Made by a program: the position numbers and the translations under genes
In this document: piece by piece, positions 1 to 64,000 of the stretch
Layout of the letters: the number at the start of each line of letters is the position of its first letter
Position numbering within the stretch: position 1 is the first letter of the stretch
NCBI GenBank assembly: GCA_000004695.1
Contig: CM000153.2
Span: 5,120,001-5,184,000, forward strand
Direction of reading: 5' to 3'
Source of the DNA: Dictyostelium discoideum
Lineage: Eukaryota
DNA length: 64,000 nt
Notes under the pieces: generated by a model
Databases searched by the model: none
The model's input: only the letters and a program-made list of their open reading frames with translations
What the model was told of the DNA's origin: nothing

Positions 1-2501
1 AAAGAGAATTACACCAAAGAGAGTTAAAAATGATGATAAAGATAAAAAAGTTAACAAGAAACAAAAAACTTCAAATCAATTAGCACCAATTATCACTGAA
101 GAAGGTAATGGTATAGCAGATTCTGATGAAGATGATGATAATAATGATAACAATGACGAAAAAAAAGTTTCAGCTGAAGAAGAAAAAGATAGAAACCTTT
201 TTGCATCTGCTTATAATAGTTTAAAGGGTAAAAAGAAAGCTAAATTAGTTTCAAAAATTGATAAACTTACACCATCTCAATTAAAAGAATATATGAATGA
301 ACCAACAACTCAATTAAATAAAAAAGAAGAAGCTGATGCTAAAAAGTTATTACCTTTCTTAAAAAAGAATATTCCAAAATCTGCATGTAGATTACTTAAA
401 AAAGTAAGTATTATATGTAATTATATAATTATATTAATTTAATAATATTAATTTTTTTTTTTTTTTTTTTTTAAGGATTTACATACTGGTATGGTAGTAT
501 TAGCAACATTTGAACAAGTTACAGAAATGGATATTACAATTAGTTTACCATTTGGATTGAAAGGATATGTTAAATTTAATGAAATTTCAGATTCATTTAC
601 AGAATGGATGAAAGAAACTTTAAAGAGAGAAGATGAAAATGAGAAATCAACAAACTTTAGAAAGATGAAGATTATATCTGACCAAGTTAGAAAAATGTTT
701 TACAAAGGTCAAATGTTAAAATGTGCAATCGTAGGTTTAACCGATCATCATACTATTGAAGGTCTTCATTGCACACTTAGACCAGAGTTGGTTAATGTTG
801 GTTCATCAATTGATACATTCTCAGAGGATATGACAATTCATGGTTGTATTGAGTCAATTCAAGATAAAGGTTATATCGTTTCATTTGGTTCAAAAGATTA
901 CAATGGTTTCTTGGAATTTTCAAACACTTGTTACTATTACCCCGATCAATCTTCTGATGACCAAAATCAACTTTACATTGGTCAACCAATTGAATCTTTA
1001 ATTCAATCAATTGATAAATCAACTAAAACTTTTAAATTAACAATTTCTCATCCATTAGTTTCACGTTCAACTGTAAAGTATTTAAATTTAAATTTAATTA
1101 CAATTATTTTATTAATTTATTAATTTATTTTATTTTATTTTATTTTTTTTAAAAAAAAAAAAGATTAAAAACTCTGAAACTATTACAATGGAATCAATTA
1201 AAGCAGGTATGTTAGTTGAAACCAAAGTTTTAAGAGTTTTAAGTAATGGTTTACATTTAGGATTTTTAGATTTCTTTGCAGGTGATATTTTCATTTTACA
1301 TTCACAAAATCCAATTGAAACCTATAAAGAGAATCAAGGTGTTAAAGCAAGAATATTATTTGTTGATCAAGTTCACAAGAGAATTGGTTTATCAACATTG
1401 GGTCATGTTTTAGGTTTTAAACCATATCCATTTGGTACAACCAAACCAGGTCAATATGTTGAAAGTGGTAAATTAACAATTGAAAGAATTGAACCATTAG
1501 AAATGATTGTCACAACTGAATCAACAGTGGTACAATCTAATCCAATGAAGGCACCATTACTATTAAGAGGTTATATTCATATTGAAGAGTTGGAGAGTGG
1601 TGTAAACGATTTAACCAAAGCATCAAATCAATTTAAAAAGACAGAACCACTCGAAAAGAGATGTAGAGTTAAACATTTAGATCATTTAGATGGTATGGTA
1701 ACTTATACAGCTCGTACTAGAGAATTGGAGAAGAAATTCTACTCTTACAATGATTTATCTTGTGGTATGGTCGTTCAAGGTGTAATTAGATATGTTCGTG
1801 CCGATTCATTAGAGGTTGAATTGGCCACCTCAATTCATGGTGTAGTCGCTAGACATCATATGGCCGATACTAATATCACCGATCCTTTGGAATTCTTTAA
1901 AGTTGGTGCAACTGTAAAAGTACGTATTATAAATGTTGAGCCAGATAAGAAACGTCTTCAATTAACTCTCAAGAAATCCTTAATCTACTCAGAGTATCCA
2001 ATCATTACCGATAAAAACACTACCCCAATTGGTACTATCTCTCATGGTATCATCACTAAAACCACTAGATTCCTCGTTTTCGTCTCTTTTTACAATAATA
2101 GTTTTGGTGTTGTTGAAGCTCAAAATCTTTCAAATAGTAAAATTGAATCCGTTCAAAAACAATTCCCTGTTGGTCGTACAGTTTTAGCTAAAACTTTATT
2201 CTCTGAAAGTAGTAAATCTCAACCTGGTTTACCTTTGACTTTAGTAATTGATGATGATGATTTTAATTCACAACCACAACCAAATTCAAATAAAAAATCA
2301 AATAATAGTAATAATAAGAAAGAAAATAAAAAAGTGGAAAATAAAAAAGTAGAAGAGGAAAAAGTTGAAGAAGAAGGAAAAGAAGAAGAAGAAAAAGAAA
2401 ATAAAGAAGAAAAAAAACAAGAACAACAAAAAGAAGAAAAAAAACAAAGTACAAAAAATAAGAAAATAGAAACAAAATCAAAAAAAGTAATTAAAAAATA
2501 A
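1..2501 (+). CDS. S1 RNA-binding domain protein, RRP5/PDCD11-like N-terminal architecture (5' partial; exons 1-403, 476-1072, 1164-2501)
   Basis: The frame is open from the window edge. Two AT-rich introns (donor GTAAGT at 404, acceptor AG at 474-475; donor GTAAAG at 1073, acceptor AG at 1162-1163) are both phase 0 and join the 491..1123 and 1188..2501 ORFs into one frame. S1-like motifs recur (GMVVLATFEQV, GMLVETKVLRV, GMVVQGVIRYV...HGVVARHHMAD). A K/E-rich low-complexity tail precedes the TAA at 2499-2501. Confidence 0.6.
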
Positions 2502-2850
2502 TTAAATAAATAAAAATATATTAAAAAAAAAAAAAAAAGAATACAAAAAAAAATAAAAAAATAAAATTAAAAATTAAAAAAAAAAAAAAAAAATAGTACC
2601 CTAAAGGATAACGTATAATGGTTTTAAGTTTTTATAAATTCCAAAATCAAAAACAGATAAATTATTAATAATTTGATTTGGGAATTTTTTATTTATTTTT
2701 TTTTTATTTATTTTTCTCTTTTTATAGCGATGATGATGGTGATGATGATGGTGGAGGTGTTTTTTTTTTTATGTTATTTTTTTTTTTGACTTTAATTACA
2801 ATAATTGAATTGATAAACACCCTTTGGTGTTTGTATTTGTATTTGTGTTA

Positions 2851-2886
<36 letters not shown>

Positions 2887-3986
2887 AAAAAAAAAAAAAC
2901 ATAAAAAAGGAAAATAAGAGAGAAAATATACTATCAATTACAAATAATCACACTTAATCTCAACAATTAATTAAGATGTATAATTTAGATGTAAAAAAAA
3001 AAAAAAAAAAAAAATTTTTTCTTTTTTATATTTGTGCAGTGTGATTTGTAAATGTGGTTTTGTTTTTTTATCCAATAAAAAAATAGGTTTTGTTATACTA
3101 TATTCAAAAACTATTTATCAAACCATTTATAACGCCATTGATTAGAAAAAAAAAAAAAAAAAAAAAAAAAAAGAGTTAACTATAATAATCATTGGAAAAA
3201 AAAAAAAAAAAAAAAAAAAAAAATGAATTCATAAAAAAAAAAAAAAAACAAAAAAGAAAAAGAAAAAAAAGAATACTTTATTGGTATTGATTGTATTAGA
3301 TAAATTAAACTTTGAAATTGTTGATTTTGATTGATTGAACAGGGAGGGGGTTAACAAAATGGTTTCAATGAATTATAATTTAATACTTTTGTTTTTTTTA
3401 TTTTTTATTTTTTTAATTTTTTACATGTTAGATTTTTTTTTTTTTTTAATAAATAATACACATATGGCACATAGTGGTAGGATAAAAAAAAAAAAAAAAA
3501 TAAAAATCTTTTTTTTTTAATGTTACCCCAAATAGCAGTTACACTAAATCATACAAAAAGTAAGTTTATTAATTTTTTTTTTTTTTAAAAAAAACATTGT
3601 GGTAAATAACATATTTGTCATATAAAATTTTAAAAAATAATACAAAAAATAATAATTGGTGATTAAAAGATAATTTTTTTATTAAATTATATAAAAAATT
3701 AAAATTTTGCTACATTTTTTTAATGTTTTTTTTTTTTTAGTATAAATTAAATTCAAAATTTTTTTTTTTTTTTTTATTCAGTTATTAAAAATAAACAAAT
3801 TTTATATAATTTAATTAAATTTTATCTAAATACCAAAAAGTAAATATTATTTCTTTTATTATATTTTTAAAATTAATTTACTTATTTCTAATAATTTTTA
3901 TATTAATAAATTATTATTATTATAATTATTATTTTTTTTTTTTTTTTTTAAAATTAATTTTAGCTTTAAAGAAAAAATAAAATAAA

Positions 3987-4142
3987 ATGGGTAACGCTCC
4001 AAGCAGAACTGAACCAACTTGCGATAATTCAATTAATTTTATTATTCCAAAAGAAAACAAAAGTTATCAATGTTATCCAGAACAAGTAGAATCTAACCCA
4101 ATTGATTCTATAAATAGTGTATATTTTTATAAAACAACATAA
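3987..4142 (+). CDS. Possible small ORF (51 aa) starting MGNAPSRTEPTC, an N-myristoylation-like N-terminus
   Basis: ATG at 3987, TAA at 4140-4142. It is below the size cut-off of the ORF track. The MGxxxS consensus and non-homopolymeric codon usage stand out in an otherwise homopolymer-rich intergenic stretch. It may also be a first exon (GTATAT follows at 4127). Confidence 0.25.
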   Translation: MGNAPSRTEPTCDNSINFIIPKENKSYQCYPEQVESNPIDSINSVYFYKTT

Positions 4143-4285
4143 CCAAATAATTATTATTTTTTTTTAAAAAACTTTAATATTCCAATCAAATAAAATTTAT
4201 TTATTATTTATATATCACCAAAATTTACTTTTTTTAATTCTCCAAAAGAGAAAAATTATTGTTTTTTTAAAAAATTTCTTTAAAG

Positions 4286-4319
<34 letters not shown>

Positions 4320-5246
4320 TTACCCCACATTCTCTACCTTTTTTTTTTTTTTTTTTTTTTTATCAGTTTTGCTTTATAAACTATTTTCTATGAACTATAT
4401 TCTAACAATATTAAATACCAAATAAAAATCATTTTTTTAAAAAATTTTTGGGTTATTAAAACTTTATTTTGGCAAAGATTTTTATTTTTTATTTTTTATT
4501 TTTTTAAATTTGGGCTTGAAAATAATCTTACTAAAGAATATGTGCAAGATATATTTTTTGTTTTTTTTGTCTTCATACCTACATTAATTAAACACTATAA
4601 AAAAAAAAAATTAACATAAAAAAAATAATCGTACCCCACAAAATACAAAAAAGAAAATCAAACACTAAATGTGGGTATGAATGTTTTTTTTTTGTAGTTA
4701 ATAGATGAACAAAATTTTTTTTTAATTAAATTAAATGTAAAATAAAATTGACAAATTACAATTTGTTTTGAAAAAATATGATTTTAGTTGAATCCCATCA
4801 ATACCAAAAGAGATTCAAATGATATAATAAAGAATAAAATAATAAGTAATACAAAAATAATTTTAGTTTTTATTTTGTCTTTATTTTTTTTTTTTTTTTG
4901 TCCTAATTAATAAAATTAATATCCAAAAAATAAGAATATCTATTGTGTTATTTTAAATTTTATTTTTTTTATTTTTTTTTTTATTTTTTGTTTTTTTTTT
5001 TTATTTTTTTATTTTTTTGTTTTTTTTGTTTTTTTTTTTTTAATTTATTTTTATTTTCGTCAGGTGGTTAAATTACATTTAACAATATGTTTTAAAAATT
5101 TTTTTTTTTTTTCTTTTAATTATTATTTTTATCTGTTTTCTTATTTATTAATCAGTTTGTATTTTTATATGTAAAATTATAATTCTTTTTTTTTTTAAAA
5201 ATAAAAAAATAAATAAAAAAAATAAAAAAAAGAAAAAAGAAAAAAA

Positions 5247-6362
5247 ATGAAAAAAGATATTATTTTAGTACTTTTAATAGTATTACATTTATTCTTTTTT
5301 GTTTCAATATTCGCAATTTCACCAAATTCAGAGATAAAACCACAAACAATAGACACCCAATCTTCAACTTTAACAACTTCCTCTACAACAACAACAACAA
5401 CCTCTTCACCAACAACAACCCCATTGGACATAAAACAACAACAATTAAAACAAAATATTATAGATAGTAATAATAATAATAAGATTAAAGAAGAAGAAAA
5501 AGAAAAATCAAAGAATGTTTATGTTACATTTGCAGATAATGCAGAATATTTAAAAGGTATAGTAGCATTAAGAATGTCAATGATAAATACAAAGTGCAAT
5601 TATGGATTGATTGTATTTGTCACTAAACAAGTTGAACAACAAGATAGGGAACCATTACAATTGTTAGATTGTGATGTTAGAGAGATTGAAATGGTTGATA
5701 TACCAAAAGAAGTGAGTGTCCAAATCGACAGATGGAGACCTGCTTTCACAAAGTTCAGAGCATGGCAATTGGTGGAGTATGAGCGTGTCATTTGGCTAGA
5801 TTCCGATATGTTGTTGTTGAAATCGTTGGATCACTTATTCGATTTGGTTGATATCGGCAACCCGAAATTACTATATGCTGCAATTGACGCAGATGCGAAT
5901 AGTTGTGTGTTCAATAGCGACCGTTTGAAATTAATAAATTCAGGTATAATGCTATTGTCACCATCGATTGATGTTTATAATCTGTTGATTGATGGAATGG
6001 TGGTAGTTAGTAAACTACCAAACCAGAGCACTGTAAACGACCAAGATGTGATCAATACCACTTTGCCACACTGGAGATCCTTGTCATATCCAGAGTATGG
6101 CGTTCAAATAACACATTGTGAATGCACGAGTGAGCCAAGACTTTGGAATTTTACAAATACTTATTTCTTACATTTCACTGCCGGTCTAAAAGAATTACCA
6201 AAACCATGGTCACTACTAAAGAAATCTCAAAATGAAGCTAAAGATATCTTTAAACAAATGCCAACTTGTATTGAACAAATTTATTTAAATTGGATTAATA
6301 CATATAAAGAAGCTTTAGATTTTATTGAAAATAAATTAAATTTAGTTAATTTAGTAAAATAA
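5247..6362 (+). CDS. Glycosyltransferase family 8 (glycogenin-like) type II membrane protein
   Basis: N-terminal hydrophobic signal anchor, Thr/Ser-rich stalk, then a GT-A catalytic core with YVTFADNAEY...WLDSDMLLL (DxD motif) typical of GT8 enzymes. Intronless, 371 aa. Confidence 0.75.
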   Translation: MKKDIILVLLIVLHLFFFVSIFAISPNSEIKPQTIDTQSSTLTTSSTTTTTTSSPTTTPLDIKQQQLKQNIIDSNNNNKIKEEEKEKSKNVYVTFADNAEYLKGIVALRMSMINTKCNYGLIVFVTKQVEQQDREPLQLLDCDVREIEMVDIPKEVSVQIDRWRPAFTKFRAWQLVEYERVIWLDSDMLLLKSLDHLFDLVDIGNPKLLYAAIDADANSCVFNSDRLKLINSGIMLLSPSIDVYNLLIDGMVVVSKLPNQSTVNDQDVINTTLPHWRSLSYPEYGVQITHCECTSEPRLWNFTNTYFLHFTAGLKELPKPWSLLKKSQNEAKDIFKQMPTCIEQIYLNWINTYKEALDFIENKLNLVNLVK

Positions 6363-6977
6363 AGAAATTTAAAATGAAAATAAAAATAAAAATAAAAATA
6401 ATATTTTAAACTAAAAATGTAAATATAAAAATAATAATTTTAAATTATTTTCTATTTTTTTTTTTTTAAAAATCTTTAAGCTTAAATCAAAAAAAAAAAA
6501 AAAAAAAATCAAAAAAAAAAAACTAAAAAATGTAAATTAATTCTATTTTTAGAATAATAAAATAATAATAAATAAATATAAAATAATAATAATTTTATAT
6601 TATTTTTTATTTTTTTTTTGGTTCAAATCACTTATTTTCGTTGATTGATTTTTTTTTTTTTCTATTTTTCAGTTTTATTTTTAAAAATCTGATTAATTTT
6701 TTTTTTTTTTTTTTTTAAATTTTTTTTAATTTTTTTTTTTTTTTTTTTTCTTAAAATCAAAACCAAAAACTTAAAATTAATATGGCAACTTAAAATAATT
6801 ATTTTTTTTATTTTTTTTTATTTTTTTATATTTTTTTACTCACTTTTTCTATTGCAATAATTTTTTTATTTTTTATTTTCCACCACATACATACACACAC
6901 ACTTCTTTTTTTTATTTTTATTTATTATTATTTATATATATATATAATATATATATAAATAATAATTAAAATTAAAT

Positions 6978-9900
6978 ATGGATAAAACTATAGAAATTGA
7001 AAAATTAATTAAAATATTAATTGAAAAACAAAAAGAAGAAGAGATTGATGTATCTGAATTATCAGAATCAATTAAAAAAGTTTCTAAATTTATTTTACAA
7101 AATAATTATCAAGATATTGAGAATCAAAAAGATGAAATTACCAATCAAGAAATTAGTAGATGGGTAACATCAGTTTGTACATTAAAACAAAGTATTGAAA
7201 TGATTGCTAAAAAAGTTGGAATAATGGGAGACTATTTACCAACCATTAGATTTGGTGTATCATGGATTGAAAAAGGTAGACCAATTCTAATTAGATTATT
7301 ATCAATTGAAAGTACACCAATGAAAACCATTAAAGAATTCATTCGTATGGCTAAAATATCAAGATTGGAATTGAATTCTAAAATACCCGATGATACTGAA
7401 GATGTTGAAAAATTACTCACATCTGATAGAGATCACTTTATCAATATTGAATCAATCATTCATAGAGTCATCAACTATGGTAAAAAAAATATGATTGAAC
7501 AAATTGATACATTACATTCAATGGGTGCAAGTTTGGAAGTTGTTCAATTCCAAGGATTTAATAAAAAAACACCATTGGATTGTTCGGTTGATATCGAGAA
7601 TTTAGAATTATTTAAATATTTAATAAACAAAGGTGCAGGTGAAAAAGCATTACATAATAATGTGAATTCATTCTATAAGAAACAACCTCAAGAGATTAAA
7701 GCAACTCTTAGACCATTCATAAAGAAACTTTTCTTAATCAATGCAAAAATTGCATGGAGATTAGCATTTGATGAAATTTTTACAACTAAACCAATGGCAA
7801 CTTCTGGTGGTAATAGATTATGTAAAACTGCAACAATGAATGATAGATATATTACACCAACAATTTATGAAATGATTTTTAATAATGATGGTACCCCAAG
7901 GAATAACAACGAGACCAATAGTACTGCCATTGGTGGTAGAGCCAGAGCCAGGCCAATAATGGAATCAAATGGTAATTTTTTAATTGCAAAATTTCAACCA
8001 CAATTCCCTGCAATGGAATTAATTACAATTAAACTCACTCAAAATTTATTTGGTGAAGCTGCACCATTTTCAGAGTTAATTAAAATTGATAACTATCCAA
8101 TTATTATCACTCAAAAAGTTGAGGGTGATATATTATCTGATTTAATTTCATCAACCAATCCAATGGATCATAATAAACTTTTAAACCTTGACACTTCATC
8201 AATGTCAAAATTGTTTGTATCGGAAATGATAATTAATTCTGCCAAAGGTTCATTCAATGATTTCATAGTATCACCAATTTTAAATCAAGATATCACTGAT
8301 GAAACACCTCAAAAATATAAATTGGTTAGAATTGAAAATGAACTATCATTTGTTCCATCATCACCAACACTATTGACTACATCAGCTTTACTATTTCTTG
8401 GTGGTAAAAATTCAGCATCAGTCAATTCATGTTTGTACCTTTTAAATGAAATGAATGATCAAGTTCATCAAGATGTAATTGACCGTTTCATTGGATTAGA
8501 TGTCACAACATTCCTAACCGATTGGTTATTTAGTGTATTAAATACTCATAATACATCATTAGATTTATTCGATCATAATCATGATTCAATTCAACATTTT
8601 AATATTGAAAATGATAAATCTTATGTTGGTGTATCATTACCATATGGCCAAATTCAATCACTTTATTCAAAATTGAATAGAATTAAAAATGTTCTCTCAA
8701 AGAAAAGATATTCTGGTAATTTAACTCATTGGCAATTATTAGAAATTATTGAACCATCAATTGCAAATATTTATAGACCATTTTTACCAAATTATCAACC
8801 ACCACCACCATCACAACTACCATCACAAACATTTAAAATGATTAAAGAGAAATTTATAGAATTTCAAAATAAATGTCATACTGAAACATTAACTTCTTCA
8901 TTCATTTATGAATCAAGAGGTATTGTAGTTAAAACTCAAAAACAACTCGAAATTGAAAGAAAAGAGTTATTAGTACTTGAAAAGAAAATTGAAGAAATAA
9001 AGAATTTAAAAAAAGAAAGAGATCCAATAACTGAAAGAAATTTTAAAAAATTAAATGAAAGAAAGAAAATTCTTGAAGATTCATTAACTGATGAAATTCA
9101 AGAGTTTGCTTCAATTAAAGAGGAAGTGAATCAACATGAACAATTACTTGAAAAGATTGAAAATGAATCACCAATTGAAACTATTTTAAGTGGTTTAAAG
9201 AAACAAGCAACATCACCATCACCATTATCAACCACAACTGGTGTTCAATGGGAAACTTTAATTGATAAAATCGATTTTTCAAAAGCAAATATCAATTCAT
9301 CATCATCATCAGATAATCATCAAATGATTTTAGATATTATTGGTTCAATTAAAGATTTACGTTTTTATCGTATTAAAAATAGTAATAAATTAACAATTGA
9401 CAGTTTTAGATCAAGTACATTACAATCAATAAATTCAATTAAGAAATTGTATATTACAAATTGTCAAACTTTATTAAACTTTCAAAATTCATCATTATTT
9501 GGTGGAAAATCATCATTGGTAATGACAGCATTAACTCATTTCAAAGTTGATCAATGTAAGAAATTAACAACCATTAAATTGGATGCACCAAATTTAGTAT
9601 CATTCTCTTCAACCAATTGTTCAGAATTGAGTGAATGGGATTTAAAAGCACCAAAATTAAGAAAATTAAAAATTCAAGCAAATAAAATCTCTACTCAAAC
9701 AATGTCAACTTTTGAAAAGAATTTCCCATTATTGAGTTATTTAGATATTAGTAGAATTGTTGCACCATCTTCAAAGAATGTTTTAACAATACTAGAACTA
9801 TCTCATTGGAAGAATTTAGAAACTTTAATTGCTGATGGAGTTGTTTCAATTGAAAAGATTTCAATCACAAATCAACTAAAAAAATTATCAACATTAAACT

Positions 9901-11388
9901 TTAAAGGTTGTTCATCATTGAAAGAGATTCAATCAAACAGTATTACAAATAAATCATCATCACCATCACCAGTTTGTCCAATCTTACAAAGATTAGATTT
10001 AACTGATACTTTAATACCAATCGAAAGACATTCACAATTACTTCATTCATTGAATAATATGAAAAAGGTTGTAATTTGTGGTTTAAATGATATTCTTTCA
10101 TTTAGTTCATCTATTAATTTATTTGATGAAATTGTAAATGGTGTTGTAGTTAAATGTGCAACTAGAAATAAGGTTGAAGAGGTTATCCATATGGATCAAT
10201 TATTCCAATATAATTATTCAATTGAACCAACAATTCCTCCAAGATTATTTCAACAAACAAACTCATTGGTATTGTTAATGGATTCAAGTAATATTCATGA
10301 TTCTGCTAGATTATTTGAAAAGTATTGTCATCATTTGAAAATCGGTGGTAATTCACAAAAAATTAATAAACCAAATAAAATTTGTTTAGTCTATCTTGCA
10401 AATGGTAATGGTGGTATAACAACTCAAATCGATAGAGATACAAATAAATCTTGTAAATTATTCATTAAAGATTTCATTAAAAGTGATGTTTGTGCAAATC
10501 TTGAAGTTCATTACATTAGAATCAAAGGTGTCAATAAGAAATATAAACGTGCTGCAATTAGAGAAACCATTACACTATTATTAAACACTGATTCTTTCTC
10601 TAGTGTTGTTGATAATAATAATAATGGAATTAATCATAAAGCTGCTCAAAAAGAAATTAATCAATCTTATCAAATCAAAATTCAAAAAGAGTTGGAATCA
10701 TTTTATGATAATTTAATTAGTAAAGATTTAACTGTAGTTGAAATTTTAAATCAATTAGAACATTCAAACTATGTTGAATTTGCCAACTCACTTAAGAATC
10801 ATGTTGCAACCATTCAATTATTCAATAGTTTAATGAGTGATTCATTATCATGTTTCTTTAGAAATTTAAAGAAATTTTATTTAATTGCAAAGATTGAACA
10901 TAATCCAATCAATGATTTTGATGATTCAACCACTAGCGATAACTATAGTTCCTATGGTAGTGTTTCATATAAAACTGGTATTAAAGGTACAATCAATTAC
11001 TCAACTGAAAATAATGATAATACTGAAATCTTAACTTGGTTAGATGATTATTTCTCAAAGGATGTTGATACTCTCTTTAGATGTAGTACCAAAGATGAAC
11101 CAATCAATTTAAATTTCAACTCTACAAAATTACTTTGTCGTTGTATTGAATCTGGTTGTATTCCTGCTTTCTATTGGTATCTCTCAAGAAATTCAAAACT
11201 TTTAGAACAACGTTTCAATGAAGATGAATCAAACTTTTATTTTGATTCAAGTCCAATTACAAGTTTAGTACAATATGATTCAATTGATACTATTAAATGG
11301 TTAAATTTTAATAATTATTTAAATAATAAAAATAATAATAATAATAATAATAATAATTTAAATAGTAATAATAATAATAATAATAATG

Positions 11389-11468
<80 letters not shown>

Positions 11469-11999
11469 TTTAAATCAAAAATATTAAATGCTGGATTACT
11501 TAAAGCATGTCAACTAGGTAAAATTGAAATCTTCAAACTTTTATTAACAGATGAATATGGTGCAAATTATTTACATCGTGATGATGATTCACTCTTATCA
11601 CCAATTCATATGGCTGCTCAAGGTGGTCATGTTGGAATCATGAGATTATTATTTGGACGTCATAGTAAAGATAATGCAAACTCATCAGAATTAATGAATT
11701 CAAAAGATCTACAAGGAAATTCTCCATTACATTATGCAGTTCAAAATTGTAGAACCTCTGTTGTTGAATATCTTTTAAATGAAAAAGGTGATGACATCAA
11801 TAAACAAAATATTTCTGGCGAAACTCCAATCTTCCAATTACTCACTGAAATTGAAAAAGATCCAACAAATAATAGTTTAGACGCACTCTTTCATGAATTA
11901 AAAGATTTCTATAATGCTAAACTTGAAATCACTGTTTATAAAAATCCTTTTGATATTCTAAAAAAATATGCTTCCATTAAAGAAGAAATTCAACATTAA
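6978..11999 (+). CDS. Large intronless protein (1673 aa) with a central cysteine-containing LRR-like region, a 47-residue poly-Asn tract and C-terminal ankyrin repeats
   Basis: Single uninterrupted ORF. Ankyrin consensus appears near the C-terminus (SPIHMAAQGGHVGIMRLLFG, GNSPLHYAVQNCRTSVVEYLL, GETPIFQ). LRR-like periodicity spans roughly aa 800-1000 (LxxLxLxxCxxL). An (AAT)n run at about 11330-11470 encodes poly-N. Confidence 0.65.
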
Positions 12000-12152
12000 A
12001 CAAAATGAAAATAAAAATAAAATTAAATTTCGCAAAATGTTAAAACCAAACCTCATTTTTTGAAAAAAAAAAAAAAATTTTTCGTTTTTTTGATTTTTTT
12101 GATTTTTTTATTTTTTTTATTTATTTTTTCTAGCACCAACCAAACCCCAAAA

Positions 12153-12443
12153 ATGAACAGAGGAATAAGAACTATAACGAGACATTTCAACAAATTAAAT
12201 AATTTAAATTTTAGTTCGAAATATACACCAACTTTTAAAACGACGCCTATAAATTCACTACCAACATTCACAAAACCAAATGATTCCAATAATAATGTCA
12301 ATAAATCGTCCAACGATGGTGTCAATAATAATATAATTACAAGTACCATAATGCGAACAATTGGATTTGATCAATTTTTATTATGTGTTATAAATGATGG
12401 TAATTTTCTTTTAATTATTTTTAAATTTTTGACCTTAAAATAA
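12153..12443 (+). CDS. Possible small protein with a mitochondrial-presequence-like N-terminus (MNRGIRTITRHFNKL...)
   Basis: It is the internal ATG of ORF 12060..12443. The upstream part of that ORF is homopolymer-derived (KKKKKFF). A possible GTAATT donor lies at 12401. The call is weak. Confidence 0.2.
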   Translation: MNRGIRTITRHFNKLNNLNFSSKYTPTFKTTPINSLPTFTKPNDSNNNVNKSSNDGVNNNIITSTIMRTIGFDQFLLCVINDGNFLLIIFKFLTLK

Positions 12444-12548
12444 ATATAGATATTAACCTTTTATATCTTTTTTTTTTTTTTTTTTTTATTTCTCTTTTTT
12501 TAGATGATGATGGTACGTGATAAAATAAATTATTTTAAAAATATTAAA

Positions 12549-12655
12549 AAAAAGAACAAACATTAATTTATCAAAATTTTTAAAAGGGTCGTGATAGAAA
12601 AAAAAAGAACAAACATTAATTTATCAAAATTTTTAAAAGGGTTGTGATAGAAAAA
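12549..12655. repeat. Two tandem copies of a ~53-bp unit (aaaaaaagaacaaacattaatttatcaaaatttttaaaagggt[c/t]gtgatagaaa)
   Basis: The two copies read directly from the sequence differ at one position (c to t). Confidence 0.8.
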
Positions 12656-12944
12656 AAAAAAAAAAAGAAATAGTTTGTAATAAATATTTACACATGAACC
12701 AAAAGAAAAAAAAAAAAAGAATTGTTTTTATTAAAAAATATAGTTTGTTTATTATTTATAAAATTAGTTAGATTATATAAAAAAAAGTTTTTTTTTTTTT
12801 TTTTTTTTTTCTTTTTCCTGGTTTTTTTTTTTTGGACAATATTACTATATCTATATATAATCATATTTTGGTTTTTTTTTTTTTTTTTTTTATTTTCCCA
12901 ATAAGAAAAAAAAAAAAAAAAATAATAATAATAATTTAAATTAT

Positions 12945-14730
12945 TTAATTAATTTGAGTATTAACTAAACCACCAGCAACACCATCAACAAAATTATCCA
13001 AAAACTTTTTAGTGATTCTAGTATAATTTGTAACTTGTTCTTTCCATTTTATAAATGCTTGATAATCTTCCAATTTATCTAAACTTTGTTCATATTGAGT
13101 TGATAAAAGATTGGTATGTTTTTCGAGATCTTCTTGAAGGTATTCGAAAAGATTACGTTCTTGAGATTTTTTATCCAAATAGTAACCATAGACATAGGAG
13201 TATTGTAATACACGACGATTCTTTAATAACTGTTCAGTTGCCTCCATAAGGAATTTGGTATCAGCCGATCTAACATCGAATTTACTTAAGATTTGTTGTT
13301 CCTTAAGATGTGCGTTCCTTCTTTGTTCATCGGCGATCTTCATAGCGTTTCTATGTGATTCATATCTGTGGTAGTAAAACATATATGCCTCTAATTCAGT
13401 TTTAGCATCATGTGCTTTATCATCATCTTCTTTGGCTTTTGATTTATCATATTTGTTACAATTGTAATAACCACCAGTGGTTGAACCATGTTCAGTCCAT
13501 GGACCACGACATAGCCAACAAAATTCAAATCCACAACCACCTGCATTCTTTCTACATGTCATATGCATACAACCACCTTAATTTTATAATAATAAAAATA
13601 AAAAAATAATGAAAATTAGTATAAATAAATTTTTTTAAAAAAAAAAAAAAAAAAAAAAGTTATAATTTACTTACCATTCTTTTCAATTGGACTACGACAT
13701 TCTGGACATTTTTTAGTATTTGCTAACATCCAAGTTACATTTTCAGATTCATCAGAAGCTTTTTGAAGCCATTTGTCAACTTGACTACATGGACATGGCA
13801 TATGATCACCAATTTCATAATCATTACAATTGAAACAATATTGGAAACCACATTTACAATTAACTGCTTCTTTACGTTCTTTACGATCGCATCTAATAGA
13901 ATATATACAACCAGGAGCTGGACACCATTTAACTTGTGGATTATCATCTACATATGATTTCAAAATAAAGTTATTGAAACGTTCAAACACTTCTGGTGAT
14001 ACAATTTGTTTGAATGCATCTTGATGTACGATTACTTTACATTTTGGTGCTGGACATGGTGTATAAATACATTCAGGTCCTTCACTAACTTTTATCTCTA
14101 AATAGTTTTTATAACATGGTAAACAATAACGATGATTACAAATTAATGCAAATGTTTGTGTTGGTGGGTAATCTTCTAAACAAATTAAACATGAAACATT
14201 TCCACTCTTTTCTACAATTGTTGCATTTAATTTCATAACATTTGGTACACCTGCATCTATACATAATTTCTCTGGATTTTCCATATATCTTTCAATTAAT
14301 TTTTCTTTATTCCATCTATAAAAATAAAACAATAATAATAAAAATAAAAAAAAAATAAAAAAAAAAAAAAAAAAAAAAGGTTAGAATTTATAAATTATTT
14401 AAAAAAAAAAAACTTTTAAAAATAAAAAATTAAAACTTACTTCATATGTCTTAATAAAGTTGAAACAGCAGCTTCAGATGGAATACTTAAAACATCTTTA
14501 ACTTCTTTTATAATTTTATGAGATTCTGAGAAAAGATCATCTTTATTTAAAACTTCAAAACTCTTTTGTCTTGTTAATTTACCTAGAGATCTTTGTGGTT
14601 GGTTTTCATCAAAATCAAACTCTTGGGTTGCTGCATCATCATATTCTGTATCATCTAATGATTCGTTTCCTGACTCTTCGGCTGAATCATCATCTACATC
14701 ATAATCTTCATACATTTCATCGTCTGTCAT
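12945..14730 (-). CDS. Ariadne-type RBR (RING1-IBR-RING2) E3 ubiquitin-protein ligase; exons 14730-14441, 14315-13675, 13576-12945
   Basis: Three minus-strand ORF fragments join through two introns (GTAAGT donors on the minus strand at 14440 and 13674; AG acceptors before 14315 and 13576). Phases are consistent (2, 1, 0). The protein has an acidic N-terminus, then WNKEKLIERY, then C3HC4 RING1 (CLICLEDY...CNHRYCLPC), then IBR (CPAPGC...CKCGFQYCFNC), then RING2 ([34 protein letters not shown]), then a C-terminal Ariadne domain. It may be the D. discoideum rbrA family. Confidence 0.85.
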
Positions 14731-14989
14731 TGCGGTTGAATTATTTAGTTTTTGTTTTTTATTTTTACGTTCTTGTGATGAATTTGGTTGTTGTTGTTGT
14801 TCAGAATCACTAAAATTGCTTAGTTGTTTGTGTGAATCTGTGTTGTTATTACTAATATTTTCTGCTTTTACTGTTGCTGCAGTTTTGGTTGTTGTTGTTG
14901 TTGTTATTCTTTTTTAATTTTTTTTTACCAAACCAACAATTATTATGTGTGATTAGGTATATTATATATTTTGTTAAAATATATATATG

Positions 14990-15055
14990 GGTGTATAAGT
15001 GTGCGTTTGTGTTGTGTTGTGTGTGTATGTATGTATGTATGTGTGTGAGTAAATA
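14990..15055. repeat. (GT)n/(ATGT)n microsatellite
   Basis: The sequence reads tgtgcgtttgtgttgtgttgtgtgtgtatgtatgtatgtatgtgtgtgag. Confidence 0.8.
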
Positions 15056-15284
15056 TATATAAATAATAATTATAAAAATAAAAAAAGAAAAAAAAAGTTG
15101 ATGTGTGATATAATATTAAATATATTTTATAAAATATGGTGTTTTTTTTTTTTTTTTATTATTATTATTTTATTTTTTATTTATTTTTTTTTTTTTTTTT
15201 TTATTTTTTTACTTTTTTTTATTTATTTTTATTTATTTATTTATTTTTTTATGTACAAAAAGAAATAATTGTGGTGTGTTTTAA

Positions 15285-15315
<31 letters not shown>

Positions 15316-15439
15316 TAAAAAAAAAAAAAATTAATTTTTTGTTTTTAATTAAAAAAAAAATGAAAATAAAAAAAAATAAAAAAAAATAAAATTAAAAAAA
15401 AAAATAAAATAAAAAATAAAATAAATATAAAAAAAAAAA

Positions 15440-15575
15440 AAAAAAAAAACATTTATAAAACATAGTTTTCTCACGAATATGAAGTTACTAAAAAAAAATT
15501 AGAATAACGCCAAATTTTTAGTAAATTTATATTCGTGAGAAAACTTTGTTTTATAAATTTTTTTTTTTTTTTTTT
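15440..15575. repeat. Large nested inverted repeat (hairpin/cruciform-capable) in a divergent intergenic region
   Basis: The left arm CATTTATAAAACATAGTTTTCTCACGAATAT (15449-15480) matches the reverse complement of the right arm ATATTCGTGAGAAAACTTTGTTTTATAAATTT (15528-15562) with one mismatch. The loop itself contains an inner palindrome (ttactaaaaa ... tttttagtaa). The whole structure is flanked by poly-A on the left and poly-T on the right. Confidence 0.7.
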
Positions 15576-16273
15576 TTTTTTATTTTTTCAGTTATTTGTT
15601 TTTAATTAAGGAAAAAAAATAAAAAAAATTGGAATTGTCCTAATTTTTTTTTTTTTTTTTTTTTATTTTTTTTAATATTTCCATACGGATAAAATTTTAG
15701 AATAAATATCCTCTTTCTAGAATGTTTGATCTTTTACATTTTATTTATTAAATAATATTACAACCCATTTAATATAAAAAATAAATAAAAAAACAAAAAA
15801 AAAAAAATAATTTTAATTAAATATTTACAATTAAATAAATACCAATCATATTTTAATAAACAAATAATAATATTTTTTTTCCAAAAAAAAAAAAAAATAA
15901 AAAAATAAAAATTTATAATATCTAAATGGATAATATTGTATTATAAATAAAAAAAAAATTTATAATATCGAAAAATCGTTATCAGTAAAAAAAAAAAATA
16001 AATAAATAAAATACATAAAAAAATACTTGTTTACAAAAAAATGATTTTTTTTTATTTTTTTTTTATTTTATTTTTTAATTTCTTTTTTATTTTTTTTTTA
16101 TTTTATTTTTTAATTTTTTTTTTTAATTAATTTTTATAAAAAATTTTATATTTTTTTTTTCTTTTTCTTTTTTTTTTTTTTTTTTTGACACTTTGGATTC
16201 ACACCACTTTAAAAAAAAAAAAAACTAAAAAACTAAAAAAAAAACTAAAATAAAAAAAACAAAAAAATACACA

Positions 16274-17659
16274 ATGGATAATGGTAATAATAATAATAAT
16301 AATAATAACAATGAAAATAATAATGAAAATAAAGATTTTATAGTGGTTGGTGGGATGACATTTTCAACAAATTTTAGAAGAAATAAACCTGCACCAGTAA
16401 TTCAAGCAAATTTTAATAATAATAATAGTTTTATTGGTAGCCCAACAAATACAAATACAACAGTAGCATCGATAAATTCGCCTCAAAATAATAATACCAA
16501 TAATACCAATAATAATAATAATAATAATAATACCAATAATAATATTAATAATACAAATTCTAATAAAAATAATAATAAACAACAACCACAGCAATTTAAA
16601 AGAAGTAAAAAGAAAGATAAATCAAAAGATAAAAAAAACTATCAAGAAGCATTGGCTAGTGGCATGACTGTTGAACAATTACAAAAACTTGAACAAAAAA
16701 AGAATAAAAATCAATATAATGGAAAAAATAAAAAGAAATTACCCTCCTATAATAACAATTTAAATAATGGTCAAATAGATGGCCCAAATAGTAATAGATC
16801 ACCATATGCACCAGTTGATAATAATAATAATAATAACAATAAAAAAAATGGCAATGACAATAAAAAGAAAAAGAGAATTGATACTATAAATAATTTAGAT
16901 CCAATACTATATGATGAAAATCAATATTTGACAAAATTAGAGAAAGAAGTTGAACAATCAAGAGAAAACGAATTAGTTGGTTTCATAAATGATATGAGTT
17001 TTTCAGAAGAAGAAAATAATAATGACGATGATGATGATGACAGTGACGATAATCAAGATGAAAATAATAATAAAAATAATAATAGTATTAAAGATATTAA
17101 AAATAATAAAAATAAAAACAATAGTATTAGAAATAGCAATGATATTTTAAGAAATCTTTCATTTGATGATTCTGCTGATAAATATTTATTTGGTGGACAA
17201 CCAAAAAATAAAAGTAAAAAATATAAACAACAACAACAACAACAGCAACAGCAACAACAAAACAGAATTAAAAAAGTAGATTCAAATGGTAATACAGAAG
17301 ATGAAGAGGAGAATAATAATAATAATAATAATAATGAAAAATTAGATAGTGATGAAGAAATTGATTTAGATTTAGAGGCATTATCATATAAAAAAAGATG
17401 TAGACTTCAAAGAATTCATTCAAAAAATAACAAAACTAAAAAACAATATAAATCAAAACATACTGAAAAGGTTTCATTTATTGGTGGCTCTTATCTTAAT
17501 GATGTTTTTAATGAAGAGAATACTAATTTAGAAAAGAGTTTTTCACCACCACTTTTACCAAAAAGAGTATCATTTGTTCAACCACATCAAAATGAAGTTA
17601 TCATTTTGTCATCATCGAGTGAAGATACTCCTCAACAAAATTCAAATCAAGTCGTACCA

Positions 17660-17745
<86 letters not shown>

Positions 17746-18364
17746 TAATAAAAATGAAATATCAACACTTTCTCTTCAAAAATCTAAAATTGATCAAAAT
17801 AGTGATAGCTACGATAGTGAAGAACAATATGATGAAGATGAAGAAGATGAAACTGATCCTTACGATTATGATAGTGAAGAAGAAGAGGAGGAGGAGAATG
17901 ATAATGAAACTGATTCAGATAATTTCCAAGATGACAGTGGAGAATATGACGAAAATGAAGAAGAAGAATTTGATGAAGATGAAGAAACTGATACAGACTT
18001 TAAATTGGACTTGCAAATATCACATGTAAATGAAAATGATGAAGAGGATTCATACGACTCATTGGAATCCTCAGCGAGTGACAATGATAAAAATTGTAGT
18101 AGATTTCAATCGTGTTATATCAATTCAGAACCATCTGGTGATGAAGTATTCATTAATCCATTCAAACAAAGAGAAGTCGTTGAAATTTCAGATGATTGTT
18201 ATAGTGTTTCTGATGATAGTGATTTTACTGATCAAGAAGAGGTTAGAAAAAGTTCTTTCTCTGATTGGATTAAAAAAGTTCATGGTCCATCAATAGTTTT
18301 ACCAAAGAAATTAACTACTACTACTACTACTACTACTAATAATAATAATAATAATAATAATAAC

Positions 18365-18409
<45 letters not shown>

Positions 18410-18528
18410 CCTTTAATTTCTTCAAATTTAACATACAATACTCCAAATAATAACAATAGTATCTCTACCAATAATTTAAATAACAATAATAATTTAAATA
18501 ATGTAATAGTTGTACCAGATGACGATGA

Positions 18529-18576
<48 letters not shown>

Positions 18577-18982
18577 CAATAATAATAATAATGATAATAA
18601 TAATAATACAAATGAAAACAAATCAAAACCATTATCAAGCTCACCAGTACCAGAGATTATTGACTTAGATTCATTTGATTCATTTAGTAAAAGAGTTGAC
18701 CATATAAACTCTATTAATATGGCTAATTACTTGGCATCACCTTATAAAATTAGTTTATATCCATATGTTAGTGAAGCAATTGAATCAAGTGTAACATTGA
18801 AAAAGGATATCAATGAATTGTTTGACAAAGGTGCCTCGATTTCTCAACTCTCAATTAAACAATTAACTTCAATTGCAACTTTATTCGATAATTTAATTTT
18901 AAGACGTTTTGAAAAGTTTGTATTTTTTTATTTTTGTTTTATAAAAATATATTTATAAATAATATATTAACATATGTATTTG

Positions 18983-19016
<34 letters not shown>

Positions 19017-19702
19017 TGAATTTCCATTATGGCCAATGTCAAAGTTAGCAACACACCAAGTGGAATTTTTATCACAACAATATGGAATTTATAGGGAAAC
19101 AAAAAAGATTAAAGATAGACATACAATTTGCTTATTGATCCCATCAAATATTAAAAAACCATCAATAAAGAAAAAAGATAATTTTATTTTGGCTGCACAA
19201 TCTGAATCTGGTGAATATACTGTTCATGACAGTTTATTTGGTAATTCCAATCTTACTCCTAAGATGACGACGACAACAACCACTACAACTACAACAACTA
19301 CTTCAACATCACCATCGCCATCCCCTTCAAGTAAAGATGGTGGTATGAGAAGAAAAGGAAAAAAGCCATTCACTGGAAGATTTGGTCCGGTTGGTGGTGG
19401 TCCAAAATATCGTAAAAATTCTTTCCCTCAAGCCCAATCTAAAAAACAAAAACTATCAACCAAAAAAGGTCAAAGACAAAATATTGTTGGTGGTGGTGGT
19501 AATGGTGGTAATAAATCTGGTACAACAGTAAAACATGGTGATATTGTTGCAGATGGCATTGCCGCTATCCCAAGTACAAATATTGGTAGTAGCTTACTTA
19601 AGAAAATGGGTTGGTCAGGTGGTGGTCTTGGTGTTAATGGTCAAGGTTTAGAGGAACCAATTAAAGCTGTAGTAAAAAAAGAAAGATCAGGTTTGGGTTT
19701 TG

Positions 19703-19707
<5 letters not shown>
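16274..19707 (+). CDS. Low-complexity (poly-N, poly-Q, acidic) protein whose C-terminal exon carries a G-patch domain; exons 16274-18915 and 19017-19707
   Basis: The 894-aa ORF ends in homopolymer-derived residues. A putative phase-2 intron (donor GTTTGT at 18916, acceptor AG at 19015-19016) joins it in frame to the ORF 18934..19707. That ORF contains a G-patch (SSLLKKMGWSGGGLGVNGQGLEEPIKAVVKKERSGLGF). The donor is non-canonical, so the two ORFs could be separate genes. Confidence 0.5.
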
Positions 19708-19747
<40 letters not shown>

Positions 19748-20536
19748 GTAACATTTATTATCACCTTATATGTATAACTACATTAAAATCATCATCTTTT
19801 TATTGTAAATAAAAAAAAAAAACTCATACTCATTCGTTTTTAGATTATCATAAATTACTTTTTTATTTTTTCTATTTATTTATTTTTTTTATTTAATTAT
19901 TTTATTTTATTTATTTATTTTTTTTAAAAAAAAACAAATGTAATGTTTCTTTGGACTCAACTCACAACAAACGACACTTATTATGATGTCACCATCTACG
20001 GGTTACGCACACATTTGCCTCTCAGTGATTTGAGGGTTTTTATTTTTTATTTATATATTTATTTTTTTTTTTTTTTTTTTTTTTTTTAACCCGCAATGGA
20101 TAAATATCCAAAAAAAAAAAACAGGTTTTGTCATCGTCAAAAAAAAAAATAAAAAAAAAAAAATAAAAAATAAAATAAAATAAAATAAAATAAAATAAAA
20201 GTTATTTATTGTAATATTACAAATTAATTTGGGTTTTCAAAAGCTTCTTTAGTTACCAAGCCAATCTACTATTTTTCCAAGCGTTGCTAAGAAAAAAAAA
20301 TAAAAAATAAAAAAAAATTATTTTAACGAAATTTTGATCAAAAAGTGATGTATTGCTTTTTAAAAAAAAGATATTTTTTTTTTTTCCACCTCAATTTTAT
20401 TTTTTTTTGAATTAAATTTATTTATTTTTTTTTTTTTAAAACCTTCCGTTTTTTTTTTTTTGGTTGTATAAATGATTTTTTTTTTTGTTAATTATTTTGT
20501 TAAAATTTAAAAACAATAAATATATATATAAAAAAA

Positions 20537-21493
20537 ATGAATAAATTAATTTCATTCTTATTAGTATCATTATTTTTAGTTGCTGTAGCTTCTGCTCAAA
20601 CCAGCTACCCAAATCTCCCAACTGAATTCACTGCCGATGTTGAAATTCAAGTTGAAACCTCTCAATCACCATTCCCAATGCCATCAATCAGTGGTACTAT
20701 GTATTATGCTTACCAAAAGAGAGTCCAAAGAATGGATTCAACCGATCCAATGTTTGGTCAAACCGTTACTACCCTCGACCGTTATGATCAAATGAACGAA
20801 TATAACTTTGCTTCTGGTGATTGCAAATGTTCACCAATCTCTGGTGATATGCCACTCTATACCGTCTTACCAGGTAGCACTTATCAAGGTCAATCAAATG
20901 TCAATGGTGTTGAAAGTGACCAATGGATGTTCTCTTTATCACCATCTGTCAACATTTCACTCTTTGTTGACCCAACTCGTGAAATTTTAACTCAAGCTGT
21001 TATGCTTGTCAGCCAACAAGGTACCACTATGACCACCACCATCACCTTCTCAAATGTTAACACCAACTCAATCTCTGATGATATCTTTGAAGTCCCAGCA
21101 TACTGTCAATGCCCAACCCCAGCCCCACCAGTTATCCCACCAGCTAATGCTTGTCCAGGTAACCCACCATCTGGTTGTAATTGTGCACCAGCCTTAAGCT
21201 TCTGTTCTGAAGTTAACTATCCAATCGATTCATCTGATGCTCCATCAGTCGATGCTATGATCGAACAAACTTTCAATAACTTTGTTTCATTCGCTCAACC
21301 AACTGCTGCTTGTGCTTCAAACATGAAAAGCTTTTTATGTGCAACTTTATTCCCCCTCTGTACTGGTTCAATTATCCCAGTTTTACCATGTGCTAACCTT
21401 TGCCCAAGCTGTAGCTGTGGTGCTGGTAACAATACCTGTGCTGCTGCTTTACCAAATACCGTCTGTACTCAATATGGTAATGGTTTCTGTTAA
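20537..21493 (+). CDS. Secreted protein with a C-terminal Frizzled-type cysteine-rich domain (FZ-CRD)
   Basis: N-terminal signal peptide (MNKLISFLLVSLFLVAVASA). The C-terminal roughly 120 aa have FZ-like cysteine spacing (FCSEVNYPID...MIEQTFNNFVSF...FLCATLFPLC...PCANLCPSC). No transmembrane segment. Intronless, 318 aa. Confidence 0.65.
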   Translation: MNKLISFLLVSLFLVAVASAQTSYPNLPTEFTADVEIQVETSQSPFPMPSISGTMYYAYQKRVQRMDSTDPMFGQTVTTLDRYDQMNEYNFASGDCKCSPISGDMPLYTVLPGSTYQGQSNVNGVESDQWMFSLSPSVNISLFVDPTREILTQAVMLVSQQGTTMTTTITFSNVNTNSISDDIFEVPAYCQCPTPAPPVIPPANACPGNPPSGCNCAPALSFCSEVNYPIDSSDAPSVDAMIEQTFNNFVSFAQPTAACASNMKSFLCATLFPLCTGSIIPVLPCANLCPSCSCGAGNNTCAAALPNTVCTQYGNGFC

Positions 21494-22081
21494 ATAAATA
21501 AATAAATAAAATATCTATAAACCTAAAACAAATTATTTATAAAAAAGTCATAAGGAGAACGTTTTATTTTTTTTTTTATTTTTAAAATTTTTTTTTTTTT
21601 TTATTTTTTTAAACAAATAGTGGAAATGAATTAAATAGTATCCAATAATAATAGCAGTAGCAATGACAATCAAATTAAATAATCATTTTCATCATAAGAT
21701 TTGTATTCCCATCATAGACGTTTTAGTGATTATAGTGTGACATGGTAATGAAATAATATCAGCAATAGAAAAAGGAATACAAATCAATATTGATTTGCTG
21801 TAGATCAAATTGTTTAAAAAAATAATAAAATTTTTATTTTTCACGCTAGTACCCAATATGGTAATGGTTTCTGTTAAATTTAATAAATATTTGAATTATA
21901 TCAATTATATTAAATATTACTTTTTTGGAAAATGTTTTCAATTAAAATAGTCCATAAATTCTTAATATTAAAAAAAAAATAAACAAATTTAATTATTTAT
22001 GTAAAAAAACAAATGTAATTATTATAGTTATTAATTTTTTAAATCTTTATTAATTTTTTAAATCTTTATATTATAATTTTT

Positions 22082-22278
22082 TTAATGTAAACCAATTGGT
22101 TTATATTGACTATCTCTTTTAATTTTTCTTGCAATTAAAACAACAACAACTGATATTATAATAACAGCACCAATAACACCAAGAGAGATTCCAATTTTTT
22201 CAGCTTTTGTTAAAACATGTGGAGAATTTCCTTTTGAGGTTGGTTGACTGGTTGAACTTGAACATTGAACATTTTCAA

Positions 22279-22309
<31 letters not shown>

Positions 22310-23794
22310 GTTGATATTAAATTTGATATTACATGAATTCTTATCAGAAAGGCAATTGATACCATAATTATTATAATCACTTGTTTTTTGAACATTTAAA
22401 AAAACAGTTGAATTTATAGTTATGTTTGAAGAACCACAAAATATATTTGAACCATTACCATTTATTAGTGGTGAACCATCAATTTTATTATCAATAAATT
22501 TAACATTATTAATAGAAATAGTGCAATTTAAATTATAAATTGAACCACCTAAACCATTTTTAGCAAAATTTTCATTAAAAATTGTATTGGAAATGGTTAA
22601 ATAATTACTACTTTGATTTGTACCACATTGATCTATATAAATTGCACCACCATTTTGAGCATGATTATTTGTAAAAGTACAATTGTTGATAGTTGCTTGG
22701 TTATTCAATAGTGTGATTGCACCACCAACATTATTAATGTAGTTATTAATATTGTTATTTTCAAATGAACATGAATCAATTACTGATTGACCTCCATTCT
22801 TTAGTAAAATAGGTAAAGTGTTTAAAGTATTAACAAAGTTACAAGATGAAAATGAACTCGTTGCACTTGAGTCACCAGATATTTGAATGACAATTCCACC
22901 ATATGTATCAGTGACATTAACATTACTAAATTTGAAAACTGGTATACTTGGAGTAGTTGTAGAAGTATTGTTGTTATTATTGGTTTTAATTAGATAAATT
23001 GAATTATTTGAACTACCACCAGTAATAATTGTATTGGAAATTGACAAGAAACCATTATTGATCATTAATATACTACCAATATCATTGGAAACAAAATTTA
23101 AAATATTTGAATCTTCAATTGTAAAAATAATTGGTATGCCATCACTATAAATAATACCACCAACTGCATTCACAAGTTTAGTGTTGTTAAATGTTGATTG
23201 AATGATTGAAACGGTACTATTTTTAGTTGATGAAGGTGAAGGTAATGGTAAATTATTTTTTAAAAATGCAAAAGTTCCACCTACATGATAAGCAGCGTTT
23301 CTGTAAAATGAGCATTTTGTAACTGATAAATTTATTAAACTTGAACCATTCACTAATACAACAGATCCATCAGATAAACCATTCTTAAATGTTATACCAT
23401 AAAAAGTAATATTATTTACATCTAGATTACTCTTTATTTGAATATTTATAAATGGGTCTATTAATTCTGTTAAATCTAAAAATACATTTGGTGCAATAAT
23501 ATCTGGTGAGGCTGAATTTATTATTGAAATGGTTTTATTTGTAATTTCACCAAATGTTGTTTTTTCAACATTATAATACCCTGGACTGATTGTCATTAAC
23601 ATTTCAGAGAATTGGCCACAATTTGAAATTGACTGTGAAATTGTTGAACAAGGATTATCTGATGTTCCACAATCATTTGAATCTGAATTTGAATCTGAAT
23701 TAACAAAAGTATTACAAACCTGACAATTTACAAAGCCAATTAAAAAATTTATAATAATAATTAAAAAAAACAATAAGTAATTGTTTTTCTTCAT
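22082..23794 (-). CDS. Type I membrane protein with a parallel beta-helix ectodomain carrying Chlamydia PMP-like repeats (GGAI/GGSI and FxxN motifs)
   Basis: Signal peptide (MKKNNYLLFFLIIIINFLIGFVNC). Repeated motifs: GGAITLLNNQATINNCTFTNN, NGGAIYIDQ, GLGGSIYNLN. A poly-Asn run is present. A C-terminal TM helix (ISLGVIGAVIIISVVVVLIA) is followed by a short basic tail. Confidence 0.7.
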
Positions 23795-24134
23795 TTTTTT
23801 TATATTATAATATGTAAATAAAATATTTTTTTTTTAAAAAAAAAAAACAAAAAAAAAAAAAAAATAAAAAAAATAAAAAGAAAAAGAAAAAGAAGATTTT
23901 TTTTTTTTTTTTTGATAATTTTTGATATTTATAGATTTTTTTTTTAAAAAAAAAATGACGTGGTAATCAAAATTGGTAAAAAACAATTATTTAATTAAAT
24001 TTGTTTTTAATATGGATTCAATATAGATAAATAGAGCACCCAAAAATACACAAAAGGATATAAAATATAAAAAAAAAAAAAAAAAAAAGTATAAAAATTA
24101 AATCATTTCGATTAAAATTAATTTCTCTTTTATT

Positions 24135-25250
24135 TTATGCATAGTTGACTGTAGAAGTAATTAATTCATTTGTTAAAAATGTTGCATAGGAAAAAGGAAA
24201 GCTCTTATATAATTTTCTATATCCTTGAGTTTTTACTAAATTAGTTGCTATTGAGATTGGATTAGTTGACAATAAATTAACAGAATTACCAAGATAACGT
24301 TGAACGAATAAAAAAGACAATTGACAAAGAACTGTTTCGCATGGAACGATAGCCAACGTTCTTAAAAAGGTTTTAGCGTATATTGATTTAATTATGAGTG
24401 TTGAATTTCTCCAAAATGTTGATTTTGGATTCTCTAATGATTTAGATTCGACATATTCAATTAATATATTATGTAATTTATTTACAATACCCTTTATAAG
24501 TCTACCTGTAGTATGCATCGCAACTGATGAAATAAAAGCGTAGGCTTCATTTTTAAAATTTAATTTTCCAGTTACCCCATCTTGACAAAGTACAACTTTT
24601 TTAATTAATTCCAAAAATGATAGTTTGTTGGCAGTTTGTATATAACATTCAAGTGAGAATGCAACAAATGATGTATAACACCATAGAATTTCATCCATTA
24701 ATTTACCCATTGTTGAGGATGGATAGATTAATTCATCCTTTAATTTAAAAAGTGGTCGTAGTAAGGAAGGAGCAAAGGTTTGTGCTAAAATGATTTTACC
24801 TAATGAAAATGCATTATTATTTCTATTGAATGATTGAAGAACTCCAAGTGAGTTAGAATAACTTGGAGTTGTATTTATAACAAATGAAGCTATTTTAAAT
24901 CTTGCTGCTAAAATTCCCATAATTGAGAGTAGGGTATGATTTTTTTGATTTAATGATTTAAAGTATTCAAGTTCAAAGGTGACCATCTCATCATGTATTT
25001 CTCTATCATAATAATCCCTTAACCTTTTATCTGAAATTACTGAATAGGCCGCATCGAAACTCTCTGTTTTTTGTTTATCATTTTCGAAATTACTTCAAAC
25101 TTTTTTATTTAAATGAGCAATTTTATCGATAGTATCTTCTTTTTTAACTCCTAAAAATCTATAAAGTTCACCACAATGACATTCATGTGTTGCATAAAAT
25201 ATTTTTACTTTATCTTCTTCAGTAATTGGAAAAATTTGTGTATCTTTCAT
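24135..25250 (-). pseudogene. Paralog 1 of the J-like/tripartite-repeat family, carrying an in-frame TGA (25095-25097); it is either a pseudogene or a base-call error
   Basis: The minus-strand reading frame from the ATG at 25250 reads MKDTQIFPITEEDKVKIFYATHECHCGELYRFLGVKKEDTIDKIAHLNKKV, then TGA, then SNFENDK...MVTFELEY... It is collinear and in frame with paralogs 2 and 3 over its whole length. ORF 24135..24986 is only the part downstream of the stop. Confidence 0.55.
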
Positions 25251-25532
25251 TTATTTATTTATTTTTTTTTTTTTTTTTTTTTTGTTTAAATTATAATGTA
25301 TAATAATAATGATTCTGTTTTTTTTTTAGATATTTTTTGGAAAATTGAGTTGATTTTTTTAAAAAAATAAAACCATCATCATAATTTGTTGTAATCATAA
25401 TTAGTTAATAGAAAAATAAAAAAAGAGGGTTACACTCTTATTAAAAAGTACTCAAAATCATTTTAATTTTAAAGTTTAAAGAAAATTAATTTTATTATTT
25501 ATTTTTAGGTTTATTATTATTATTTTAAAAAA

Positions 25533-26657
25533 TTAAAGGTCTGTTGATATATTAGAAATAAGGTATTCTTCTAATAAAAGGGAGATATAAGAAAATGGTA
25601 AAGATTTATATAATTTTCTATATCCTTGAGATTTTACTAAATCAACTGCTAATGAGATTGGATTGATTGATAATGATAGAGTTGGTTTACCAAGATAACG
25701 TTGAACATATAAATAAGAGTATTGAGAATGAATTGCTTCATATGGAACGAGGAACAATGACATAAAAATACTTTTAACGTATATTGATTTAATTATGAGT
25801 GAGTTTCTCCAAAATGTTGAATTTGGATTCTCTAATGATTTCGACTCAACATATGCTTCAACTTTATTATAACCAATTCTTAAGAGTCTACTTAATGCGT
25901 ACATTCCAAATGATGAAATAAAAGTGTAGGCTACATTTTTAAAATTTAATTTTCTAGTTACCCCATCTTGACAAAGTACCACTTTTTTAACTACTTCCAA
26001 AAACGATAAATTGTGTGCAGTTTGCATATAACAATCAAGTGGGAAGGTTATAATAAATGTAGAGAGATAGGAAACAATTTCATCTGTTAATTTACCAACC
26101 ATTGAGAATGAATAGGTGTATTTATCCTTCAATATAAAAAGTGGTTGAATTATCATTGCAAGAGTTGAAGGAAGCATTGCTTGTGTCAAAACGATTTTAC
26201 CTAATGAAAATGCACTATGTTTTTTAATGAAAGATCTGAGAATTTGAAGTGAACTAATTGATGGTGGACTTGGAGTTGTATTTATTACAAGTGAGATTAT
26301 TTCCAATGGTGCTAATAAAGCTCCAATTGTTGAGAGTAGGGTTTGATTTTTTTGATTTAATGATTGAAAATATTTAAGTTCTTCTCTAACCATATCATCA
26401 TACAATTTTTCATCATAGTAATCTCTTAATCTTTTATCTGAAATTATTTCATATGCTGCATCCAAGCTGGCCGTGACTATTTCATCATTTTTAAAATTAC
26501 TTTTAATTTCTTTATATGTATGAGCAATTTTATCAATAGTATCTTCTTTTTTAACTCCTAAAAATCTATAAAGTTCACCACATTTATGATACTGAATTGC
26601 ATAACAAATTTTTTTAACATCTTCGATAGTAATTGGGAAAATTTGTGAATCTTTCAT
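25533..26657 (-). CDS. Paralog 2: N-terminal degenerate J-domain (no HPD) plus a C-terminal tripartite Px[DE]-repeat membrane-like domain
   Basis: The 374-aa ORF has YRFLGVKKEDTIDKIAHTYKEIKSNFKNDE...AYEIISDKRLRDYYD, a J-domain helix II-III pattern with FKNDE in place of HPD. Three PLE/PLD/PYE motifs follow at about 90-100-aa spacing, each after a hydrophobic stretch. Confidence 0.65.
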   Translation of the reverse strand: MKDSQIFPITIEDVKKICYAIQYHKCGELYRFLGVKKEDTIDKIAHTYKEIKSNFKNDEIVTASLDAAYEIISDKRLRDYYDEKLYDDMVREELKYFQSLNQKNQTLLSTIGALLAPLEIISLVINTTPSPPSISSLQILRSFIKKHSAFSLGKIVLTQAMLPSTLAMIIQPLFILKDKYTYSFSMVGKLTDEIVSYLSTFIITFPLDCYMQTAHNLSFLEVVKKVVLCQDGVTRKLNFKNVAYTFISSFGMYALSRLLRIGYNKVEAYVESKSLENPNSTFWRNSLIIKSIYVKSIFMSLFLVPYEAIHSQYSYLYVQRYLGKPTLSLSINPISLAVDLVKSQGYRKLYKSLPFSYISLLLEEYLISNISTDL

Positions 26658-27351
26658 TTGTTTTTATTTAATGTTAATAATAATTGATTTATTTTCTTTT
26701 TTTTTTGATTAAAAGTGAAAATAAAAAAAAAAAAAATTTTTTGTTTTTTATTAGATATTTCCCAAAAAAAAGATATTTATGTGGGGTAAGCCATAATTTA
26801 TTTTATTTTTTTTTTAAAAATTAAAAACAAAAAAAAAAAAAAAGAATTGTTGTGGAAATAGAGATAAATTAATTAAAAAAAAAAAAAAAAAAATTAAATG
26901 ATTTTGAAAGGGAAACAATAGTTTTACTTGATTGATAAAAGGAAAATGATAAATAAGGTAATGATAACTCGAGTGATGAAAAAATTACTTTAAAAGAGAA
27001 TGAAGATTATGTTATCAATCAAGAACAAGACAAGAAGAAATCATGGTTACTCGAGATATGGAAATTTAATGAAGATTTAGAATTCATATGACGGTAAAGA
27101 AGATGGTGTTTATTATGAAATGGACAAGATGGTGATGAAGAGGATGAAGAATTTAAATAATTATGTAAAAAATTATGTTTAATTCTAAAATGTGATTCAA
27201 AAAAATGCATTATTTCAATTCAATTTGAGTTTAACTTAATTTTTTTTATTTATTGCAATTTTTTTTTTTTTGTTTTTTATATTTTCTATTGTTTTTATAT
27301 ATTTTGAAATTTAATATTTCAGGAATTTTCCAAAGATGGATGGTAAAAATA

Positions 27352-27778
27352 TTAAACAGTATTGCAAGTCAAAACAGTTGAACCTTTGTTTGTTAAGGTT
27401 AATTCAAATCCTCCAAAACTACGGTCATATTCGCCAAAGTCATTAAATGTATCCTGTTCAGCTGGTGAGACTCCAGCTTGCATTTGAATTGTACCAACAC
27501 CACCCCCATCAACTTCACAATTAACAACTGTTGGTTTTGTTGCCCATGTTGGCTAAAAATATATAAAAAAATAAAAAAATAAAAAAAATAATAAATAAAA
27601 GGTTAGGATTTTAAAATGAAATAAATATATTATAAAATTTAATAAAATTTACAATTGATCCTTGAGATTGTCCTGGTTGTAAAGTCCATGGTCTAAATAA
27701 TAATAATTTTAGGTTATTTATTAGATACAATTTCAATTAAAAATGAAAATTTTTTTTATCTTTATATTACCCAGCCAT
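27352..27778 (-). CDS. Small three-exon gene (83 aa) not in the ORF track; exons 27778-27771, 27692-27653, 27552-27352
   Basis: The minus strand reads ATG GCT GG, then a GTAATA intron (78 bp, ends TTTAG), then exon 2 encoding (G)PWTLQPGQSQGSI, then a GTAAAT intron (100 bp, ends TTTAG), then exon 3 encoding PTWATKPTVVNCEVDGGGVGTIQMQAGVSPAEQDTFNDFGEYDRSFGGFELTLTNKGSTVLTCNTV and TAA at 27352-27354. Phases are consistent (2, 0). The region is less AT-rich than its surroundings. Confidence 0.45.
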
Positions 27779-28726
27779 TTTTTATTTAATTTTTTAATTT
27801 ATTTAGAAAATTTTAAGATGTTAGAAAATTTTATAATTATTTAATTTTTAATTATTTAATAAAAAAAAAAAAAAAAATTTAAATATTTTTTTTTTTTTTC
27901 TCAAAAAAAAAAATCAAATTTTAATTCTTAAAATAAATAATTAAAATTCAAACAATCTATTTTTTTTTGGGCATTATAAGAAAAGATTATTTTTTATTGT
28001 GATTTTGATAAGTAAGTTGGTTCTTCTCTAAACAAAAAATAGAAAAGAGGTTTTGTTTTTAAGTTTTCTCCACAAAATATTAAAAAAAAAAAAAAAAAAT
28101 TTATTTTTAACCAAAACTTTCCAAATTAGATTTTTTTTTTTGGGTGAATTTGGCAATTTTTTATTTTTTAAAAAAATTAAAATAAAAATAAAAAATGGTT
28201 GTAAACGTGTTGTTTAAATTGACTTTTAGTACTCTTTTTTTTTATTAATATTATTAAATAATTCCAATTTTTTATGGGCATTATTAGAATTTATTTTGTA
28301 AATATGGTAAAAATCATTTTTATGTTTTTTTTGTTTTTTTTTTTGTTTTTTTTTTTGACCAGTTAGGTGTCTCTTAATTATCCAAAAGTTTTTTTTTTTT
28401 TTTAAAAAAAGGCATTATTTGCAAATGATAATTCAAAAAATAAAATAAAAAATAAAAAAAAATAAATGCCACAATTTTAATTTGTTATGACTTTAAATTT
28501 ATTTTTTTCTTTTTTTTTATTTTTTATTTTTTATAATTTTTATGATTAATGCTTTTAACAAAATACCACAATTTAGAAACACTTTTAAATATTTATTTTA
28601 ATTTGATTTTGCTTGGAACTGGTTTTAATTTTTTGTGATAATAAATATTCACTTAAAAAAAAAGTTTCACAATCTTTATTATAATATACTAATAAATCCT
28701 TGTTTTTTTATTTATTAATTTTAAAT

Positions 28727-29869
28727 TTATTCTGAATATTCTAAATCTCCTTTTAAAAAAGAGTATACAAATCCTTCCAATAAATGTATTAAATAGGAAA
28801 ATGGTAAAGATTTATATAATTTTTTAAATCCTTGGGTTTTTACTAAATCAACTGCTAATGAGATTGGATTGTTTGTTAATATTTGAACTGGGTTACCAAG
28901 ATAACGTTGAACATATAAATAAGAGTATTGAGAATTAATTGCTTCAAGTGGGGCTAGAACCAATGACATTAAAATACTTTTAACGTATACTGATTTAATT
29001 AAGAGTGCGTTTCTCCAAATTGCTGAATTTGGATTCTCCACTGATTTCGATTCGATATATCCTTCCAATTTATCAACTCCAATTCTTAAAGTTTTACTTA
29101 ACACATAAATTCCAAATGACGAAATAAAAGTGTGGGCTAAATTTTTAAAATTGAATTTTCCAGTCACCCCATCTTGACAAAGTACAACTTTTTTAATCAC
29201 TTCAAAAAATGATAAATACTTTACAGTTTGTACATAACATTCAATTGGAAATATAACAATGAATGATGAAAAGTAGTTTATAATTTCATCTGTAATTTTA
29301 CCGGTTTTAGAGAATGGATATGCGAATTTATCTTTTAATCTGTAAAGTTGTTGTTGAACCAATATTCCAATAGTTGATGGAAGAACTGCTTGTGCTAAAA
29401 AGATTTTACCCACTGATAAAAACCCATTATTTTTAAAGAACGATTGAAGAATTTTCATTGAACTAACTGATGATGACGAATTTGGTGCAGTGTGTATAAT
29501 AACCGATACCATTTCCAATGGTGCCAAAGCAGTTCCAACCATACTGAGAAGAGCATTATTTCTTTTACTTATTGATTGATTATATTCAAGTTCTATTCTT
29601 ACCAACTCGTTATAAAAATTTTTATCATAGCAATCTCTTAATCTTTTATCTGAAATTATTGAATATGCCACATCTAAACGTTCAAGAGTCATTTTATCAT
29701 TTTCAAAATTACTTCTAATTTCTTTATATGTAAGAGCAATTTTATCAATAGTATATTCTTTTTTAACTCCTAAAAATCTATAAAGTTCACCACATTGACA
29801 ACCATCAAAGGCATAAATAATTTTATCAACATCCTCTTGAGTGATTTGAAAAATTTGTGTATCTTTCAT
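28727..29869 (-). CDS. Paralog 3: the same architecture as 25533..26657
   Basis: The 380-aa ORF is collinear with paralog 2 and roughly 60% identical by eye (MKDTQIFQITQEDVDKIIYAFDGCQCGELYRFLGVKKEYTIDKIALTYKEIRSNFENDK...AYSIISDKRLRDCYD...PLEMVS...FPIECYVQ...APLEAINSQYSYLYVQRYLG). Confidence 0.65.
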   Translation of the reverse strand: MKDTQIFQITQEDVDKIIYAFDGCQCGELYRFLGVKKEYTIDKIALTYKEIRSNFENDKMTLERLDVAYSIISDKRLRDCYDKNFYNELVRIELEYNQSISKRNNALLSMVGTALAPLEMVSVIIHTAPNSSSSVSSMKILQSFFKNNGFLSVGKIFLAQAVLPSTIGILVQQQLYRLKDKFAYPFSKTGKITDEIINYFSSFIVIFPIECYVQTVKYLSFFEVIKKVVLCQDGVTGKFNFKNLAHTFISSFGIYVLSKTLRIGVDKLEGYIESKSVENPNSAIWRNALLIKSVYVKSILMSLVLAPLEAINSQYSYLYVQRYLGNPVQILTNNPISLAVDLVKTQGFKKLYKSLPFSYLIHLLEGFVYSFLKGDLEYSE

Positions 29870-30411
29870 TTGTTTCTTTAAATAACAATTTTCTTTTTCT
29901 TTTCTATTTTTTTTTTATTTATTTTCAAAAAAAAAATTTTGATATTCAATAAAGAAACAAAAAAAAAATTTTATATTGGTGAAAAAAAAAAAAAAAATAT
30001 CTTTCATAAAAAAAAAAATATCTTTTTAAATTGTCAAAAAAAAATATCTTTTAAAATTGTTTCATTATAAAAAATCATACTGAAAAACAAAACACAAGGC
30101 ATTTTTTTTTCTTTCTAAAACAAAACAGCACTATTTTTCTTTTTTTTCTTTTTTTTTGATTGTTTTTTTTTTGATTGTTTTTTTATTTATTTTTTTTTTT
30201 TTTTTTTAATGCAAATAAAAAAAATTAAATTCTATTTCTTTTTTTATTTTTTTTATTTTTGATTAAAAAAAAGAAAAAAAAGAAAATTTATATTTATAAA
30301 TTGTTTTATCTTTTATTTTAAAATAATAAATATTTTTTATTATTATTATTTATGTATTATTTAATTTACTATTTACCATTTACTATTTATTTATTATTTA
30401 TTGTTAAGTAA

Positions 30412-32456
30412 TTATTTTCCTCTTAATTGATTCCTTCTATGTTTAAAAATGATAAACATTCCAATAAAGATGCAAACCAAATTGAAAACAAAACTTAAAA
30501 TAAAACATGTTCTAAAACAATGAGTTCCATGACACTTTTCTCCATCTACTGATAAACTATCATAAATCTTACTGCTAAATGTGCTAAAGGCAAGTGATGC
30601 TGATGCTGATGAAATTGCCAACTAAAGAAAAAAAAGTAAAATATTAATATTTTAATTTTAAAAATAAAAAAAAATAAAAAAACAAATAAAAAAATAAAAA
30701 AAAAAAAAGAGAGAGAGAAAAAGGAAAACTTACAAAACCGAAATTAATACCAAATCTTCTTGGACCAAATCTTAAACTTGTTAATGATACCATAATTGAA
30801 ACCATTCCACCATAACCAATTCCAGTAATTATAGTTGCTGGATAAAACAAAGCATCTAATTCAAATGAAATGATTAAATGAGTTAAAGAGAGTATAAAAC
30901 TAGATAGAACAACGCACCAGAATCTAGAATATTTTTTAGATCTATTAAATAAATAAAAAAATTTAAAAAAAATTAATTAATTATAATGTTAAATAAATAA
31001 TAGTAGTAAATAATTCCAAAAAATAAAATAAAATAAAAATAATACAAACATAAAATCAGATAATAAACCATTTCCAGCTCTACCTGTCAAATTACTACAT
31101 GCGAAAATAATAACAAGATCACTATAATATGTATATTAATTAATTAATAACAGTTTAATTTTTATTTTTTTTTTTATTTATTTACATGTAATTAGTTTTT
31201 ATTAACAAACATACCTATGAATTGAAGATGGTCTATTAAATGCTTGAGCCATAACTGCAATATTATTTAAAAACATTAAACTAGTACCTGCTGCAAAGAA
31301 ATAAATAATCCACATTAACCAAAATTCCCATTGCTTTAATAATTTTAAACCTGAAATATCTCTTCTACCTATAAACATTTAATAATTTATTATTTGTTAA
31401 TAATGAAAAGAGAGAGGAAAATAAAATAATAATAATAATAATTTTTTATTTACCATCTAAATAATTTGGATTTCTTTCTACATCTAAATCTGCACCTATA
31501 GCTGCAACCTCATCAAAATCTTCGATTTTGTTTAGTAATTTATAACTAGAAGAATCTAAACTATTATTATTATTAGTAATATTATTAATTAAAGTTTTTA
31601 ATTTACCTCCTTTTTTTTGCATATTAACATCACTACTATTTAAGTCACCACTACCCTTGTTATTATCACTACTACTACCACTACCACTACTAGAGGTACC
31701 ATTCTCCTCATCAATTCCAATGTTGCCACCATTTGTAATAGAATTACCACTTATTGTTAGATCTTCAGTACTTTGGTTGAATTGATCACTTAATTTTTGT
31801 TCTTTTTTATCAATTGAATTATCAAGTTGATCAGCATCATCACTATCACTTTGAATTTCTGGTTCTTCGACACCCTCAACCTTTACAACTCTAACAATAA
31901 ATGCTGAAATAAATGCAACAGAACTAAGGAGAATGGCTAAAAATAATAAATATCCTTCGACATCATTATTCTTTTTAAATGTTGATTTATAAATAATACC
32001 AAAAATACCCGATGATAATGCAAACATACCAACTAATATACCTCCAATCTAAAATAAATAAATAAAATAAAATACAAATAAATTGATTAATATTTTATTA
32101 TTATAATAATAATAAATAATAATAAATAATAAATAATAAATAATAATTACCTTTCCTCTATGTTTAATTGTATAATTATGAACATTTGGAACGATTGAAG
32201 CTGTAAATGTTGCATGTGAAGCTTGACCAACTAAAAATAAAAAGAATGATAACAAGTATACATTGTTAATTATTGTACCCTTTAAAATACCCCAAACACC
32301 CATATATCCAATGATATATAATACTGTTGCTAACAATGATGTATAAAATGGTCCGAATAAATCAAAGAAATACCCAACTGTTAATCCAATGTATCTATAT
32401 TTAAATTAATAATATGAGTTAGGAATTTGGAGAGAGAGAGAGAGAAGAGAGAAGAG

Positions 32457-32493
<37 letters not shown>

Positions 32494-32907
32494 GGAAAAA
32501 ACTTACATTCCAACATCACCAAGTGAAATTGCTAAACCAATATCAGTTTGACTATAATCTAATCTATCTCTAACTTCATTAGAAATAACACTAAAACCAT
32601 ATAGAGTACCAGATATTAAAATTGTTAAAACACCCCAAACGAATGAAATGGTTCGTTGTGTTCTTTTATTTTTAATAATATGAGGAGGTTTATAAAATCT
32701 ATGTAAACCTTTTTCTTTTTCAATTTTTTTTTTATTTCTTTTCTTTAAGTATCTTGTATTATCATCATCCTGATCATCATTTATATTAATATTTACATTG
32801 TCAATACTATTCTTTAATGAATCTTCTTCTTCCTTTGTTATTGAATAATTAGAATCGGTTAATTCATTATTATTATTGCCATTACTACTATTTATAGTAT
32901 CAGACAT
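30412..32907 (-). CDS. Major facilitator superfamily (nodulin-like) transporter; 7 exons: 32907-32507, 32394-32151, 32048-31454, 31368-31215, 31121-31050, 30941-30734, 30621-30412
   Basis: Five minus-strand ORF fragments plus two short exons are joined by six AT-rich introns (donors GTAAGT, GTAATT, GTAAAT, GTATGT, GTTTGT, GTAAGT; all acceptors AG). Cumulative phases are self-consistent (2, 0, 1, 2, 2, 0). The product has about 12 hydrophobic helices with an MFS-like layout (GTLYGFSV, GLTVGYFFDLFGP, GIGYGGMVSIMVSL) and a long hydrophilic central loop. Confidence 0.75.
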
Positions 32908-33530
32908 TATTAAAGGTTTTGTTTGTTTTGTTTTGTTTTTTTTTTTTTTTTTTTTTTGGGAAAAGAATAATAGTTTTTATTATTTTTTTATTTGTTTTTT
33001 TTATTTTTATTTTTATTTTTATATTAAAAAGTTTAATTTAATCAAAGAGATTAGGTTGACTAGAATACAGAGTTGGAATATAAATTTTAACCAACAAAGT
33101 TTTGAAATAATAAATTTTTTTTATTACTATTTTATTATTTTTTTTTTTTTATATTTTCTATTTGGTGTCTGTTTTATTCTTTTTTTTTAAAAAAAATTCA
33201 GTAATACCAGAGTTTCAGCGGGTTTATGTGGGATGGAGTGAATGTGTGATTTTATTTTTATTGGTGAAAAGATATCGTTTTATCTTTTTACTATTGTATT
33301 AATGTGTGGTAGTGTGGTAGTGTGGTAGTATTATTGTAGTAAAATTGGTAGTGTGCGTGTGTGTGAGTGTGGTAGTAAATTATAAAAATATTTAATAATA
33401 AAATATAAATATATATGTATATATTTTATTTTATATTTTGTAGAGAATAATTTAGTAGTGATATTTTTTATTTTTGAATAAATAGCATGCAAAAAAAAAA
33501 AAAAAAAAAAGGAGAGACTTTTTAACAAAA

Positions 33531-33810
<280 letters not shown>

Positions 33811-34260
33811 AAGGTTATGTTTTTTGGTTTTATTTATTAATTTTTAATTTCATTAATGATGATTAATTTTGATAATAATTTGTCATTTACGATGAGAAGT
33901 TAATAAATATTTGATAAAAAAAAAAAAAAAAAAATAATAATAAAAAAAATAGTATCAGTTTTGATTTATCAAAAAAAAAAAATAAAAAAATAAAATTAAA
34001 AAATAATAAAAAAAAAAATTTATAAAATATTTAAAAAAATAATATTTTGAATGGGAAATTTCAAAAAAAAAAAAAAAAAAAAAAGATATTTTTCTTTTTT
34101 TTTAGACTAAAAATAGTTTTAAATTTAATTTATGTTTAAATTATTATTATTATTATAATTTCTTTTATTTTTTTTTTATTATTTTTTTTTTTATTATTTT
34201 TTTTTTTCAAATAAATATTATTTGTATATATATTTTTTAAATTATTTATTTCTTTTTTTT

Positions 34261-34291
<31 letters not shown>

Positions 34292-34309
34292 TTTTATAAA
34301 TTTTTTAAT

Positions 34310-35960
34310 TTAATTTAAATCAAAATATTTTCTAAAAAGAGGACAATATTTACTTTCTACAGTAACAAATTCTTTAAAGAATAAACTCTTTGAGTCTTTA
34401 GTTGTACAAGTTTGAGATTTTAATAATAAGAATTGATCAAAGAGTTTATCGATAGTTTCTTTGTCAGAATCTTTATAGTCATTGTAAAGACCACCATATT
34501 GACCCTCCTCTTTGGAATCCTCAAACAAGATGACGAAATAAGAGGAAAGATGATTTTGAATGGAAAACATGAAATGTTGTTGACATTCTTTTGGTGCCAA
34601 TGTCATCAATTGTAAATAGAATTCCATTGGTGTTAAGATATCATCCAAATCACCACTTTCTAAACAATAGATAACATCATTCGAGATTGCTCTTTCATGG
34701 CATGATAAAAGTTTGATACACTGTTCTTTACTCTCAACGGATGGTAATGATTGATAGATTTCAAATAAACCTTGAGTCTCCTCCAATGTAAGATGTTCCT
34801 CCTTCCATGTATTTAAATATTCAACCAAGATTGAATAAAACTTTTCAATGAATAATTTTGAATCGGTATTCTTTAAAATTGAATGGAAAACAGAAATGAA
34901 TTCACTATTAATCTCACCTTCCTCTTCATCAACGCCATCATCACCACCACCACCATTTACCAATATGAATCTATTCAAATATTCAATAATCTTTTCAACA
35001 TTATCTCTTATAAATAATCCAACAACTTTATTCTCACGTAATAAAAATGTTGATTCATTCTTTTCTAATGATTCACAACCAGCATTACTTTATTTTTTTG
35101 GAAAAAAAAAAATAAAAAATTAATAAATTTTGTTTTTTTTTTTTTTTTTTTTTAATATATTAATTAATATTTTACATACGTTATTTTTTCAATATTTTTT
35201 AAATAATATTGTTCTTGATCAGAGTCAGTTAAATAACAACAAATACTCATGAAATAAGTTGCTCTTTGTTTTTTATCAGCCAACATTGGTAATTGATATT
35301 CAAGATTTTTTAAAAGATGTGAAGATAATTCCTGTTTCTTTTCAGAGGTTAATAATTGTTGACCATTGAAAATACCCAATGATAATGAAACTAAACCTGA
35401 TAATGACTCTTTGGTTTTTTGCATTAATTCAATTGATGAAACTTTTAATAATAAATCAAATGGTGTTTTCTCTGATGATGCTTGATCAATGAATGCTTGA
35501 TCATTCTCTTCAATTTGTGTACCTAATACTAAACCAACTCTTGATAAAAAGAATTTAATTGTTTTAATTGCAATATGGCCATCTCCTGAATCTAAATCTT
35601 TATATAAATCCAAATACTAATTTTTTAAAAATAAAAAAAATAAAAAAAAAAAAAAAAAAATTAGTAAATAAATAAAAAAATAAAAAAAAATTAATAAAAA
35701 AAAAAAAAAAATTAAAATTATATAATTACATTAACTAAAATTTCAAATAATTCGAATCTCCAATTTATAATAATATCTAAAGATGAAAGTGCTTGAATGG
35801 CAAAGAATTTAACTTGATCTGATGATTCTAATGTAATTAAGGTTTCATATAATTCTATTACTTTTTTATCATCTTTATTTTCCATATAATATTTAATAAA
35901 TAAACAAGTTGATAATGCTCTTAAAATGTAATTATTACTTTTAACCCATTCTTCTAATTC

Positions 35961-36010
<50 letters not shown>

Positions 36011-36466
36011 CGTTTTATAAAATTGAAAAAAGAGAAGTCAGCGACTGGCAAATTTTTTTTTTTTATTTTTTTTTTTTATTTCCACTCCGACATTTTTTTT
36101 TAATTTTTTTTTAATTTTTTTTTTTTATTTTTGGCACACGATAAAAATAGATAAAAATAAATCCAAAAAAAAAAAAATAATAAAAAATAATAATGACTTA
36201 CGATTAATTTTTAATTTTTTTGAGATCATAAAAATGACAACAGAATTAATTGTACTTAAAATTTGACATGATTTTAATGTAGTGGTTGTAATGAATTCTT
36301 CAACTGCTTTTTTAAAATCTTCAACACTCCATTTTGAACATTGTTTTAATAAATCTTCTGAAACCATTTCTTCTAAATCGCTATCACTTTTATTTACACT
36401 TGATAATATAAAAACATTATCTGATTTTGCAATACCTTCATTTAAAAATTTTATTATTTCTTGCAT
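34310..36466 (-). CDS. Uncharacterized alpha-helical protein, about 570 aa; 4 exons: 36466-36202, 35959-35730, 35616-35180, 35087-34310
   Basis: ORFs 36125..36466, 35164..35613 and 34310..34978 plus an unlisted exon are joined by three introns (donors GTAAGT, GTAATT, GTATGT; acceptors AG). Cumulative phases are consistent (1, 0, 2) and the product ends at TAA 34310-34312. I recognise no domain with confidence. Confidence 0.55.
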
Positions 36467-36502
36467 TTTTTATTTATTTTTATTATTATTATTTAAATTG
36501 TT

Positions 36503-36540
36503 TGTGTGTTTTGTGTGTGCGTGTGTGTTTATGTGTGAGA
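36503..36540. repeat. (GT)n-like microsatellite
   Basis: The sequence reads gtgtgtgttttgtgtgtgcgtgtgtgtttatgtgtgag. Confidence 0.8.
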
Positions 36541-36715
36541 AAAAAATCCTATTTATTTATTTATATATATGTACAAATTTTTTTTTTTTTTTATATTTTA
36601 TTATTTTTTTATTTTTATTTTTGCTTTTTTTTTTTTTTTCTATCCTCTCAAAATAATTTTATTTTTCATGAAAAAAAAAAAAAAATAAAAAAATAAAAAT
36701 AAAAAAAAAACAATT

Positions 36716-36747
<32 letters not shown>

Positions 36748-37951
36748 TCAATAAAAAATCAGATAAAATTGGTTTTTTTTCTTTTTTTTTTTTTTATTTT
36801 TCTTTTTTTTTTTAAATAAAAACCTTTTTTTTTTTTTTTTTTTTTGTGCAATAATATTTTTAGAAATTAAAAATATCTTTCGCGCTGAACATTTGTCCAT
36901 ATTATAATAATAAACCAAACTTCACTCCGATTATATTGAAAATTAAAAAAAAAAAAAAAAAAAAAAAATAGAAAAATTCAAATTAATTTCGAATTGATTG
37001 GTGCAAGGTATTTTCTTGGCATTATCACAAGTTCAAGCCGATAGTATGAAATAAAAAAAAAATAAAAAAAAAAAAAAAAAAAAAATAAATAAATAAATAA
37101 GTAAATAAATAAATAAAAAATAAACAAATAAAAAAAATAAAAATTTAAAACTAAACAAATAAAGTTTAAAAAAAAAAAAAAAAACAATAAATTATTTTAT
37201 CATTATAATAAAATTATTTGAAAGTTTTTAAACTAAAAATAAACCAAATTCTTTTTTTTGATTTTTTTTTTTTTTTTTAAAAAAATTGATTAATTAAATA
37301 ATTCTAGTAAAGGAATAATAAAATAAAAAGTTAATTTGGAAATGATTAAAATAATCATAAGATTAAAATAATTATTATTCACAGAATATTATGTATTTTT
37401 TTTTTTTTTTTTTTTTAATAATTTAAAAATAGTTTTTGGTTAAAAAAAAAAGTGATAATGAATAACACTGAAATATTAATTATTTTTTTTTTTATTATTT
37501 TGAACTTTAACAATTTAATCTATTCCAGAAACACCGAAACGCTTTGAATTAAAAAAAGACCTTTCAGACTTTTTGACATTAATAGTTTTCTTAAAAATAA
37601 AGATTACTTTTTTTTTTTTTGATTTTTTAAATTTCGTTTTTTTATTTTCACTTTTTTTTTTTTAGTCAATTTTTTTTTTTTTTTTTTTTTTTCGAACATT
37701 TTTTTTTGTTATAAAAAAAAAAAAAATAAAAATAAAATAAAAAAAAAAAAATTTTAAATATATATACTTACATTAACTAAAATTTTGAATAGTTCAAATG
37801 AAACATATTTACATTTTTTTATTACAAACTACTGAAAATTAAAATAATCACTCAAATTATTTTTTTTTTTTTTTTTATTTTTTTGAACCAATTTCCCTAC
37901 TCAATTTTTTGAAATAATTTATTTTTTCAACTTTTTTTTTAGTTACAGCCA

Positions 37952-37986
<35 letters not shown>

Positions 37987-38044
37987 CAATAATAATGATT
38001 CAAAAAATATAAAAAAATTAAAATTAAAATTATTAAATAAAATA

Positions 38045-43167
<5,123 letters not shown>

Positions 43168-43321
43168 AGGTTGTTGTAAAAATTATAATAGTAATATAAT
43201 TCTATTTTTTATTCTTTTCTTTTCTTTTTTTTTTTTTTTATAAAAAAAATATTATTATCATTATTAGTTCTTTATTTATTTTTTTTTGTATTTTAAATAA
43301 TATCCATTTAGAAACTTAAAA

Positions 43322-43364
<43 letters not shown>

Positions 43365-43424
43365 TTTTATATAATTTATAATTTATTTTTCTATTATAAC
43401 AATATATTAAAAATTTTAATTTAT

Positions 43425-44927
43425 TTAATAATGGCCATGATGATGATGATCATTTATTCTTGAATAATTATGACGTTTTGTTTTAATGTATTTAGCTATA
43501 ATGAAAATAATTACAATACCGATGAATACAGAGAAACCTACAATTAGACCAAGAGCCCATTTTGGAAGTTTAGAATGAGATGATGTATCAATATCATAAA
43601 CATTGATATTCAATTGAATTGTATATGGATTTTGATTGTTTGTACTATAGATTGATGGTATATTAACTGAAACATATAAAGAATCTGAATCATAATTGCT
43701 TATTAAAGAAGAACCTGGATTTGGTAGCAATGAAAGATAAGCATGATTTGGTGCGGTTGTTTGATTAAAACTATAGATATCAGATAAACTAATAACCATT
43801 AAAGAGTTTTTACCATCTCCACTTGATAATGTGATTGAATTTGAAGTTTCAGAGAAAACATTTGAATATCCACTCATTGAGTCATGTTGATTCGATATTT
43901 TAAATATCATTGAATAAGTTGCACCACCACTAGTTGTATAATAAACAGTTGGTAAATAGTTGATATTAATAGTTGGAGTTAAAGTAATTGTGGCTGCTGA
44001 TGATGATAATGGTAAATAGGCACCTTTGTAATTTTCATAGCTAAATGATGGTTCCTCAACTGAAGTGAAGCCAACATCATATTGCAATTGGTTAAGCCAT
44101 GGTTTTGAAGATGGTTTACCATTTGTATAGGTTGTACCATCCAATGTAAAAGATAAACCAACTTTGCTTGATGAATTACCACTGACTGCATATTGTGATA
44201 ATTGACTAACCATGGAAATATCTGATGTTGAACCAGCAGGATTTGCAATGATATGTGATAGAACAACACTGAATTGCTCATTTGATGAACTCATTGAAAA
44301 TGTGTTAAATGCTTGGACTATTGGTGATGGTAATGAAGTTTGGTTATAAACTCTGACACTACAATCAAATGATGCTTGGTTTTGGTTACATCTACATGTA
44401 TTTCCAACATCACAGAAACCATTTTCTGAACAACCACTTGGACAACTACTGTTTGTGAATATATATTTACTAGTTCCTAATACTGGTACTGGTCCAACAG
44501 CAATTTGTTTTGTTGGAGTTTTTGATGGTGTTGGTGTTGGTACTGGAATTGGTGTATAAACCATTACAATTGCCAATGTTGTAAAGTTTACTGCATTTTT
44601 ACCACTATAATTATCTGATAATCTACATGTAATGGTTTCACCAATTGAATCAATTGTTAAACTATCATCACAATCTAATCCATATGAAATATTTGATCCT
44701 TCTTCTGGTACATTGAGTGAAACTTTAATTCCTTCTGTACTATTTAAACAAAAAATACCTTGAATAACAACTAAACTATTAATATTGTATGGGTTAACTT
44801 CTGAAACGCTAAAAATCTTTTGATGGCATTCACTTGATGATGATGATGACGATGATGTTGATGAGACAAAATAATTATTAAATGAAATGGATAGAATTAA
44901 AAGAAATAAAAGTATCTTTTTTTCCAT
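43425..44927 (-). CDS. Type I membrane glycoprotein with an EGF-like module
   Basis: Signal peptide (MEKKILLFLLILSISFNN), poly-Ser, an EGF-like motif (CPSGCSENGFCDVGNTCRCNQNQASFDC), a Ser/Thr-rich ectodomain with many N-x-S/T sites, one TM helix (LGLIVGFSVFIGIVIIFIIA) and a His-rich cytoplasmic tail. Confidence 0.7.
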   Translation of the reverse strand: MEKKILLFLLILSISFNNYFVSSTSSSSSSSSECHQKIFSVSEVNPYNINSLVVIQGIFCLNSTEGIKVSLNVPEEGSNISYGLDCDDSLTIDSIGETITCRLSDNYSGKNAVNFTTLAIVMVYTPIPVPTPTPSKTPTKQIAVGPVPVLGTSKYIFTNSSCPSGCSENGFCDVGNTCRCNQNQASFDCSVRVYNQTSLPSPIVQAFNTFSMSSSNEQFSVVLSHIIANPAGSTSDISMVSQLSQYAVSGNSSSKVGLSFTLDGTTYTNGKPSSKPWLNQLQYDVGFTSVEEPSFSYENYKGAYLPLSSSAATITLTPTININYLPTVYYTTSGGATYSMIFKISNQHDSMSGYSNVFSETSNSITLSSGDGKNSLMVISLSDIYSFNQTTAPNHAYLSLLPNPGSSLISNYDSDSLYVSVNIPSIYSTNNQNPYTIQLNINVYDIDTSSHSKLPKWALGLIVGFSVFIGIVIIFIIAKYIKTKRHNYSRINDHHHHGHY

Positions 44928-45454
44928 TTTTTTAATTTATTTTACACTAAAAAAATAAATAATTGAAAAAAAAAAATTAAAAATATAAATGTTAAAAAAA
45001 AAAAAAAAAAAAAAGATATTTTAGAAAAATCACTGGTATCACGTATTTTTTTGGGTTGAAAATTTTGGAAATTTAGGTATGAAAAATTCCGATAAAAAAA
45101 AAAAAAAAAAAATTGTTTAGTGGAGATTTTTTTTTTTTTTTTTTTCATAACTTTATGCCATCCTGTTATATTTTATTTAAATTAAGAATTTTTTTTTTTT
45201 TGGCCATTATTAGTTTTTTTTGAATTGGATAGTTGTAGTCTGCTTCTCTTTGAGATTTTTTTTTTTTTTTTACAGACCTTGAATTAAAAGTGTTTGGAAA
45301 GGGTTTGAAAAGGGATTATCAATTTTTATTTCTTTTTTAATAGAATAATAGAAATAGTGTTTATTAAAAAAAATAATAAAAATAATTATTTTATTTTTAA
45401 ACAATAATTTGGATACTTCAGTGTGCACCATAGTTTAATTAAAAATAATCGATT

Positions 45455-45489
<35 letters not shown>

Positions 45490-45800
45490 AATTGGATAAC
45501 GCAATTATTATTTGCTTCTCCTTGAGATGCTAGATCTCATTTTATTTTTTTTTTTTTTTTACAGGGTCTTTTTGATTAAAACATCTTTTTTGTCCAAACT
45601 TTTTTCTAAATCTTTTTTTATTTTATCGTCTGGTTCGTGATTGATGTTTATGACGTATTTGAATTGTTTTTTTTTTAATTGAGTTTTATCCACAATTTCG
45701 CTTATTTTTTGTAGGCATTTGTGTTGCTTAATATTTGTGGTGTTGTTTGTGATTTTCATTTTATTTTCTTTCTATCTTTTTTATTTTTCTGATTAACTTG

Positions 45801-45842
<42 letters not shown>

Positions 45843-46319
45843 TTATAGAAAGTACTGAGTGAATTATTGTATTTTTTGAGATGTTTAGGAAGTTCTATTG
45901 CGGGTGTTGATGATGATTTGTGACACCCCTTGTCCTGTTTTATCAATTGGTGCGTGGTGTGTTATTTTGTTTTTATATTGTTGATTTATTGAGTAAATTT
46001 TATTTGTTTTTATATTTGTTTCAGTTAGAAGTGCTGCGTCCAGCTTGTTGTTGTCTAAAACGGTGTTTATTATGCTGGCAGATTGGATGGTATTGGATCC
46101 TTGGACGTTCCAAACACCTATTCTTATTGTGTTTTTCTTTATAGTTTTATTTGGGGTAGATTTTTATCTACCTTTTGAAGTTTCTGGTTTATTTTGTCTT
46201 CTAACTGATCTTTACTTTGTTCATTGTGTTGTTGGTCTTGTGTGTTTGTGGGGTTTTTTGATTTATTGATTTGTTTTAGAATTTCCTTGTTGAAGTTGTC
46301 TATATCTTCATCCATTTTT

Positions 46320-46419
46320 NNNNNNNNNNNNNNNNNNNNNNNNNNNNNNNNNNNNNNNNNNNNNNNNNNNNNNNNNNNNNNNNNNNNNNNNNNNNNNNNN
46401 NNNNNNNNNNNNNNNNNNN
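46320..46419. other. Assembly gap (100 N)
   Basis: A run of exactly 100 N. Sequence 45856-46319 before the gap matches 46420-46883 after it at a constant offset of 564. Confidence 0.95.
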
Positions 46420-46702
46420 TGAGTGAATTATTGTATTTTTTGAGATGTTTAGGAAGTTCTATTGCGGGTGTTGATGATGATTTGTGACACCCCTTGTCCT
46501 GTTTTATCAATTGGTGCGTGGTGTGTTATTTTGTTTTTATATTGTTGATTTATTGAGTAAATTTTATTTGTTTTTATATTTGTTTCAGTTAGAAGTGCTG
46601 CGTCCAGCTTGTTGTTGTCTAAAACGGTGTTTATTATGCTGGCAGATTGGATGGTATTGGATCCTTGGACGTTCCAAACACCTATTCTTATTGTGTTTTT
46701 CT

Positions 46703-48037
46703 TTATAGTTTTATTTGGGGTAGATTTTTATCTACCTTTTGAAGTTTCTGGTTTATTTTGTCTTCTAACTGATCTTTACTTTGTTCATTGTGTTGTTGGT
46801 CTTGTGTGTTTGTGGGGTTTTTTGATTTATTGATTTGTTTTAGAATTTCCTTGTTGAAGTTGTCTATATCTTCATCCATTTTTGTTTTTATGCTTTTTTG
46901 TCCATATTCACCCAATTTTGGTTTGACTGGTGTTTTGTTGGTCTTGTTTGTTTTGTCTTGTTGTTTCTTTTTTGGTGTGTTTAACAATTTACTTGGTGAA
47001 TCGATAATTTTCGATGGTGTACCATAGGTTGGGCTGAAACTCATGATATGTTTTATTGGAGAGGAGAAGAACCATTGATTTGAAGGGATTGAAAGTGGGA
47101 ATTCTATTTTTCTTATTGCATCAGTGTTTGGGCTGGTGAAGTCGAAGATATCATTTGCCTCTCTAAGTTTTTCTTCCGTTGTTAGTCCCTTTGTTTCGCC
47201 GTGTTGTTTTATTGGTGTATTGTATGGAGATGGTGGTTCGATAGGTTTTTCTGATTTTGTTTTAATTTCTTGATTGTTTATCGATTGTGTATTGATCTCA
47301 TTCTCTATTCTTGTTAGTTCATCTACGTTTTCTAGTGATGCTTCTATTACCTTTTGAGCTGTATCATCTAGGGCCATAAATGTTTTATCATTAGATGAGG
47401 ATGTGATTGGTGGGATAATGATTGTTCTTTTTCCTTGTTTTGGTATTTGTTCTGATGTAGATTGTGGTTGTTGTTCATCTGATTGTTTTTTATTTTTGTT
47501 TTCTTCTTGATTTTCTGGTAATGAGGTTTGATCTCTCCATCCTTTGTTGGAGTGTCCAATTAATGTTAGATTGTCTAGTTCAATGATAGTGTCAAATTCT
47601 TCTACGACTCTTTTCACTGTTTTGATAATTAGAGTTTCGCCTTTAATTTCTGATTTAATTAGTTTACATCCTTCATTTTCTATTACCCATTCTATTTCTG
47701 TGAGTGATTTATACCAATCAAAATCTGTATACATATTTTTTGGTCTTATAGTGGTTATAAATTGTCCTTTTAATTCTGCATCAAACATATTTACAAAATA
47801 GATTACTGTACTAATACTGTCTGTGAGAATTTTGAATGTATTATTACTTTTGATTAAAACATCTTTTTTGTCCAAACTTTTTTCTAAATCTTTTTTTATT
47901 TTATCGTCTGGTTCGTGATTGATGTTTATGACGTATTTGAATTGTTTTTTTTTTAATTGAGTTTTATCCACAATTTCGCTTATTTTTTGTAGGCATTTGT
48001 GTTGCTTAATATTTGTGGTGTTGTTTGTGATTTTCAT
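46703..48037 (-). CDS. Retroelement ORF1 protein (444 aa), TRE5-A-like
   Basis: Intact ORF. Its first 63 codons recur at 45563..45759 and its last 60 codons at 46139..46318. The product is basic and Ser/Thr/Lys-rich, as expected of ORF1 proteins. Confidence 0.65.
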   Translation of the reverse strand: MKITNNTTNIKQHKCLQKISEIVDKTQLKKKQFKYVININHEPDDKIKKDLEKSLDKKDVLIKSNNTFKILTDSISTVIYFVNMFDAELKGQFITTIRPKNMYTDFDWYKSLTEIEWVIENEGCKLIKSEIKGETLIIKTVKRVVEEFDTIIELDNLTLIGHSNKGWRDQTSLPENQEENKNKKQSDEQQPQSTSEQIPKQGKRTIIIPPITSSSNDKTFMALDDTAQKVIEASLENVDELTRIENEINTQSINNQEIKTKSEKPIEPPSPYNTPIKQHGETKGLTTEEKLREANDIFDFTSPNTDAIRKIEFPLSIPSNQWFFSSPIKHIMSFSPTYGTPSKIIDSPSKLLNTPKKKQQDKTNKTNKTPVKPKLGEYGQKSIKTKMDEDIDNFNKEILKQINKSKNPTNTQDQQHNEQSKDQLEDKINQKLQKVDKNLPQIKL

Positions 48038-48112
48038 TTTATTTTCTTTCTATCTTTTTTATTTTTCTTTAAAAAGTTAAAAATCTGGAAATTTTCTAAT
48101 TAACTTGGTTCC

Positions 48113-48156
<44 letters not shown>

Positions 48157-48271
48157 TCTTTTTTATATGAAAAATGAAATAATCAAAAAAAGAGATTGTT
48201 GTTGTTGTTTGTTTTTTTCGATCTCCAAAATAATCGATTTATTTTGCTATTAAAATTTTTATTTCATCCAA

Positions 48272-48354
48272 AGCAAGGGTAGGAAAGTCTGGTTAAATCC
48301 GTGTGACTTAAGATCTCATCCATTCGGTTCGCGAGTTCGAATCTCGCCTCTTGC
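48272..48354 (+). tRNA. tRNA-Leu (anticodon UAA), class II with a long variable arm, 83 nt, no encoded CCA
   Basis: Manual cloverleaf fold. The 7-bp acceptor stem GCAAGGG/CTCTTGC includes one G-U pair, with discriminator A. U8 and A9 are present. The D-stem is 3 bp, with GG in the D-loop. The anticodon loop is CTTAAGA (anticodon TAA, U33 present), on a 5-bp stem with one U-U mismatch. The variable stem-loop is CC-ATTC-GG. The T-arm is GCGAG-TTCGAAT-CTCGC. Confidence 0.8.
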
Positions 48355-48391
48355 AATGTTTTCTTAATTTCAATTATTCGATTATTGGTTC

Positions 48392-48402
48392 AATTCTTTA
48401 AT
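48392..48402 (+). promoter_or_regulatory. Candidate external B-box (ex-B) downstream of the tRNA gene
   Basis: GGTTCAATTCT lies 38 bp downstream of the tRNA 3' end and resembles the internal B-box GGTTCGAATCT of the same tRNA. Dictyostelium tRNA genes commonly carry an extra B-box about 30-40 bp downstream. Confidence 0.4.
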
Positions 48403-48407
48403 GAAAC

Positions 48408-48656
48408 AATATACAAATTAAATAACAGAGACCAATTAATAATCAACTTCAACACATCATGGCATAACCCGAACACTCCAAACCCAATTCCATTATAATA
48501 AAAAAAAAAAAAAAAAAAAAAAACAAGTAGTAGTAATCATAATATAACCAAAAATATCAACATATAACAATATAAAAATTTAAAAATTTAAAAATCTAAA
48601 AATTTAAAAATGTAATAAAATATAACAATACACCGCTTTTAGGTAAAAAAAAAAAA
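48408..48656 (+). mobile_element. Two tandem poly(A)-terminated fragments, possibly 3' ends of a downstream-targeting tRNA retroelement, flanked by a 16-bp direct repeat
   Basis: GGTTCAATTCTTTAAT occurs at 48392-48407 and again at 48657-48672. Between the two copies lie two segments, each ending in a long A-run (48497-48520 and 48645-48656). The first segment has unusually C-rich sequence (ggcataacccgaacactccaaacccaattcc). Confidence 0.3.
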
Positions 48657-49135
48657 GGTTCAATTCTTTAATTTTAAATCCAAGGTTTCATAGGTTTTTG
48701 TTACATAGTTGCACATGTTAACCACTATGCTGTGCCCATTTTTATGAGCTTAAAGATTACCCGTAGTCTAGAATCAAATCAAAAAAACCGCCAAAACCAA
48801 CCAAACACCCAAAAAAAAAAACTGGCGAACCTATTGGATGGATACAAAATTAACATAAAAAAAAATTCTCCCTCAAACAAATCAATAGAACCCGACTAAA
48901 CCACGATTAGCATTATTTTTAAAAATATAATCCATAAATAAACTTTTAGCTATTGTAAATTTATTCACTTAAATGGATAAACTCTAAAAAAAAAAATTAA
49001 AAAATAAAAGATAAAAAATTTGTATTACTTGAATTAATACTGTTACAGAAGAAATGTTTTATTAATTTTTATTTTTTATTTATTTTTATTTTTTTAATAA
49101 TTTTTTATCTTTTTATTATTTTTATAATTATTTCA

Positions 49136-49177
<42 letters not shown>

Positions 49178-49197
49178 AGGGCATTGGATAATTATTT

Positions 49198-50721
49198 TTA
49201 AGAACAATAATTATCCCAATTAAAATTAATAACATTTGAAAAGAGAGATTTAAAAAGTTGATAATTACAAAAGATATCATTACAGCCTGGTATTAAAATT
49301 GGTGATTCATTGTGTTCAACCAAAATTTTAAAATCATTTTCTCCACCACAATCATATAAAAACATTACTAAATTTGTAGAGTAAGGAACTATAACACTTG
49401 TTTTAAAATTTCTATTAATAATTTGATTTGAAGTTAAATTTGCAAATAAATGGTATTCATCTTTAAATAAACCCAATAAAGACATTAATGGTATTACAGT
49501 TTCTGAATGAGCAAATCTTAATATATTTTTTGGATATTTATTATTATCAATTGAAAATTCATCATTATTTTCTTCATCTTTATTATCATTATCACTATTA
49601 CTATTATTATTACTATTATTATTTAAATTAATTATTGAATCAAAATGATTAAAAATATCTTTTAATAATGGTGAAGAAATTTCATAATTAATTTTATTAC
49701 CATAACTACTTAACCAATAATCATCCAAATCTTTTGAATATTCTAAATCCAAAATATTTTGTTTATTTAATAGACTACACCAATGATTTGTAATATTTCC
49801 AATGGCAACATCATAAACACATGATAAAAATATTGTATTAATTATTGAATTTGAAAGTTCCCAATCATTGAGATTTGAATTTGGTATACCTAATCTTTTT
49901 TTAATTTCAATTCCAATTGATGGATATTTCATTTGTTTCCAAATTTCTCTTTCATTGTCATTAATTGATTGATCTCGTAAAGCATTGTTATATTTATCAC
50001 AATTTAAAAAGAAACTTAGTAAAATATCTTTATCAAGTGTTGAAGTTTCAATATGAACCGGTTGAAAATTATCACCCAAAACTCCAGTTCCTTCAAATAA
50101 TCCATAGGCGAAAGATGAAGCACTAACTCCAGTACGAGAAATAATAGTTGATGAAATCTTTGTAGTTTGTGGTTTATAATTTCCAAAATAATTTGGAAAT
50201 CTTTTTAAAAATCTTTTTGAGAGATGGTAATGTTCCAATTGGCCTTGAGTTAATAAATTTCCTGCGATTTCAATTTTATAAGGAACAGTGTAATTTTTTA
50301 ACCAACCAAATTCTCCATCATTTTCAATGTATTTATTAATTTTTAAAATTTCATTTTGTAATTTTTTCATTTTTTTAATAACAGATGCTTCTGGCATTCT
50401 TGAACCATGACGACCAATAAAATCAATTGAAATTAATTTACATTGTTGTTGTTGTTGTTTAAAATTATTATTATTATTTTCATCTTTTTTTATAAAATGA
50501 TTTGATTTATAATATGGTGTTTTAGTTGTTAAATGTTTAATTAAAAAATTAAAATCATAATTTTGATATTCTCCAAATGTTATTTCTTTTTGTTTTTGGA
50601 AAATATCATTATTAATTTTAATTTGATTAAAAACTTTTAAATTATTTTTTTCAATTTGGCACCATATTAAATTAAAATTTATTAATAAATAAATAAATAT
50701 TATTAAAAAAATAATTTTCAT
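49198..50721 (-). CDS. Secreted histidine acid phosphatase (histidine phosphatase superfamily branch 2, MINPP-like)
   Basis: Signal peptide. RHGSRMP matches the RHGxRxP catalytic signature (IGRHGSRMPEAS). The C-terminal HSET resembles the HD/HAE proton-donor motif (RFAHSETVIPL). Intronless, 507 aa. Confidence 0.75.
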   Translation of the reverse strand: MKIIFLIIFIYLLINFNLIWCQIEKNNLKVFNQIKINNDIFQKQKEITFGEYQNYDFNFLIKHLTTKTPYYKSNHFIKKDENNNNNFKQQQQQCKLISIDFIGRHGSRMPEASVIKKMKKLQNEILKINKYIENDGEFGWLKNYTVPYKIEIAGNLLTQGQLEHYHLSKRFLKRFPNYFGNYKPQTTKISSTIISRTGVSASSFAYGLFEGTGVLGDNFQPVHIETSTLDKDILLSFFLNCDKYNNALRDQSINDNEREIWKQMKYPSIGIEIKKRLGIPNSNLNDWELSNSIINTIFLSCVYDVAIGNITNHWCSLLNKQNILDLEYSKDLDDYWLSSYGNKINYEISSPLLKDIFNHFDSIINLNNNSNNNSNSDNDNKDEENNDEFSIDNNKYPKNILRFAHSETVIPLMSLLGLFKDEYHLFANLTSNQIINRNFKTSVIVPYSTNLVMFLYDCGGENDFKILVEHNESPILIPGCNDIFCNYQLFKSLFSNVINFNWDNYCS

Positions 50722-50725
50722 TGTT

Positions 50726-50764
<39 letters not shown>

Positions 50765-51000
50765 ATATAATTTAAATAAATTAATAATTTAAAAAATTAT
50801 AAGATTCCAAAATTTTTTAAAAAAAAATTATTTAGAATTTTTTATTATATATTTTAAAATAGATATTTAAATGTAAAGTTATTTTTAAAAAATAAAATGG
50901 ACCACCATAAAAATTTTCAAGATATTAGTTTTAAATTAAAAAACAGGCATTTTTTTTTTTTTTTCCCTTTTAAAGTTACTAGATTTTTTATCTAAAAAAG

Positions 51001-51047
<47 letters not shown>

Positions 51048-51362
51048 AAAAATTAAAAAATAAAAACAATTCTCCATTTCCAAAGTTATTTTAATAAAAG
51101 CATGATGTAAAAAAAAAATTATCCGTTTTCAAAGATTTGTTTTTATTTTTATTGTGAATATATAATAAAAAAAAATAAAAAAAAATAAATAAAAAATTAA
51201 TAGTGACAATTTATAAAACAATTATATCTTTTTATCTTTTTTATTTTTTTTATTTTATTTATTTTATTTATTTATTTATTTATTTTATTACTTTCTTTTT
51301 TATTTTATTTATGTTTTTTTTTTTTTTTTTTTTTTATTTTTTATTATTTATTATTGTTATTA

Positions 51363-51593
51363 TTATTTTTGTTCTCTTAATTGTTTATATAAATTTGTAG
51401 TTATATCCAAACGTTTTTGAGCATTTTCGAATTTGGTATTAGCTTCGGCAAGGGAGGCTTGTAATTGTTTATTTTGATTTGAGATGACATCATAACGAGC
51501 TTTACCTTCATCGATTTGATCTTGAAGAGATTGAATATCATCAGCTTTAATTTCACCATTACCATTAGCATTACCATTTTCAGTGTTACTGTT

Positions 51594-51624
<31 letters not shown>

Positions 51625-54437
51625 TTAATAATATTATTTAAATCTTGAATTTGAGTTTTTAATTGATCGATTTCAGTTTGTTTTTCAAAAGTAACAGATA
51701 AGAACTCAGCGTTTTTATTTTCTAAATCTTGTTGTATTTGAGAAACCTTTGAATCTTGTTCAGATTGTTTAGAGGTAATTTGTTGTAACTCTTGATCCTT
51801 TGAAGTTAATTCATCTTTAACAGATTGTAACTCTTGATCTTTTGAAGATAATTGATCTTTAGTTGATTGTAAATCTGAATCTTTTGAGGATAATTGATCT
51901 TTAACTGATTGTAAATCTGAATCTTTGCTTGATAATTGATCTTTAATTGATTGTAATTCTGAATCTTTTGAAGATAATTGATCTTTAGATGATTGTAACT
52001 CTGAATCTTTAGTTGATAATTGATCTTTAATTGATTGTAATTCAGAATCTTTGCTTGATAATTGATCCTTAGTTGATTGTAACTCTGTATCTTTAGCGGA
52101 TAATTGATCAGTGGTTGAAGATTGACAAGATAATTGATCTTTAGCAGATTGTAACTCTTGATCTTTAGTTGATAATTGATCTTTGGTTGATTGTAACTCT
52201 TGATCTTTTGAAGATAATTGATCTTTAGTTGATTGTAATTCTTGATCTTTTGAAGATAATTGATCTTTAACAGATTGTAAATCAGATTCAATTGATTTAA
52301 TTTGAGTGTCTTTATTTGATAATTGTTCATCTTTTGAAGATAATTGATCTTTGGTTGATTGTAATTCTTGATCCTTTGAAGATAATTGATCCTTAACAGA
52401 TTGTAAATCAGATTCAATTGATTTAATTTGAGAGTCTTTATTTGATAATTGTTCATCCTTTGATTTTAATTCTGAATCCTTGGATAAAAGTTGATCTTTT
52501 ACACTTGATAATTCTGAATCAGTGTTTGATGATTGTGATGAGAGTTGTTCCTTAACACTTGATAACTCTGACTCTAAGCATTTCAATTGTTCATCTTTTG
52601 AAGATAACTCTGAATCTTTTGATTGTAATTGTTGTTGTAAATTGAGTTCAATAGATTTCAATTTTTCATCTTTTGACTCGTTATGTTCTGATTGTTGTTC
52701 AAGTTGAGATTTAACATCTTGTAATTGTTGAAGAGTTTGTTGTAAAGTGAGTTCAACAGATTTCAATTTTTGATCTTTTGATTCACTATCTTCAGATTGT
52801 TGTTCAAGTTGAGATTTAACATTTTGTAACTCTTGATCTTTTGATTGTAATTGTTGGAGGGTTTGTTGTAAATTGAGTTCAACAGATTTCAATTTTTCAT
52901 CTTTTGATTGACTATCTTCAGATTGTTGTTCAAGTAAAGCAGATTGTTTCTTTGAAGTCTCAAGTAACTCTGAATCCTTTGATTGTAATTGATTTTGGAG
53001 TTTTTCAAATTCAGATTGTAATTGGCTCAACTCGGTGATCTTTGATTGTAATGCTTGAGATTCAGTGGATTGATTAGAGGCGAGTTGTTGCTTCAATTGA
53101 CTGATTTCATTTTGTAAATTATTGGTGGTGGTTTGTTGTTCAGATTGTTTTGCCTCTAATTGGTCAACGAGTTTTTCAATTTGGAAATCTTTTTCATCAG
53201 TGATATTTTTATTCATTTTCTCGTACATCTCTAAACGTTCAAGCAATTCAGCTGTACGTTTCTTTTCGTCTTCGTAGGAACGAATCAATTCGGTCTCTTT
53301 GGTGGTGAAACCATTGGTGGCTCTGGTTAACTCTCCAATCTTGGTTTCTTTTTGTGATAATACATTGGTTAAATCATCGACTTTCTCTGTGAATGATGAT
53401 ACTTGTTGTTGAAGTATTACAATTTGTTGTTGATATTTTTGTACCATTATCTCCTTCTCTGCTGAAATATTTGAAAGTTCACTTTGTAATTCAGTGATCT
53501 CTTTCTTTAAATTGGTAGTAGTAGTAGTATTATTACCACCATTTAATGTATAATTATATTGTTGTAAATCATTAGTTGATTGATTAATTGGTGAATTTGA
53601 TTCTGGTGTTTTTTGTTGTGTGGTGGTTGATTTATTTAATTCGATTTGTTGTTCTAATCTCTTTATTTTCTCTAATAAAGTAGTTTCAATATTTTCTTTA
53701 TTGGTGATTTCTTTTTTGTGAGAATCATTCAATAAATTGATTCTAATACTTGATTGTTCTCTTTCTTTTTCAAGTTGATTCTTAATTTCATTGATACTGG
53801 ATTTAAGATTTGAAATTTTTTCAAATTCTGTTGGTGCTGTTTTAACTGTTTTCCAAGTACCATCATTAAAATTGGTTGGTTCTTCTTCTATAATGACATT
53901 TGTAGTGGTGGTGGTAGTATTTTTGATTGGTTGTTTTACTGGTGGTTGTTCAACTTTAGTTGCTTGTTTCTTTGGTGGTGGTTGTTCAACAACTTTCTTT
54001 GGTTCTGCTACTTTCTTTGGTTCCTCTACTTTCTTTGGTTGTTCGACAACTTTCTTTGGTTCTGCTGCTTTCTTTGGTGGTTGTTGTTTTTCAACAACTT
54101 TCTTTGGTTCCTCTACTTTCTTTGGTTGTTGTTCAGTGACAGCTGGTTTAACGACTACTGGTTCAACTACTTTTGGTGATTCAACCTTTACAGTTTCTGA
54201 TTTAACCTCAACTGGTTTGGATGGTTGTTCTTTCTTTTTCTTTTGAGTGGTTGTTTGTTTGGTTGGTTGTTGTTGTTGTTTTTTATTAGTTTTTGATTGT
54301 TTTGGTGTGTTGTTATTAATTGTTTGTTGTTTGGCTAATGCTCCATCAAATATACGTTTTGGTTTGACAACGAAAAATTGATAGAAAAAGTAACCTGCAA
54401 CACAAGCCACAACTGTTAAAACTAATGCTCCTATCAT
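51363..54437 (-). CDS. Membrane-anchored long coiled-coil protein with a Pro/Lys-rich PKKVEEP repeat region and about 20 tandem 14-aa KDQLSSKDxELQS repeats
   Basis: The 1052-aa ORF 51363..54521 begins in homopolymer-derived codons. The likely start is the internal ATG at 54437 (MIGALVLTVVACVAGYFFYQFF, a TM anchor). Heptad-rich coiled-coil sequence runs through the protein (LEKEREQ..., KIGELTRATNGF..., QLQSKDSELLETSKKQ...). Confidence 0.65.
51770..52570 (-). repeat. Tandem 42-bp coding repeats (KDQLSSKDSELQS[IVT]) within the coiled-coil gene
   Basis: The nucleotide units are directly visible (gataattgatctttagttgattgtaactctgaatctt and variants). They also create spurious overlapping ORFs on both strands (51806..52456, 52522..52707). 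Confidence 0.85.
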
Positions 54438-54833
54438 CACTTTTTTTTTTTTTTTTTGGTGAATAAAAAAAAAATAAATAAAAAAAATAAAAAAATAAAA
54501 AAAAAGTAAAAATATTAACATTTGAATGAATTCTTTTTTAAAATATAAAAATTAACAAACCTACCTTTTTTTTTTTTTTTTAATTGTTATACTATATTTT
54601 ATTACTATTAATATTTGTCTATATTGTTTTTTTTTTTTTGTTTTTTTTTTTGTTTTTTTTTTTTTAATATTTTCAGTTCCCTCACAAATATTTATAAAAC
54701 TTTTTTTTTAAAAAAAAAAAAAAAAAAAAAAATTGGTTAGTGATTTAATTTAATTTAACCCAAATTAAAAATAAAAAAAAAAAAATAAAAATAAAAAAAA
54801 CAATTTTATAAAAAAAAAAAAAAAAAAAAAAAA

Positions 54834-54879
<46 letters not shown>

Positions 54880-55349
54880 TGTATCCTTTTTAAGGAGGAA
54901 AGTAAATTTCAATTTAAAGGAAAAAATTTATATTAAAAACAATTTTTTAAAATACACATAGGCCCTAGGGTTTTGAAAAAAATTATTATTGGGGTTTTTG
55001 TTTTTGGAAAAAAATAATCCCCTTTTTTCCCAAGATTTGTAAAACAAAGGGGTTTTTTTTTTTATTTTTTTTTTATTTTTAAAAAAAATAATAATAATAA
55101 TAATAATAAAATGGGGGAGGTAAAAAGGGTTTTTTTTTTTTTTTATTGGTTTTTTTTTTTTTTTTTTTTTTTTCCTTCCTAAAAAAAAAAAATTAAAATT
55201 AAAAATAAAAATAAAGATAAAATAAATAATGATTTAAAATACCTTACAATACCAATATCGAGTTGATAAACTTATGAATCCAATATATAAATATGAACAA
55301 TCAAAAATAATAACAAAAAAAAAAATAAAAAAAAAAAAAAATTTTAAAA

Positions 55350-55385
<36 letters not shown>

Positions 55386-55619
55386 CACATTTTTTTCATT
55401 TTTTTTTTTTTTTCATGTTTTTTTTTTATTTTTATAAAATTCCATCAATTTTTGAACTTCATAAAAAAAAAAAAAAAAAAAAAACACAAAACACAATTTA
55501 TTTAGATCATCAATATTTTAAAATTAGTTGAAAATTTGGTTTTTTAATATAACATGATTTAATAATTAAATAGAAAATCTAAAAACCTCGCAGTAAGTTA
55601 TTCTATAGTGGAGTTAATA

Positions 55620-55621
55620 GA

Positions 55622-55675
<54 letters not shown>
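55620..55675. repeat. (AAT)n microsatellite
   Basis: Eighteen AAT units lie immediately upstream of the 55729 gene. Confidence 0.9.
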
Positions 55676-55677
<2 letters not shown>

Positions 55678-55728
55678 TCTGTTAAATCTTATCTTTAATT
55701 TATATATATAGCTAAATAAATATAAAAC

Positions 55729-56130
55729 ATGGACAAACAAATAAGTAAAATAACAATAGAAAATGACTTTTATTCTGTTGAAAATGTAAGAGCAAATCCA
55801 CATAAACTATTTGTTTTTGGTGATAATAATGCCTCGCGTGGTAAAAAGGGTCAATCTATAATACGTGATTGTCCAAATTCACATGGAATACCAACAAAGA
55901 AGCATCCATCACTTCATCGATCATCGTTCTATACAGATAAAGAATTGAAAGATAATATCAAAAGAATTGATGAATCTATAGCCAAACTTAAAGAACGTTC
56001 ATCAGAATACCAAGAAATAGTGTTACCTGCTGCTGGTCTTGGAACTGGTCTTGCGCGTCTTCAAGAAAGTGCACCAAAAACTTTTGAACATTTACAAAAA
56101 GAATTAAATAAATTAAAACAAACAATTTAA
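55729..56130 (+). CDS. Small intronless protein (133 aa) with an FVFGDNxxSRGKKGQ...PNSHGIPTK motif
   Basis: A clean ORF with non-biased codon composition, isolated between very long A/T tracts. The motif resembles nucleotide-binding Rossmann-like (SLOG/DprA-like) bacterial or phage domains, but I cannot assign a family from sequence alone. Confidence 0.5.
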   Translation: MDKQISKITIENDFYSVENVRANPHKLFVFGDNNASRGKKGQSIIRDCPNSHGIPTKKHPSLHRSSFYTDKELKDNIKRIDESIAKLKERSSEYQEIVLPAAGLGTGLARLQESAPKTFEHLQKELNKLKQTI

Positions 56131-56657
56131 AAAATTAATTGCGTACACATTTATTAAAAATAGAATTATTTTATTTGTATTCTCATTGTGTATTAATACA
56201 CATTCTTCACCCCCTCGTAACTATTTCAAGAATTCTTTGTGAGTGTTTAAAATACGAGTAAACTCAAGACGTTCATTACCTTCAAATACATTAAGAAGAC
56301 AGGAAGTTTAAATTTTATATTTCTAATAGTTGATAATTTCTTTAATACACCCGAGATGTTGTTACAAATGTATGTTTTTTATGTGTGTTGGTTTTTGTGA
56401 AACATTTTTTTTTTTTTTCTTTTTTTTTTTTTTATTTTTTATTGGATTTAATTAAATTAATTCTTTTTTGGGGAAATGAAAAAAAAATAAAAATAAAAAA
56501 AAAAAAACTGAAAAATTAAAAATAAAAAATTAAAAATAAAAAATAAAAAATAAAAAATTAATGTTGCTTAGATAATCAAAAATATCATTTATTAATAAAC
56601 GGTTTATCGATTATCATATTTAAGGTGGGTTAATTTTGTAATGTAAACCATTTTTTT

Positions 56658-56712
<55 letters not shown>

Positions 56713-57437
56713 TACTTCTTTAATTTTTTTTTTATTTTTATTTTTTATTTTATTTTTTTATTTATTTTATTTTTTTAAACCATTAAAAAATTATTAGATA
56801 TAATTTTAAAAACAAATTATTATAAAATTTGTGCTGACCTTTATAAACCCAAATTTTTAATTATTTAATTTTTATTTTTTTTTATTTTTATTTTATTTTT
56901 TATAATTTTTTTTTATTTTTTTTTTTCAATATTGGAAAATTTTTTTTTTTTTTTTTCTTTTTTTCTCAAATTTCCACCACCTTATAAAACTCATTGTAAT
57001 TAATTAAATAACACTAAACCAGAATAATCTATTTTCATTTATTTTTTTCTATTTTTTTTTTTATTTTTTTTTATTTTTTTTATTTTTTTTATTTTTTTTT
57101 TTGTGTGCAATATACATTTTTTTTTTTATTGTTTTGAATTTTTTTTTTTTTTTCATCACCACAATACAACACAACTCACCAAATAAACACACCTTTTCTT
57201 TTTAATGCACATAATAATATCACTTTTTTAAATAACATTAAATCATTAACACATCAAAAATCAAACAAATCATTATTGAAAAAACTCAATTCATAATAAT
57301 ACTTGGTGGTATCCCTCACCTCATTTTCAAAATTTAAAAAAAAAAAAAAAAAAAAAATAAAAAAATAGTATTAAAGGAGATAAACTCCGCTTTGTAAATA
57401 TTGTAAATAAACTCAATTGTATATTAAGAACAAACCC

Positions 57438-57471
<34 letters not shown>

Positions 57472-57492
57472 GAAAAAGAAGAAGAAAAAAAA

Positions 57493-58949
57493 ATGATAGA
57501 CTCAGATACACAATCATCGTTATCGATTTTAATGATGTTAAAAACCAATACTGGTGGAAATACATCAATTATAAAGAATAGAAAGGATTCAGATATTAGT
57601 GATAGTAGTGGTGATGAAGATTATAGATCAAGTTCAAAATCACTTCAAAAACTTTTTATTGGTTTATCAGAAGATTTCACAGTAAGTTATAAATTAGTTT
57701 TTTTTTTTTTTTTTTTTTTTTAATAAAAAAATAATAATATTAATTTTATAATTTTTAGTGCTCAATTTGTTATGAATTATTTGAAAGACCAATTATATTA
57801 CCATGTAATCATAATTTTTGTAAGTCATGTATTGAGGATATGGTAATTGGACAAAAACAAATATTTCATTGTCCATTTTGTAGAACAGAGGTAAAGTTAA
57901 CTGAGAAAGGTGTTGATGGATTACCAGTAAATTCATTTTTATTTACAGCAGTGGAAAAAATGAAAAACGCCAATGCATTTTGTCCAAAGTTTTGTGATAA
58001 TTGTACATCTAAAAAGGTGACAAGAAAATGTGAGACCTGTTCGATATCCTTATGTAAGGCATGTGAGAGTAGCCATGTCGCAAAGAATGGGGGTCACAAA
58101 ACCATCTATTCCGATAGTCACATTGCAAGTGATTTCGATATTGAGACTCATATTAACAAGGATAGCGATATCGATCCACCAACCTATTTACCATTCACCA
58201 TCTCAAGATCACAATGTGTTCAATTATTCCAAAATTGGATTTCATCACTTTGGTTTGCTCCATCCGATCTCAAGGTTAATAAATCGGTGCGTTATATAAA
58301 GCCAATCTACATTCCCTATTGGATATACGAAGCACATACCACCACAAAATATAGCGCAAATGTTTCAACCGGTGGTTCGGGTGTTGTTGGTAGCATCCTC
58401 ACCACTAATCATCATCAACAACAACCAATCTATCATCATCAATTGGCTGGTAAGTTTGATTCTACCAATTGGACTCACAAGGTAAACACAGTTTCAAACA
58501 GATATAGACATGCAACAATTGCAAACACTAAACTAATCGATAAGGATCTATTAACTCAAGTTCAAACTTGGGAAATCAATAACATTCCATCCGTTGATCA
58601 ATCTCAACCTCCCAATCCAAAAATTCAACCTTTGGCCTTTCTCACTGATGAAGCCACTGCTTGGAAAAAGATTGTAGAGGCTAAAATCCTTCAAAAAGAT
58701 AGAGAAGTATGTGAAAATCGTATAAAACTTGGTTGTGGTGTTGGTGGTGTTGCAAAAGATATAGTCATTGAAACTAATCTTACTCGTGTCGCCTCTCAAA
58801 AGGTTTTCCTTCCAGTTTATTTCATTAAATATATCTATGATTCTAAATCTTATACTGTCATTGTAAATGCTCAAAACTCAAAAATCGTTGGTCATAGACC
58901 CTATGCTCAAGGTTTAAGTACAATGTTTAGAATGTTTAAACCAACTTAA
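57493..58949 (+). CDS. RING finger (C3HC4) and B-box zinc-finger protein, TRIM-like; exons 57493-57681 and 57759-58949
   Basis: A phase-0 intron (GTAAGT at 57682, AG at 57757-57758) splits the RING finger. The product reads ...LSEDFT/CSICYELFERPIILPCNHNFCKSCIEDMVIGQKQIFHCPFCR. A B-box follows (FCPKFCDNCTSKKVTRKCETCSISLCKACESSH), then about 270 aa I could not assign. Confidence 0.75.
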
Positions 58950-59443
58950 AAAAAAAAAAATCAAAAAAAAAAAAAAAAATCAAAAAAAATCAAAATATTG
59001 GATTACTTAATCTTAAAATGTTATAAATTATAAATTATAAATATTAAATAATTACTAAAAAAAAAAAAAATAAAAAAAATAAAAAAAAAAATAATAATAA
59101 TAATAATAATAAAAATAATAATAATAATAAAAATAGCAATAAATCAATTGTATACTAACTAAACAATGTAAATAAGAAAAAATAAAACACAAATAGAAAA
59201 ATTACCAAAAATGGATTTTGTTTTTATTTTTATTTTTTTTTTTTTTTTTAATTTTATTTTATTTTTTTAATTTTTTATATTTTTACATATTTTAATAATT
59301 TTTTTTTTTTTTTTTTTTTTTTCCTTTTTTTCTCTTTATACATTTTTTTTTTATTTTTATTTTTATTTTTATTTTTTTTCCTTTGTTCACTAAAATATAA
59401 ATATAAACAACAAATGAATCAATGAATTACAGAAAAGCAAAAA

Positions 59444-60557
59444 ATGATGAGTTCAAAATTCTCAATATTTAATAATAGTTTCATTGGTAGTAGTGAAAAC
59501 AGTAGTAATAAAAATGGTCTTTATATTAATAAAAAAGCAGTTCTTTCACCCTCAACAAAAATTCTTTTATCAAAATCTACACCATCTCTTTCAAAAATAG
59601 TGCCTGCATTTTCATCAACAACAATACAACCAACAACAACATCAACAACAACAAATTTAACCAATGAAAAAGATAAAAGAAAATTAAATGAACTTAAAGA
59701 ATATGTAAAGGTAGCTTTGGATATTTTCTATCAACTTGGATATAATAATTCATTCAAAGTGTATGTATTTCAAAAATTAATATATTAGAATTTCAAAATC
59801 CAACTAATAAAAAAAAAAAAAAAATAAATAAATAAATAAATAAATTTTAGATTATCAAGAGAATCTGGTTTTTATTTTGATTTAAAATTATTTAAAAAAT
59901 ATATTGAAGTTGGTAATTTTGAGGAGAGTGAAAAATATTTATTATCATATTTTTATAGTGGGAATAATAATAATAAAGATAACATTTTCAACATTAAAAA
60001 TGATGATACAGTTAATGAAGATTCAATAAATTATATATTATTTCAATTGTATTTGCATCATTTCATTGAACAATTAGAATCAAAAAACCTTTCAGAAGCC
60101 GAAAAAATATTGAATGAAAAATTAAGAAAGGTTTTAAAAAGTTACAAACATATAAATAATTTGGTTAAATTATTACATGTCGAGGATTTTAGAAAAGAAA
60201 AACAATATAAATTCTTTGATGGTATATATTCAAAAAACAGAGAGAATCTGTATAATAATTTAATACAATCACTTAAGGAATTACCCGATTTCTCTTTTGA
60301 AGATAAAATTTATTTAACAAAACAGTATGTATTATTAATACTTATTTTATACTAATTTTATACTAATCTAATAATAATTTTAATAAGTGAATAATATATT
60401 AATAGCTATTTTTTTTTTTTTTTTCATTCTCACTAGAAATACAATCCCAAAAAGTTTTTGTTGTAATTGTAGTTGCAATAAATGCATATCATTAAAATTT
60501 GGAAGTAATAATAATAATAATAGTAATAATAATAACAATAACAAAAGTGGTAGTAGT

Positions 60558-60634
<77 letters not shown>

Positions 60635-60795
60635 CGACAACAAAACAGAATTGAGAGTCCCTGGCTCAACAGTCAAATCTTCAGCCTTTAGGCGTCCAAC
60701 ACCGACATTCTCTCAAACCAAACATCAAAATTCACAAGAAAACCAAATAAACAAACCTTTTGAACGTGATTTAAAAAATGGACTTGATAATAATG

Positions 60796-60874
<79 letters not shown>

Positions 60875-60905
60875 TAATAACAATAATAATAACAATAATA
60901 ATAAC

Positions 60906-60945
<40 letters not shown>

Positions 60946-61229
60946 GTTATGGCAATGGTGATGATAAAATTATGGGTAATGGTAATAGAAATGGTAATGG
61001 TAATAAAGGTAATGATAATGATGATAATAATAACAGTAATGGTAATAGTAATAAAAGTGATGATAATATTATCATGGATAATGGTAGTAATAATAGTAAT
61101 AATAATGGTAATAAAGGTGATGATAGTAATAGTAATAGTAATGGTAATAGTAATGATAATAGCAATATGGAAGTTCTTGAAGGGATTCAAAATATGGATA
61201 TTGATGACCCAGATCCAACAATTTTTAAT

Positions 61230-61313
<84 letters not shown>

Positions 61314-63581
61314 GCAAGTATTTCTTTCATACAACCATTTAAATTAGGTCCAAAAAAAAGAGAACTCGAGCTTATCGGGGAACAAAAATTCCAGATATCT
61401 CCACTGGACTCACCAAAAGATAGGGTCTTAAAAGAGGAAGTTGAAACCTTACAAAAGAATCACACAAAAACTGAAACCCCATCAACTCAAACAATTCAAG
61501 TATCTGAACCAATTCAATCAAATCAACACCAGTATACTTCAACCAAACGACAAAAACTGGAACTAAAACAATTACCAGCTCGACCACAATCCTCAAAATA
61601 CCCCATACATTCACATCAAAAGTCAATTGATTCACAGATACAATTAAAACTACAAAGTCTACAACAAACAAAACAACAAATGCATACCCAACCATTACTA
61701 AAATATCAACAACCCCAAAAAGCTCAACCCCAAAAAGCTCAACCCCAAAAAGCTCAACCNNNNNNNNNNNNNNNNNNNNNNNNNNNNNNNNNNNNNNNNN
61801 NNNNNNNNNNNNNNNNNNNNNNNNNNNNNNNNNNNNNNNNNNNNNNNNNNNNNNNNNNNACAAGCACAACAATTCGTGAAATCTCAGCAACAACCACAAT
61901 ACACACAACAATACACCTATGGTTATCAAAATCCATATGGAGATCTTCCATATCAACAGCCATTCCCTTATCATACACAATATCAATATCAACCCCAAAT
62001 TCATTACCAAGCCTATCAACCACACTCATATCAATACTATCAATACCCTCCACAATATCCAGCCTATCACTACCCACAACCATATGGTGATCAATATCAA
62101 CAATCCCAACAGTTGCAAGCTCAACAATCACAAACTCAAGCGCAACTTCCAAACACCCAGGACCAAACCCAAAGAGATATTTTATCACTTCCTCAACCAA
62201 TAAAACAGGAACCATATTCAAATAACCAAGTACCATCCCCTCATCCAGAAGCAAATTCACCTACTGTTCTTGACGGAGCTCAAAATATTATTAACCAAGA
62301 ACTTCAAAATTCAAATAATAATAATAATAATAATAATAATAGTGAAAATGATGCAATTATATTAATAAAAACGCCATCACCCATAGTTGATATATCACCA
62401 CCACTATCAGCACCTATAGGTCTAAAAAGAAAATCTTTTGTACCTAAATCCTCAAAAAAAAATATCCAAATTTACAAAACTTATTCAAAAGATTTATTGG
62501 GTCCAATTCAACAAATTGAATTAATTAAGGGATTTAATGAAGAACTACAACAACAACAAAATAATGAAGAAGAAATTTATAATTCATCATTTTGTTTTTT
62601 AAATTGTTCAACAAAGAGGTTCTTTACTGTTAATAGTCAAGGTGTTTATAGTGAAGCTTGTGAATTAAAAATTGATAGTTTCGATATTAGTGCTATTGAA
62701 GGTTTGAAATTGGCCTTGTTAAGAGATCATTCCATACTATTGCTAGGTAGAGGATCTAAAACTCTTGTTTCTTTTCAACTTCCAGGTTTTGTCTCACCAA
62801 GGTACTTAAAGACTGCTCAAGATAATACTAGAGCCATTGAAACAATTCATTCTTGTTCATCAAAATCATTGCTTTATACATCGTTTAGAGATGGTACTTT
62901 AACATTAGAAAAATTTTCTAATCAAGACAGTAACTTTGGATTAGGTTTTGTAAGTAAAGTTAAAGAAAATGAAATAATAACCTCTTTAACCTCAACGAAA
63001 ACAAATATAATATGCTTTTCACCAAGATATATCTCTGTTAGAACTTTGGAAACTTTACAAAAATTAACTGAGTATGTATCTGAAAAACCATTTAAAATGG
63101 TTAGATCTTGCATAGATAAGTATTTAATTGTAGATGATCAAAATATTATGACTGTTTATAATGGATTGAATTGTACTCAAATTTTCACCAGAGTCTTAAA
63201 TGAGGATATTAATGAAATTTCTTTTCTTGTAAGTTTTTAATTTATTTTCTTTAAAATATTGTTTTTTTTAAAATTTTAAAATCAAATTAATATTTTTTTA
63301 AAAATAATTAATAATTTATAATTTATAAAAATTAATTAATAATTAATAATTAATAATTAATAATAAATAATAATTATAAAAAAAAATAGGGAAGCGATAA
63401 TATTGTTTTGTGTCAAAAGGGATTATTTAAGATTTTTTCCTGTGATCAAACATTTATAGAGCAAACATCACATCAACTTGAGGAAAATGAATATGTCACT
63501 GCAATTTCATCACCAGATAATACTACCCTCTTGATTGCAACAAACATTCAATCAAAGTGTTATCACTGTAAATATAAATAA
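59444..63581 (+). CDS. LisH/CTLH-domain protein with long poly-N and poly-Q tracts and a Q/Y/P-rich region; exons 59444-59760, 59851-60324, 60437-63228 (contains an assembly gap), 63390-63581
   Basis: The LisH motif (LNELKEYVKVALDIFYQLGYNNSFK) is split by a phase-2 intron (GTATGT at 59761, AG at 59849-59850). A CTLH-like helical region follows (FYFDLKLFKKYIEVGNFEESEKYL...LYLHHFIEQLESKNLSEAEKIL). A second phase-2 intron has GTATGT at 60325 and a poly-T tract ending CACTAG at 60436. The last intron has GTAAGT at 63229 and AG at 63388-63389. The reading frame across the N-run 61760-61859 cannot be determined. Confidence 0.55.
61760..61859. other. Assembly gap (100 N) inside a coding repeat
   Basis: The N run is preceded by three tandem copies of ccccaaaaagctcaa (encoding PQKAQ). 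Confidence 0.95.
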
Positions 63582-63892
63582 AAAGAAAAATTGTATTAAA
63601 TAGAAAATGAAAAAAAATTATTTTTTAAATTTAAAAAAAAAAAAAAAAAAAAATTTTAAAATATTTTTATTTATTGGTAATTTCCAGCAGCATATATGTA
63701 ATATTATCTTTTAAAAGTAATTAAATATTTATAAATAATGAAAATAAAAAAAAATAAAAAAATAATTGGCTGTAGGTCAAAAAAGTTAAAGTTAAAAAAA
63801 AAAAAAATAATATATTTATTATACATTGTTTATTGAAATTATTTTAAGAATTAATGTGATGACATAATTATTGTGCACAGTTTGGTTTAAGA

Positions 63893-64000
63893 TTATTTTT
63901 TATTTCTTTTTAAAGTTAAACTTTCAGAAATCTTTTTTAGGGTGTCACAAATTTCTTTGAAAGAAGGTCTCTTTTTAGGTTTATCTGTCCAACATGCTTT
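63893..64000 (-). CDS. C-terminal end of a protein kinase gene (3' partial in window; the gene continues beyond coordinate 64000)
   Basis: The minus strand reads ...KACWTDKPKKRPSFKEICDTLKKISESLTLKRNKK then TAA (63893-63895). CW.DP..RPSF.EI is the canonical kinase subdomain XI. Confidence 0.45.
   Translation of the reverse strand, partial: KACWTDKPKKRPSFKEICDTLKKISESLTLKRNKK

Follow-up and report, generated by a model that had tools for sequence, protein, structure and literature searches.

A near-perfect palindrome between rbrA and a G-patch gene of Dictyostelium discoideum, a probable lineage-specific inverted duplication of intergenic DNA

Introduction

Human palindromic AT-rich repeats (PATRRs) are several hundred bp long; they form cruciforms and are unstable. 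Young plant MIRNA genes, in the Allen et al. 2004 model, are reportedly born by inverted duplication, which gives them long near-perfect foldbacks. Further systems with which an AT-rich palindrome can be compared are MITEs and foldback elements, the products of template switching (inverted duplications, quasipalindrome mutations and polymerase-theta-type templated insertions) and the miRNA loci of Dictyostelium. For the latter, published structural criteria (a minimum free energy, MFE, below −0.2 kcal/mol/nt, and pairing over at least 60% of the duplex) are used with read criteria (10 or more reads for 5p and for 3p alike, precise 5′ ends and a 3′ overhang of 2 nt), dependence on DrnB being a further criterion for a Dictyostelium miRNA gene (Liao 2018, PMC6161686).

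Here we describe a palindrome from D. discoideum AX4, found in a 64-kb stretch of chromosome 4 (the window; all positions are given within it unless marked chr4), in the intergenic region between the divergently transcribed genes rbrA and a G-patch gene. The palindrome does not count as a demonstrated case of a miRNA, MITE or PATRR. We consider it probable that it arose by lineage-specific inverted duplication of DNA already resident there; most likely it serves no dedicated function and drifts.

Results

Anatomy and folding of the palindrome

An initial annotation had described, in this region, a nested palindrome of ~130 bp in which a 47-bp spacer contained a second, inner palindrome. The sequence quoted there is present at 15440-15575 as given. 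In a register-based scan the palindrome turned out to be larger, 152 bp in total and near-perfect (15429-15580, chr4:5,135,429-5,135,580), and not nested: the outer arms, the supposed inner part and the poly-A and poly-T extensions all lie in one register, with 62 of 66 arm positions complementary, and the true spacer between the inverted adjacent copies is 20 nt (Table 1). The four non-complementary pairs are 15450/15559 (C.T), 15463/15546 (T.T), 15481/15528 (G.T; a G:U wobble in plus-strand RNA) and 15484/15525 (G.A). Together with its A9-10, the left arm reads as the reverse complement of T9-10 plus the arm, and the 16-nt core of the loop (the filler) is TTAGAATAACGCCAAA. The A-rich tract to the left and the T-rich tract to the right form a low-complexity inverted repeat that flanks the palindrome, which is the sole one with sequence complexity in the 64-kb window.

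G+C makes up 22% of the arm's complex part, versus 13% of the intergenic region; it is thus elevated, as had been remarked earlier, though hardly 'strikingly' so. The element had also been placed about 700 bp from both genes; its centre in fact lies 775 bp away from the ATG of rbrA and 770 bp from that of the G-patch gene.

Folded as plus-strand RNA, the palindrome has an energy of −60.1 kcal/mol (z −14.4), as minus-strand RNA −56.6 kcal/mol (z −12.3) and as DNA −51.7 kcal/mol (z −13.3); its fold energy was matched by none of 200 shuffles. As far as structural potential goes, both RNA and DNA folds bear out the early suggestion of a cruciform site or hairpin-RNA template, while no evidence of function was found. 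The palindrome is not an assembly artefact, since an independent D. discoideum assembly, GCA_054883475.1 (99.76% identity to the window), carries the same palindrome as AX4, homopolymer lengths aside.

Table 1. Positions of the palindrome, its surroundings and other features of the window
Feature	Position	Strand	Description
rbrA, ATG	14730	-	Ariadne/RBR ligase
In-frame codons upstream of rbrA ATG	14731-14919	-	63 codons, KRITTTTTTKTAATVKAENISNNNTDSHKQLSNFSDSEQQQQPNSSQERKNKKQKLNNSTA
Antisense transcript CUFF_3890_1	14270-15277	+	chr4:5134270-5135277
Microsatellite	14990-15048		(TG)n/(TATG)n, in rbrA leader/promoter
TATA-like element (putative promoter element)	15122-15137	.	palindromic, ATATTTTATAAAATAT; read by eye
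T-run downstream of TATA-like element, towards rbrA	15097-15068	-
T-run downstream of TATA-like element, towards palindrome	15143-15250	+
Conserved stretch, apparent plus-strand start region	15122-15290	+	ATATTTTATAAAATAT, 108-nt T-rich tract, then TATGTACAAAAAGAAATAATTG..GTGTGTTTT
A-rich tract left of palindrome	15283-15428	.	orthologous in all species; anchor AATGAAAATAAAAA
Left arm	15429-15494	.	A21, then 45-nt complex part CATTTATAAAACATAGTTTTCTCACGAATATGAAGTTACTAAAAA; inverted (new) copy
Loop (spacer)	15495-15514	.	AAAATTAGAATAACGCCAAA, 20 nt
Right arm	15515-15580	.	TTTTTAGTAAATTTATATTCGTGAGAAAACTTTGTTTTATAAATT, then T21; collinear and orthologous with outgroup single copy
T-rich right flank and conserved anchor	15581-15596	.	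TTTTTTCAGTTATT
Conserved intergenic block	15709-15730		CTCTTTCTAGAATGTTTGAT
Low-complexity hairpin	16170-16227		T19...A14, across presumed G-patch start site
Conserved intergenic block	16187-16207		GACACTTTGGATTCACACCAC
G-patch gene, ATG	16274	+	low-complexity gene
Run of exactly 100 N	46320-46419		probably reference assembly gap
tRNA gene	48273-48355	+	Rfam RF00005, 49 bits
Run of exactly 100 N	61760-61859		probably reference assembly gap

Genes and transcription around the locus

The gene DDB_G0286961 was placed at chr4:5132945-5134730 (−) in supplementary file 21 of Rosengarten et al. 2017 (PMC5295588), and these coordinates agree exactly with the ORFs of the window, which places the window at chr4:5,120,001-5,184,000 of AX4; the FZ-domain gene next to it corresponds to AX4 DDB_G0286953. 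The same study reported the antisense transcript CUFF_3890_1, with 164 antisense versus 20732 sense reads (Rosengarten et al. 2017, PMC5295588). This transcript covers exon 1, the leader and the promoter of rbrA, and its 3′ limit, ~150 nt short of the palindrome, coincides with the beginning of the A-rich tract. Read counts in that work were limited to uniquely mapped reads (Rosengarten et al. 2017, PMC5295588); reads from the A-tract and the palindrome would presumably have been lost.

The TATA-like element, of which TTTTATAAAA is kept in D. citrinum and D. firmibasis, is followed by T-runs on both strands and may serve as a promoter element. The stretch that begins with it is conserved across all species and looks like a plus-strand start region divergent from rbrA. 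By eye, the G-patch gene has a TATA, a T-run and a GACAC start of its own near 16187, which we infer to be its promoter. Both intergenic blocks of Table 1 are conserved in D. citrinum and D. firmibasis, and the second, situated after the T-run, is probably the G-patch transcription start region. The hairpin that lies across this presumed start site gave weak, non-significant matches to several miRNA covariance models (E ≥ 1), a composition artefact. The microsatellite upstream of rbrA is present in D. discoideum and largely missing in D. citrinum and D. firmibasis.

Some observations concern the gene model of rbrA. The 63 in-frame codons upstream of its ATG show amino-acid conservation in D. 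discoideum ACTFIW, D. citrinum and D. firmibasis, with indels in multiples of three and a 38-glutamine run in D. firmibasis, and by eye the minus strand has no AUG from ~15060 to 14730. The length of rbrA is 586-608 aa in all new assemblies versus roughly 520 aa in the AX4 model (as estimated from window ORFs). The first exons of the new-assembly models span the palindrome; they are non-orthologous and probably spurious. A non-AUG codon or an unrecognised upstream exon are candidates for the true start.

State of the locus in other Dictyostelium assemblies

The syntenic rbrA/G-patch intergenic region was compared in eight assemblies besides AX4 (exact-protein look-ups and two homology searches), in all of which the gene order Ank protein (+), rbrA (−), G-patch gene (+) is intact. 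The orthologous segment was bracketed by the anchors AATGAAAATAAAAA and TTTCAGTT, the latter being found in 9 of the 9 assemblies examined.

In the AX4 segment (z about −15) the arms differ at 4 of 45 positions. The palindrome is also present in D. discoideum ACTFIW (GCA_054859355.1), with arm differences at only 2 of 45 positions (MFE −71.7, z −16.9); its right arm reads ...AAAACTATGTTTTATAAATG, so that two sites mismatched in AX4 pair perfectly, and its poly-T extension is interrupted. In D. cf. discoideum ACTFIY both arms and the loop TTAGAATAACGTCAAA persist in a degenerate form. Its inner arms have diverged (left CTCATGTGGAGTTACT, right AGTATAAATTTATATTAATAAG), giving 10 mismatches and 6 gap columns from arm to arm (MFE −42, z −5.8), and its loop core, shared by AX4 and ACTFIW, carries a C>T change. 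The segment of D. cf. discoideum ACTFIZ is CATTTTTTCTCACGAATTTGAAGTTACT-A7-TAACAATTAACTATGTCTAAATG-T39 (z about −2); only the inner left arm, in inverted orientation, and the outer right arm are retained. This segment equals that of AX4 minus the inner right arm and exactly the 12 nt TATAAAACATAG (left part); the ACTFIZ palindrome has collapsed by deletions.

A different state was observed in D. citrinum (two strains) and D. firmibasis. Here a single arm, in right-arm orientation, directly follows the orthologous A-rich tract (T10-AGTAACTTCAAATAATTCGTAAGAAAACTG... in D. citrinum, T10-AAAGTAAAGTTCAAATTCGTAAT... in D. firmibasis; z about 0 in each), and the loop core is missing from both species. 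Orthology of the single arm rests on the anchors, the orientation and local alignments; a whole-intergenic MAFFT alignment was rejected, as it misplaced the outgroup single arm against the left arm and loop. A likeness of the loop to TTAGCAAAACC of D. firmibasis was judged unconvincing.

Outside the group formed by D. discoideum, D. citrinum and D. firmibasis the rbrA/G-patch synteny is lost, which makes D. purpureum unusable for comparison; on its scaffold GL870997.1 the FZ-domain orthologue has other neighbours (COG7, RMC1, MIF4G). Logan contigs of D. discoideum runs, about 1.1-1.4 kb long, stop short of the palindrome. No orthologue from a dictyostelid came up when proteins were searched with the Ariadne exon, and no protein record was found for the rbrA exon-1 ORF or the G-patch ORF.

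AX4 and ACTFIW are both labelled D. discoideum, and they differ by ~4% substitutions and many indels in 14731-16273; their third-position divergence in the FZ gene, 7.5%, is about equal to that between AX4 and 'D. cf. discoideum' ACTFIY. Species labels within the D. discoideum complex look inconsistent.

Polarity, age and divergence of the arms

The phylogeny was taken from protein distances and from the third-codon-position divergence of the adjacent FZ gene. The latter, measured from AX4, is 0.075 for ACTFIW, 0.088 for ACTFIY, 0.135 for ACTFIZ, 0.185 for D. citrinum and 0.266 for D. firmibasis, and it is 0.226 between D. citrinum and D. firmibasis. Since D. firmibasis falls outside the group of D. 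citrinum and the D. discoideum complex, the single forward arm is ancestral. Independently of the tree, the arms are closer to each other (2-4 differences in 45 positions) than to the D. citrinum orthologue (5 mismatches and 5 gap columns), hence the duplication took place after that split; the D. firmibasis orthologue is at 13 mismatches and 5 gap columns from the arm. Judged from these comparisons, the palindrome is young, having arisen within the D. discoideum complex after the D. citrinum split. It had been anticipated that absence from related strains would indicate a recent insertion; the recent origin holds, while foreign DNA was not inserted, the duplicated DNA being local.

The D. citrinum arm aligns with the reverse complement of the left arm at a score of 62-66 and with the right arm at 46. 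At the two complex-wide sites of arm difference D. citrinum agrees with the left-arm complement (AGTAACTTC); thus it is the right, original arm that has mutated, and the left arm still carries the ancestral bases. All four arm differences in AX4 are right-arm changes, two of them common to ACTFIW and ACTFIY and two specific to AX4.

From third-codon-position divergence, 4.0-6.1 arm differences are expected under neutrality, with P(≤2) = 0.06-0.24 and P(≤4) = 0.28-0.64. The observed arm divergence fits a neutral clock. With RNAalifold, applied to AX4, ACTFIW and ACTFIY, the covariation term was +2.5, i.e. a penalty, on only three informative sequences, and no convincing compensatory change was seen among them; one doubtful double change lies within an A/T run, and the post-duplication substitutions are otherwise one-sided or pair-breaking. 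Among one-sided changes compatible with G:U pairing there is a non-significant excess of 4 to 1 for the plus strand. Over a similar time ACTFIY has accumulated ~10 substitutions and 3 indels, with the stem remaining near-perfect in two D. discoideum lineages, a hint that D. discoideum proper has preserved it better. This contrast in rate is significant only if each nucleotide change is independent; the changes are clustered, and when they are counted as events it is marginal. Selection or arm-to-arm gene conversion could also explain the difference in rate.

Discussion

Probable origin by local inverted duplication

The outgroups carry the half-site in place, which argues for an inverted duplication and against a transposon insertion. 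We propose that, in an ancestor of the D. discoideum complex, a resident segment of ~45-66 bp, consisting of a T-run, AGTAACTTCATATTCGTGAGAAAACTATGTTTTATAAATG and a T-run, was copied in reverse immediately upstream of itself, with a 16-nt filler placed between the two copies. A template switch during replication or repair, i.e. fold-back or 'snap-back' synthesis, would most likely have done this, primed by microhomology of the left A-run and the right T-run, which are mutual reverse complements. A single step of this kind would produce, in order, an A-run, the reversed arm, an A-run, the filler, a T-run, the forward arm and a T-run. The junctions do lie in reverse-complementary A-run and T-run, homopolymers that make the exact breakpoints undefinable. 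For the 16-nt filler, no template was found at ≤3 mismatches in the window or in the orthologous loci. A 9-mer common to the loop core and 15697-15705 is a chance-level match and was dropped as a template.

The 152-bp AT-rich product can extrude as a DNA cruciform, or form a 66-bp hairpin if transcribed. Since then it has stayed almost whole in D. discoideum proper; substitutions and indels have eroded it in one sister lineage, and deletions have made it collapse in another. Because of the erosion and collapse in sister lineages, and with no convincing compensatory changes, a neutral structural mutation is the simplest reading.

Alternative explanations

That a MITE or foldback transposon was inserted into the intergenic region, as the initial annotation had offered, is extremely improbable. 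The length of 152 bp, the A+T richness and the terminal inverted symmetry are foldback-MITE-like, and the trinucleotide TAT stands on both sides (15426-15428 and 15581-15583); flanks of this kind are, though, expected by chance in 87% A+T DNA, and there is no target-site duplication, the A and T runs being mutually inverted rather than direct repeats. The outgroups have one arm in situ and no clean empty site. A second copy of the arm or loop was found neither in the 64-kb window (arm 17-mer, loop, ≤3 mismatches) nor in about 150 kb of orthologous Dictyostelium loci, and the palindrome pattern had no match in metagenome contigs; 85 matches to the 17-mer in metagenomes are due to chance (27% flank identity, none palindromic). 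The element thug-S, tried as a model of a small palindromic MITE, was dropped, being a DNA transposon with an intron (Meier 2016). We also see only a slim chance for a role as a cis-regulatory palindrome or cruciform. One version, itself quite unlikely, would be that, through the duplication, a conserved element distal to the promoters (AGTAAC..TTCGTGAGAAAAC) came to stand in both orientations halfway between the divergent promoters of rbrA and the G-patch gene; the alternative, for which we would give little more than an outside chance, is that the cruciform itself is a protein-binding or insulating structure. Consistent with such roles, amid DNA of 84-87% A+T the single arm can be recognised as an orthologue in D. 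citrinum and D. firmibasis, other conserved blocks surround the palindrome, and its position between the two ATGs is almost exactly central. Conservation of the arm with D. citrinum (~77%) is, however, no better than the average of alignable intergenic sequence (74%); the CG-containing core is destroyed in both ACTFIY arms, one arm is deleted in ACTFIZ, and no known Dictyostelium factor motif was identified in the element.

It is possible, if on the whole unlikely, that the palindrome is a newborn hairpin-RNA gene, a proto-miRNA or endogenous siRNA locus. Such a hairpin might conceivably be reached by plus-strand extension of an antisense or promoter-associated transcript, or from the minus strand by an extended rbrA pre-mRNA, and DrnB/RbdB or DrnA might then process it to RNAs of 21 nt. 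Its folding energy of −60.1 kcal/mol over 156 nt, or −0.39 kcal/mol/nt, is well beyond the published −0.2 kcal/mol/nt, and with 62 of 66 positions paired the duplex is also above the published fraction. The known dictyostelid miRNAs are mostly single-locus, intergenic, species-specific and young. The plus-strand transcript CUFF_3890_1 reaches 15277, 150 nt upstream of the palindrome, and ~200 nt ahead of the hairpin there is a conserved T-rich tract with TATGTACAAAAAG after it, similar to the T-run-plus-G start sites that lie 116-281 nt upstream of mir-5p; in addition, rbrA models run across the palindrome region in all new annotations, and two D. discoideum lineages have a near-perfect stem. 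Against these points, the hairpin is degenerate or lost in ACTFIY and ACTFIZ, the three palindrome-bearing lineages provide no convincing compensatory changes, and a 66-bp near-perfect stem is unlike the known ddi-miRNA precursors, which are imperfect. Near-perfect complementary sites are absent elsewhere in the 64 kb, where the complex 21-mers of the hairpin have no target or copy at ≤2 mismatches. Neither the arm strings nor the chr4 5.135-Mb coordinates were found in the supplement of Liao 2018 (PMC6161686), and the arm strings were not found in the supplements of Edelbroek 2024 (PMC11014262); the palindrome is not among the miRNA lists of these two studies. Full-text searches for the arm strings, in DNA and RNA spelling, gave one unrelated yeast primer match only. 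Rfam has nothing at the palindrome at the gathering threshold, and the best permissive match was mir-276 (16 bits versus a threshold of 62, E = 1.2). Absence from small-RNA and lncRNA catalogues is weak evidence, since pipelines that require unique mapping are likely blind to the palindrome and its homopolymers.

A bolder form of the hairpin-RNA explanation, which we regard as doubtful, is that of a gene caught at birth, with D. discoideum proper dicing the 66-bp hairpin into small RNAs. The setting of this birth, no less speculative, would be an inverted duplication within an already transcribed divergent-promoter region; similarly, ACTFIY and ACTFIZ might then, with the same reservation, stand for the alternative fate, decay. 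If true, this would be a dated, stepwise de novo origin of a small-RNA gene in Amoebozoa, a group in which almost no miRNA is conserved between species.

Significance and comparison with known systems

Regarded as an inverted duplication of resident DNA, which is the reading we prefer, the palindrome belongs to an ordinary class of structural mutations, but its record is unusually good: the single ancestral copy and the near-perfect, eroded and collapsed states are seen at one syntenic site in six lineages and nine assemblies. The locus illustrates the way in which long hairpins can be seeded, in an 87% A+T genome, by A and T runs that are reverse complements, and it is a concrete candidate for testing the origin of young, species-specific dictyostelid miRNA loci. 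With respect to read mapping, pipelines restricted to unique mapping will probably overlook a near-perfect palindrome that has homopolymers on both sides.

With MITEs and foldback elements the palindrome shares size, A+T richness and hairpin potential; it differs in being single-copy in the sequence searched, in having no target-site duplication and in leaving a half-site in relatives. Like PATRRs, it is AT-rich and near-perfect with a short spacer, and the lineage-specific internal deletions of ACTFIZ are consistent with palindrome instability; unlike them, it is only 152 bp long and gives no evidence of breakage or rearrangement, synteny being intact in the eight other assemblies. The resemblance to young plant MIRNA genes lies in a lineage-specific, long, near-perfect hairpin made by inverted duplication and decaying or absent in relatives, with the difference that the duplicated DNA is intergenic here and not a fragment of a target gene. 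D. discoideum miRNA loci such as ddi-mir-1176 and -1177 (PMC6161686, PMC11014262) are, similarly, intergenic, single-copy and species-restricted, with a stable hairpin and a T-rich tract upstream; the stem of the palindrome is much longer and more perfect, and it is not among the loci reported in Liao 2018 and Edelbroek 2024.

The comparison with template-switch systems has its own differences. No template was found for the 16-nt filler in the window or the orthologous loci, and the copied tract (~45-66 nt) is longer than is typical of quasipalindrome corrections; the proposed mechanism is read here from the sequence. The likeness extends to the junctions, situated in reverse-complementary homopolymer runs, and to the presence of a short filler. 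As in template-switch inverted duplications, quasipalindrome mutations and polymerase-theta-type templated insertions, what we see is an inverted copy of the adjacent sequence at a single locus.

Follow-up and report, generated by a model that had tools for sequence, protein, structure and literature searches.

The minus strand of the window analyzed here, a continuous stretch of 64,000 nucleotides of Dictyostelium discoideum DNA, carries a gene whose product combines GGAI/GGSI and FxxN repeats of the bacterial PMP (Pmp) type with a hydrophobic segment at either end. This raises the question of what kind of protein such repeats form in an amoeba, and how the gene is related to a second gene beginning at position 38045. 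In a sequence-only reading of the window the two genes had been taken as a locally expanded family of PMP-repeat membrane proteins, possibly of horizontal origin and later domesticated with eukaryotic signal peptides, introns and poly-Asn tracts. The gene in question is the following:

22082..23794, minus strand: complete single-exon CDS of DDB_G0286973, 570 codons plus the stop codon at 22082-22084, taken from the open reading frame list

The product is identical (100%, full length) to the D. discoideum AX4 "hypothetical protein DDB_G0286973" (NCBI/UniRef), which bears the UniRef name "Right handed beta helix", and the CDS translates to the same protein in a D. discoideum chromosome-scale assembly. 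Since the annotated protein equals the single open reading frame, DDB_G0286973 is a single-exon gene that had already been catalogued. Thus, among the eukaryotic features ascribed to it, the signal peptide and the poly-Asn tracts are present, but the introns are not. Its base composition (G+C 0.253, GC3 0.117) is native, with a G+C content of about 22% across the whole 64-kb window. A syntenic orthologue flanked by the same MFS, 368/374/369-aa and 318-aa neighbour genes is present in D. cf. discoideum. DDB_G0286973 is under ordinary purifying selection, with a dN/dS of 0.20 against this orthologue as compared to 0.18 for the adjacent 318-aa gene. A literature search for DDB_G0286973 returned nothing, neither experiments nor expression. 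It is an ordinary, catalogued but unstudied D. discoideum gene.

Kyte-Doolittle analysis of the 570-aa protein detected two hydrophobic segments only, at residues 3-31 and 531-560. Together with the family alignment and the structural model described below, they delimit the following features:

23723..23794, minus strand: signal peptide, residues 1-24 (MKKNNYLLFFLIIIINFLIGFVNC), placed by the Kyte-Doolittle peak at residues 3-31, with a presumed cleavage site
22214..22315, minus strand: poly-Asn tract and Ser/Thr/Pro-rich juxtamembrane stalk, residues 494-527, with pLDDT <50 at 496-506 and 512-527
22130..22195, minus strand: single transmembrane (TM) helix, residues 534-555 (IGISLGVIGAVIIISVVVVLIA), with a Kyte-Doolittle maximum of 3.12 and a modelled helix at 530-563
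22085..22129, minus strand: charged cytoplasmic tail of 15 aa, RKIKRDSQYKPIGLH, residues 556-570, read from the sequence
22094-22105, minus strand: YxxPhi motif YKPI, residues 564-567, from the family alignment

Because a single C-terminal TM segment is followed by a charged tail of 15 residues, the protein has a type I topology and no GPI anchor. The earlier description as a type I membrane protein with one C-terminal TM helix was therefore correct. In the alignment of the ten family members the N-terminal hydrophobic segment is present in 10/10 sequences and the TM segment (core I534-A555) is kept in all of them; the poly-Asn tracts are species-specific insertions. The YxxPhi motif is located eight residues past the membrane and three residues from the C-terminus. 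The consensus of the tail is RKIKRxxxYKPIG, with Y564 invariant and I or V at the +3 position in all ten proteins.

This family was defined here by its common layout of signal peptide, Cys N-cap, beta-helix, Cys C-cap, TM segment and an RK-rich tail with a YxxPhi motif. Besides the 570-aa protein it comprises nine full-length relatives of 516-610 aa, which were found by phmmer only in dictyostelids. They are one protein each from D. cf. discoideum (91% identity), D. citrinum (38%), other D. discoideum strains (609 aa, 39%) and Polysphondylium violaceum (30%), two from D. firmibasis (41% and 34%) and three from D. purpureum (34%, 34% and 31%), of which two lie on one 151-kb scaffold. The alignment of the ten sequences has 23 invariant columns, among them C27, C42, C49, C453, C481, C488 and Y564, and structural F, N and G columns are conserved as well. 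The copies in D. firmibasis, in D. citrinum and the 609-aa copy of D. discoideum are located in unrelated gene contexts and are therefore dispersed paralogues. The 41% match of D. firmibasis was also considered as a fast-evolving orthologue; this was rejected, as its locus is not syntenic, and it is a paralogue or a relocated copy. The 1068-aa gene adjoining the D. firmibasis copy is unrelated to either window gene (E>1).

A more distant protein, DFA_00226 of Cavenderia fasciculata (676 aa), has signal peptide, PMP helix, Cys cap and TM segment in the same layout. As compared to the 570-aa protein it contains more canonical rungs and ends in a different tail without YxxPhi. Since it is shared with Cavenderia, the architecture is older than the split of distant dictyostelid groups, and since the Cavenderia tail lacks it, the YxxPhi motif is not universal.

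The repeats themselves were analyzed by motif counts and by a hidden Markov model (HMM) of the repeat unit. The peptide GGAITLLNNQATINNCTFTNNHAQNGGAIYIDQ, quoted earlier as evidence for the repeats, is indeed found in the 570-aa protein (residues 357-389, window 22628-22726), with GGAI/GGSI and FxxN pairs beyond those of shuffled sequences. It is part of this feature:

22502..22768, minus strand: three canonical PMP-type rungs, residues 343-431 (FENN..GGAI, FTNN..GGAI, FNEN..GGSI), from motif counts and the unit HMM

The strict motif GG[AGS][IVLF] occurs three times (at 357, 382 and 416), whereas shuffled sequences contain it 0.20 times on average (P=0.0015). Each GG motif is followed by [FLI]xxN after 6-24 residues, and three such pairs were found in 0/2000 composition-preserving shuffles. 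The gaps from GG to the next FxxN are 13, 20 and 13 residues and thus fall within the motif spacing of 12-23 residues in chlamydial Pmps (PMC11166332). The three canonical rungs served to build a unit HMM, which scored them at 21.4, 27.6 and 23.0 bits and no further rung of the protein above 1.5 bits, so that 3 of about 12 rungs are canonical. The degenerate rungs keep just the GG or the F/N position; G172/G173, G212 and G299/G300 are conserved or nearly conserved across the family.

Direct assignment to the Pfam family Chlam_PMP (PF02415/IPR003368), to which the sequence-only reading had pointed, narrowly failed at the curated threshold. The 570-aa protein itself scores 19.3 bits where the gathering cut-off requires 20.6 (E=0.0012, best stretch 371-387), PF02415 is found at E<=0.01 in only 2/10 family members, and an NCBIfam scan of the 570-aa protein returned nothing. 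The PF02415 model is known to miss about one third of Chlamydia's own Pmps (PMC11166332). On the other hand, a profile of the ten dictyostelid proteins gave 213 matches at E<=1e-5 with a best E of 1e-63, nearly all of which carry precomputed PF02415 and many also PF13229. The named ones include Methanobrevibacter, Methanosphaera, Planctomycetota and an alphaproteobacterial autotransporter. With the single protein, phmmer against 1.84 billion representatives gave 1275 matches at E<=1e-3; outside the dictyostelids, every match falls on residues ~310-470 and aligns there in several stretches, which is typical of repeat proteins. Because PF02415 stays below its gathering score and NCBIfam is empty, membership in the PMP-repeat group is based on the profile search. 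Overall, the 570-aa protein genuinely belongs to the PMP-repeat beta-helix superfamily, but in a degenerate form.

To describe the fold, AlphaFold2 models were calculated. The first one, from a 10-sequence alignment, reached a pLDDT of 56.7, and a Foldseek search of the PDB with it gave weak matches only (E>2e-3). It was superseded by a second model from a 24-sequence alignment of dictyostelid relatives and prokaryotic matches, for which pLDDT was 80.8 and pTM 0.79. In this model most of the protein is taken up by one predicted domain:

22310..23719, minus strand: extracellular right-handed parallel beta-helix, residues 26-495, about 12-14 rungs, from the AlphaFold2 model

The modelled helix has three strands per rung and Cys-containing caps at both ends (N-cap C27, C42, C49, C59; C-cap C453, C481, C488). 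Residues 496-527 appear as a disordered stalk and 530-563 as a helix. The ectodomain contains 16 N-x-S/T sequons. According to the model, it is a beta-helix in which the repeats form the rungs.

These results bear on the idea that DDB_G0286973 might be a decaying or non-functional gene with PMP-like motifs arisen by compositional chance in an Asn/Ile-rich proteome. Such a view could draw on the sub-threshold Pfam score, on an Asn content of 16.8% of residues together with the poly-N tracts, and on the empty literature. It is contradicted by the intact reading frame, the dN/dS of 0.20 against the syntenic orthologue, the motif-pair count seen in 0/2000 composition-preserving shuffles, the confident beta-helix model and the strong profile matches to PF02415 proteins. 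We regard it as effectively refuted.

The domain content of the protein differs from that of bacterial Pmps. Chlamydial Pmps (PF02415 + PF07548 + PF03797) share with it the paired FxxN/GGA[ILV] motifs, the spacing of 12-23 residues and the right-handed beta-helix rungs. However, the Dictyostelium protein has no middle domain and no barrel, only three canonical rungs, and a eukaryotic signal peptide and TM anchor. Neither PF07548 (Pmp middle domain) nor PF03797 (autotransporter beta-barrel) was detected in it at E<=10. Because both are absent, the protein is, judged by its domain content, not a Pmp autotransporter.

A comparable layout is that of the trichomonad Pmp-like proteins (TvPmp; Handrich et al. 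2019, PMC6701047), for which a role in adherence was proposed. Going by the published description of that family, TvPmps likewise have N-terminal FxxN/GGA[ILV] beta-helix repeats, while the middle and autotransporter domains of the bacterial proteins have given way to one C-terminal TM domain with a short tail that contains endocytic motifs (PMC6701047). In contrast to the Dictyostelium protein with its clear signal peptide, TvPmps have no detectable one, and they carry a conserved ATPITK motif before the TM domain and, in their tails, NPx[YF] and acidic-cluster motifs instead of YxxPhi; ATPITK is absent from the DDB_G0286973 stalk (CSSSTSQPTSKGNSPHVLTKAEK).

The best non-dictyostelid matches are the adhesin-like "Ig-like domain repeat" proteins of Methanobrevibacter and Methanosphaera, with 34-40% identity over residues ~310-470, a value possibly inflated by AT-rich composition. 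These have been reported as Pmp-motif beta-helices (PMC10715098). They differ from the 570-aa protein in being archaeal, 1000-4800 aa long and equipped with many more rungs and with Ig-like domains, and have no N-cap, C-cap, TM segment or tail in common with it.

Structural comparison of the modelled helix gave an autotransporter passenger as the best match. The passenger beta-helix of Bordetella Vag8, a bacterial outer-membrane autotransporter, has 9% identity to the 570-aa protein and another motif content. Most of the solved structural neighbours are polysaccharide lyases, hydrolases or epimerases. This opens the main alternative, a membrane-anchored pectin-lyase-like carbohydrate-active enzyme of one of these three types, whose substrate would be either the capsule or exopolysaccharide of bacteria in the phagosome or the extracellular matrix of Dictyostelium itself. 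The identity to every enzyme among the structural matches is only 8-15%, however, and no CAZy-type Pfam family was matched. D107 is the sole invariant charged residue across the ten members, and no conserved catalytic constellation of Asp, Glu, His, Lys or Arg was seen in their alignment. Furthermore, by sequence the protein is closest to adhesin-like proteins with PMP repeats and not to enzymes. Taken together, we consider an enzyme of this kind unlikely.

Three points make a non-enzymatic binding module the better explanation of the ectodomain: its nearest relatives by sequence are adhesin-like, by structure it is matched best by an autotransporter passenger, and D107 is the only invariant charged residue. 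YxxPhi is an established tyrosine sorting signal, and the tail of DDB_G0286973 resembles tyrosine signals of the LAMP type. In Dictyostelium a GYQAI tail motif has been noted in LmpA (PMC2148220). By analogy, the YxxPhi tail suggests adaptor-dependent endocytosis or endolysosomal/phagosomal delivery. We therefore favour, with some reservation, the view that the protein is a non-enzymatic surface adhesin or receptor with a beta-helix ectodomain that is endocytosed via its YxxPhi tail, with glycosylation, the role of the motif, the binding function and its ligand all being putative parts of this proposal.

The DDB_G0286973 protein is one of a small family of dictyostelid type I membrane proteins, presumably glycosylated and about 520-610 aa in length. 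Once its signal peptide is removed, it would display a rigid, presumably N-glycosylated and disulfide-capped right-handed beta-helix. In this helix, FxxN and GG[AS]I motifs that point inward would stabilise the rungs, a device also used by chlamydial Pmp passengers, Methanobrevibacter adhesin-like proteins and Trichomonas Pmps. Where a bacterial autotransporter has its barrel, the Dictyostelium protein has a flexible Ser/Thr stalk followed by one TM helix and a short cytoplasmic tail. The invariant YxxPhi motif would direct clathrin-adaptor-mediated endocytosis or endolysosomal (phagosomal) sorting, and the ectodomain might bind a particle, glycan or substrate ligand while the protein cycles through the endocytic pathway.

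Several observations run against an adhesin. The fold neighbours are mostly enzymes, so that an enzymatic role is compatible with the fold; the PF02415 score lies just under the gathering score; and the Cavenderia relative has no YxxPhi tail. The ligand of the DDB_G0286973 protein cannot be named from sequence conservation alone.

Next, the relation to the second gene of the window was assessed.

38045..43167, plus strand: the 38045 gene, two exons (38045-41135 and 41216-43167), 1680 aa, with intron boundaries read from the sequence

Its intron comprises 80 nt (GTAAAT...AATAG). The product has a signal peptide, a poly-Asn tract of 44 residues, a long Asn-rich ectodomain and a Cys-rich segment with a weak Ephrin_rec_like match (E 0.05); in the region of residues 1283-1668, hydropathy of the spliced translation indicates about seven hydrophobic segments that resemble TM helices. 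The two genes had been said to carry the same repeats. This could not be confirmed: in the 38045 open reading frame the strict GG[AGS][IVLF] motif is found zero times, FxxN occurs 13 times against 16.7 expected and hence without excess, and a Pfam scan returned no match at E<=1. One or two degenerate PMP-like units are present, LFTNNSNSFNGG at 957-968 (6.7 bits) and FQLNSASIGG at 986-995. A PMP-rich profile gives 19.1 bits at residues 807-1038 of the 1680-aa protein, a score reached by 0/300 global or local shuffles.

According to the wider proposal, a bacterial PMP gene acquired by horizontal transfer would have expanded locally into both genes and undergone domestication afterwards. In its favour, both ectodomains exceed shuffled sequences against the PMP-rich profile, the taxon-labelled non-dictyostelid matches are archaeal or bacterial (most matches being unlabelled), and the two D. 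purpureum members on one 151-kb scaffold indicate that local duplication does occur in the family. The direct comparison of the two proteins argues against it. BLASTP yields a single 54-aa match with E=0.007, hhalign of the family profile with the 38045 protein gives a probability of 12.6%, and tblastn of all ten family members against the window matched one locus only, 22085-23731, and nothing at 38045-43167. The architectures differ (570 aa with one TM segment as compared to 1680 aa with about seven TM-like segments), unrelated genes stand between the two loci, which are ~14 kb apart, and the true paralogues occupy other loci in unrelated contexts (D. firmibasis, D. citrinum, other D. discoideum strains). 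Furthermore, DDB_G0286973 has a native GC3 (0.117), its type I architecture is already found in Cavenderia, and the likeness to Methanobrevibacter may be compositional (AT-rich, Asn/Ile-rich). Thus, this scenario appears very unlikely. DDB_G0286973 is not a recent duplicate of the 38045 gene and there is no local expansion; the architectures of the two differ, and any kinship between them within one superfamily would be very remote.

The presence of another PMP-like gene nearby is itself unremarkable, because Dictyostelium 7TM receptors with PMP-like N-termini, GrlP, GrlQ and GrlR, were already reported in 2007 (PMC1885808), which also speaks against the combined expansion and transfer scenario. 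Like the 570-aa protein, these D. discoideum family 3 GPCRs have a PMP-homologous extracellular region and a membrane anchor (PMC1885808). They differ from it as 7TM receptors of 1095-1604 aa encoded on chromosome 5 and, compared by description only, are closer to the 38045 gene.

As to the origin of the DDB_G0286973 family itself, the few taxon-labelled non-dictyostelid matches of the 570-aa protein are archaeal or bacterial, most matches being unlabelled metagenomic sequences. A pattern scan of prokaryotic genomes with residues 340-437 retrieved only four Methanobrevibacter MAG loci with 37-40% identity. This similarity is confined to the repeats and may reflect a shared AT-rich, Asn/Ile-rich composition. 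The Pmp motif has already been recorded in bacteria, archaea and Trichomonas, and phylogeny is impeded by the restriction of identity to the repeats (PMC10715098, PMC6701047). A horizontal origin of the family is possible; a phylogeny-based decision on it is precluded because the similarity is repeat-only. Any horizontal transfer would have to be ancient, because the architecture is shared with Cavenderia. One scenario of this kind is the ancient transfer of a prokaryotic PMP-type adhesin passenger that then gained, by fusion, a signal peptide, a TM helix and a YxxPhi tail of eukaryotic type and now serves as a phagocytic or adhesion receptor carrying bound bacterial or substrate glycans into the endolysosomal pathway. 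We consider it quite improbable; if true, the protein and the Pmp adhesins of Trichomonas would be a case of convergence.

Overall, the significance of our work presented here is mainly one of annotation, PMP-like ectodomains having been known in Dictyostelium since 2007. A "hypothetical protein" becomes a predicted type I surface glycoprotein with a PMP-repeat beta-helix and a conserved tyrosine motif that may act in sorting. Dictyostelids are thereby, after the trichomonads, the second eukaryotic lineage with PMP-type helices anchored by a C-terminal TM helix. A small dictyostelid family is thus defined, and its members are candidate receptors for adhesion or phagocytosis in a model organism that is readily accessible to experiment.

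The following features were noted around DDB_G0286973, the PMP-like gene, and, for one paralogue, in another assembly (window coordinates unless stated otherwise; lengths of the tandem paralogues are those of the genes at its locus, L001, in a chromosome-scale D. discoideum assembly):

20537-21493, plus strand, gene for a 318-aa secreted protein
22210-22395, minus strand, 61-aa ORF, out of frame within the PMP-like CDS
about 24135-25250, minus strand, tandem paralogue 1, 358 aa
25533-26657, minus strand, tandem paralogue 2, 374 aa
28727-29869, minus strand, tandem paralogue 3, 380 aa
38045-41135 and 41216-43167, plus strand, two-exon gene, 1680-aa product
L008 (assembly GCA_054859385.1 of a D. 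discoideum strain), 13717-15293, 609-aa paralogue P0013 of the PMP-like protein

The chromosome-scale assembly, GCA_054883475.1, encodes a protein identical to the PMP-like gene product. Over the 21.7-kb locus, base-for-base identity with the window fails, and the far end is offset by 23 bp. Therefore, indels exist between the assemblies, presumably in simple-sequence intergenic DNA. The nested ORF is the poly-AAT region read as an Ile-rich peptide and is almost certainly spurious.

P0013 was found in non-AX4 D. discoideum assemblies only. It adjoins an aspartic protease/gag gene of retroelement type, and two beta-lactamase-family genes lie downstream.

The gene for the 318-aa protein has a conserved counterpart at the syntenic position in D. 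cf. discoideum, with 93% identity and a dN/dS of 0.18. The G+C content of the window gene (0.406; GC3 0.288) is unusually high for the D. discoideum genome. The C-terminal half of the protein is Cys-rich, with a sub-threshold match to the Frizzled (Fz) domain (E 0.0017, 19.4 bits versus a cut-off of 32.1).

The gene at 38045 had been paired with the PMP-like gene as a local family in the sequence-only reading. Its product contains a signal peptide, a poly-Asn run of 44 residues, a Cys-rich module with a weak Ephrin_rec_like match, about seven hydrophobic segments and a long ectodomain that is rich in Asn and beta-helix-like. This layout is similar to that of GrlP/Q/R, the 7TM receptors with PMP-like N-termini; 7TM Pfam families gave no match.

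The real local tandem expansion of the window is the trio of paralogues directly upstream of the PMP-like gene, which share 49-63% pairwise identity. No Pfam family is on record for them, and their N-terminus (YRFLGVKKEDTIDKIAHTYKEIKSNF) looks J-domain-like. Comparison of the 374-aa copy with D. cf. discoideum (dN/dS 0.52) shows that constraint on this copy is relaxed.

Follow-up and report, generated by a model that had tools for sequence, protein, structure and literature searches.

A tandem Dictyostelium discoideum gene cluster that probably encodes non-transporting carrier-fold proteins bearing an HPD-less J-like domain

Introduction

What kind of protein results when a J-like domain precedes a carrier-like domain in a single chain, and does either part keep the activity for which its fold is known? 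This question is raised by three homologous units that lie collinearly on the minus strand of a 64,000-nucleotide stretch of the Dictyostelium discoideum AX4 genome (contig CM000153.2, positions 5,120,001 to 5,184,000; hereafter the window). A sequence-only reading had described them as three genes encoding a pseudo-J domain fused to a tripartite carrier-like domain. Carrier folds that do not transport, such as MTCH2, SLC25A46 and the Tetrahymena complex IV subunits, form a recent and still small class. Our analysis indicates that two of the genes at the locus are intact while the third is decaying, and that the locus probably encodes a non-transporting carrier-fold anchor displaying an Hsp70-inactive J-like module.

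Results

Two intact genes and one pseudogene-like remnant

The three units (Table 1) are 55-64% identical in protein and 72-78% identical in nucleotide sequence by pairwise comparison, in keeping with the roughly 60% estimated earlier, and tblastn across the window found no copy beyond these three. Although the gene boundaries proposed by the sequence-only reading were exact, copy 1 is not an open gene; its frame is interrupted by a TGA where the paralogs carry Arg or Lys. Two independent annotations splice around this stop codon (P0015, 322 aa; P0027, 358 aa). In addition, six positions at which the rest of the subfamily is invariant are substituted in copy 1 (L65F, P117R, P208S, V224L, Y255H and L305I), two of them the prolines of its first two Px[DE] motifs. 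On these sequence grounds copy 1 is a pseudogene-like remnant, and the finding of the stop codon corrects the gene model of DDB_G0286975.

Table 1. Coordinates of the cluster and its parts, numbered from the first nucleotide of the window.
Feature	Position	Strand	Remarks
Copy 1 (DDB_G0286975)	24135..25250	-	degenerate, frame interrupted
In-frame TGA, codon 52 of copy 1	25095..25097	-	from sequence read, translation and alignment
Copy 2 (DDB_G0286955 / Q54L16)	25533..26657	-	intact 374-aa ORF; exact-sequence look-up
Copy 2 J-like domain	26403-26657	-	KND at 26484-26492
Copy 2 carrier-fold domain	25536-26402	-	motifs PLE117, PLD206, PYE305
Spacer between copies 2 and 3, 2069 bp	26658..28726	.	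coding-like stretch 27355-27552 (-)
Copy 3 (DDB_G0286977)	28727..29869	-	intact 380-aa ORF, stop 28727-28729; 100% identity to P0001
Copy 3 J-like domain, residues 1-85	29615..29869	-	END at 29696-29704 in place of HPD
Copy 3 carrier-fold domain, residues 86-380	28730..29614	-	
Copy 3 Px[DE] motifs	PLE 29513-29521; PIE 29240-29248; PLE 28943-28951	-	

A J-like domain that has exchanged its HPD

The N-terminal ~85 aa of the copies aligns to J-domains, with the HPD position reading END in copies 1 and 3 and KND in copy 2. A family profile matched J-domains in the PDB at E = 8e-5, and the modelled helices (residues 29-33, 41-53, 59-73 and 75-84) reproduce the J fold, a hairpin of helices II and III with helices I and IV on either side; HPD belongs in the II-III loop. 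Against Pfam DnaJ (PF00226; gathering cutoff 27.8 bits) copies 2 and 3 scored 14.8 and 12.8 bits, below the cutoff; P0019 and P0021, to which a true HPD is confined within the family, scored 59.2 and 71.3 bits. The profile matches, the HPD-bearing homologues and the END or KND of the copies together uphold the assignment of a pseudo-J domain. Other J-like proteins without HPD include Tim16/Pam16 and the chloroplast NDH subunit NdhU; the Dictyostelium sequence is closest not to Tim16 but to J-domains of classes A, B and C, for example those of DNAJA1 and dnj-12. It is established J-domain biochemistry that loss of HPD removes stimulation of the Hsp70 ATPase, and because the END and KND domains lack this tripeptide, the same loss would be expected of them.

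A carrier fold in three repeats

Two template-free AlphaFold models show the C-terminal domain as a six-helix bundle (residues 86-127, 137-180, 188-215, 242-278, 294-323 and 355-379, with short helices between), in which the first helix runs continuously from the J-like domain into H1. Model confidence rose with alignment depth, and Foldseek matches were modest (E about 1e-3, TM-scores 0.43-0.58). The six helices fall into three tandem repeats of ~100 aa with three-fold pseudo-symmetry, as in carriers. Repeats 1 and 3 match Pfam Mito_carr (PF00153) at corresponding profile positions and align with each other in hhalign at E = 2e-5; neither Mito_carr nor hhalign recognised a carrier resemblance in the sequence of repeat 2, which is assigned from the fold alone. 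Copy 3 reached 20.9 bits against Mito_carr, below the gathering cutoff of 22.3 bits, and neither copy 2 nor the copy 1 ORF gave a match. This cutoff was passed by the relatives P0017 (24.3 bits), P0023 (25.1), P0021 (32.2) and P0022 (38.1) and, when it was scanned by itself, by the third repeat of P0013 (23.5 bits). The HMM searches that the sequence-only reading had suggested as a check thus gave a divided outcome, with the window copies under both the DnaJ and the Mito_carr cutoffs but relatives above them. Its tripartite carrier-like domain is sustained by the bundles, by the Mito_carr matches of repeats 1 and 3, and by the relatives above the gathering score; structure prediction, which it had named as a possible refutation, returned a carrier-like fold in proteins that are not ordinary annotated carriers.

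Transport motifs are partly kept and mostly gone

Copies 2 and 3 contain exactly three Px[DE] motifs each, at residues 117, 206/208 and 305/307, with spacings of 89-91 and 99 aa. The three motifs reported earlier at intervals of about 90-100 aa are therefore real in these two copies but not in copy 1, which lost P117 and P208. With the Px[DE]xx[RK], glutamine-brace and [YF][DE]xx[RK] motifs defined as in PMC12410006, copies 2 and 3 have the proline and acidic residue on 3/3 odd-numbered helices, the [RK] on 0/3 (absent at +5 after every Px[DE]) and the glutamine brace on 0/3. A regex scan for [YF][DE]xx[RK] found 0/3 at the ends of H2, H4 and H6 in both; elsewhere copy 2 has no match, and copy 3 has two, FENDK within the loop of the J-like domain and FEVIK within a matrix helix. 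The matrix-helix motif [DE]Gxxxx[WYF][KR]G has an exact match in no family member; its degenerate forms are QGF[KR]KLYKS, which the window copies carry in repeat 3, and G[IV]xGF[FY]RG, which P0021-P0023 carry in repeat 1.

Among the relatives, Px[DE] is present on all three odd helices in nearly all of the 15-member subfamily, and little or no variation is seen at the prolines P117 and P307. The wider family is without acidic residues on H1 and H3. The claimed absence of a basic residue from Px[DE]xx[KR] holds for copies 2 and 3 but does not extend to the family, since several relatives keep PxExxR in repeat 3 (on H5 only); at most one complete Px[DE]xx[RK] occurs in any member. Both salt-bridge networks, that of the matrix side and that of the cytoplasmic side, are integral to alternating access (PMC12410006). 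Because copies 2 and 3 have no basic partner, glutamine brace or cytoplasmic-network motif, alternating-access transport by their products appears unlikely.

A fast-evolving family of the genus Dictyostelium

A C-terminal profile search with representatives retrieved 8 more distant relatives, all from Dictyostelium, whose alignments with the window copies (E = 1e-15 to 1e-21) span almost the whole protein. At least three further AX4 paralogs lie elsewhere than in the cluster. P0009 was considered as the ortholog of copy 1 and rejected, its cluster including DDB_G0287215, an AX4 paralog on a different contig. Two word-index profile searches found no family member beyond Dictyostelium, and these searches also missed known members. 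As judged from the sequences recovered, the combination of J-domain and carrier is confined to the genus. The ancestral architecture is a true HPD J-domain followed by a recognisable carrier domain, a state that persists in DICPUDRAFT_77012 of D. purpureum and ACTA71_005901 of D. dimigraforme. Comparison of synteny and copy number gives two cluster copies in D. citrinum and three in the lineage of D. discoideum; a truncated tandem copy (P0018) occurs in D. dimigraforme. The cluster originated by local duplication, followed by birth-and-death evolution.

Ortholog dN/dS values, obtained by NG86 and so approximate in a 22% GC genome, are high at 0.41-0.60, against 0.20 for a neighbouring gene, and over the full span of 0.4-0.7 they amount to two to three times the value of that gene. 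In each of the two domains, dN/dS lies significantly under 1 (p down to 2e-6). Both domains are thus under weak purifying selection (dN/dS 0.4-0.5). Copies 2 and 3, like their orthologs, keep their frames open over the full length in comparisons with dS of 0.17-0.43, and 48 columns are invariant among 16 aligned subfamily sequences.

Databases automatically label the proteins 'J domain-containing protein', and two D. purpureum members are shown there with both DnaJ and Mito_carr. No paper on these genes, nor one describing a J-domain fused to a carrier fold, turned up when the literature was searched by topic and by the identifiers of the genes and proteins; a paper on the dictyostelid carrier family (PMC5007236) mentions neither J-domains nor these genes.

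Discussion

The window subfamily exchanged HPD for [EK]ND, retained the helix-kinking prolines and acidic residues of Px[DE], and has none of the motifs that build the two salt-bridge gates of transporting carriers. The reading that we consider probable is that its carrier fold, no longer an alternating-access transporter, would act as a membrane anchor or scaffold, by analogy with other non-transporting carrier folds. With a carrier's topology, the J-like domain would lie on the side of the membrane where the termini emerge (intermembrane space or cytosol). Since stimulation of the Hsp70 ATPase would be lost with HPD, this domain would most likely be a protein-protein interaction module, and one possibility is that it pairs with a true J-domain partner, as Tim16/Pam16 does with Tim14/Pam18. 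As a counterpoint, the ring of three conserved acidic residues could point to some remaining function related to ions or substrates, in place of a pure scaffold.

In one rival reading the proteins are still transporters or channels, gated in an unconventional way; they could, for instance, be cation-selective carriers that use E119, E210 and E309 (copy 3 numbering) at matrix-gate level. The near-universal Px[DE] on three odd helices of the subfamily, the constancy of P117 and P307, and a six-helix fold retained under purifying selection would all fit. We nevertheless regard this as unlikely, because copies 2 and 3 score 0/3 for basic partners, glutamine braces and [YF][DE]xx[RK] alike, no member exceeds one complete Px[DE]xx[RK], and the missing networks are integral to alternating access (PMC12410006). 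The acidic ring itself is not ancestral, given that the wider family is without acidic residues on H1 and H3. If the eroded motifs were instead mere decay, the family would be evolutionary debris, recently expanded, dispensable and drifting to pseudogenes, as the nonsense codon and lost invariant residues of copy 1, the truncated P0018, the elevated dN/dS and the restriction to one genus might suggest. This is quite improbable in view of the frames of copies 2 and 3 and their orthologs, open over their full length at the dS given above, the dN/dS significantly below 1 in both domains, the 48 invariant columns, and an AlphaFold confidence that rises with alignment depth as for a conserved folded protein.

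The carrier likeness could also be spurious, an unrelated helical membrane domain having been forced into a bundle by AlphaFold. A narrow subfamily C-terminal profile run by hmmsearch against PDB sequences did find no carrier, the window copies stay under the Pfam gathering score, and repeat 2 is unrecognisable by sequence. Against this, five members pass Mito_carr (four full-length relatives, and P0013 by its repeat 3 alone), a broad C-terminal profile gave weak matches in PDB sequences, all of those at E <= 10 being carriers aligned along P-x-[DE] and along G-x-x-G-F-[FY]-[RK]-G, and the last word-index search had an ADP/ATP translocator fragment among its matches. We find a spurious resemblance scarcely credible.

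With SLC25 carriers (PF00153; ADP/ATP carrier, UCP1) the Dictyostelium proteins share a six-helix bundle of three repeats of ~90-100 aa, a kinking proline and acidic residue on H1, H3 and H5, and short matrix helices whose G-x-x-x-[FY]-[KR]-like motif is best kept in repeat 3. They differ in lacking the salt-bridge networks and glutamine brace, in falling below the Pfam cutoff, and in being a genus-restricted, fast-evolving family with an N-terminal J-like domain. A folded domain also precedes the carrier domain in the aspartate/glutamate carriers AGC1/2 and the ATP-Mg/Pi carriers APC/SCaMC (PMC12410006), but there it is an EF-hand calcium-binding domain and the transporters are functional, whereas the Dictyostelium proteins have a J-like domain there and no longer possess the carrier gates. 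In Tetrahymena, inactive oxoglutarate-like carriers are structural subunits of the respiratory chain (PMC12410006). These non-transporting carrier folds (PDB 7w5z, 8bqs, 8b6h) were top or near-top structural matches, and the best matches to the Dictyostelium N-terminus included 7tgh_J1, a subunit of complex I in Tetrahymena that has a DnaJ domain. The Tetrahymena carrier and J-domain protein are, however, separate polypeptides, whereas in Dictyostelium they form one chain; the carriers of the two organisms are 11-15% identical, and no specific sequence relationship was found between them.

Divergent SLC25 members of the outer membrane include the MTCH1/MTCH2 insertases, SLC25A46 and yeast Ugo1. 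Like the Dictyostelium proteins these are carrier-derived and have lost the transport motifs, and they serve non-transport roles; to our knowledge none of them has a J-domain. A cytosolic orientation of the termini is possible in these divergent SLC25 members, and a J-domain would make sense in that setting. MTCH is described in PMC12934571 as holozoan and as having lost one transmembrane helix to give a lipid-facing hydrophilic groove, whereas the Dictyostelium model keeps all six long helices; the only MTCH-type sequence match was an MTCH2-UCP1 chimera at an insignificant E = 1.4.

A puzzle is that carrier topology would place the N-terminus in the intermembrane space, yet ancestral members keep a catalytically competent HPD. 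Inner-membrane placement would point the J-domain of the HPD-bearing relatives into that space, where Hsp70 is not known to occur. A more speculative reading, to which we give a low probability, is a lineage-specific organellar surface machine, in which a cytosol-facing J-domain would dock Hsp70-bound precursors at a fused receptor/insertase in the outer-mitochondrial (or another organelle) membrane, functionally like Tom70 or MTCH2. The HPD-less window copies would then be regulatory partners, as Tim16 regulates Tim14. Its alternative form is a Dictyostelium respiratory-complex accessory subunit, one chain uniting the carrier and J-domain subunits that are separate in Tetrahymena. Locating the proteins would reveal either a new coupling of Hsp70 to organellar membranes or the repurposing of a J-domain after HPD loss, and the HPD-bearing members, HPD-less members and pseudogene provide a natural domain-decay series in a tractable model organism.

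The spacer and other features of the window

A small unrelated gene had been placed between copies 2 and 3. Six-frame translation of this spacer shows short coding-like stretches (GC peak 0.40) without a family match in Pfam; the spacer measures just 385 bp in L001, a close relative. Its peptide has no counterpart in L001 or L002, and low-complexity matches overwhelmed a blastn search with the spacer. The idea that its ORF belongs to a known family was dropped, as a Pfam match was absent; the 2069-bp spacer is probably an insertion of the AX4 lineage that lies outside the J-carrier family. Elsewhere in the window, skewed stretches around a tRNA-Leu were considered as retroelements and proved to be ordinary genes instead.

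Three paralogs fuse a J-like domain to a carrier-fold domain

The window is Dictyostelium discoideum AX4 DNA. A tblastn search of the 64 kb, which is about 22% GC, recovered exactly three copies of the gene, matching the three paralogous minus-strand units described in the sequence-only reading. The copies share 55-64% identity as proteins and 72-78% as nucleotides, in line with the roughly 60% identity claimed for them. The family extends beyond this cluster, as AX4 encodes at least six members, namely the three window copies together with DDB_G0287215, DDB_G0289991 and DDB_G0285611.

Features of the paralog cluster and its surroundings (positions within the window)
Feature	Position	Strand	Description
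Downstream neighbour	22082-23794	-	570 aa, Asn/Ser-rich
Copy 1	24135-25250	-	DDB_G0286975
Copy 2	25533-26657	-	374-aa ORF, DDB_G0286955
Spacer between copies 2 and 3	26658-28726		2069 bp in AX4; the D. cf. discoideum spacer (L001, 11108-11492) has 385 bp
Coding-like stretch in this spacer	27355-27552	-	66 aa, ends ...LTCNTV*, local GC 0.40
Copy 3	28727-29869	-	380-aa ORF, 100% identical to DDB_G0286977
Upstream neighbour	30412-32027 and beyond	-	appears as several short ORFs
tRNA-Leu(TAA)	48273-48355	+	single tRNA gene in window
Histidine phosphatase gene	49198-50721	-	His_Phos_2, 138 bits
Coiled-coil protein gene	51363-54521	-	

Copy 3 scored 20.9 bits against Pfam Mito_carr, below the 22.3 cutoff. 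When the repeats were scanned singly, repeats 1 and 3 gave 13.4 and 13.9 bits at corresponding profile positions and repeat 2 gave no Mito_carr match; for a D. firmibasis member, repeat 3 alone reached 23.5 bits, above the cutoff. With hhalign, repeat 1 matched repeat 3 at E = 2e-5 through their P-x-[DE] motifs and those of the matrix helices, and repeat 2 proved far more diverged. The carrier-like fold proposed for the C-terminal half was upheld by structure prediction. Template-free AlphaFold2 models (pLDDT 73.8 from 16 sequences, 82.8 from 23) contain six long helices, with shorter ones lying between each pair, and the best 12 and best 13 Foldseek matches in the PDB were mitochondrial carriers only (target-normalised TM-score 0.43-0.58, probability 1.0). 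A broadened C-terminal profile searched against PDB sequences returned carriers alone at E <= 10, including UCP2 (0.005) and GGC1 (0.027).

Transport motifs are lost from copies 2 and 3

Carriers are defined by Px[DE]xx[RK]xxxQ on helices H1, H3 and H5 and by [YF][DE]xx[RK] on H2, H4 and H6, and the networks formed by both motifs supply the pair of gates used in alternating access (PMC12410006). As anticipated from inspection of the DNA, Px[DE] occurs exactly three times in each of copies 2 and 3 (residues 117, 206/208 and 305/307), never with a basic residue at +5. Motif scans of these two copies also found neither a glutamine brace after the Px[DE] motifs nor [YF][DE]xx[RK] where the even helices end, and a complete Px[DE]xx[RK] occurs at most once in any member of the family. 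Because the gate-forming networks are thus absent, transport of the classical type by copies 2 and 3 would be unlikely.

The HPD-less subfamily derives from an active J-domain/carrier fusion

The C-terminal profile was run in an exhaustive HMMER search against 1.84 billion representatives at E <= 0.001. This search revealed nine proteins, one already known and eight new and more distant, all of which belong to Dictyostelium species. Bona fide J-domains bearing HPD are present in two of them, D. dimigraforme ACTA71_005901 (DnaJ 59.2 bits) and D. purpureum DICPUDRAFT_77012 (71.3 bits), and four distant relatives exceed the Mito_carr cutoff (24.3-38.1 bits). These distant relatives retain textbook carrier motifs, among them G-[IV]-x-G-F-[FY]-R-G (repeat 1) and P-L-E-V-I-R-S-Q-Y (repeat 3), and they align with the window copies almost from end to end (E = 1e-15 to 1e-21). 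It follows that the ancestral state was an active J-domain joined to a carrier domain, and that the subfamily in the window forms a derived branch lacking HPD.

We found no literature on these genes or on the J-domain/carrier architecture. The databases label the proteins automatically as 'J domain-containing protein', and two D. purpureum members already carry both DnaJ and Mito_carr in precomputed Pfam annotation. The family is confined to one lineage and is experimentally tractable.

Non-transporting membrane proteins as the best-supported reading

The best-supported reading is that the window proteins would be non-transporting carrier-fold membrane proteins that display an Hsp70-inactive J-like domain. 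Membership in the MTCH group was considered and rejected, as the sequence similarity is not significant and the modelled window proteins, unlike that group, retain all six helices.

A C-x-C-G-E-L-Y element is conserved directly ahead of J helix I (residues 24-26 of copy 3, ~29792-29800, and the paralog equivalents), with C26, G27 and E28 nearly invariant. In the carrier domain Cys211 is invariant and Cys231 nearly so. Intermembrane-space proteins typically carry cysteine motifs.

Copy 1 decays within a family that is maintained

The sequence-only reading had counted copy 1 among its three genes, but its frame is not open: codon 52 is TGA (25095-25097, minus strand) at a site where translation and alignment of the paralogs give Arg or Lys. 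The public DDB_G0286975 model (P0015, 322 aa) treats codons 15-63 as an 'intron', in frame and bounded by GT..AG, and so excises them; the excised codons are homologous to J-domain coding sequence and include the TGA. A second, independent model of copy 1 (P0027, ACTFIT_005136, 358 aa) likewise removes 13 codons as an in-frame 'intron'. The TGA is thus shared by two D. discoideum annotation records, a point against its being a read error. Six residues are changed in copy 1 that are each invariant across the other 15 subfamily members, including the prolines of H1 (P117R) and H3 (P208S); its close relatives have 0-2 changes at subfamily-invariant residues. The nearest relative is the intact AX4 paralog DDB_G0287215 (82% identity), on a different contig. 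The copy 1 locus looks like a young pseudogene.

The family as a whole is evolving fast yet is maintained, with single copies dying. Ortholog dN/dS was 0.41 for copy 3, 0.52 for copy 2 and 0.60 for copy 1, with 0.20 for the neighbouring 570-aa downstream gene, and both the J-like and the carrier domains gave values significantly below 1 in most ortholog comparisons. Copy 1 of AX4 is one such dying copy. Another is the tandem copy P0018 (277 aa) of D. dimigraforme, which is truncated within the carrier domain and has a long Asn-rich N-terminal extension. P0018 (ACTA71_011477) and the family protein P0012 (ACTA71_011478) are numbered consecutively and are apparently adjacent genes. These observations point to repeated birth and loss of copies in several species.

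Synteny and neighbouring genes

In D. cf. discoideum the three copies of the cluster lie directly next to one another, separated by 385 and 233 bp, and D. citrinum has two copies. Both clusters have an MFS/nodulin-like gene upstream, separated from the cluster by two extra genes in D. citrinum, and a gene of ~550-560 aa immediately downstream. Given the spacer lengths for copies 2 and 3, AX4 has probably gained an insertion here. Where the sequence-only reading placed a 'small unrelated gene', the spacer holds the coding-like stretch, which matches nothing in Pfam and lacks a counterpart in L001 and in the related locus L002. A possible upstream exon for this stretch lies near 27611-27700, and the spacer also holds an acidic ORF fragment on the plus strand near 26950-27160.

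The downstream neighbour has no Pfam match, and both D. cf. discoideum and D. citrinum keep it in synteny. By eye, its hydrophobic N-terminus resembles a signal peptide, and it has a C-terminal hydrophobic anchor. Synteny with L001 and L002 matches the upstream neighbour to an intron-containing MFS_1/Nodulin-like transporter gene. Further along, strongly AT-skewed stretches flanking the tRNA gene (46-48 kb and 52-54 kb) were considered as retroelements and rejected, being ordinary minus-strand genes, namely those for the histidine phosphatase and the coiled-coil protein.

Follow-up and report, generated by a model that had tools for sequence, protein, structure and literature searches.

A single TRE5-A.2 insertion as the likely explanation of a repeat-rich tract upstream of a tRNA-Leu(UAA) gene in Dictyostelium discoideum

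The TRE5-A elements of Dictyostelium discoideum combine A-, B- and C-modules with their open reading frames, in the order AB-ORF1/ORF2-BC in TRE5-A.1 and AB-ORF1-BC in TRE5-A.2 (PMC3159450). [quoted passage not shown] The published mass of the ORF1 protein, which is not known to resemble other ORF1 proteins, is 51 kD, and the 3′ end of the C-module is needed for retrotransposition. TRE5-A integrates in a strict orientation, with a published peak at 47±3 bp from the tRNA gene, and non-templated 5′ nucleotides are reported to be frequent (PMC5391098). Target-site duplications (TSDs) of de novo insertions have a published length of 10–16 bp, and according to the literature TRE5-A copies typically carry 5′ deletions. 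It is known experimentally that TRE5-A.2 is mobilised in trans by the ORF2 protein of TRE5-A.1 (PMC3159450, PMC5391098).

We analysed a 64,000-nt stretch of D. discoideum DNA (hereafter the window), in which a first-pass annotation had described a composite array and attributed it to recurrent integration at one tRNA target. We conclude, with a probability of about 0.9, that the bracketed region is one TRE5-A.2 copy of about 2.2 kb, introduced by a single insertion upstream of tRNA-Leu(UAA). TRE5-A.2 is a well-known element of Dictyostelium, and the position of this copy near a tRNA gene is usual for it.

The region is bracketed by the 19-mer AAAATAATCGATTTATTTT, which has two exact occurrences on the plus strand, one on the 3′ side of the element (45442–45460) and one on its 5′, tRNA-proximal side (48227–48245). 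When up to two mismatches were allowed, three matches were found where 0.16 would be expected by chance, and three or more occurred in none of 100 shuffles. The duplication had been recognised in the first-pass annotation, but with its left copy placed at 45422–45440, 20 bp to the left of its true position, and its right copy displaced by 1 bp. The T run reported there beside the left 19-mer was also found, with 28 further T after the 19-mer and the entire run covering 45457–45488. The final four T of the left copy could equally be assigned to the poly(A) tail, giving a TSD of 15–19 bp. At 19 bp it exceeds the length published for de novo insertions if the terminal TTTT is not assigned to the tail; other TRE5-A copies, which show the same tRNA geometry, have TSDs of 13–15 bp.

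The target tRNA-Leu(UAA) gene (48273–48355, plus strand) is transcribed away from the element and contains an exact match to the published D. discoideum Leu(UAA)rev primer at 48333–48354. It lies 27 nt beyond the right 19-mer. [quoted passage not shown]

A comparison with an empty site, as the first-pass annotation had suggested, was provided by locus L010 of a second D. discoideum assembly, where the 19-mer occurs once (L010 6470–6488). The left flank (window 42001–45460) aligned to L010 9918–6470 with 0 substitutions over 3.46 kb, the right flank (window 48227–52000) aligned to L010 6488–2743 with 2 substitutions over 3.77 kb, and the two alignments share exactly the 19-mer as their overlap. 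Because the L010 site is empty and the 19-mer is single there, one insertion bracketed by one TSD is confirmed. The insertion in the window is young and polymorphic; a nearly identical genome of D. discoideum lacks it.

The element carries the complete ORF1 of 444 aa announced by the first-pass annotation (46703–48037, minus strand), with a predicted product of 51.3 kDa. The published TRE5-A ORF1 primer Rep-109 matches exactly at 47565–47593 and the first 16 nt of primer Rep-108 match exactly at 47917–47932. An identical ORF1 protein has several annotated entries in D. discoideum AX4 and occurs in at least 11 places in GCA_054883475.1. A Pfam scan of the ORF1 protein returned no domain, which agrees with the literature but is uninformative. 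At loci L002 and L003, a 1047-aa RVT_1 ORF2 containing the published TRE5-A ORF2 primer lies downstream of ORF1 copies with 98–99% DNA identity. Judged by its sequence, the element is TRE5-A, because the ORF1 primers match, the size of the ORF1 product fits and near-identical ORF1 copies precede a reverse-transcriptase ORF2. The earlier assignment to TRE5-type elements can therefore be made more specific.

Read along the minus strand, the element starts with two extra G (48225–48226), which have no template in either the A unit or the target. They are followed by a 71-nt A-module-derived leader (48154–48224), identical to positions 1–71 of the 199-bp A unit of other copies. The 5′ B-module (47827–48153) consists of an oligo(A)37 tract (48117–48153) and 290 nt (48116–47827), with the start codon of ORF1 inside it at 48037; the A/B boundary used here was taken from copy alignments and may differ from the original definition. 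Downstream of the ORF1 stop, 237 nt (46466–46702) reach as far as position 46466, the junction of the TRE5-A.2 deletion; a twin of this junction lies at 45902 in a duplicated stretch. What is left of the ORF2 region, 61 nt from its 3′ end (45841–45901), lies directly downstream of the junction. These limits come from alignment to the full-length TRE5-A.1 copy of L003, in which window 45902–45803 corresponds to L003 4897–4997, at the end of the 1047-aa ORF2. In the element merged across the duplicated stretch, position 1761 aligned to L003 1763 and L003 4897 alike, so that about 3.1 kb with ORF2 is absent. ORF2 is indeed gone, as the ORF2-less pieces of the first-pass annotation implied, through a deletion that spans L003 1763–4897.

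The 3′ B-module copy (45570–45840, including a leading oligo(A)38 tract at 45803–45840) repeats the 5′ B-module. Positions 45570–45790 and 47848–48068 form an exact repeat of 221 bp, and the 3′ copy is 88% identical to 47848–48154 over 307 columns. The element ends with an 81-nt C-module remnant (45489–45569), which aligns to the C end of TRE5-A.1 in L003, and a 3′ poly(A) tail of 28 A (45461–45488); other copies terminate in CCAATTC followed by A10 to A27. About 70 nt (L003 5273–5342) are missing between B and C, within a few nucleotides of the published 72 bp, and 81 nt of C are left. The hairpin-forming last ~54 nt of the C-module, a TRE5-A hallmark, are present. The RNA fold of the remnant has a z-score of −3.1 with predicted hairpins, and residues C38, A35, C26 and T15 (numbered from the 3′ terminus) agree with the residues mutated in Siol 2011. 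With B copies at 47827–48153 and 45570–45840 and ORF2 deleted, the element shows the AB-ORF1-BC order. The A28 tail, the TSD of 15–19 bp and the GG at the 5′ junction are hallmarks of target-primed reverse transcription.

The element is interrupted by a run of 100 N (46320–46419), a scaffold gap of unstated size. The last 464 bp of the left contig (45856–46319, minus strand) have a twin at 46420–46883; the two copies are identical at 464/464 positions and end and begin exactly at the opposite gap edges. Within the stretch lie the final 181 nt of ORF1, the inter-ORF region, the junction of the deletion and what is left of ORF2; nine other loci (L001–L009) have it once each. Since it is identical over 464 bp, adjoins both gap edges and is single in these nine copies, the duplicate is very probably an unmerged contig overlap, and the real gap distance is probably negative. 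The right contig ends 15 nt before the A38 homopolymer, where reads may plausibly have failed. A second gap (61760–61859), which sits within a short coding tandem repeat, has no duplicated flanks, so that gaps in the window do not generally come with unmerged overlaps. The merged element measures 2202 nt, and its 2172-nt core aligned end to end with 8 other TRE5-A.2 copies with 0–3 mismatches.

Alternatively, the gap could hide real sequence, for example two tandem TRE5-A.2 copies, one with its 3′ end and the other with its 5′ part inside the gap, or a true internal tandem duplication, the 464-bp repeat being genuine. The unstated size of the gap leaves room for this, and TRE5-A tandems are known at L002, L003, L023, L033 and L034. 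Moreover, perfect identity over 464 bp is by itself no proof of the same DNA, as TRE5-A.2 copies are about 99.9% identical: with 0–3 substitutions in 2.2 kb, such identity is expected for separate copies too. We nevertheless consider hidden sequence improbable. Both repeat copies break off precisely where the gap begins or ends, a hallmark of overlapping contigs, and the right contig ends where a read failure is plausible. In addition, two independent insertions within one outer TSD would need identical nicks to be reused, or recombination, and the stretch is single in all nine reference copies. A full-length TRE5-A.1 concealed in the gap was rejected, as the TRE5-A.2-specific junction is present in both contig ends (46466 and 45902).

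The composite array, with at least three TRE5 pieces carrying their own poly(A) ends and integrated repeatedly at one tRNA gene, appears very unlikely. Its appeal is understandable: the element strand shows three long A runs and two internal repeats in the window. Repeated integration at one tRNA gene is real elsewhere, with a TRE5-A.2 inserted between tRNA-Val and an older TRE5-A.1 at L002. A diverged C-module-like remnant at 45213–45280, outside the TSD, suggests that the tRNA gene may have been hit earlier; no TSD around this remnant was seen by eye. However, the single pair of TSDs, the empty site and the collinearity with eight other copies contradict the array. A TSD of its own, GATTAATCACCAAT, flanks the inserted element of the true tandem at L002, whereas neither target DNA nor an extra TSD lies between the supposed pieces here. 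The A runs at 48117–48153 and 45803–45840 are internal and not 3′ ends. Together with the B repeat they are common to every TRE5-A.2 copy examined and follow the published module order. Both internal repeats seen in the first-pass annotation are real, but the one resembling the 5′ end of ORF1 is the 3′ B-module, and the one resembling its 3′ end, the supposed third piece, is the gap-edge duplicate. A BLAST search with the element against the whole window revealed no other copy, matches elsewhere being confined to homopolymers and low-complexity sequence. As far as sequence comparison shows, only a single element is present, a result that the first-pass annotation had itself named as fatal to an array.

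A single TRE5-A.2 insertion accounts for the apparent internal repeats, because the B-module is normal at both ends, an oligo(A) tract normally heads each B-module (as the TRE5-A.2 copies examined all show) and the contigs probably overlap by 464 bp without having been merged. The element would be a non-autonomous, ORF2-deleted TRE5-A derivative with the module order (A)B-ORF1-BC, inserted in one event. By extension from published work on the family, its RNA would be bound by its own ORF1 protein, and ORF1 protein would make contact with TFIIIB at the tRNA gene. A full-length TRE5-A.1 would provide ORF2 protein in trans, and this protein would nick the target and reverse transcribe from the C-module/poly(A) end. 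A polymorphic insertion without its own ORF2 is indirectly consistent with such mobilisation.

The 5′ end of the window copy is atypical. After GG come positions 1–71 of the 199-bp A unit, and no complete A-module (200 bp, the plus-strand promoter) is present. Membership in TRE5-A is still allowed, because 5′ deletions are typical of TRE5-A copies. The window copy is probably without a complete A-module promoter, which argues against it being a self-transcribing source element. In other TRE5-A copies, A units are repeated head to tail in varying number, and a partial unit closes the array. Marschalek et al. reportedly described in 1992 that the number of A modules in DRE/TRE5-A can be one or more (AnB). 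In the 24 other copies surveyed, the number of A units ranged from about 1 to 21, and none combined a start at unit position 1 with zero complete A units.

Seventeen of these 24 copies start at AGATCG, unit position 1, and an extra G precedes this start in 10 of the 17; the array-internal base at this place is C. Such an extra G is expected where a capped transcript has been copied to its very end. The window copy starts at the AGATCG nucleotide too, preceded by GG, but within the last, partial unit. We tentatively suggest, as a possibility that we hold to be doubtful, that transcription may begin at position 1 of any A unit, including the terminal partial one, and that arrays would in this way shed units on retrotransposition, leading to promoter-poor copies such as the present one, in a manner resembling mouse L1 monomer arrays. 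Alternatively, the 5′ end may have arisen after insertion by recombination between 71-nt repeats, with the loss of one 199-bp unit, or it may be a coincidental 5′ truncation.

For annotation, the locus should be described as one 2.2-kb TRE5-A.2 insertion instead of an array, which is of little importance beyond annotation itself. The gap at 46320–46419 is probably closable by merging the 464-bp overlap, the locus then becoming 564 bp shorter and the intergenic distance between tRNA-Leu and the 500-aa gene, 4270 bp in the assembly, falling to about 3.7 kb. The insertion polymorphism fits the published active TRE5-A population and supplies an unambiguous pair of filled and empty sites. The minimal 5′ end and the recurrent extra G at 5′ junctions provide a small lead on the start of A-module transcription.

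Among known systems, TRE5-A.2 (formerly a DRE subform) matches the window element in its ORF1 sequence, flanking B-modules, loss of ORF2, ~70-nt BC deletion, retained 3′ C-module, poly(A) tail, TSD, position 46 nt from the tRNA gene and 5′ end oriented toward it. The window element differs from it in having GG and 71 nt only, where the 24 other copies carry about 1 to 21 A units. The autonomous TRE5-A.1 (5.7 kb) shares the A-, B- and C-modules and ORF1, with 98.5% DNA identity between window 48224–46466 and L003 6–1763, whereas the ~3.1 kb with the 1047-aa APE/RT/ZF ORF2 and the ~70 nt at the B/C junction are absent from the window element. The 5′ monomer arrays of mouse LINE-1 are an analogue of the promoter-bearing A-unit arrays of TRE5-A, by analogy only: sequences and hosts are unrelated, and the window copy has a partial unit only.

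The window is AT-rich (GC mostly 15–30%) and contains a sole tRNA gene, tRNA-Leu(UAA), which ARAGORN places at 48273–48355 on the forward strand. The 19-mer AAAATAATCGATTTATTTT has just two exact matches on the forward strand, at 45442–45460 and 48227–48245. The left copy is directly followed by 28 further T, and the right copy is 27 nt from the tRNA gene. Between them lie an intact minus-strand ORF of 444 aa (48037 to 46703), a run of 100 N (46320–46419) and two exact internal repeats of 221 bp (45570–45790 = 47848–48068) and 464 bp (45856–46319 = 46420–46883). The first-pass annotation had reported the duplication, the T run, the complete ORF1 and the repeats, all of which were recovered; its 19-mer coordinates had to be corrected, by +20 bp for the left copy and by −1 bp for the right.

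An orthologous locus was searched for by exact sequence look-up of the 500-aa neighbour protein (43425–44927, minus strand). The match, L010, belongs to another D. discoideum assembly (GCA_054883475.1, record CM142510.1), where the distance from the 500-aa gene to the His_Phos_2 gene is 1484 bp, versus 4270 bp in the window. Window 42001–45460 aligns with L010 9918–6470 and window 48227–52000 with L010 6488–2743. The two alignments share exactly 19 nt in L010, where the 19-mer occurs once and is separated from tRNA-Leu(UAA) by the same 27 nt as in the window; this is an empty site, of the kind with which the earlier annotation had proposed a comparison. As deduced from identity and gap counts, the flanks differ from L010 by 0 and 2 substitutions, all remaining differences being indels. 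It follows from this alignment that a single insertion accounts for all of the sequence between the two 19-mers, with the 19-mer as its target-site duplication (TSD), and that it is young enough to be polymorphic among near-identical genomes. The four T that end the left 19-mer could equally be part of the tail, which makes the TSD 15–19 bp long; TSDs measure 13–15 bp in other copies and 10–16 bp in de novo events (PMC9012585).

Several "hypothetical proteins" of D. discoideum AX4 share 99% identity with the ORF, whose exact sequence is annotated there more than once. Since these proteins are unnamed in the sources, the ORF was tied to the literature by sequence. The published qRT-PCR primer "TRE5-A ORF1 Rep-109" (PMC4559204) matches exactly at 47565–47593, and "Rep-108" matches with its first 16 nt at 47917–47932. 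The "TRE5-A ORF2 Rep-75" primer matches a 1047-aa RVT_1 ORF downstream of the ORF1 copies of comparison loci L002 and L003, which are 98–99% identical in DNA to the window ORF1. The predicted mass of 51.3 kDa compares with a published 51 kD for TRE5-A ORF1 (PMC5911963), and no Pfam domain was found in the window ORF1, in agreement with the literature. Assignment to a TRE5-type family was right.

TRE5-A.1, the autonomous form, is organized as AB-ORF1/ORF2-BC, with a 290-bp B-module that holds the ORF1 start codon and is duplicated from the 5′ into the 3′ UTR; TRE5-A.2 (AB-ORF1-BC) carries a large ORF2 deletion and a 72-bp BC deletion, after which the final 87 bp of the C-module are retained (Siol et al. 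2011, PMC3159450). Judged by alignment, the window arrangement matches the published TRE5-A.2 structure exactly. Compared with the full-length TRE5-A.1 of L003, it is collinear to 46466 (L003 1763) and resumes at L003 4897, so that about 3.1 kb including ORF2 is absent; at the B/C boundary about 70 nt (L003 5273–5342) is absent and 81 nt of C remain. The C-module residues mutated by Siol et al. (C38, A35, C26 and T15 from the 3′ end) are all at their stated positions, and the last ~55 nt are predicted to fold into hairpins (z = −3.1). The repeated ORF1 5′ end (45570–45840) corresponds to the 3′ B-module. Long A runs (48117–48153 and 45803–45840) head each B-module; the 5′ run is also present in the L001 copy, and both regions can be aligned over their full length with eight other copies. 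Contrary to the earlier supposition, the runs thus do not mark the 3′ ends of distinct pieces.

One copy of the 464-bp repeat reaches right up to the N run, and its 100% identical twin starts immediately behind it. In nine other copies with identical encoded ORF1 (L001–L009), window 48224–46420 and 46319–~45475 map to ranges that share these 464 bp, so that all nine hold the stretch as a single copy. Joining the contig ends gives a 2202-nt element, and over the full length of its 2172-nt core this can be aligned with eight other TRE5-A.2 copies (0–3 mismatches, 5–12 gap columns). It is very unlikely that the gap hides a second, near-identical TRE5-A.2: copies of TRE5-A.2 are indeed ~99.9% identical, but reuse of the same target nicks or a recombination event would be required, and the repeat ends coincide exactly with the gap edges, the result expected of an unmerged overlap. 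A full-length element in the gap is ruled out because both contig ends already carry the TRE5-A.2 deletion junction. The reading as a composite array of at least three pieces, built by repeated integration, is thus wrong and gives way to a single TRE5-A.2, given the B-modules at both ends, their oligo(A) heads, the empty site and the overlap at the gap edges.

The 5′ end is atypical. Other copies start with head-to-tail 199-bp A units beginning AGATCG, followed by a partial unit (~first 71 nt), oligo(A) and B, the A/B boundary being placed here from the surveyed copies and not from the original module definition. Among 24 copies, arrays comprise about 1 to 21 units and start at unit position 1 in 17 and at position 7 or 8 in 6. 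A G precedes AGATCG in 10 of the 17 (L005, L006, L009, L018, L019, L021, L024, L029, L031 and L032), the array-internal base being C, which would fit copying of the capped end of a transcript. The window copy begins with GG (48225–48226) and AGATCG, but has the 71-nt partial unit alone, without any complete unit, a structure seen in 0 of the 24 other copies. This end could reflect initiation at the terminal partial unit, a recombination between the 71-nt repeats that later removed one unit, or a chance 5′ truncation; in each case a full A-module promoter is probably missing from the copy. Very long arrays in the long-read assembly reach ~19–21 units, or ~4 kb of promoter repeats (L006 1628–5905, L026 1029–4809, L021 2817–4904, L027 2827–4906, L001 4226–5812, L007 4217–5905).

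Spaller et al. 2017 (PMC5391098) placed about 80% of tagged integrations, and 59% of the reference copies, 47±3 bp upstream of tRNA genes. [quoted passage not shown] The window copy, as previously noted for its position and orientation, faces the tRNA-Leu gene with its 5′ end, 46 nt upstream (from position 48226), and has GG at the 5′ junction. Following the literature, ORF1 protein would bind TFIIIB and TRE5-A.1 would provide the ORF2 protein in trans, with target-primed reverse transcription beginning at the C-module/poly(A) end.

Other traces were observed. A diverged C-module-like 3′ end (45213–45280, minus strand; CTGTA15...ATCTCAAAGAGAAGCAGACTACAACTATCCAATTC followed by A8) lies outside the TSD in both alleles; the hairpin arm known from the TRE5-A C-module is missing, and no TSD was seen around this sequence by eye. 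An older TRE5-A or TRE5-C element, inserted upstream of the same tRNA-Leu, may have left this trace. Starting 31 bp downstream of this gene, on the same strand, a 16-bp exact direct repeat, GGTTCAATTCTTTAAT (48387–48402 and 48657–48672), brackets 254 bp ending in A12 (48403–48656); this block, also present in L010 where the alignment is continuous, looks like a short 5′-truncated TRE3-type insertion with its own TSD. A second 100-N gap (61760–61859) falls within an ORF of short tandem repeats (…CCCCAAAAAGCTCAA…), with no overlap between its flanks. Elsewhere, L004 harbours three tRNA-Ser(GCU) genes inside 6 kb (3941–4023, 5476–5558 and 9693–9775), with TRE5-A C-end matches at 7982 and 9904 and repeated motifs in the flanks (ggtgtcat...aaaatggg), which suggests a locally duplicated tRNA/TRE block.

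The earlier observations were largely right. The region is a known element in its known place, together with an assembly artefact. Genuine repeated integration, by contrast, is found in L002, where a TRE5-A.2 flanked by a TSD of its own, GATTAATCACCAAT, sits between tRNA-Val(UAC) and an older, full-length TRE5-A.1 (5436–8017 and 8032 onward), a double occupancy of one tRNA gene.

Follow-up and report, generated by a model that had tools for sequence, protein, structure and literature searches.

A virus-type DUF7831 gene in Dictyostelium discoideum and its possible relation to macro-like ADP-ribose-processing domains

Introduction

How did a small intronless gene with motifs reminiscent of prokaryotes and phages come to stand among the genes of a social amoeba, what might its product do, and does the GC-richer DNA that follows it carry a function of its own? 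These questions are raised by a locus in a 64,000-nucleotide stretch of the Dictyostelium discoideum genome (contig CM000153.2, positions 5,120,001 to 5,184,000), hereafter the window. The best explanation that we can offer is a domesticated, virus-derived gene of the DUF7831 family that encodes a minimal macro-like ADP-ribose-processing domain and is followed by an ordinary 3' flank; the chances that this account is right as a whole appear to us evenly balanced. A literature search found no paper containing the name DUF7831 or DDB_G0286989. The main interest lies in the family itself, which counts ~2,500 representatives at 50% clustering in giant viruses, jumbo phages and crAss-like polyvalent proteins, and has no assigned function.

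Results and discussion

The gene and its locus

The open reading frame begins with ATG, ends with TAA and encodes 133 aa, as quoted in an original prediction made from the letters of the window alone. Its translation is an exact match to the D. discoideum AX4 protein given in Table 1, which is already named DUF7831 domain-containing protein in UniRef. The gene is thus annotated, as a hypothetical protein, and the window yields no new gene. Because the frame is uninterrupted and spans positions 4-117/118 of the Pfam model, we regard the gene as intronless. Its description as small and isolated was also borne out, with ~1.2 kb of DNA at 8-16% GC upstream and ~1.6 kb separating it from the next called gene. 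The neighbors, in AX4 and in three other assemblies, are host genes for a coiled-coil protein, a RING-finger protein and a histidine phosphatase.

Table 1. Features of the DDB_G0286989 locus, in coordinates of the window
Feature	Position	Strand	Remarks
Complete intronless CDS, 133 codons + TAA	55729..56130	+	DDB_G0286989 / XP_637451.1 / Q54L06 (UniProt), DUF7831-domain protein
DUF7831 domain, residues 12-124	55762..56100	+	Predicted compact alpha/beta domain
Motif 1, residues 26-46, KLFVFGDNNASRGKKGQSIIR	55804..55866	+	Strand 2, then Gly-rich loop and helix
Motif 2, residues 50-60, NSHGIPTKKHP	55876..55908	+	Strand 3, ending in near-invariant T56-K57
Motif 3, residues 100-111, PAAGLGTGLARL	56026..56061	+	Strand 4, then second Gly-rich loop
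GC-richer non-coding block, 26.6% GC	56140..56410		Composition; probably 3' UTR and nearby intergenic DNA
Segment in opposite orientations in AX4 and a second D. discoideum strain (L008), with a further rearrangement in D. cf. discoideum (L007)	56159..56326		blastn
Distal part of the block, collinear and conserved across the three strains	56317..56395		88% identity to L008, plus strand

The gene has a GC content of 0.31 and a GC3 of 0.12, the latter ranging from 0.06 to 0.29 in the other long open reading frames of the window. This is the typical AT-biased codon usage of the host, and the balanced usage reported earlier was inaccurate. Viral homologs are similarly AT-rich (GC3 0.16-0.31). Composition therefore provides no evidence for or against transfer, and codon usage has to be dropped as an argument for it.

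Synteny extends to three further Dictyostelium assemblies (L006, L007 and L008), on Mb-scale contigs. A contamination or assembly artifact was considered and rejected given synteny with the same host flanking genes in four assemblies. With dN/dS values of 0.23-0.48, the gene is under purifying selection, and it is intact in several strains. It is best explained as a single domesticated copy of a virus-world family, lying between ordinary Dictyostelium genes, and no second viral-type gene was seen adjoining it. As such it provides a clear case of one virus-type gene kept under selection in a social amoeba.

Family membership and conserved motifs

The protein matched PF25176 (DUF7831) with an E value of 6.4e-39 and 132.9 bits against a gathering cut-off of 27. 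The phage family phrog_2072 (PHROG) also matched, and an NCBIfam scan of the protein matched no family. We defined the family core as the 28 columns that are at least 90% conserved over 285 diverse DUF7831 sequences. DDB_G0286989 keeps 27 of these 28 residues, the sole exception being A43S, which is the same in all three Dictyostelium strains. In this respect, and in carrying a full-length PF25176/phrog_2072 domain, it resembles Tupanvirus QJ857_gp0677, Megavirus courdo11 CE11_00477, APMV QJ850_gp528 and Caulobacter phage Seuss gp109. Like most giant-virus members it is a stand-alone protein of ~130 aa, but unlike the viral members it is encoded in a eukaryotic chromosome amid host genes.

The motifs that had first drawn attention, FVFGDN, RGxxGQ and PNxxGIPTK, are no chance resemblance and belong to the near-invariant core of the family, where their key residues are 98-100% conserved among the 285 members. 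Within motif 1, G31, D32, N33 and R46 reach 100% and G38, G41 and Q42 98-99%; within motif 2, the values are 100% for N50, 99% for G53, K57 and P60, and 98% for T56. Motif 3 is similarly constrained over the same set (G103 99%, G105 100%, T106 97%, G107 98%, L108 93%).

Distribution and origin

The best named matches were proteins of Tupanvirus, Megavirus, APMV and Cotonvirus (Mimiviridae), with 48-52% identity. Phage matches comprised 101 records at 32-51% identity, and proteins of cultured phages ranged from 32 to 41%. One homolog with 52% identity (P0007) shares its contig with two NCLDV capsid genes and with a sequence that weakly matches the A32 packaging ATPase; the contig of another (P0005) encodes a D5-like helicase, Ras and a tRNA synthetase. 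Matches in BFVD included Yasminevirus, Hyperionvirus, Rhizobium and Caulobacter phages and crAss-like large proteins. The family as a whole, with 2,562 representatives at 50% clustering, is present in tailed phages, jumbo phages, NCLDVs and crAss-like polyvalent proteins. In the phage gene neighborhoods inspected (phiPto-bp6g, Seuss, C2 and the huge phage LR745206), the neighbors were mostly of no known function. A prokaryote genome scan with one narrow peptide pattern, which is not a measure of bacterial abundance, returned one relative in an Isosphaeraceae MAG. Among the best 120 profile matches, the only named eukaryotes were D. discoideum and D. cf. discoideum, the rest being Mimiviridae or without a name. 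Taxon labels are lacking for most of the 2,562 representatives, and the distribution in eukaryotes is read from the named matches. Bar the bacterial MAG, all placeable relatives beyond the D. discoideum complex are viral or viral-like: giant viruses, phages and metagenome contigs of viral character. The suspicion of a foreign type of gene was thus correct insofar as the gene is of phage or virus type and atypical for Dictyostelium, but its nearest relatives lie in giant viruses and phages rather than in bacteria.

A transfer from virus to amoeba is likely and, because the giant-virus homologs are the closest, we infer an amoeba-infecting giant virus as the most likely source. Phylogeny leaves the donor without firm placement. 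In neighbor-joining trees over 123 columns, the Dictyostelium clade has 100% bootstrap support and an unstable attachment, cultured Mimiviridae form a clade excluding Dictyostelium (78-95%), and the split of Dictyostelium and NCLDVs from phages and the bacterium is recovered at 38% with all 285 sequences or at 82% with 59 taxa. Conversely, the gene could be an old eukaryotic one lost elsewhere, or one that viruses took from a dictyostelid-like host, and a tree that nests Dictyostelium inside no labelled viral clade, as well as a fully host-like codon composition, would be in keeping with such a history. Further eukaryotic members are also possible among the 1,793 to 2,562 homologs, mostly without taxonomy. 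We nonetheless find a non-viral origin distinctly unlikely. Among phages, jumbo phages, crAss-like phages and NCLDVs the family shows very great diversity, whereas the sole named eukaryote is one species complex forming a single tight clade. The matches listed, all above E 1e-44 and in a range in which an ortholog should turn up, include no other dictyostelid or amoebozoan protein, and the close unnamed matches lie on dense, co-directional contigs of viral type.

Acquisition from a virus would have precedents: the NCLDV-derived genes of Acanthamoeba are an example of giant-virus-to-amoeba gene transfer, at least in the outline given by Maumus and Blanc 2016 (PMC5203793). Set against that outline, DDB_G0286989 is alike in being a single virus-type gene in an amoebozoan chromosome with its nearest relatives in amoeba-infecting giant viruses, and differs in being one isolated gene under selection, not a multi-gene viral insertion.

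Predicted fold and function

The predicted model contains strands at residues 8-11, 26-33, 51-57 and 96-100 (DSSP) and helices at 17-21, 41-45, 70-91, 111-114 and 116-132, with no C-terminal strand. Together with the fusion partners of the family, this predicted fold suggests a compact macro-like ADP-ribose-processing domain. The fusions include NADAR (2), cpYpsA/YpsA (3), ADP-ribosylglycohydrolase, NAD-dependent DNA ligase, RNA ligase and XRN, and further ones involve AlkB-like 2OG oxygenase, RFC, PIF1/RecD helicases, and NERD and PD-(D/E)XK nucleases. Viral Macro domains have been reported with the same set of partners (PMC9503650). As context, the fusions with NADAR, ADP-ribosylglycohydrolase (ARG), YpsA-SLOG, NAD-dependent DNA ligase and RNA ligase suggest ADP-ribose chemistry. 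The family resembles the viral NAD+/ADP-ribose network of Macro, NADAR, ARG and YpsA-like SLOG domains (Iyer et al. 2022, PMC9503650): DUF7831 fills the usual Macro slot in NADAR and YpsA-SLOG fusions and shares the bias of the network toward large-genome viruses (jumbo phages, NCLDVs, polyvalent proteins). It is not recognized as Macro by Pfam, and a term search of the main text of PMC9503650 found no mention of the family.

The macro core is a six-stranded mixed sheet of order 1-5-6-2-4-3 (PMC9503650), and the model has four strands. The GxG-type loop of macro domains has a counterpart in the 98-99% conserved G38-x-x-G41-Q42 (family consensus GKGGQA), which comes straight after strand 26-33 and may line the ligand cleft. 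By inspection, from the fold match and the description of the GxG loop in PMC9503650, motif 1 may correspond to the phosphate/ribose-binding element of macro loop 1, and motif 3 is the proposed counterpart of macro loop 2. K57 is a candidate counterpart of the catalytic Lys in TARG1 (K84) and DarG, in a mapping to 'LITK84K' made by hand that hhalign does not reproduce; in this hand-made equivalence, the catalytic Asp partner of TARG1, D125, would align with Ala109. With the TARG1/OARD1 and DarG-type macro domains (ALC1-like class; PDB 2lgr, 5m3i, 5m31), the protein has no detectable sequence or profile similarity. It also differs from them in having four predicted strands, not six, no C-terminal strand and ~20 fewer residues. 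Nor is there a sequence relationship with Poa1p and the viral macro domains that act as ADP-ribose-1''-phosphate phosphatases (alphavirus, coronavirus nsP3 macro); these carry the motifs N-x6-GGG-[VLI] and G-[IVA]-[FY]-G, and DUF7831 instead has GDN-x4-G-x2-GQA and G-x-GTG-L.

Direct searches were equally negative for macro relatives. Pfam Macro (PF01661 and relatives) did not match the protein at E<=10, the family HMM found no macro chain among PDB sequences, a phmmer search of PDB sequences returned noise only, and Foldseek of the model against PDB gave nothing at E<=0.001. Comparison of DUF7831 profiles by hhalign with TARG1 alone and with a 115-sequence TARG1 alignment yielded probabilities of 0.9-1.6%. 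In PADLOC, no DarG model was among the results for the first member or among the 25 families that were matched most widely across the members.

We tentatively propose, as a possibility deserving some weight, that DUF7831 is an unrecognized minimal offshoot of the macro fold (four-stranded, ~120 residues), serving viruses as an eraser of ADP-ribose or NAD by-products, captured from an amoeba-infecting giant virus and kept working in D. discoideum. The two Gly-rich loops (GDN-x4-G-x2-GQ and G-x-GTG) would form a cleft holding the ADP-ribose moiety, with the near-invariant Lys57 acting like the catalytic Lys of TARG1 and DarG. The domain would then remove or process ADP-ribose on nucleic-acid ends or bases. 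An alternative substrate could be small by-products such as ADP-ribose-1''-phosphate from RNA repair of the Tpt1/KptA type; a Tpt1/KptA gene lies two genes from a DUF7831 homolog in one NCLDV contig, a single and anecdotal adjacency. In viruses the domain may clear or counter NAD-derived modifications. Giant viruses, jumbo phages and crAss-like phages may use it widely against ADP-ribose-based damage, including within injected polyvalent proteins, and the copy inserted into an XRN exonuclease could be part of the same counter or repair use. In Dictyostelium, the product would be one more ADP-ribose eraser.

Two other functions have to be weighed against an ADP-ribose eraser. The domain might have a macro-like shape and yet be another kind of enzyme, such as a hydrolase or phosphatase with nucleic-acid ends as its substrate, or else a module that binds nucleotides or nucleic acids without catalytic activity. 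This we regard as somewhat unlikely. Polar residues among the 28 near-invariant ones (D32, N33, Q42, R46, N50, T56, K57, D70, N76 and T106) fit an enzyme better than a passive binder, the Cys-x5-Arg phosphatase motif is absent from the sequence, and it is specifically NAD/ADP-ribose chemistry that the fusions with NADAR, ADP-ribosylglycohydrolase, YpsA-SLOG and NAD-dependent DNA ligase indicate (PMC9503650). Alternatively, as first suggested, the protein could be a SLOG/DprA-like Rossmannoid domain that binds or cleaves a nucleotide as LOG and YpsA do. A small alpha/beta fold with two Gly-rich loops after strands is indeed predicted, and DUF7831 belongs to the same NAD/ADP-ribose network as the SLOG domains. 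The LOG motif reads 'PGGxGTxxE', to which the 'P-x-x-G-x-G-T' loop is superficially similar. What stood of the suggestion is the small alpha/beta, nucleotide-binding-like predicted fold; no SLOG-class family gave a profile or structural match, and we consider an assignment to that class highly improbable. Returning to the macro-like reading, the fold match and the fusion partners make it a concrete and cheaply testable hypothesis of an ADP-ribose-processing module missed by standard macro-domain profiles. If it is true, surveys of viral NAD/ADP-ribose counter-defense undercount such erasers. Through the Dictyostelium copy, a member of the family becomes accessible in a eukaryote amenable to genetics.

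The GC-richer block 3' of the gene

The DNA downstream of the gene had been singled out as less AT-rich than ordinary intergenic DNA, and so it is: putatively non-coding 270-bp windows of the stretch average 15.9% GC (sd 5.7), and 5.4% of them reach the level of the block. The enrichment is real and moderately unusual, at about the 95th percentile of non-coding DNA. Within the block, no open reading frame was found, with stops in all six frames and no conserved ORF; no Rfam family matched at E<=1, and no second copy was present in the window.

Comparison between strains uncovered an inversion. Positions 56159-56326 align with L008 6559-6399 on the minus strand (72% over 170 nt, E 4e-24, blastn), and the segment consists of a ~65-nt core more than 90% conserved, flanked by diverged, indel-rich sequence. 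Per 100 bp, identity between strains falls from 90-99% in the CDS and 80-95% in the AT-rich flanking DNA to 33-43% in the inverted segment. Flanking the inversion there are A-rich and T-rich runs but no specific inverted repeats. The block contains a perfect 16-nt palindrome (56187-56202) that L008 does not conserve, and the idea that palindrome or hairpins are relics of Mimivirus-type hairpin polyadenylation signals was dropped on that ground.

Neither earlier proposal for the block, a structured 3' UTR or a relic of the donor sequence, gained support. The RNA folding z-score of the whole block is +0.55, and across the block and its sub-segments z-scores range from +0.07 to +1.41 on the plus strand and from -0.83 to +1.41 on the minus strand, no better than shuffles. 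In the collinear distal part, the alifold energy is -3.4 kcal/mol with 0 compensatory pairs (z +0.07 plus strand, -0.83 minus strand). A relic now seems less plausible: six-frame translations match nothing in viral loci, and no part of the locus is less conserved than the block, which is inverted between strains. The best explanation is an ordinary, fast-evolving 3' flank with an inversion polymorphism, not a functional RNA element. That the block might function after all, be it as a small RNA gene, as an invertible switch or through a structured 3' UTR, we judge very unlikely: its GC level, the conserved core, the conserved distal stretch of ~75 nt, the palindrome and the existence of both orientations among strains would all be compatible with a function, but the missing Rfam match, folding energies no better than those of shuffles, the lack of compensatory changes and of a conserved ORF, the overall low conservation, a palindrome not shared by L008 and an inversion flanked by nothing more specific than A-rich and T-rich runs all argue against one. 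The GC level of the block is matched by two other non-coding patches of the window, at ~26.9-27.5 kb and ~48.1-48.7 kb.

DDB_G0286989 belongs to the DUF7831 family

We found the small open reading frame exactly as the original prediction described it, with the same 133-residue peptide. Its translation is identical to XP_637451.1 / EAL63946.1 / UniProt Q54L06, the D. discoideum AX4 hypothetical protein DDB_G0286989; the gene is therefore already annotated and the window is D. discoideum. UniRef already labels Q54L06 as a "DUF7831 domain-containing protein". The gene sits in very AT-rich surroundings (8-16% GC over ~1.2 kb upstream and from ~56400 onward), between a coiled-coil protein gene on the minus strand upstream (~1,020-1,050 aa) and a RING-finger gene ~1.6 kb downstream. 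A microsatellite precedes the start codon within a stretch that aligns poorly between strains, and an overlapping minus-strand ORF was rejected as spurious. In D. cf. discoideum the called N terminus of the ortholog is nine codons shorter (MVSEFYSV...) and the upstream DNA has diverged; the domain may not need its first strand, or the annotated start may be wrong.

Table. Features of the DDB_G0286989 locus and of related loci
Feature	Sequence	Positions	Strand	Remarks
DDB_G0286989 CDS	window	55729-56130	+	ATG to TAA, 133 codons
Poorly aligned stretch	window	55530-55729		14-64% identity per 100 bp
(AAT)n microsatellite	window	~55622-55675		~55 nt 5' of start codon
Rejected ORF	window	55603-55803	-	66 aa; (AAT)n repeat read as poly-Leu
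GC-richer block	window	56140-56410		26.6% GC; stops in all six frames
Inverted alignment	window	56159-56326		to L008 6399-6559, opposite strand; 72% over 170 nt, E 4e-24
Palindrome	window	56187-56202		TGTGTATTAATACACA; perfect, 16 nt; ~57 nt 3' of stop codon
Collinear alignment	window	56317-56395		88% identity to L008
GC patch	window	~26880-27720		equals block GC; outside long open frames
GC patch	window	~48080-49000		equals block GC; outside long open frames
Perfect hairpins, 10 and 11 bp	L008 (another D. discoideum strain)	6458-6488, 6571-6596		
Ortholog	L007 (D. cf. discoideum)	6001-6375		
Rearranged segment	L007	6376-6540		
DUF7831 homolog	L010 (phage phiPto-bp6g)	5007-5390		
KptA/Tpt1 gene (PF01885)	L017 (NCLDV contig, JBAMKY010002649.1)	12991-13563		

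Pfam PF25176 (DUF7831) matched the protein along nearly its full model length (E 6.4e-39; 132.9 bits, cut-off 27 bits). The protein also matched the functionally unannotated phage family phrog_2072 (E 7.7e-13); NCBIfam and PDB sequences gave no match. Among 285 diverse DUF7831 domains, conservation reaches at least 90% at 28 columns, including G31 D32 N33, G38, G41 Q42, R46, N50, G53, T56 K57, P60, D70, N76, P100, G103, G105 T106 G107 and P116. DDB_G0286989 keeps 27 of the 28, the exception being A43S, and the motifs singled out from the sequence in the original prediction turn out to be this family core.

Relatives are found mostly in giant viruses and phages

A single-sequence search recovered no more than two Dictyostelium clusters, at 95% and 89% identity, plus four metagenome proteins. 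The profile search returned 1,793 proteins, and the best named matches were all from Mimiviridae at 48-52% identity (Tupanvirus soda lake and deep ocean, Megavirus courdo11 and caiporensis, Acanthamoeba polyphaga mimivirus and Cotonvirus). An exhaustive HMMER search among 1.84 billion cluster representatives brought the family to 2,562 members; its top match, metagenome protein P0124 (300 aa), carries two DUF7831 domains in tandem (229 bits over two stretches). Close metagenome relatives lie in viral contig contexts. For example, the 68-kb contig that encodes P0007 (52% identity) also has two NCLDV major-capsid genes, a poly(A) polymerase, a protein kinase and a gene that weakly matches the A32 packaging ATPase. 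Similarly, the 50-kb contig of P0005 carries a D5-type helicase, Ras, a class-I tRNA synthetase and many ORFans, and P0003, P0004 and P0006 come from short contigs with dense, mostly co-directional small genes. The viral structure library added Yasminevirus, Hyperionvirus and very large multidomain proteins of crAss-like phages. Among 50,697 phage records searched with tblastn, 101 matched at 32-51% identity, most of them Caulobacter, Rhizobium, Brevundimonas and Ruegeria phages, many of them jumbo phages. The homolog in Pseudomonas phage phiPto-bp6g took its annotation, "hypothetical protein DDB_G0286989", from its best database match; the block around it also encodes an ATP-dependent DNA ligase, an HNH endonuclease, a metallophosphoesterase and a dCMP deaminase. 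Scanning 185,579 prokaryotic genomes with a narrow pattern yielded one Isosphaeraceae MAG (39% identity).

The origin of the gene in Dictyostelium

Contamination was ruled out, as the same flanking host genes are present on megabase contigs in AX4 and three other Dictyostelium assemblies. The gene is maintained, since dN/dS is 0.23 between AX4 and L008 and 0.43-0.48 against D. cf. discoideum, values that come from few substitutions, and every Dictyostelium strain compared has an intact family core. No named eukaryote beyond the D. discoideum complex appears among the best 120 of the 1,793 profile matches, all better than E 1e-44, a level that orthologs in other dictyostelids should surpass. 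By pairwise Kimura distance, the Mimiviridae/metagenome group (0.68-0.81) is closer to Dictyostelium than cultured phages (1.19-1.32) or the bacterium (1.15) are. The tree points to no particular donor: the six cultured Mimiviridae cluster without Dictyostelium (78-95% bootstrap), and the split of Dictyostelium plus Mimiviridae from phages receives 38% support in the full set of 285 taxa and 82% in a set of 59. Composition is silent on transfer because GC3 (0.12) falls within the host range (0.06-0.29) and the viral homologs are likewise AT-rich (0.16-0.31). Overall, we consider a virus-to-amoeba transfer likely; it is probably so old, or was so neutral in composition, that it shows no codon signal.

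A predicted macro-like domain in ADP-ribose-related architectures

By inspection, DUF7831 has two conserved glycine-rich loops, each coming after a strand, an arrangement that it shares with the two ligand loops of macro domains. The loop behind strand 2 reads GDN-x4-G-x2-GQA and that behind strand 4 G-x-GTG-L, and T56-K57-K58 at the end of strand 3 in DDB_G0286989 recalls the "I-T-K84-K" of TARG1. Sequence methods did not confirm these apparent equivalences: the family HMM found no macro chain among PDB sequences, hhalign against TARG1 alone (sequence checked against 2lgr and 4j5q) or a 115-sequence TARG1 alignment gave a probability of at most 1.6%, and PADLOC reported no DarG match. Moreover, the canonical macro domain has six strands whereas the DUF7831 model has four. 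For both reasons we call the predicted domain macro-like and do not file it in the Macro superfamily; the resemblance seems somewhat more likely to reflect a true evolutionary or functional relationship than not.

Pfam scans of 67 representatives and further examples showed that many are multidomain. Partners include PIF1/RecD-like helicases (n = 3), the SLOG domains cpYpsA (n = 2) and YpsA (n = 1), NADAR, glutaredoxin and RanBP zinc ribbons (n = 2 each) and, once each, ADP-ribosylglycohydrolase, NAD-dependent DNA ligase (adenylation, OB and BRCT), RNA ligase, AlkB-like 2OG-Fe(II) oxygenase, an RFC clamp-loader subunit and a GT90 glycosyltransferase. In the metagenome protein P0125 (693 aa), DUF7831 occupies residues 286-399 between XRN_N and XRN_M of an XRN 5'-3' exonuclease; five near-identical cluster members from different runs rule out an assembly chimera. 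The domain is also internal in proteins of 2,000-6,500 aa, and NERD and PD-(D/E)XK nucleases and a weak SprT-like match occur within those of 2,000-3,300 aa. The metagenome proteins P0157, P0179, P0191 and others (2,000-6,505 aa) carry it mid-protein with few recognisable Pfam domains (helicase and those just named), and the crAss-like phage proteins cr272_1, cr130_1 and cr131_1 in BFVD embed it in giant multidomain proteins. These giants look like the polyvalent proteins of phages or conjugative elements, a type that the crAss-like structural matches also fit.

Tandem NADAR-Macro proteins are common in viral NAD+/ADP-ribose systems, and ADP-ribose derivatives, among them by-products of RNA repair that depends on KptA, are processed by Macro, NADAR and ARG alike (Iyer et al., PMC9503650). 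The fusion partners thus place DUF7831 in an architectural position usually held by Macro. In a single case, a KptA/Tpt1 RNA 2'-phosphotransferase gene lies two genes downstream of a DUF7831 homolog, between two NCLDV capsid genes; KptA is described as rare in eukaryotic viruses (PMC9503650).

In the mechanism we propose, DUF7831 would bind an ADP-ribose moiety between its glycine-rich loops and hydrolyze either ADP-ribose adducts at the ends or bases of nucleic acids or small derivatives like ADPr-1''-phosphate, with Lys57 and the D32/N33 pair as candidate catalytic residues. RNA whose 5' phosphate carries an ADP-ribose cap resists XRN-type exonucleases, and such adducts must be taken off before ends are ligated, which would account for the fusions to XRN and to ligases. 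We hold such ADP-ribose processing to be roughly an even prospect, or slightly under. Because Dictyostelium has an extensive ADP-ribosylation system, an extra eraser there is plausible.

The downstream block is an ordinary 3' flank with an inversion polymorphism

The GC content of the block is at the ~95th percentile of putatively non-coding 270-bp segments of the window (mean 15.9%), where two other patches, which may be short exons or UTRs, equal it. No second copy was found in the window. A structured 3' UTR, one of the two explanations suggested for the block, was not supported: Rfam gave nothing at E<=1 across 54500-58000, folding was no better than dinucleotide shuffles (whole z +0.55; sub-segments +0.07 and -0.83; +0.93 and +1.41), and no compensatory pairs occur in the conserved distal stretch. 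The other, a relic of donor DNA, found no backing either, as six-frame translations had no match in viral loci.

Between AX4 and L008, ~170 bp starting ~30 nt after the stop codon are inverted, as indicated by an opposite-strand alignment next to a collinear one, and the segment is rearranged again in D. cf. discoideum. No other part of the locus is conserved so poorly (33-43% identity per 100 bp in collinear alignment, against 80-95% in the AT-rich flanks and 90-99% in the CDS). With the inversion allowed for, an inner core of ~65 nt is >90% identical, but outside this core the segment (72% overall) has diverged far more than the AT-rich intergenic DNA around it. Only A-rich and T-rich runs flank the inversion. 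We take the block to be ordinary 3' flank, made up of UTR and proximal intergenic DNA, with a small inversion polymorphism. The palindrome within it is not conserved in L008, whose block instead has two perfect hairpins elsewhere.
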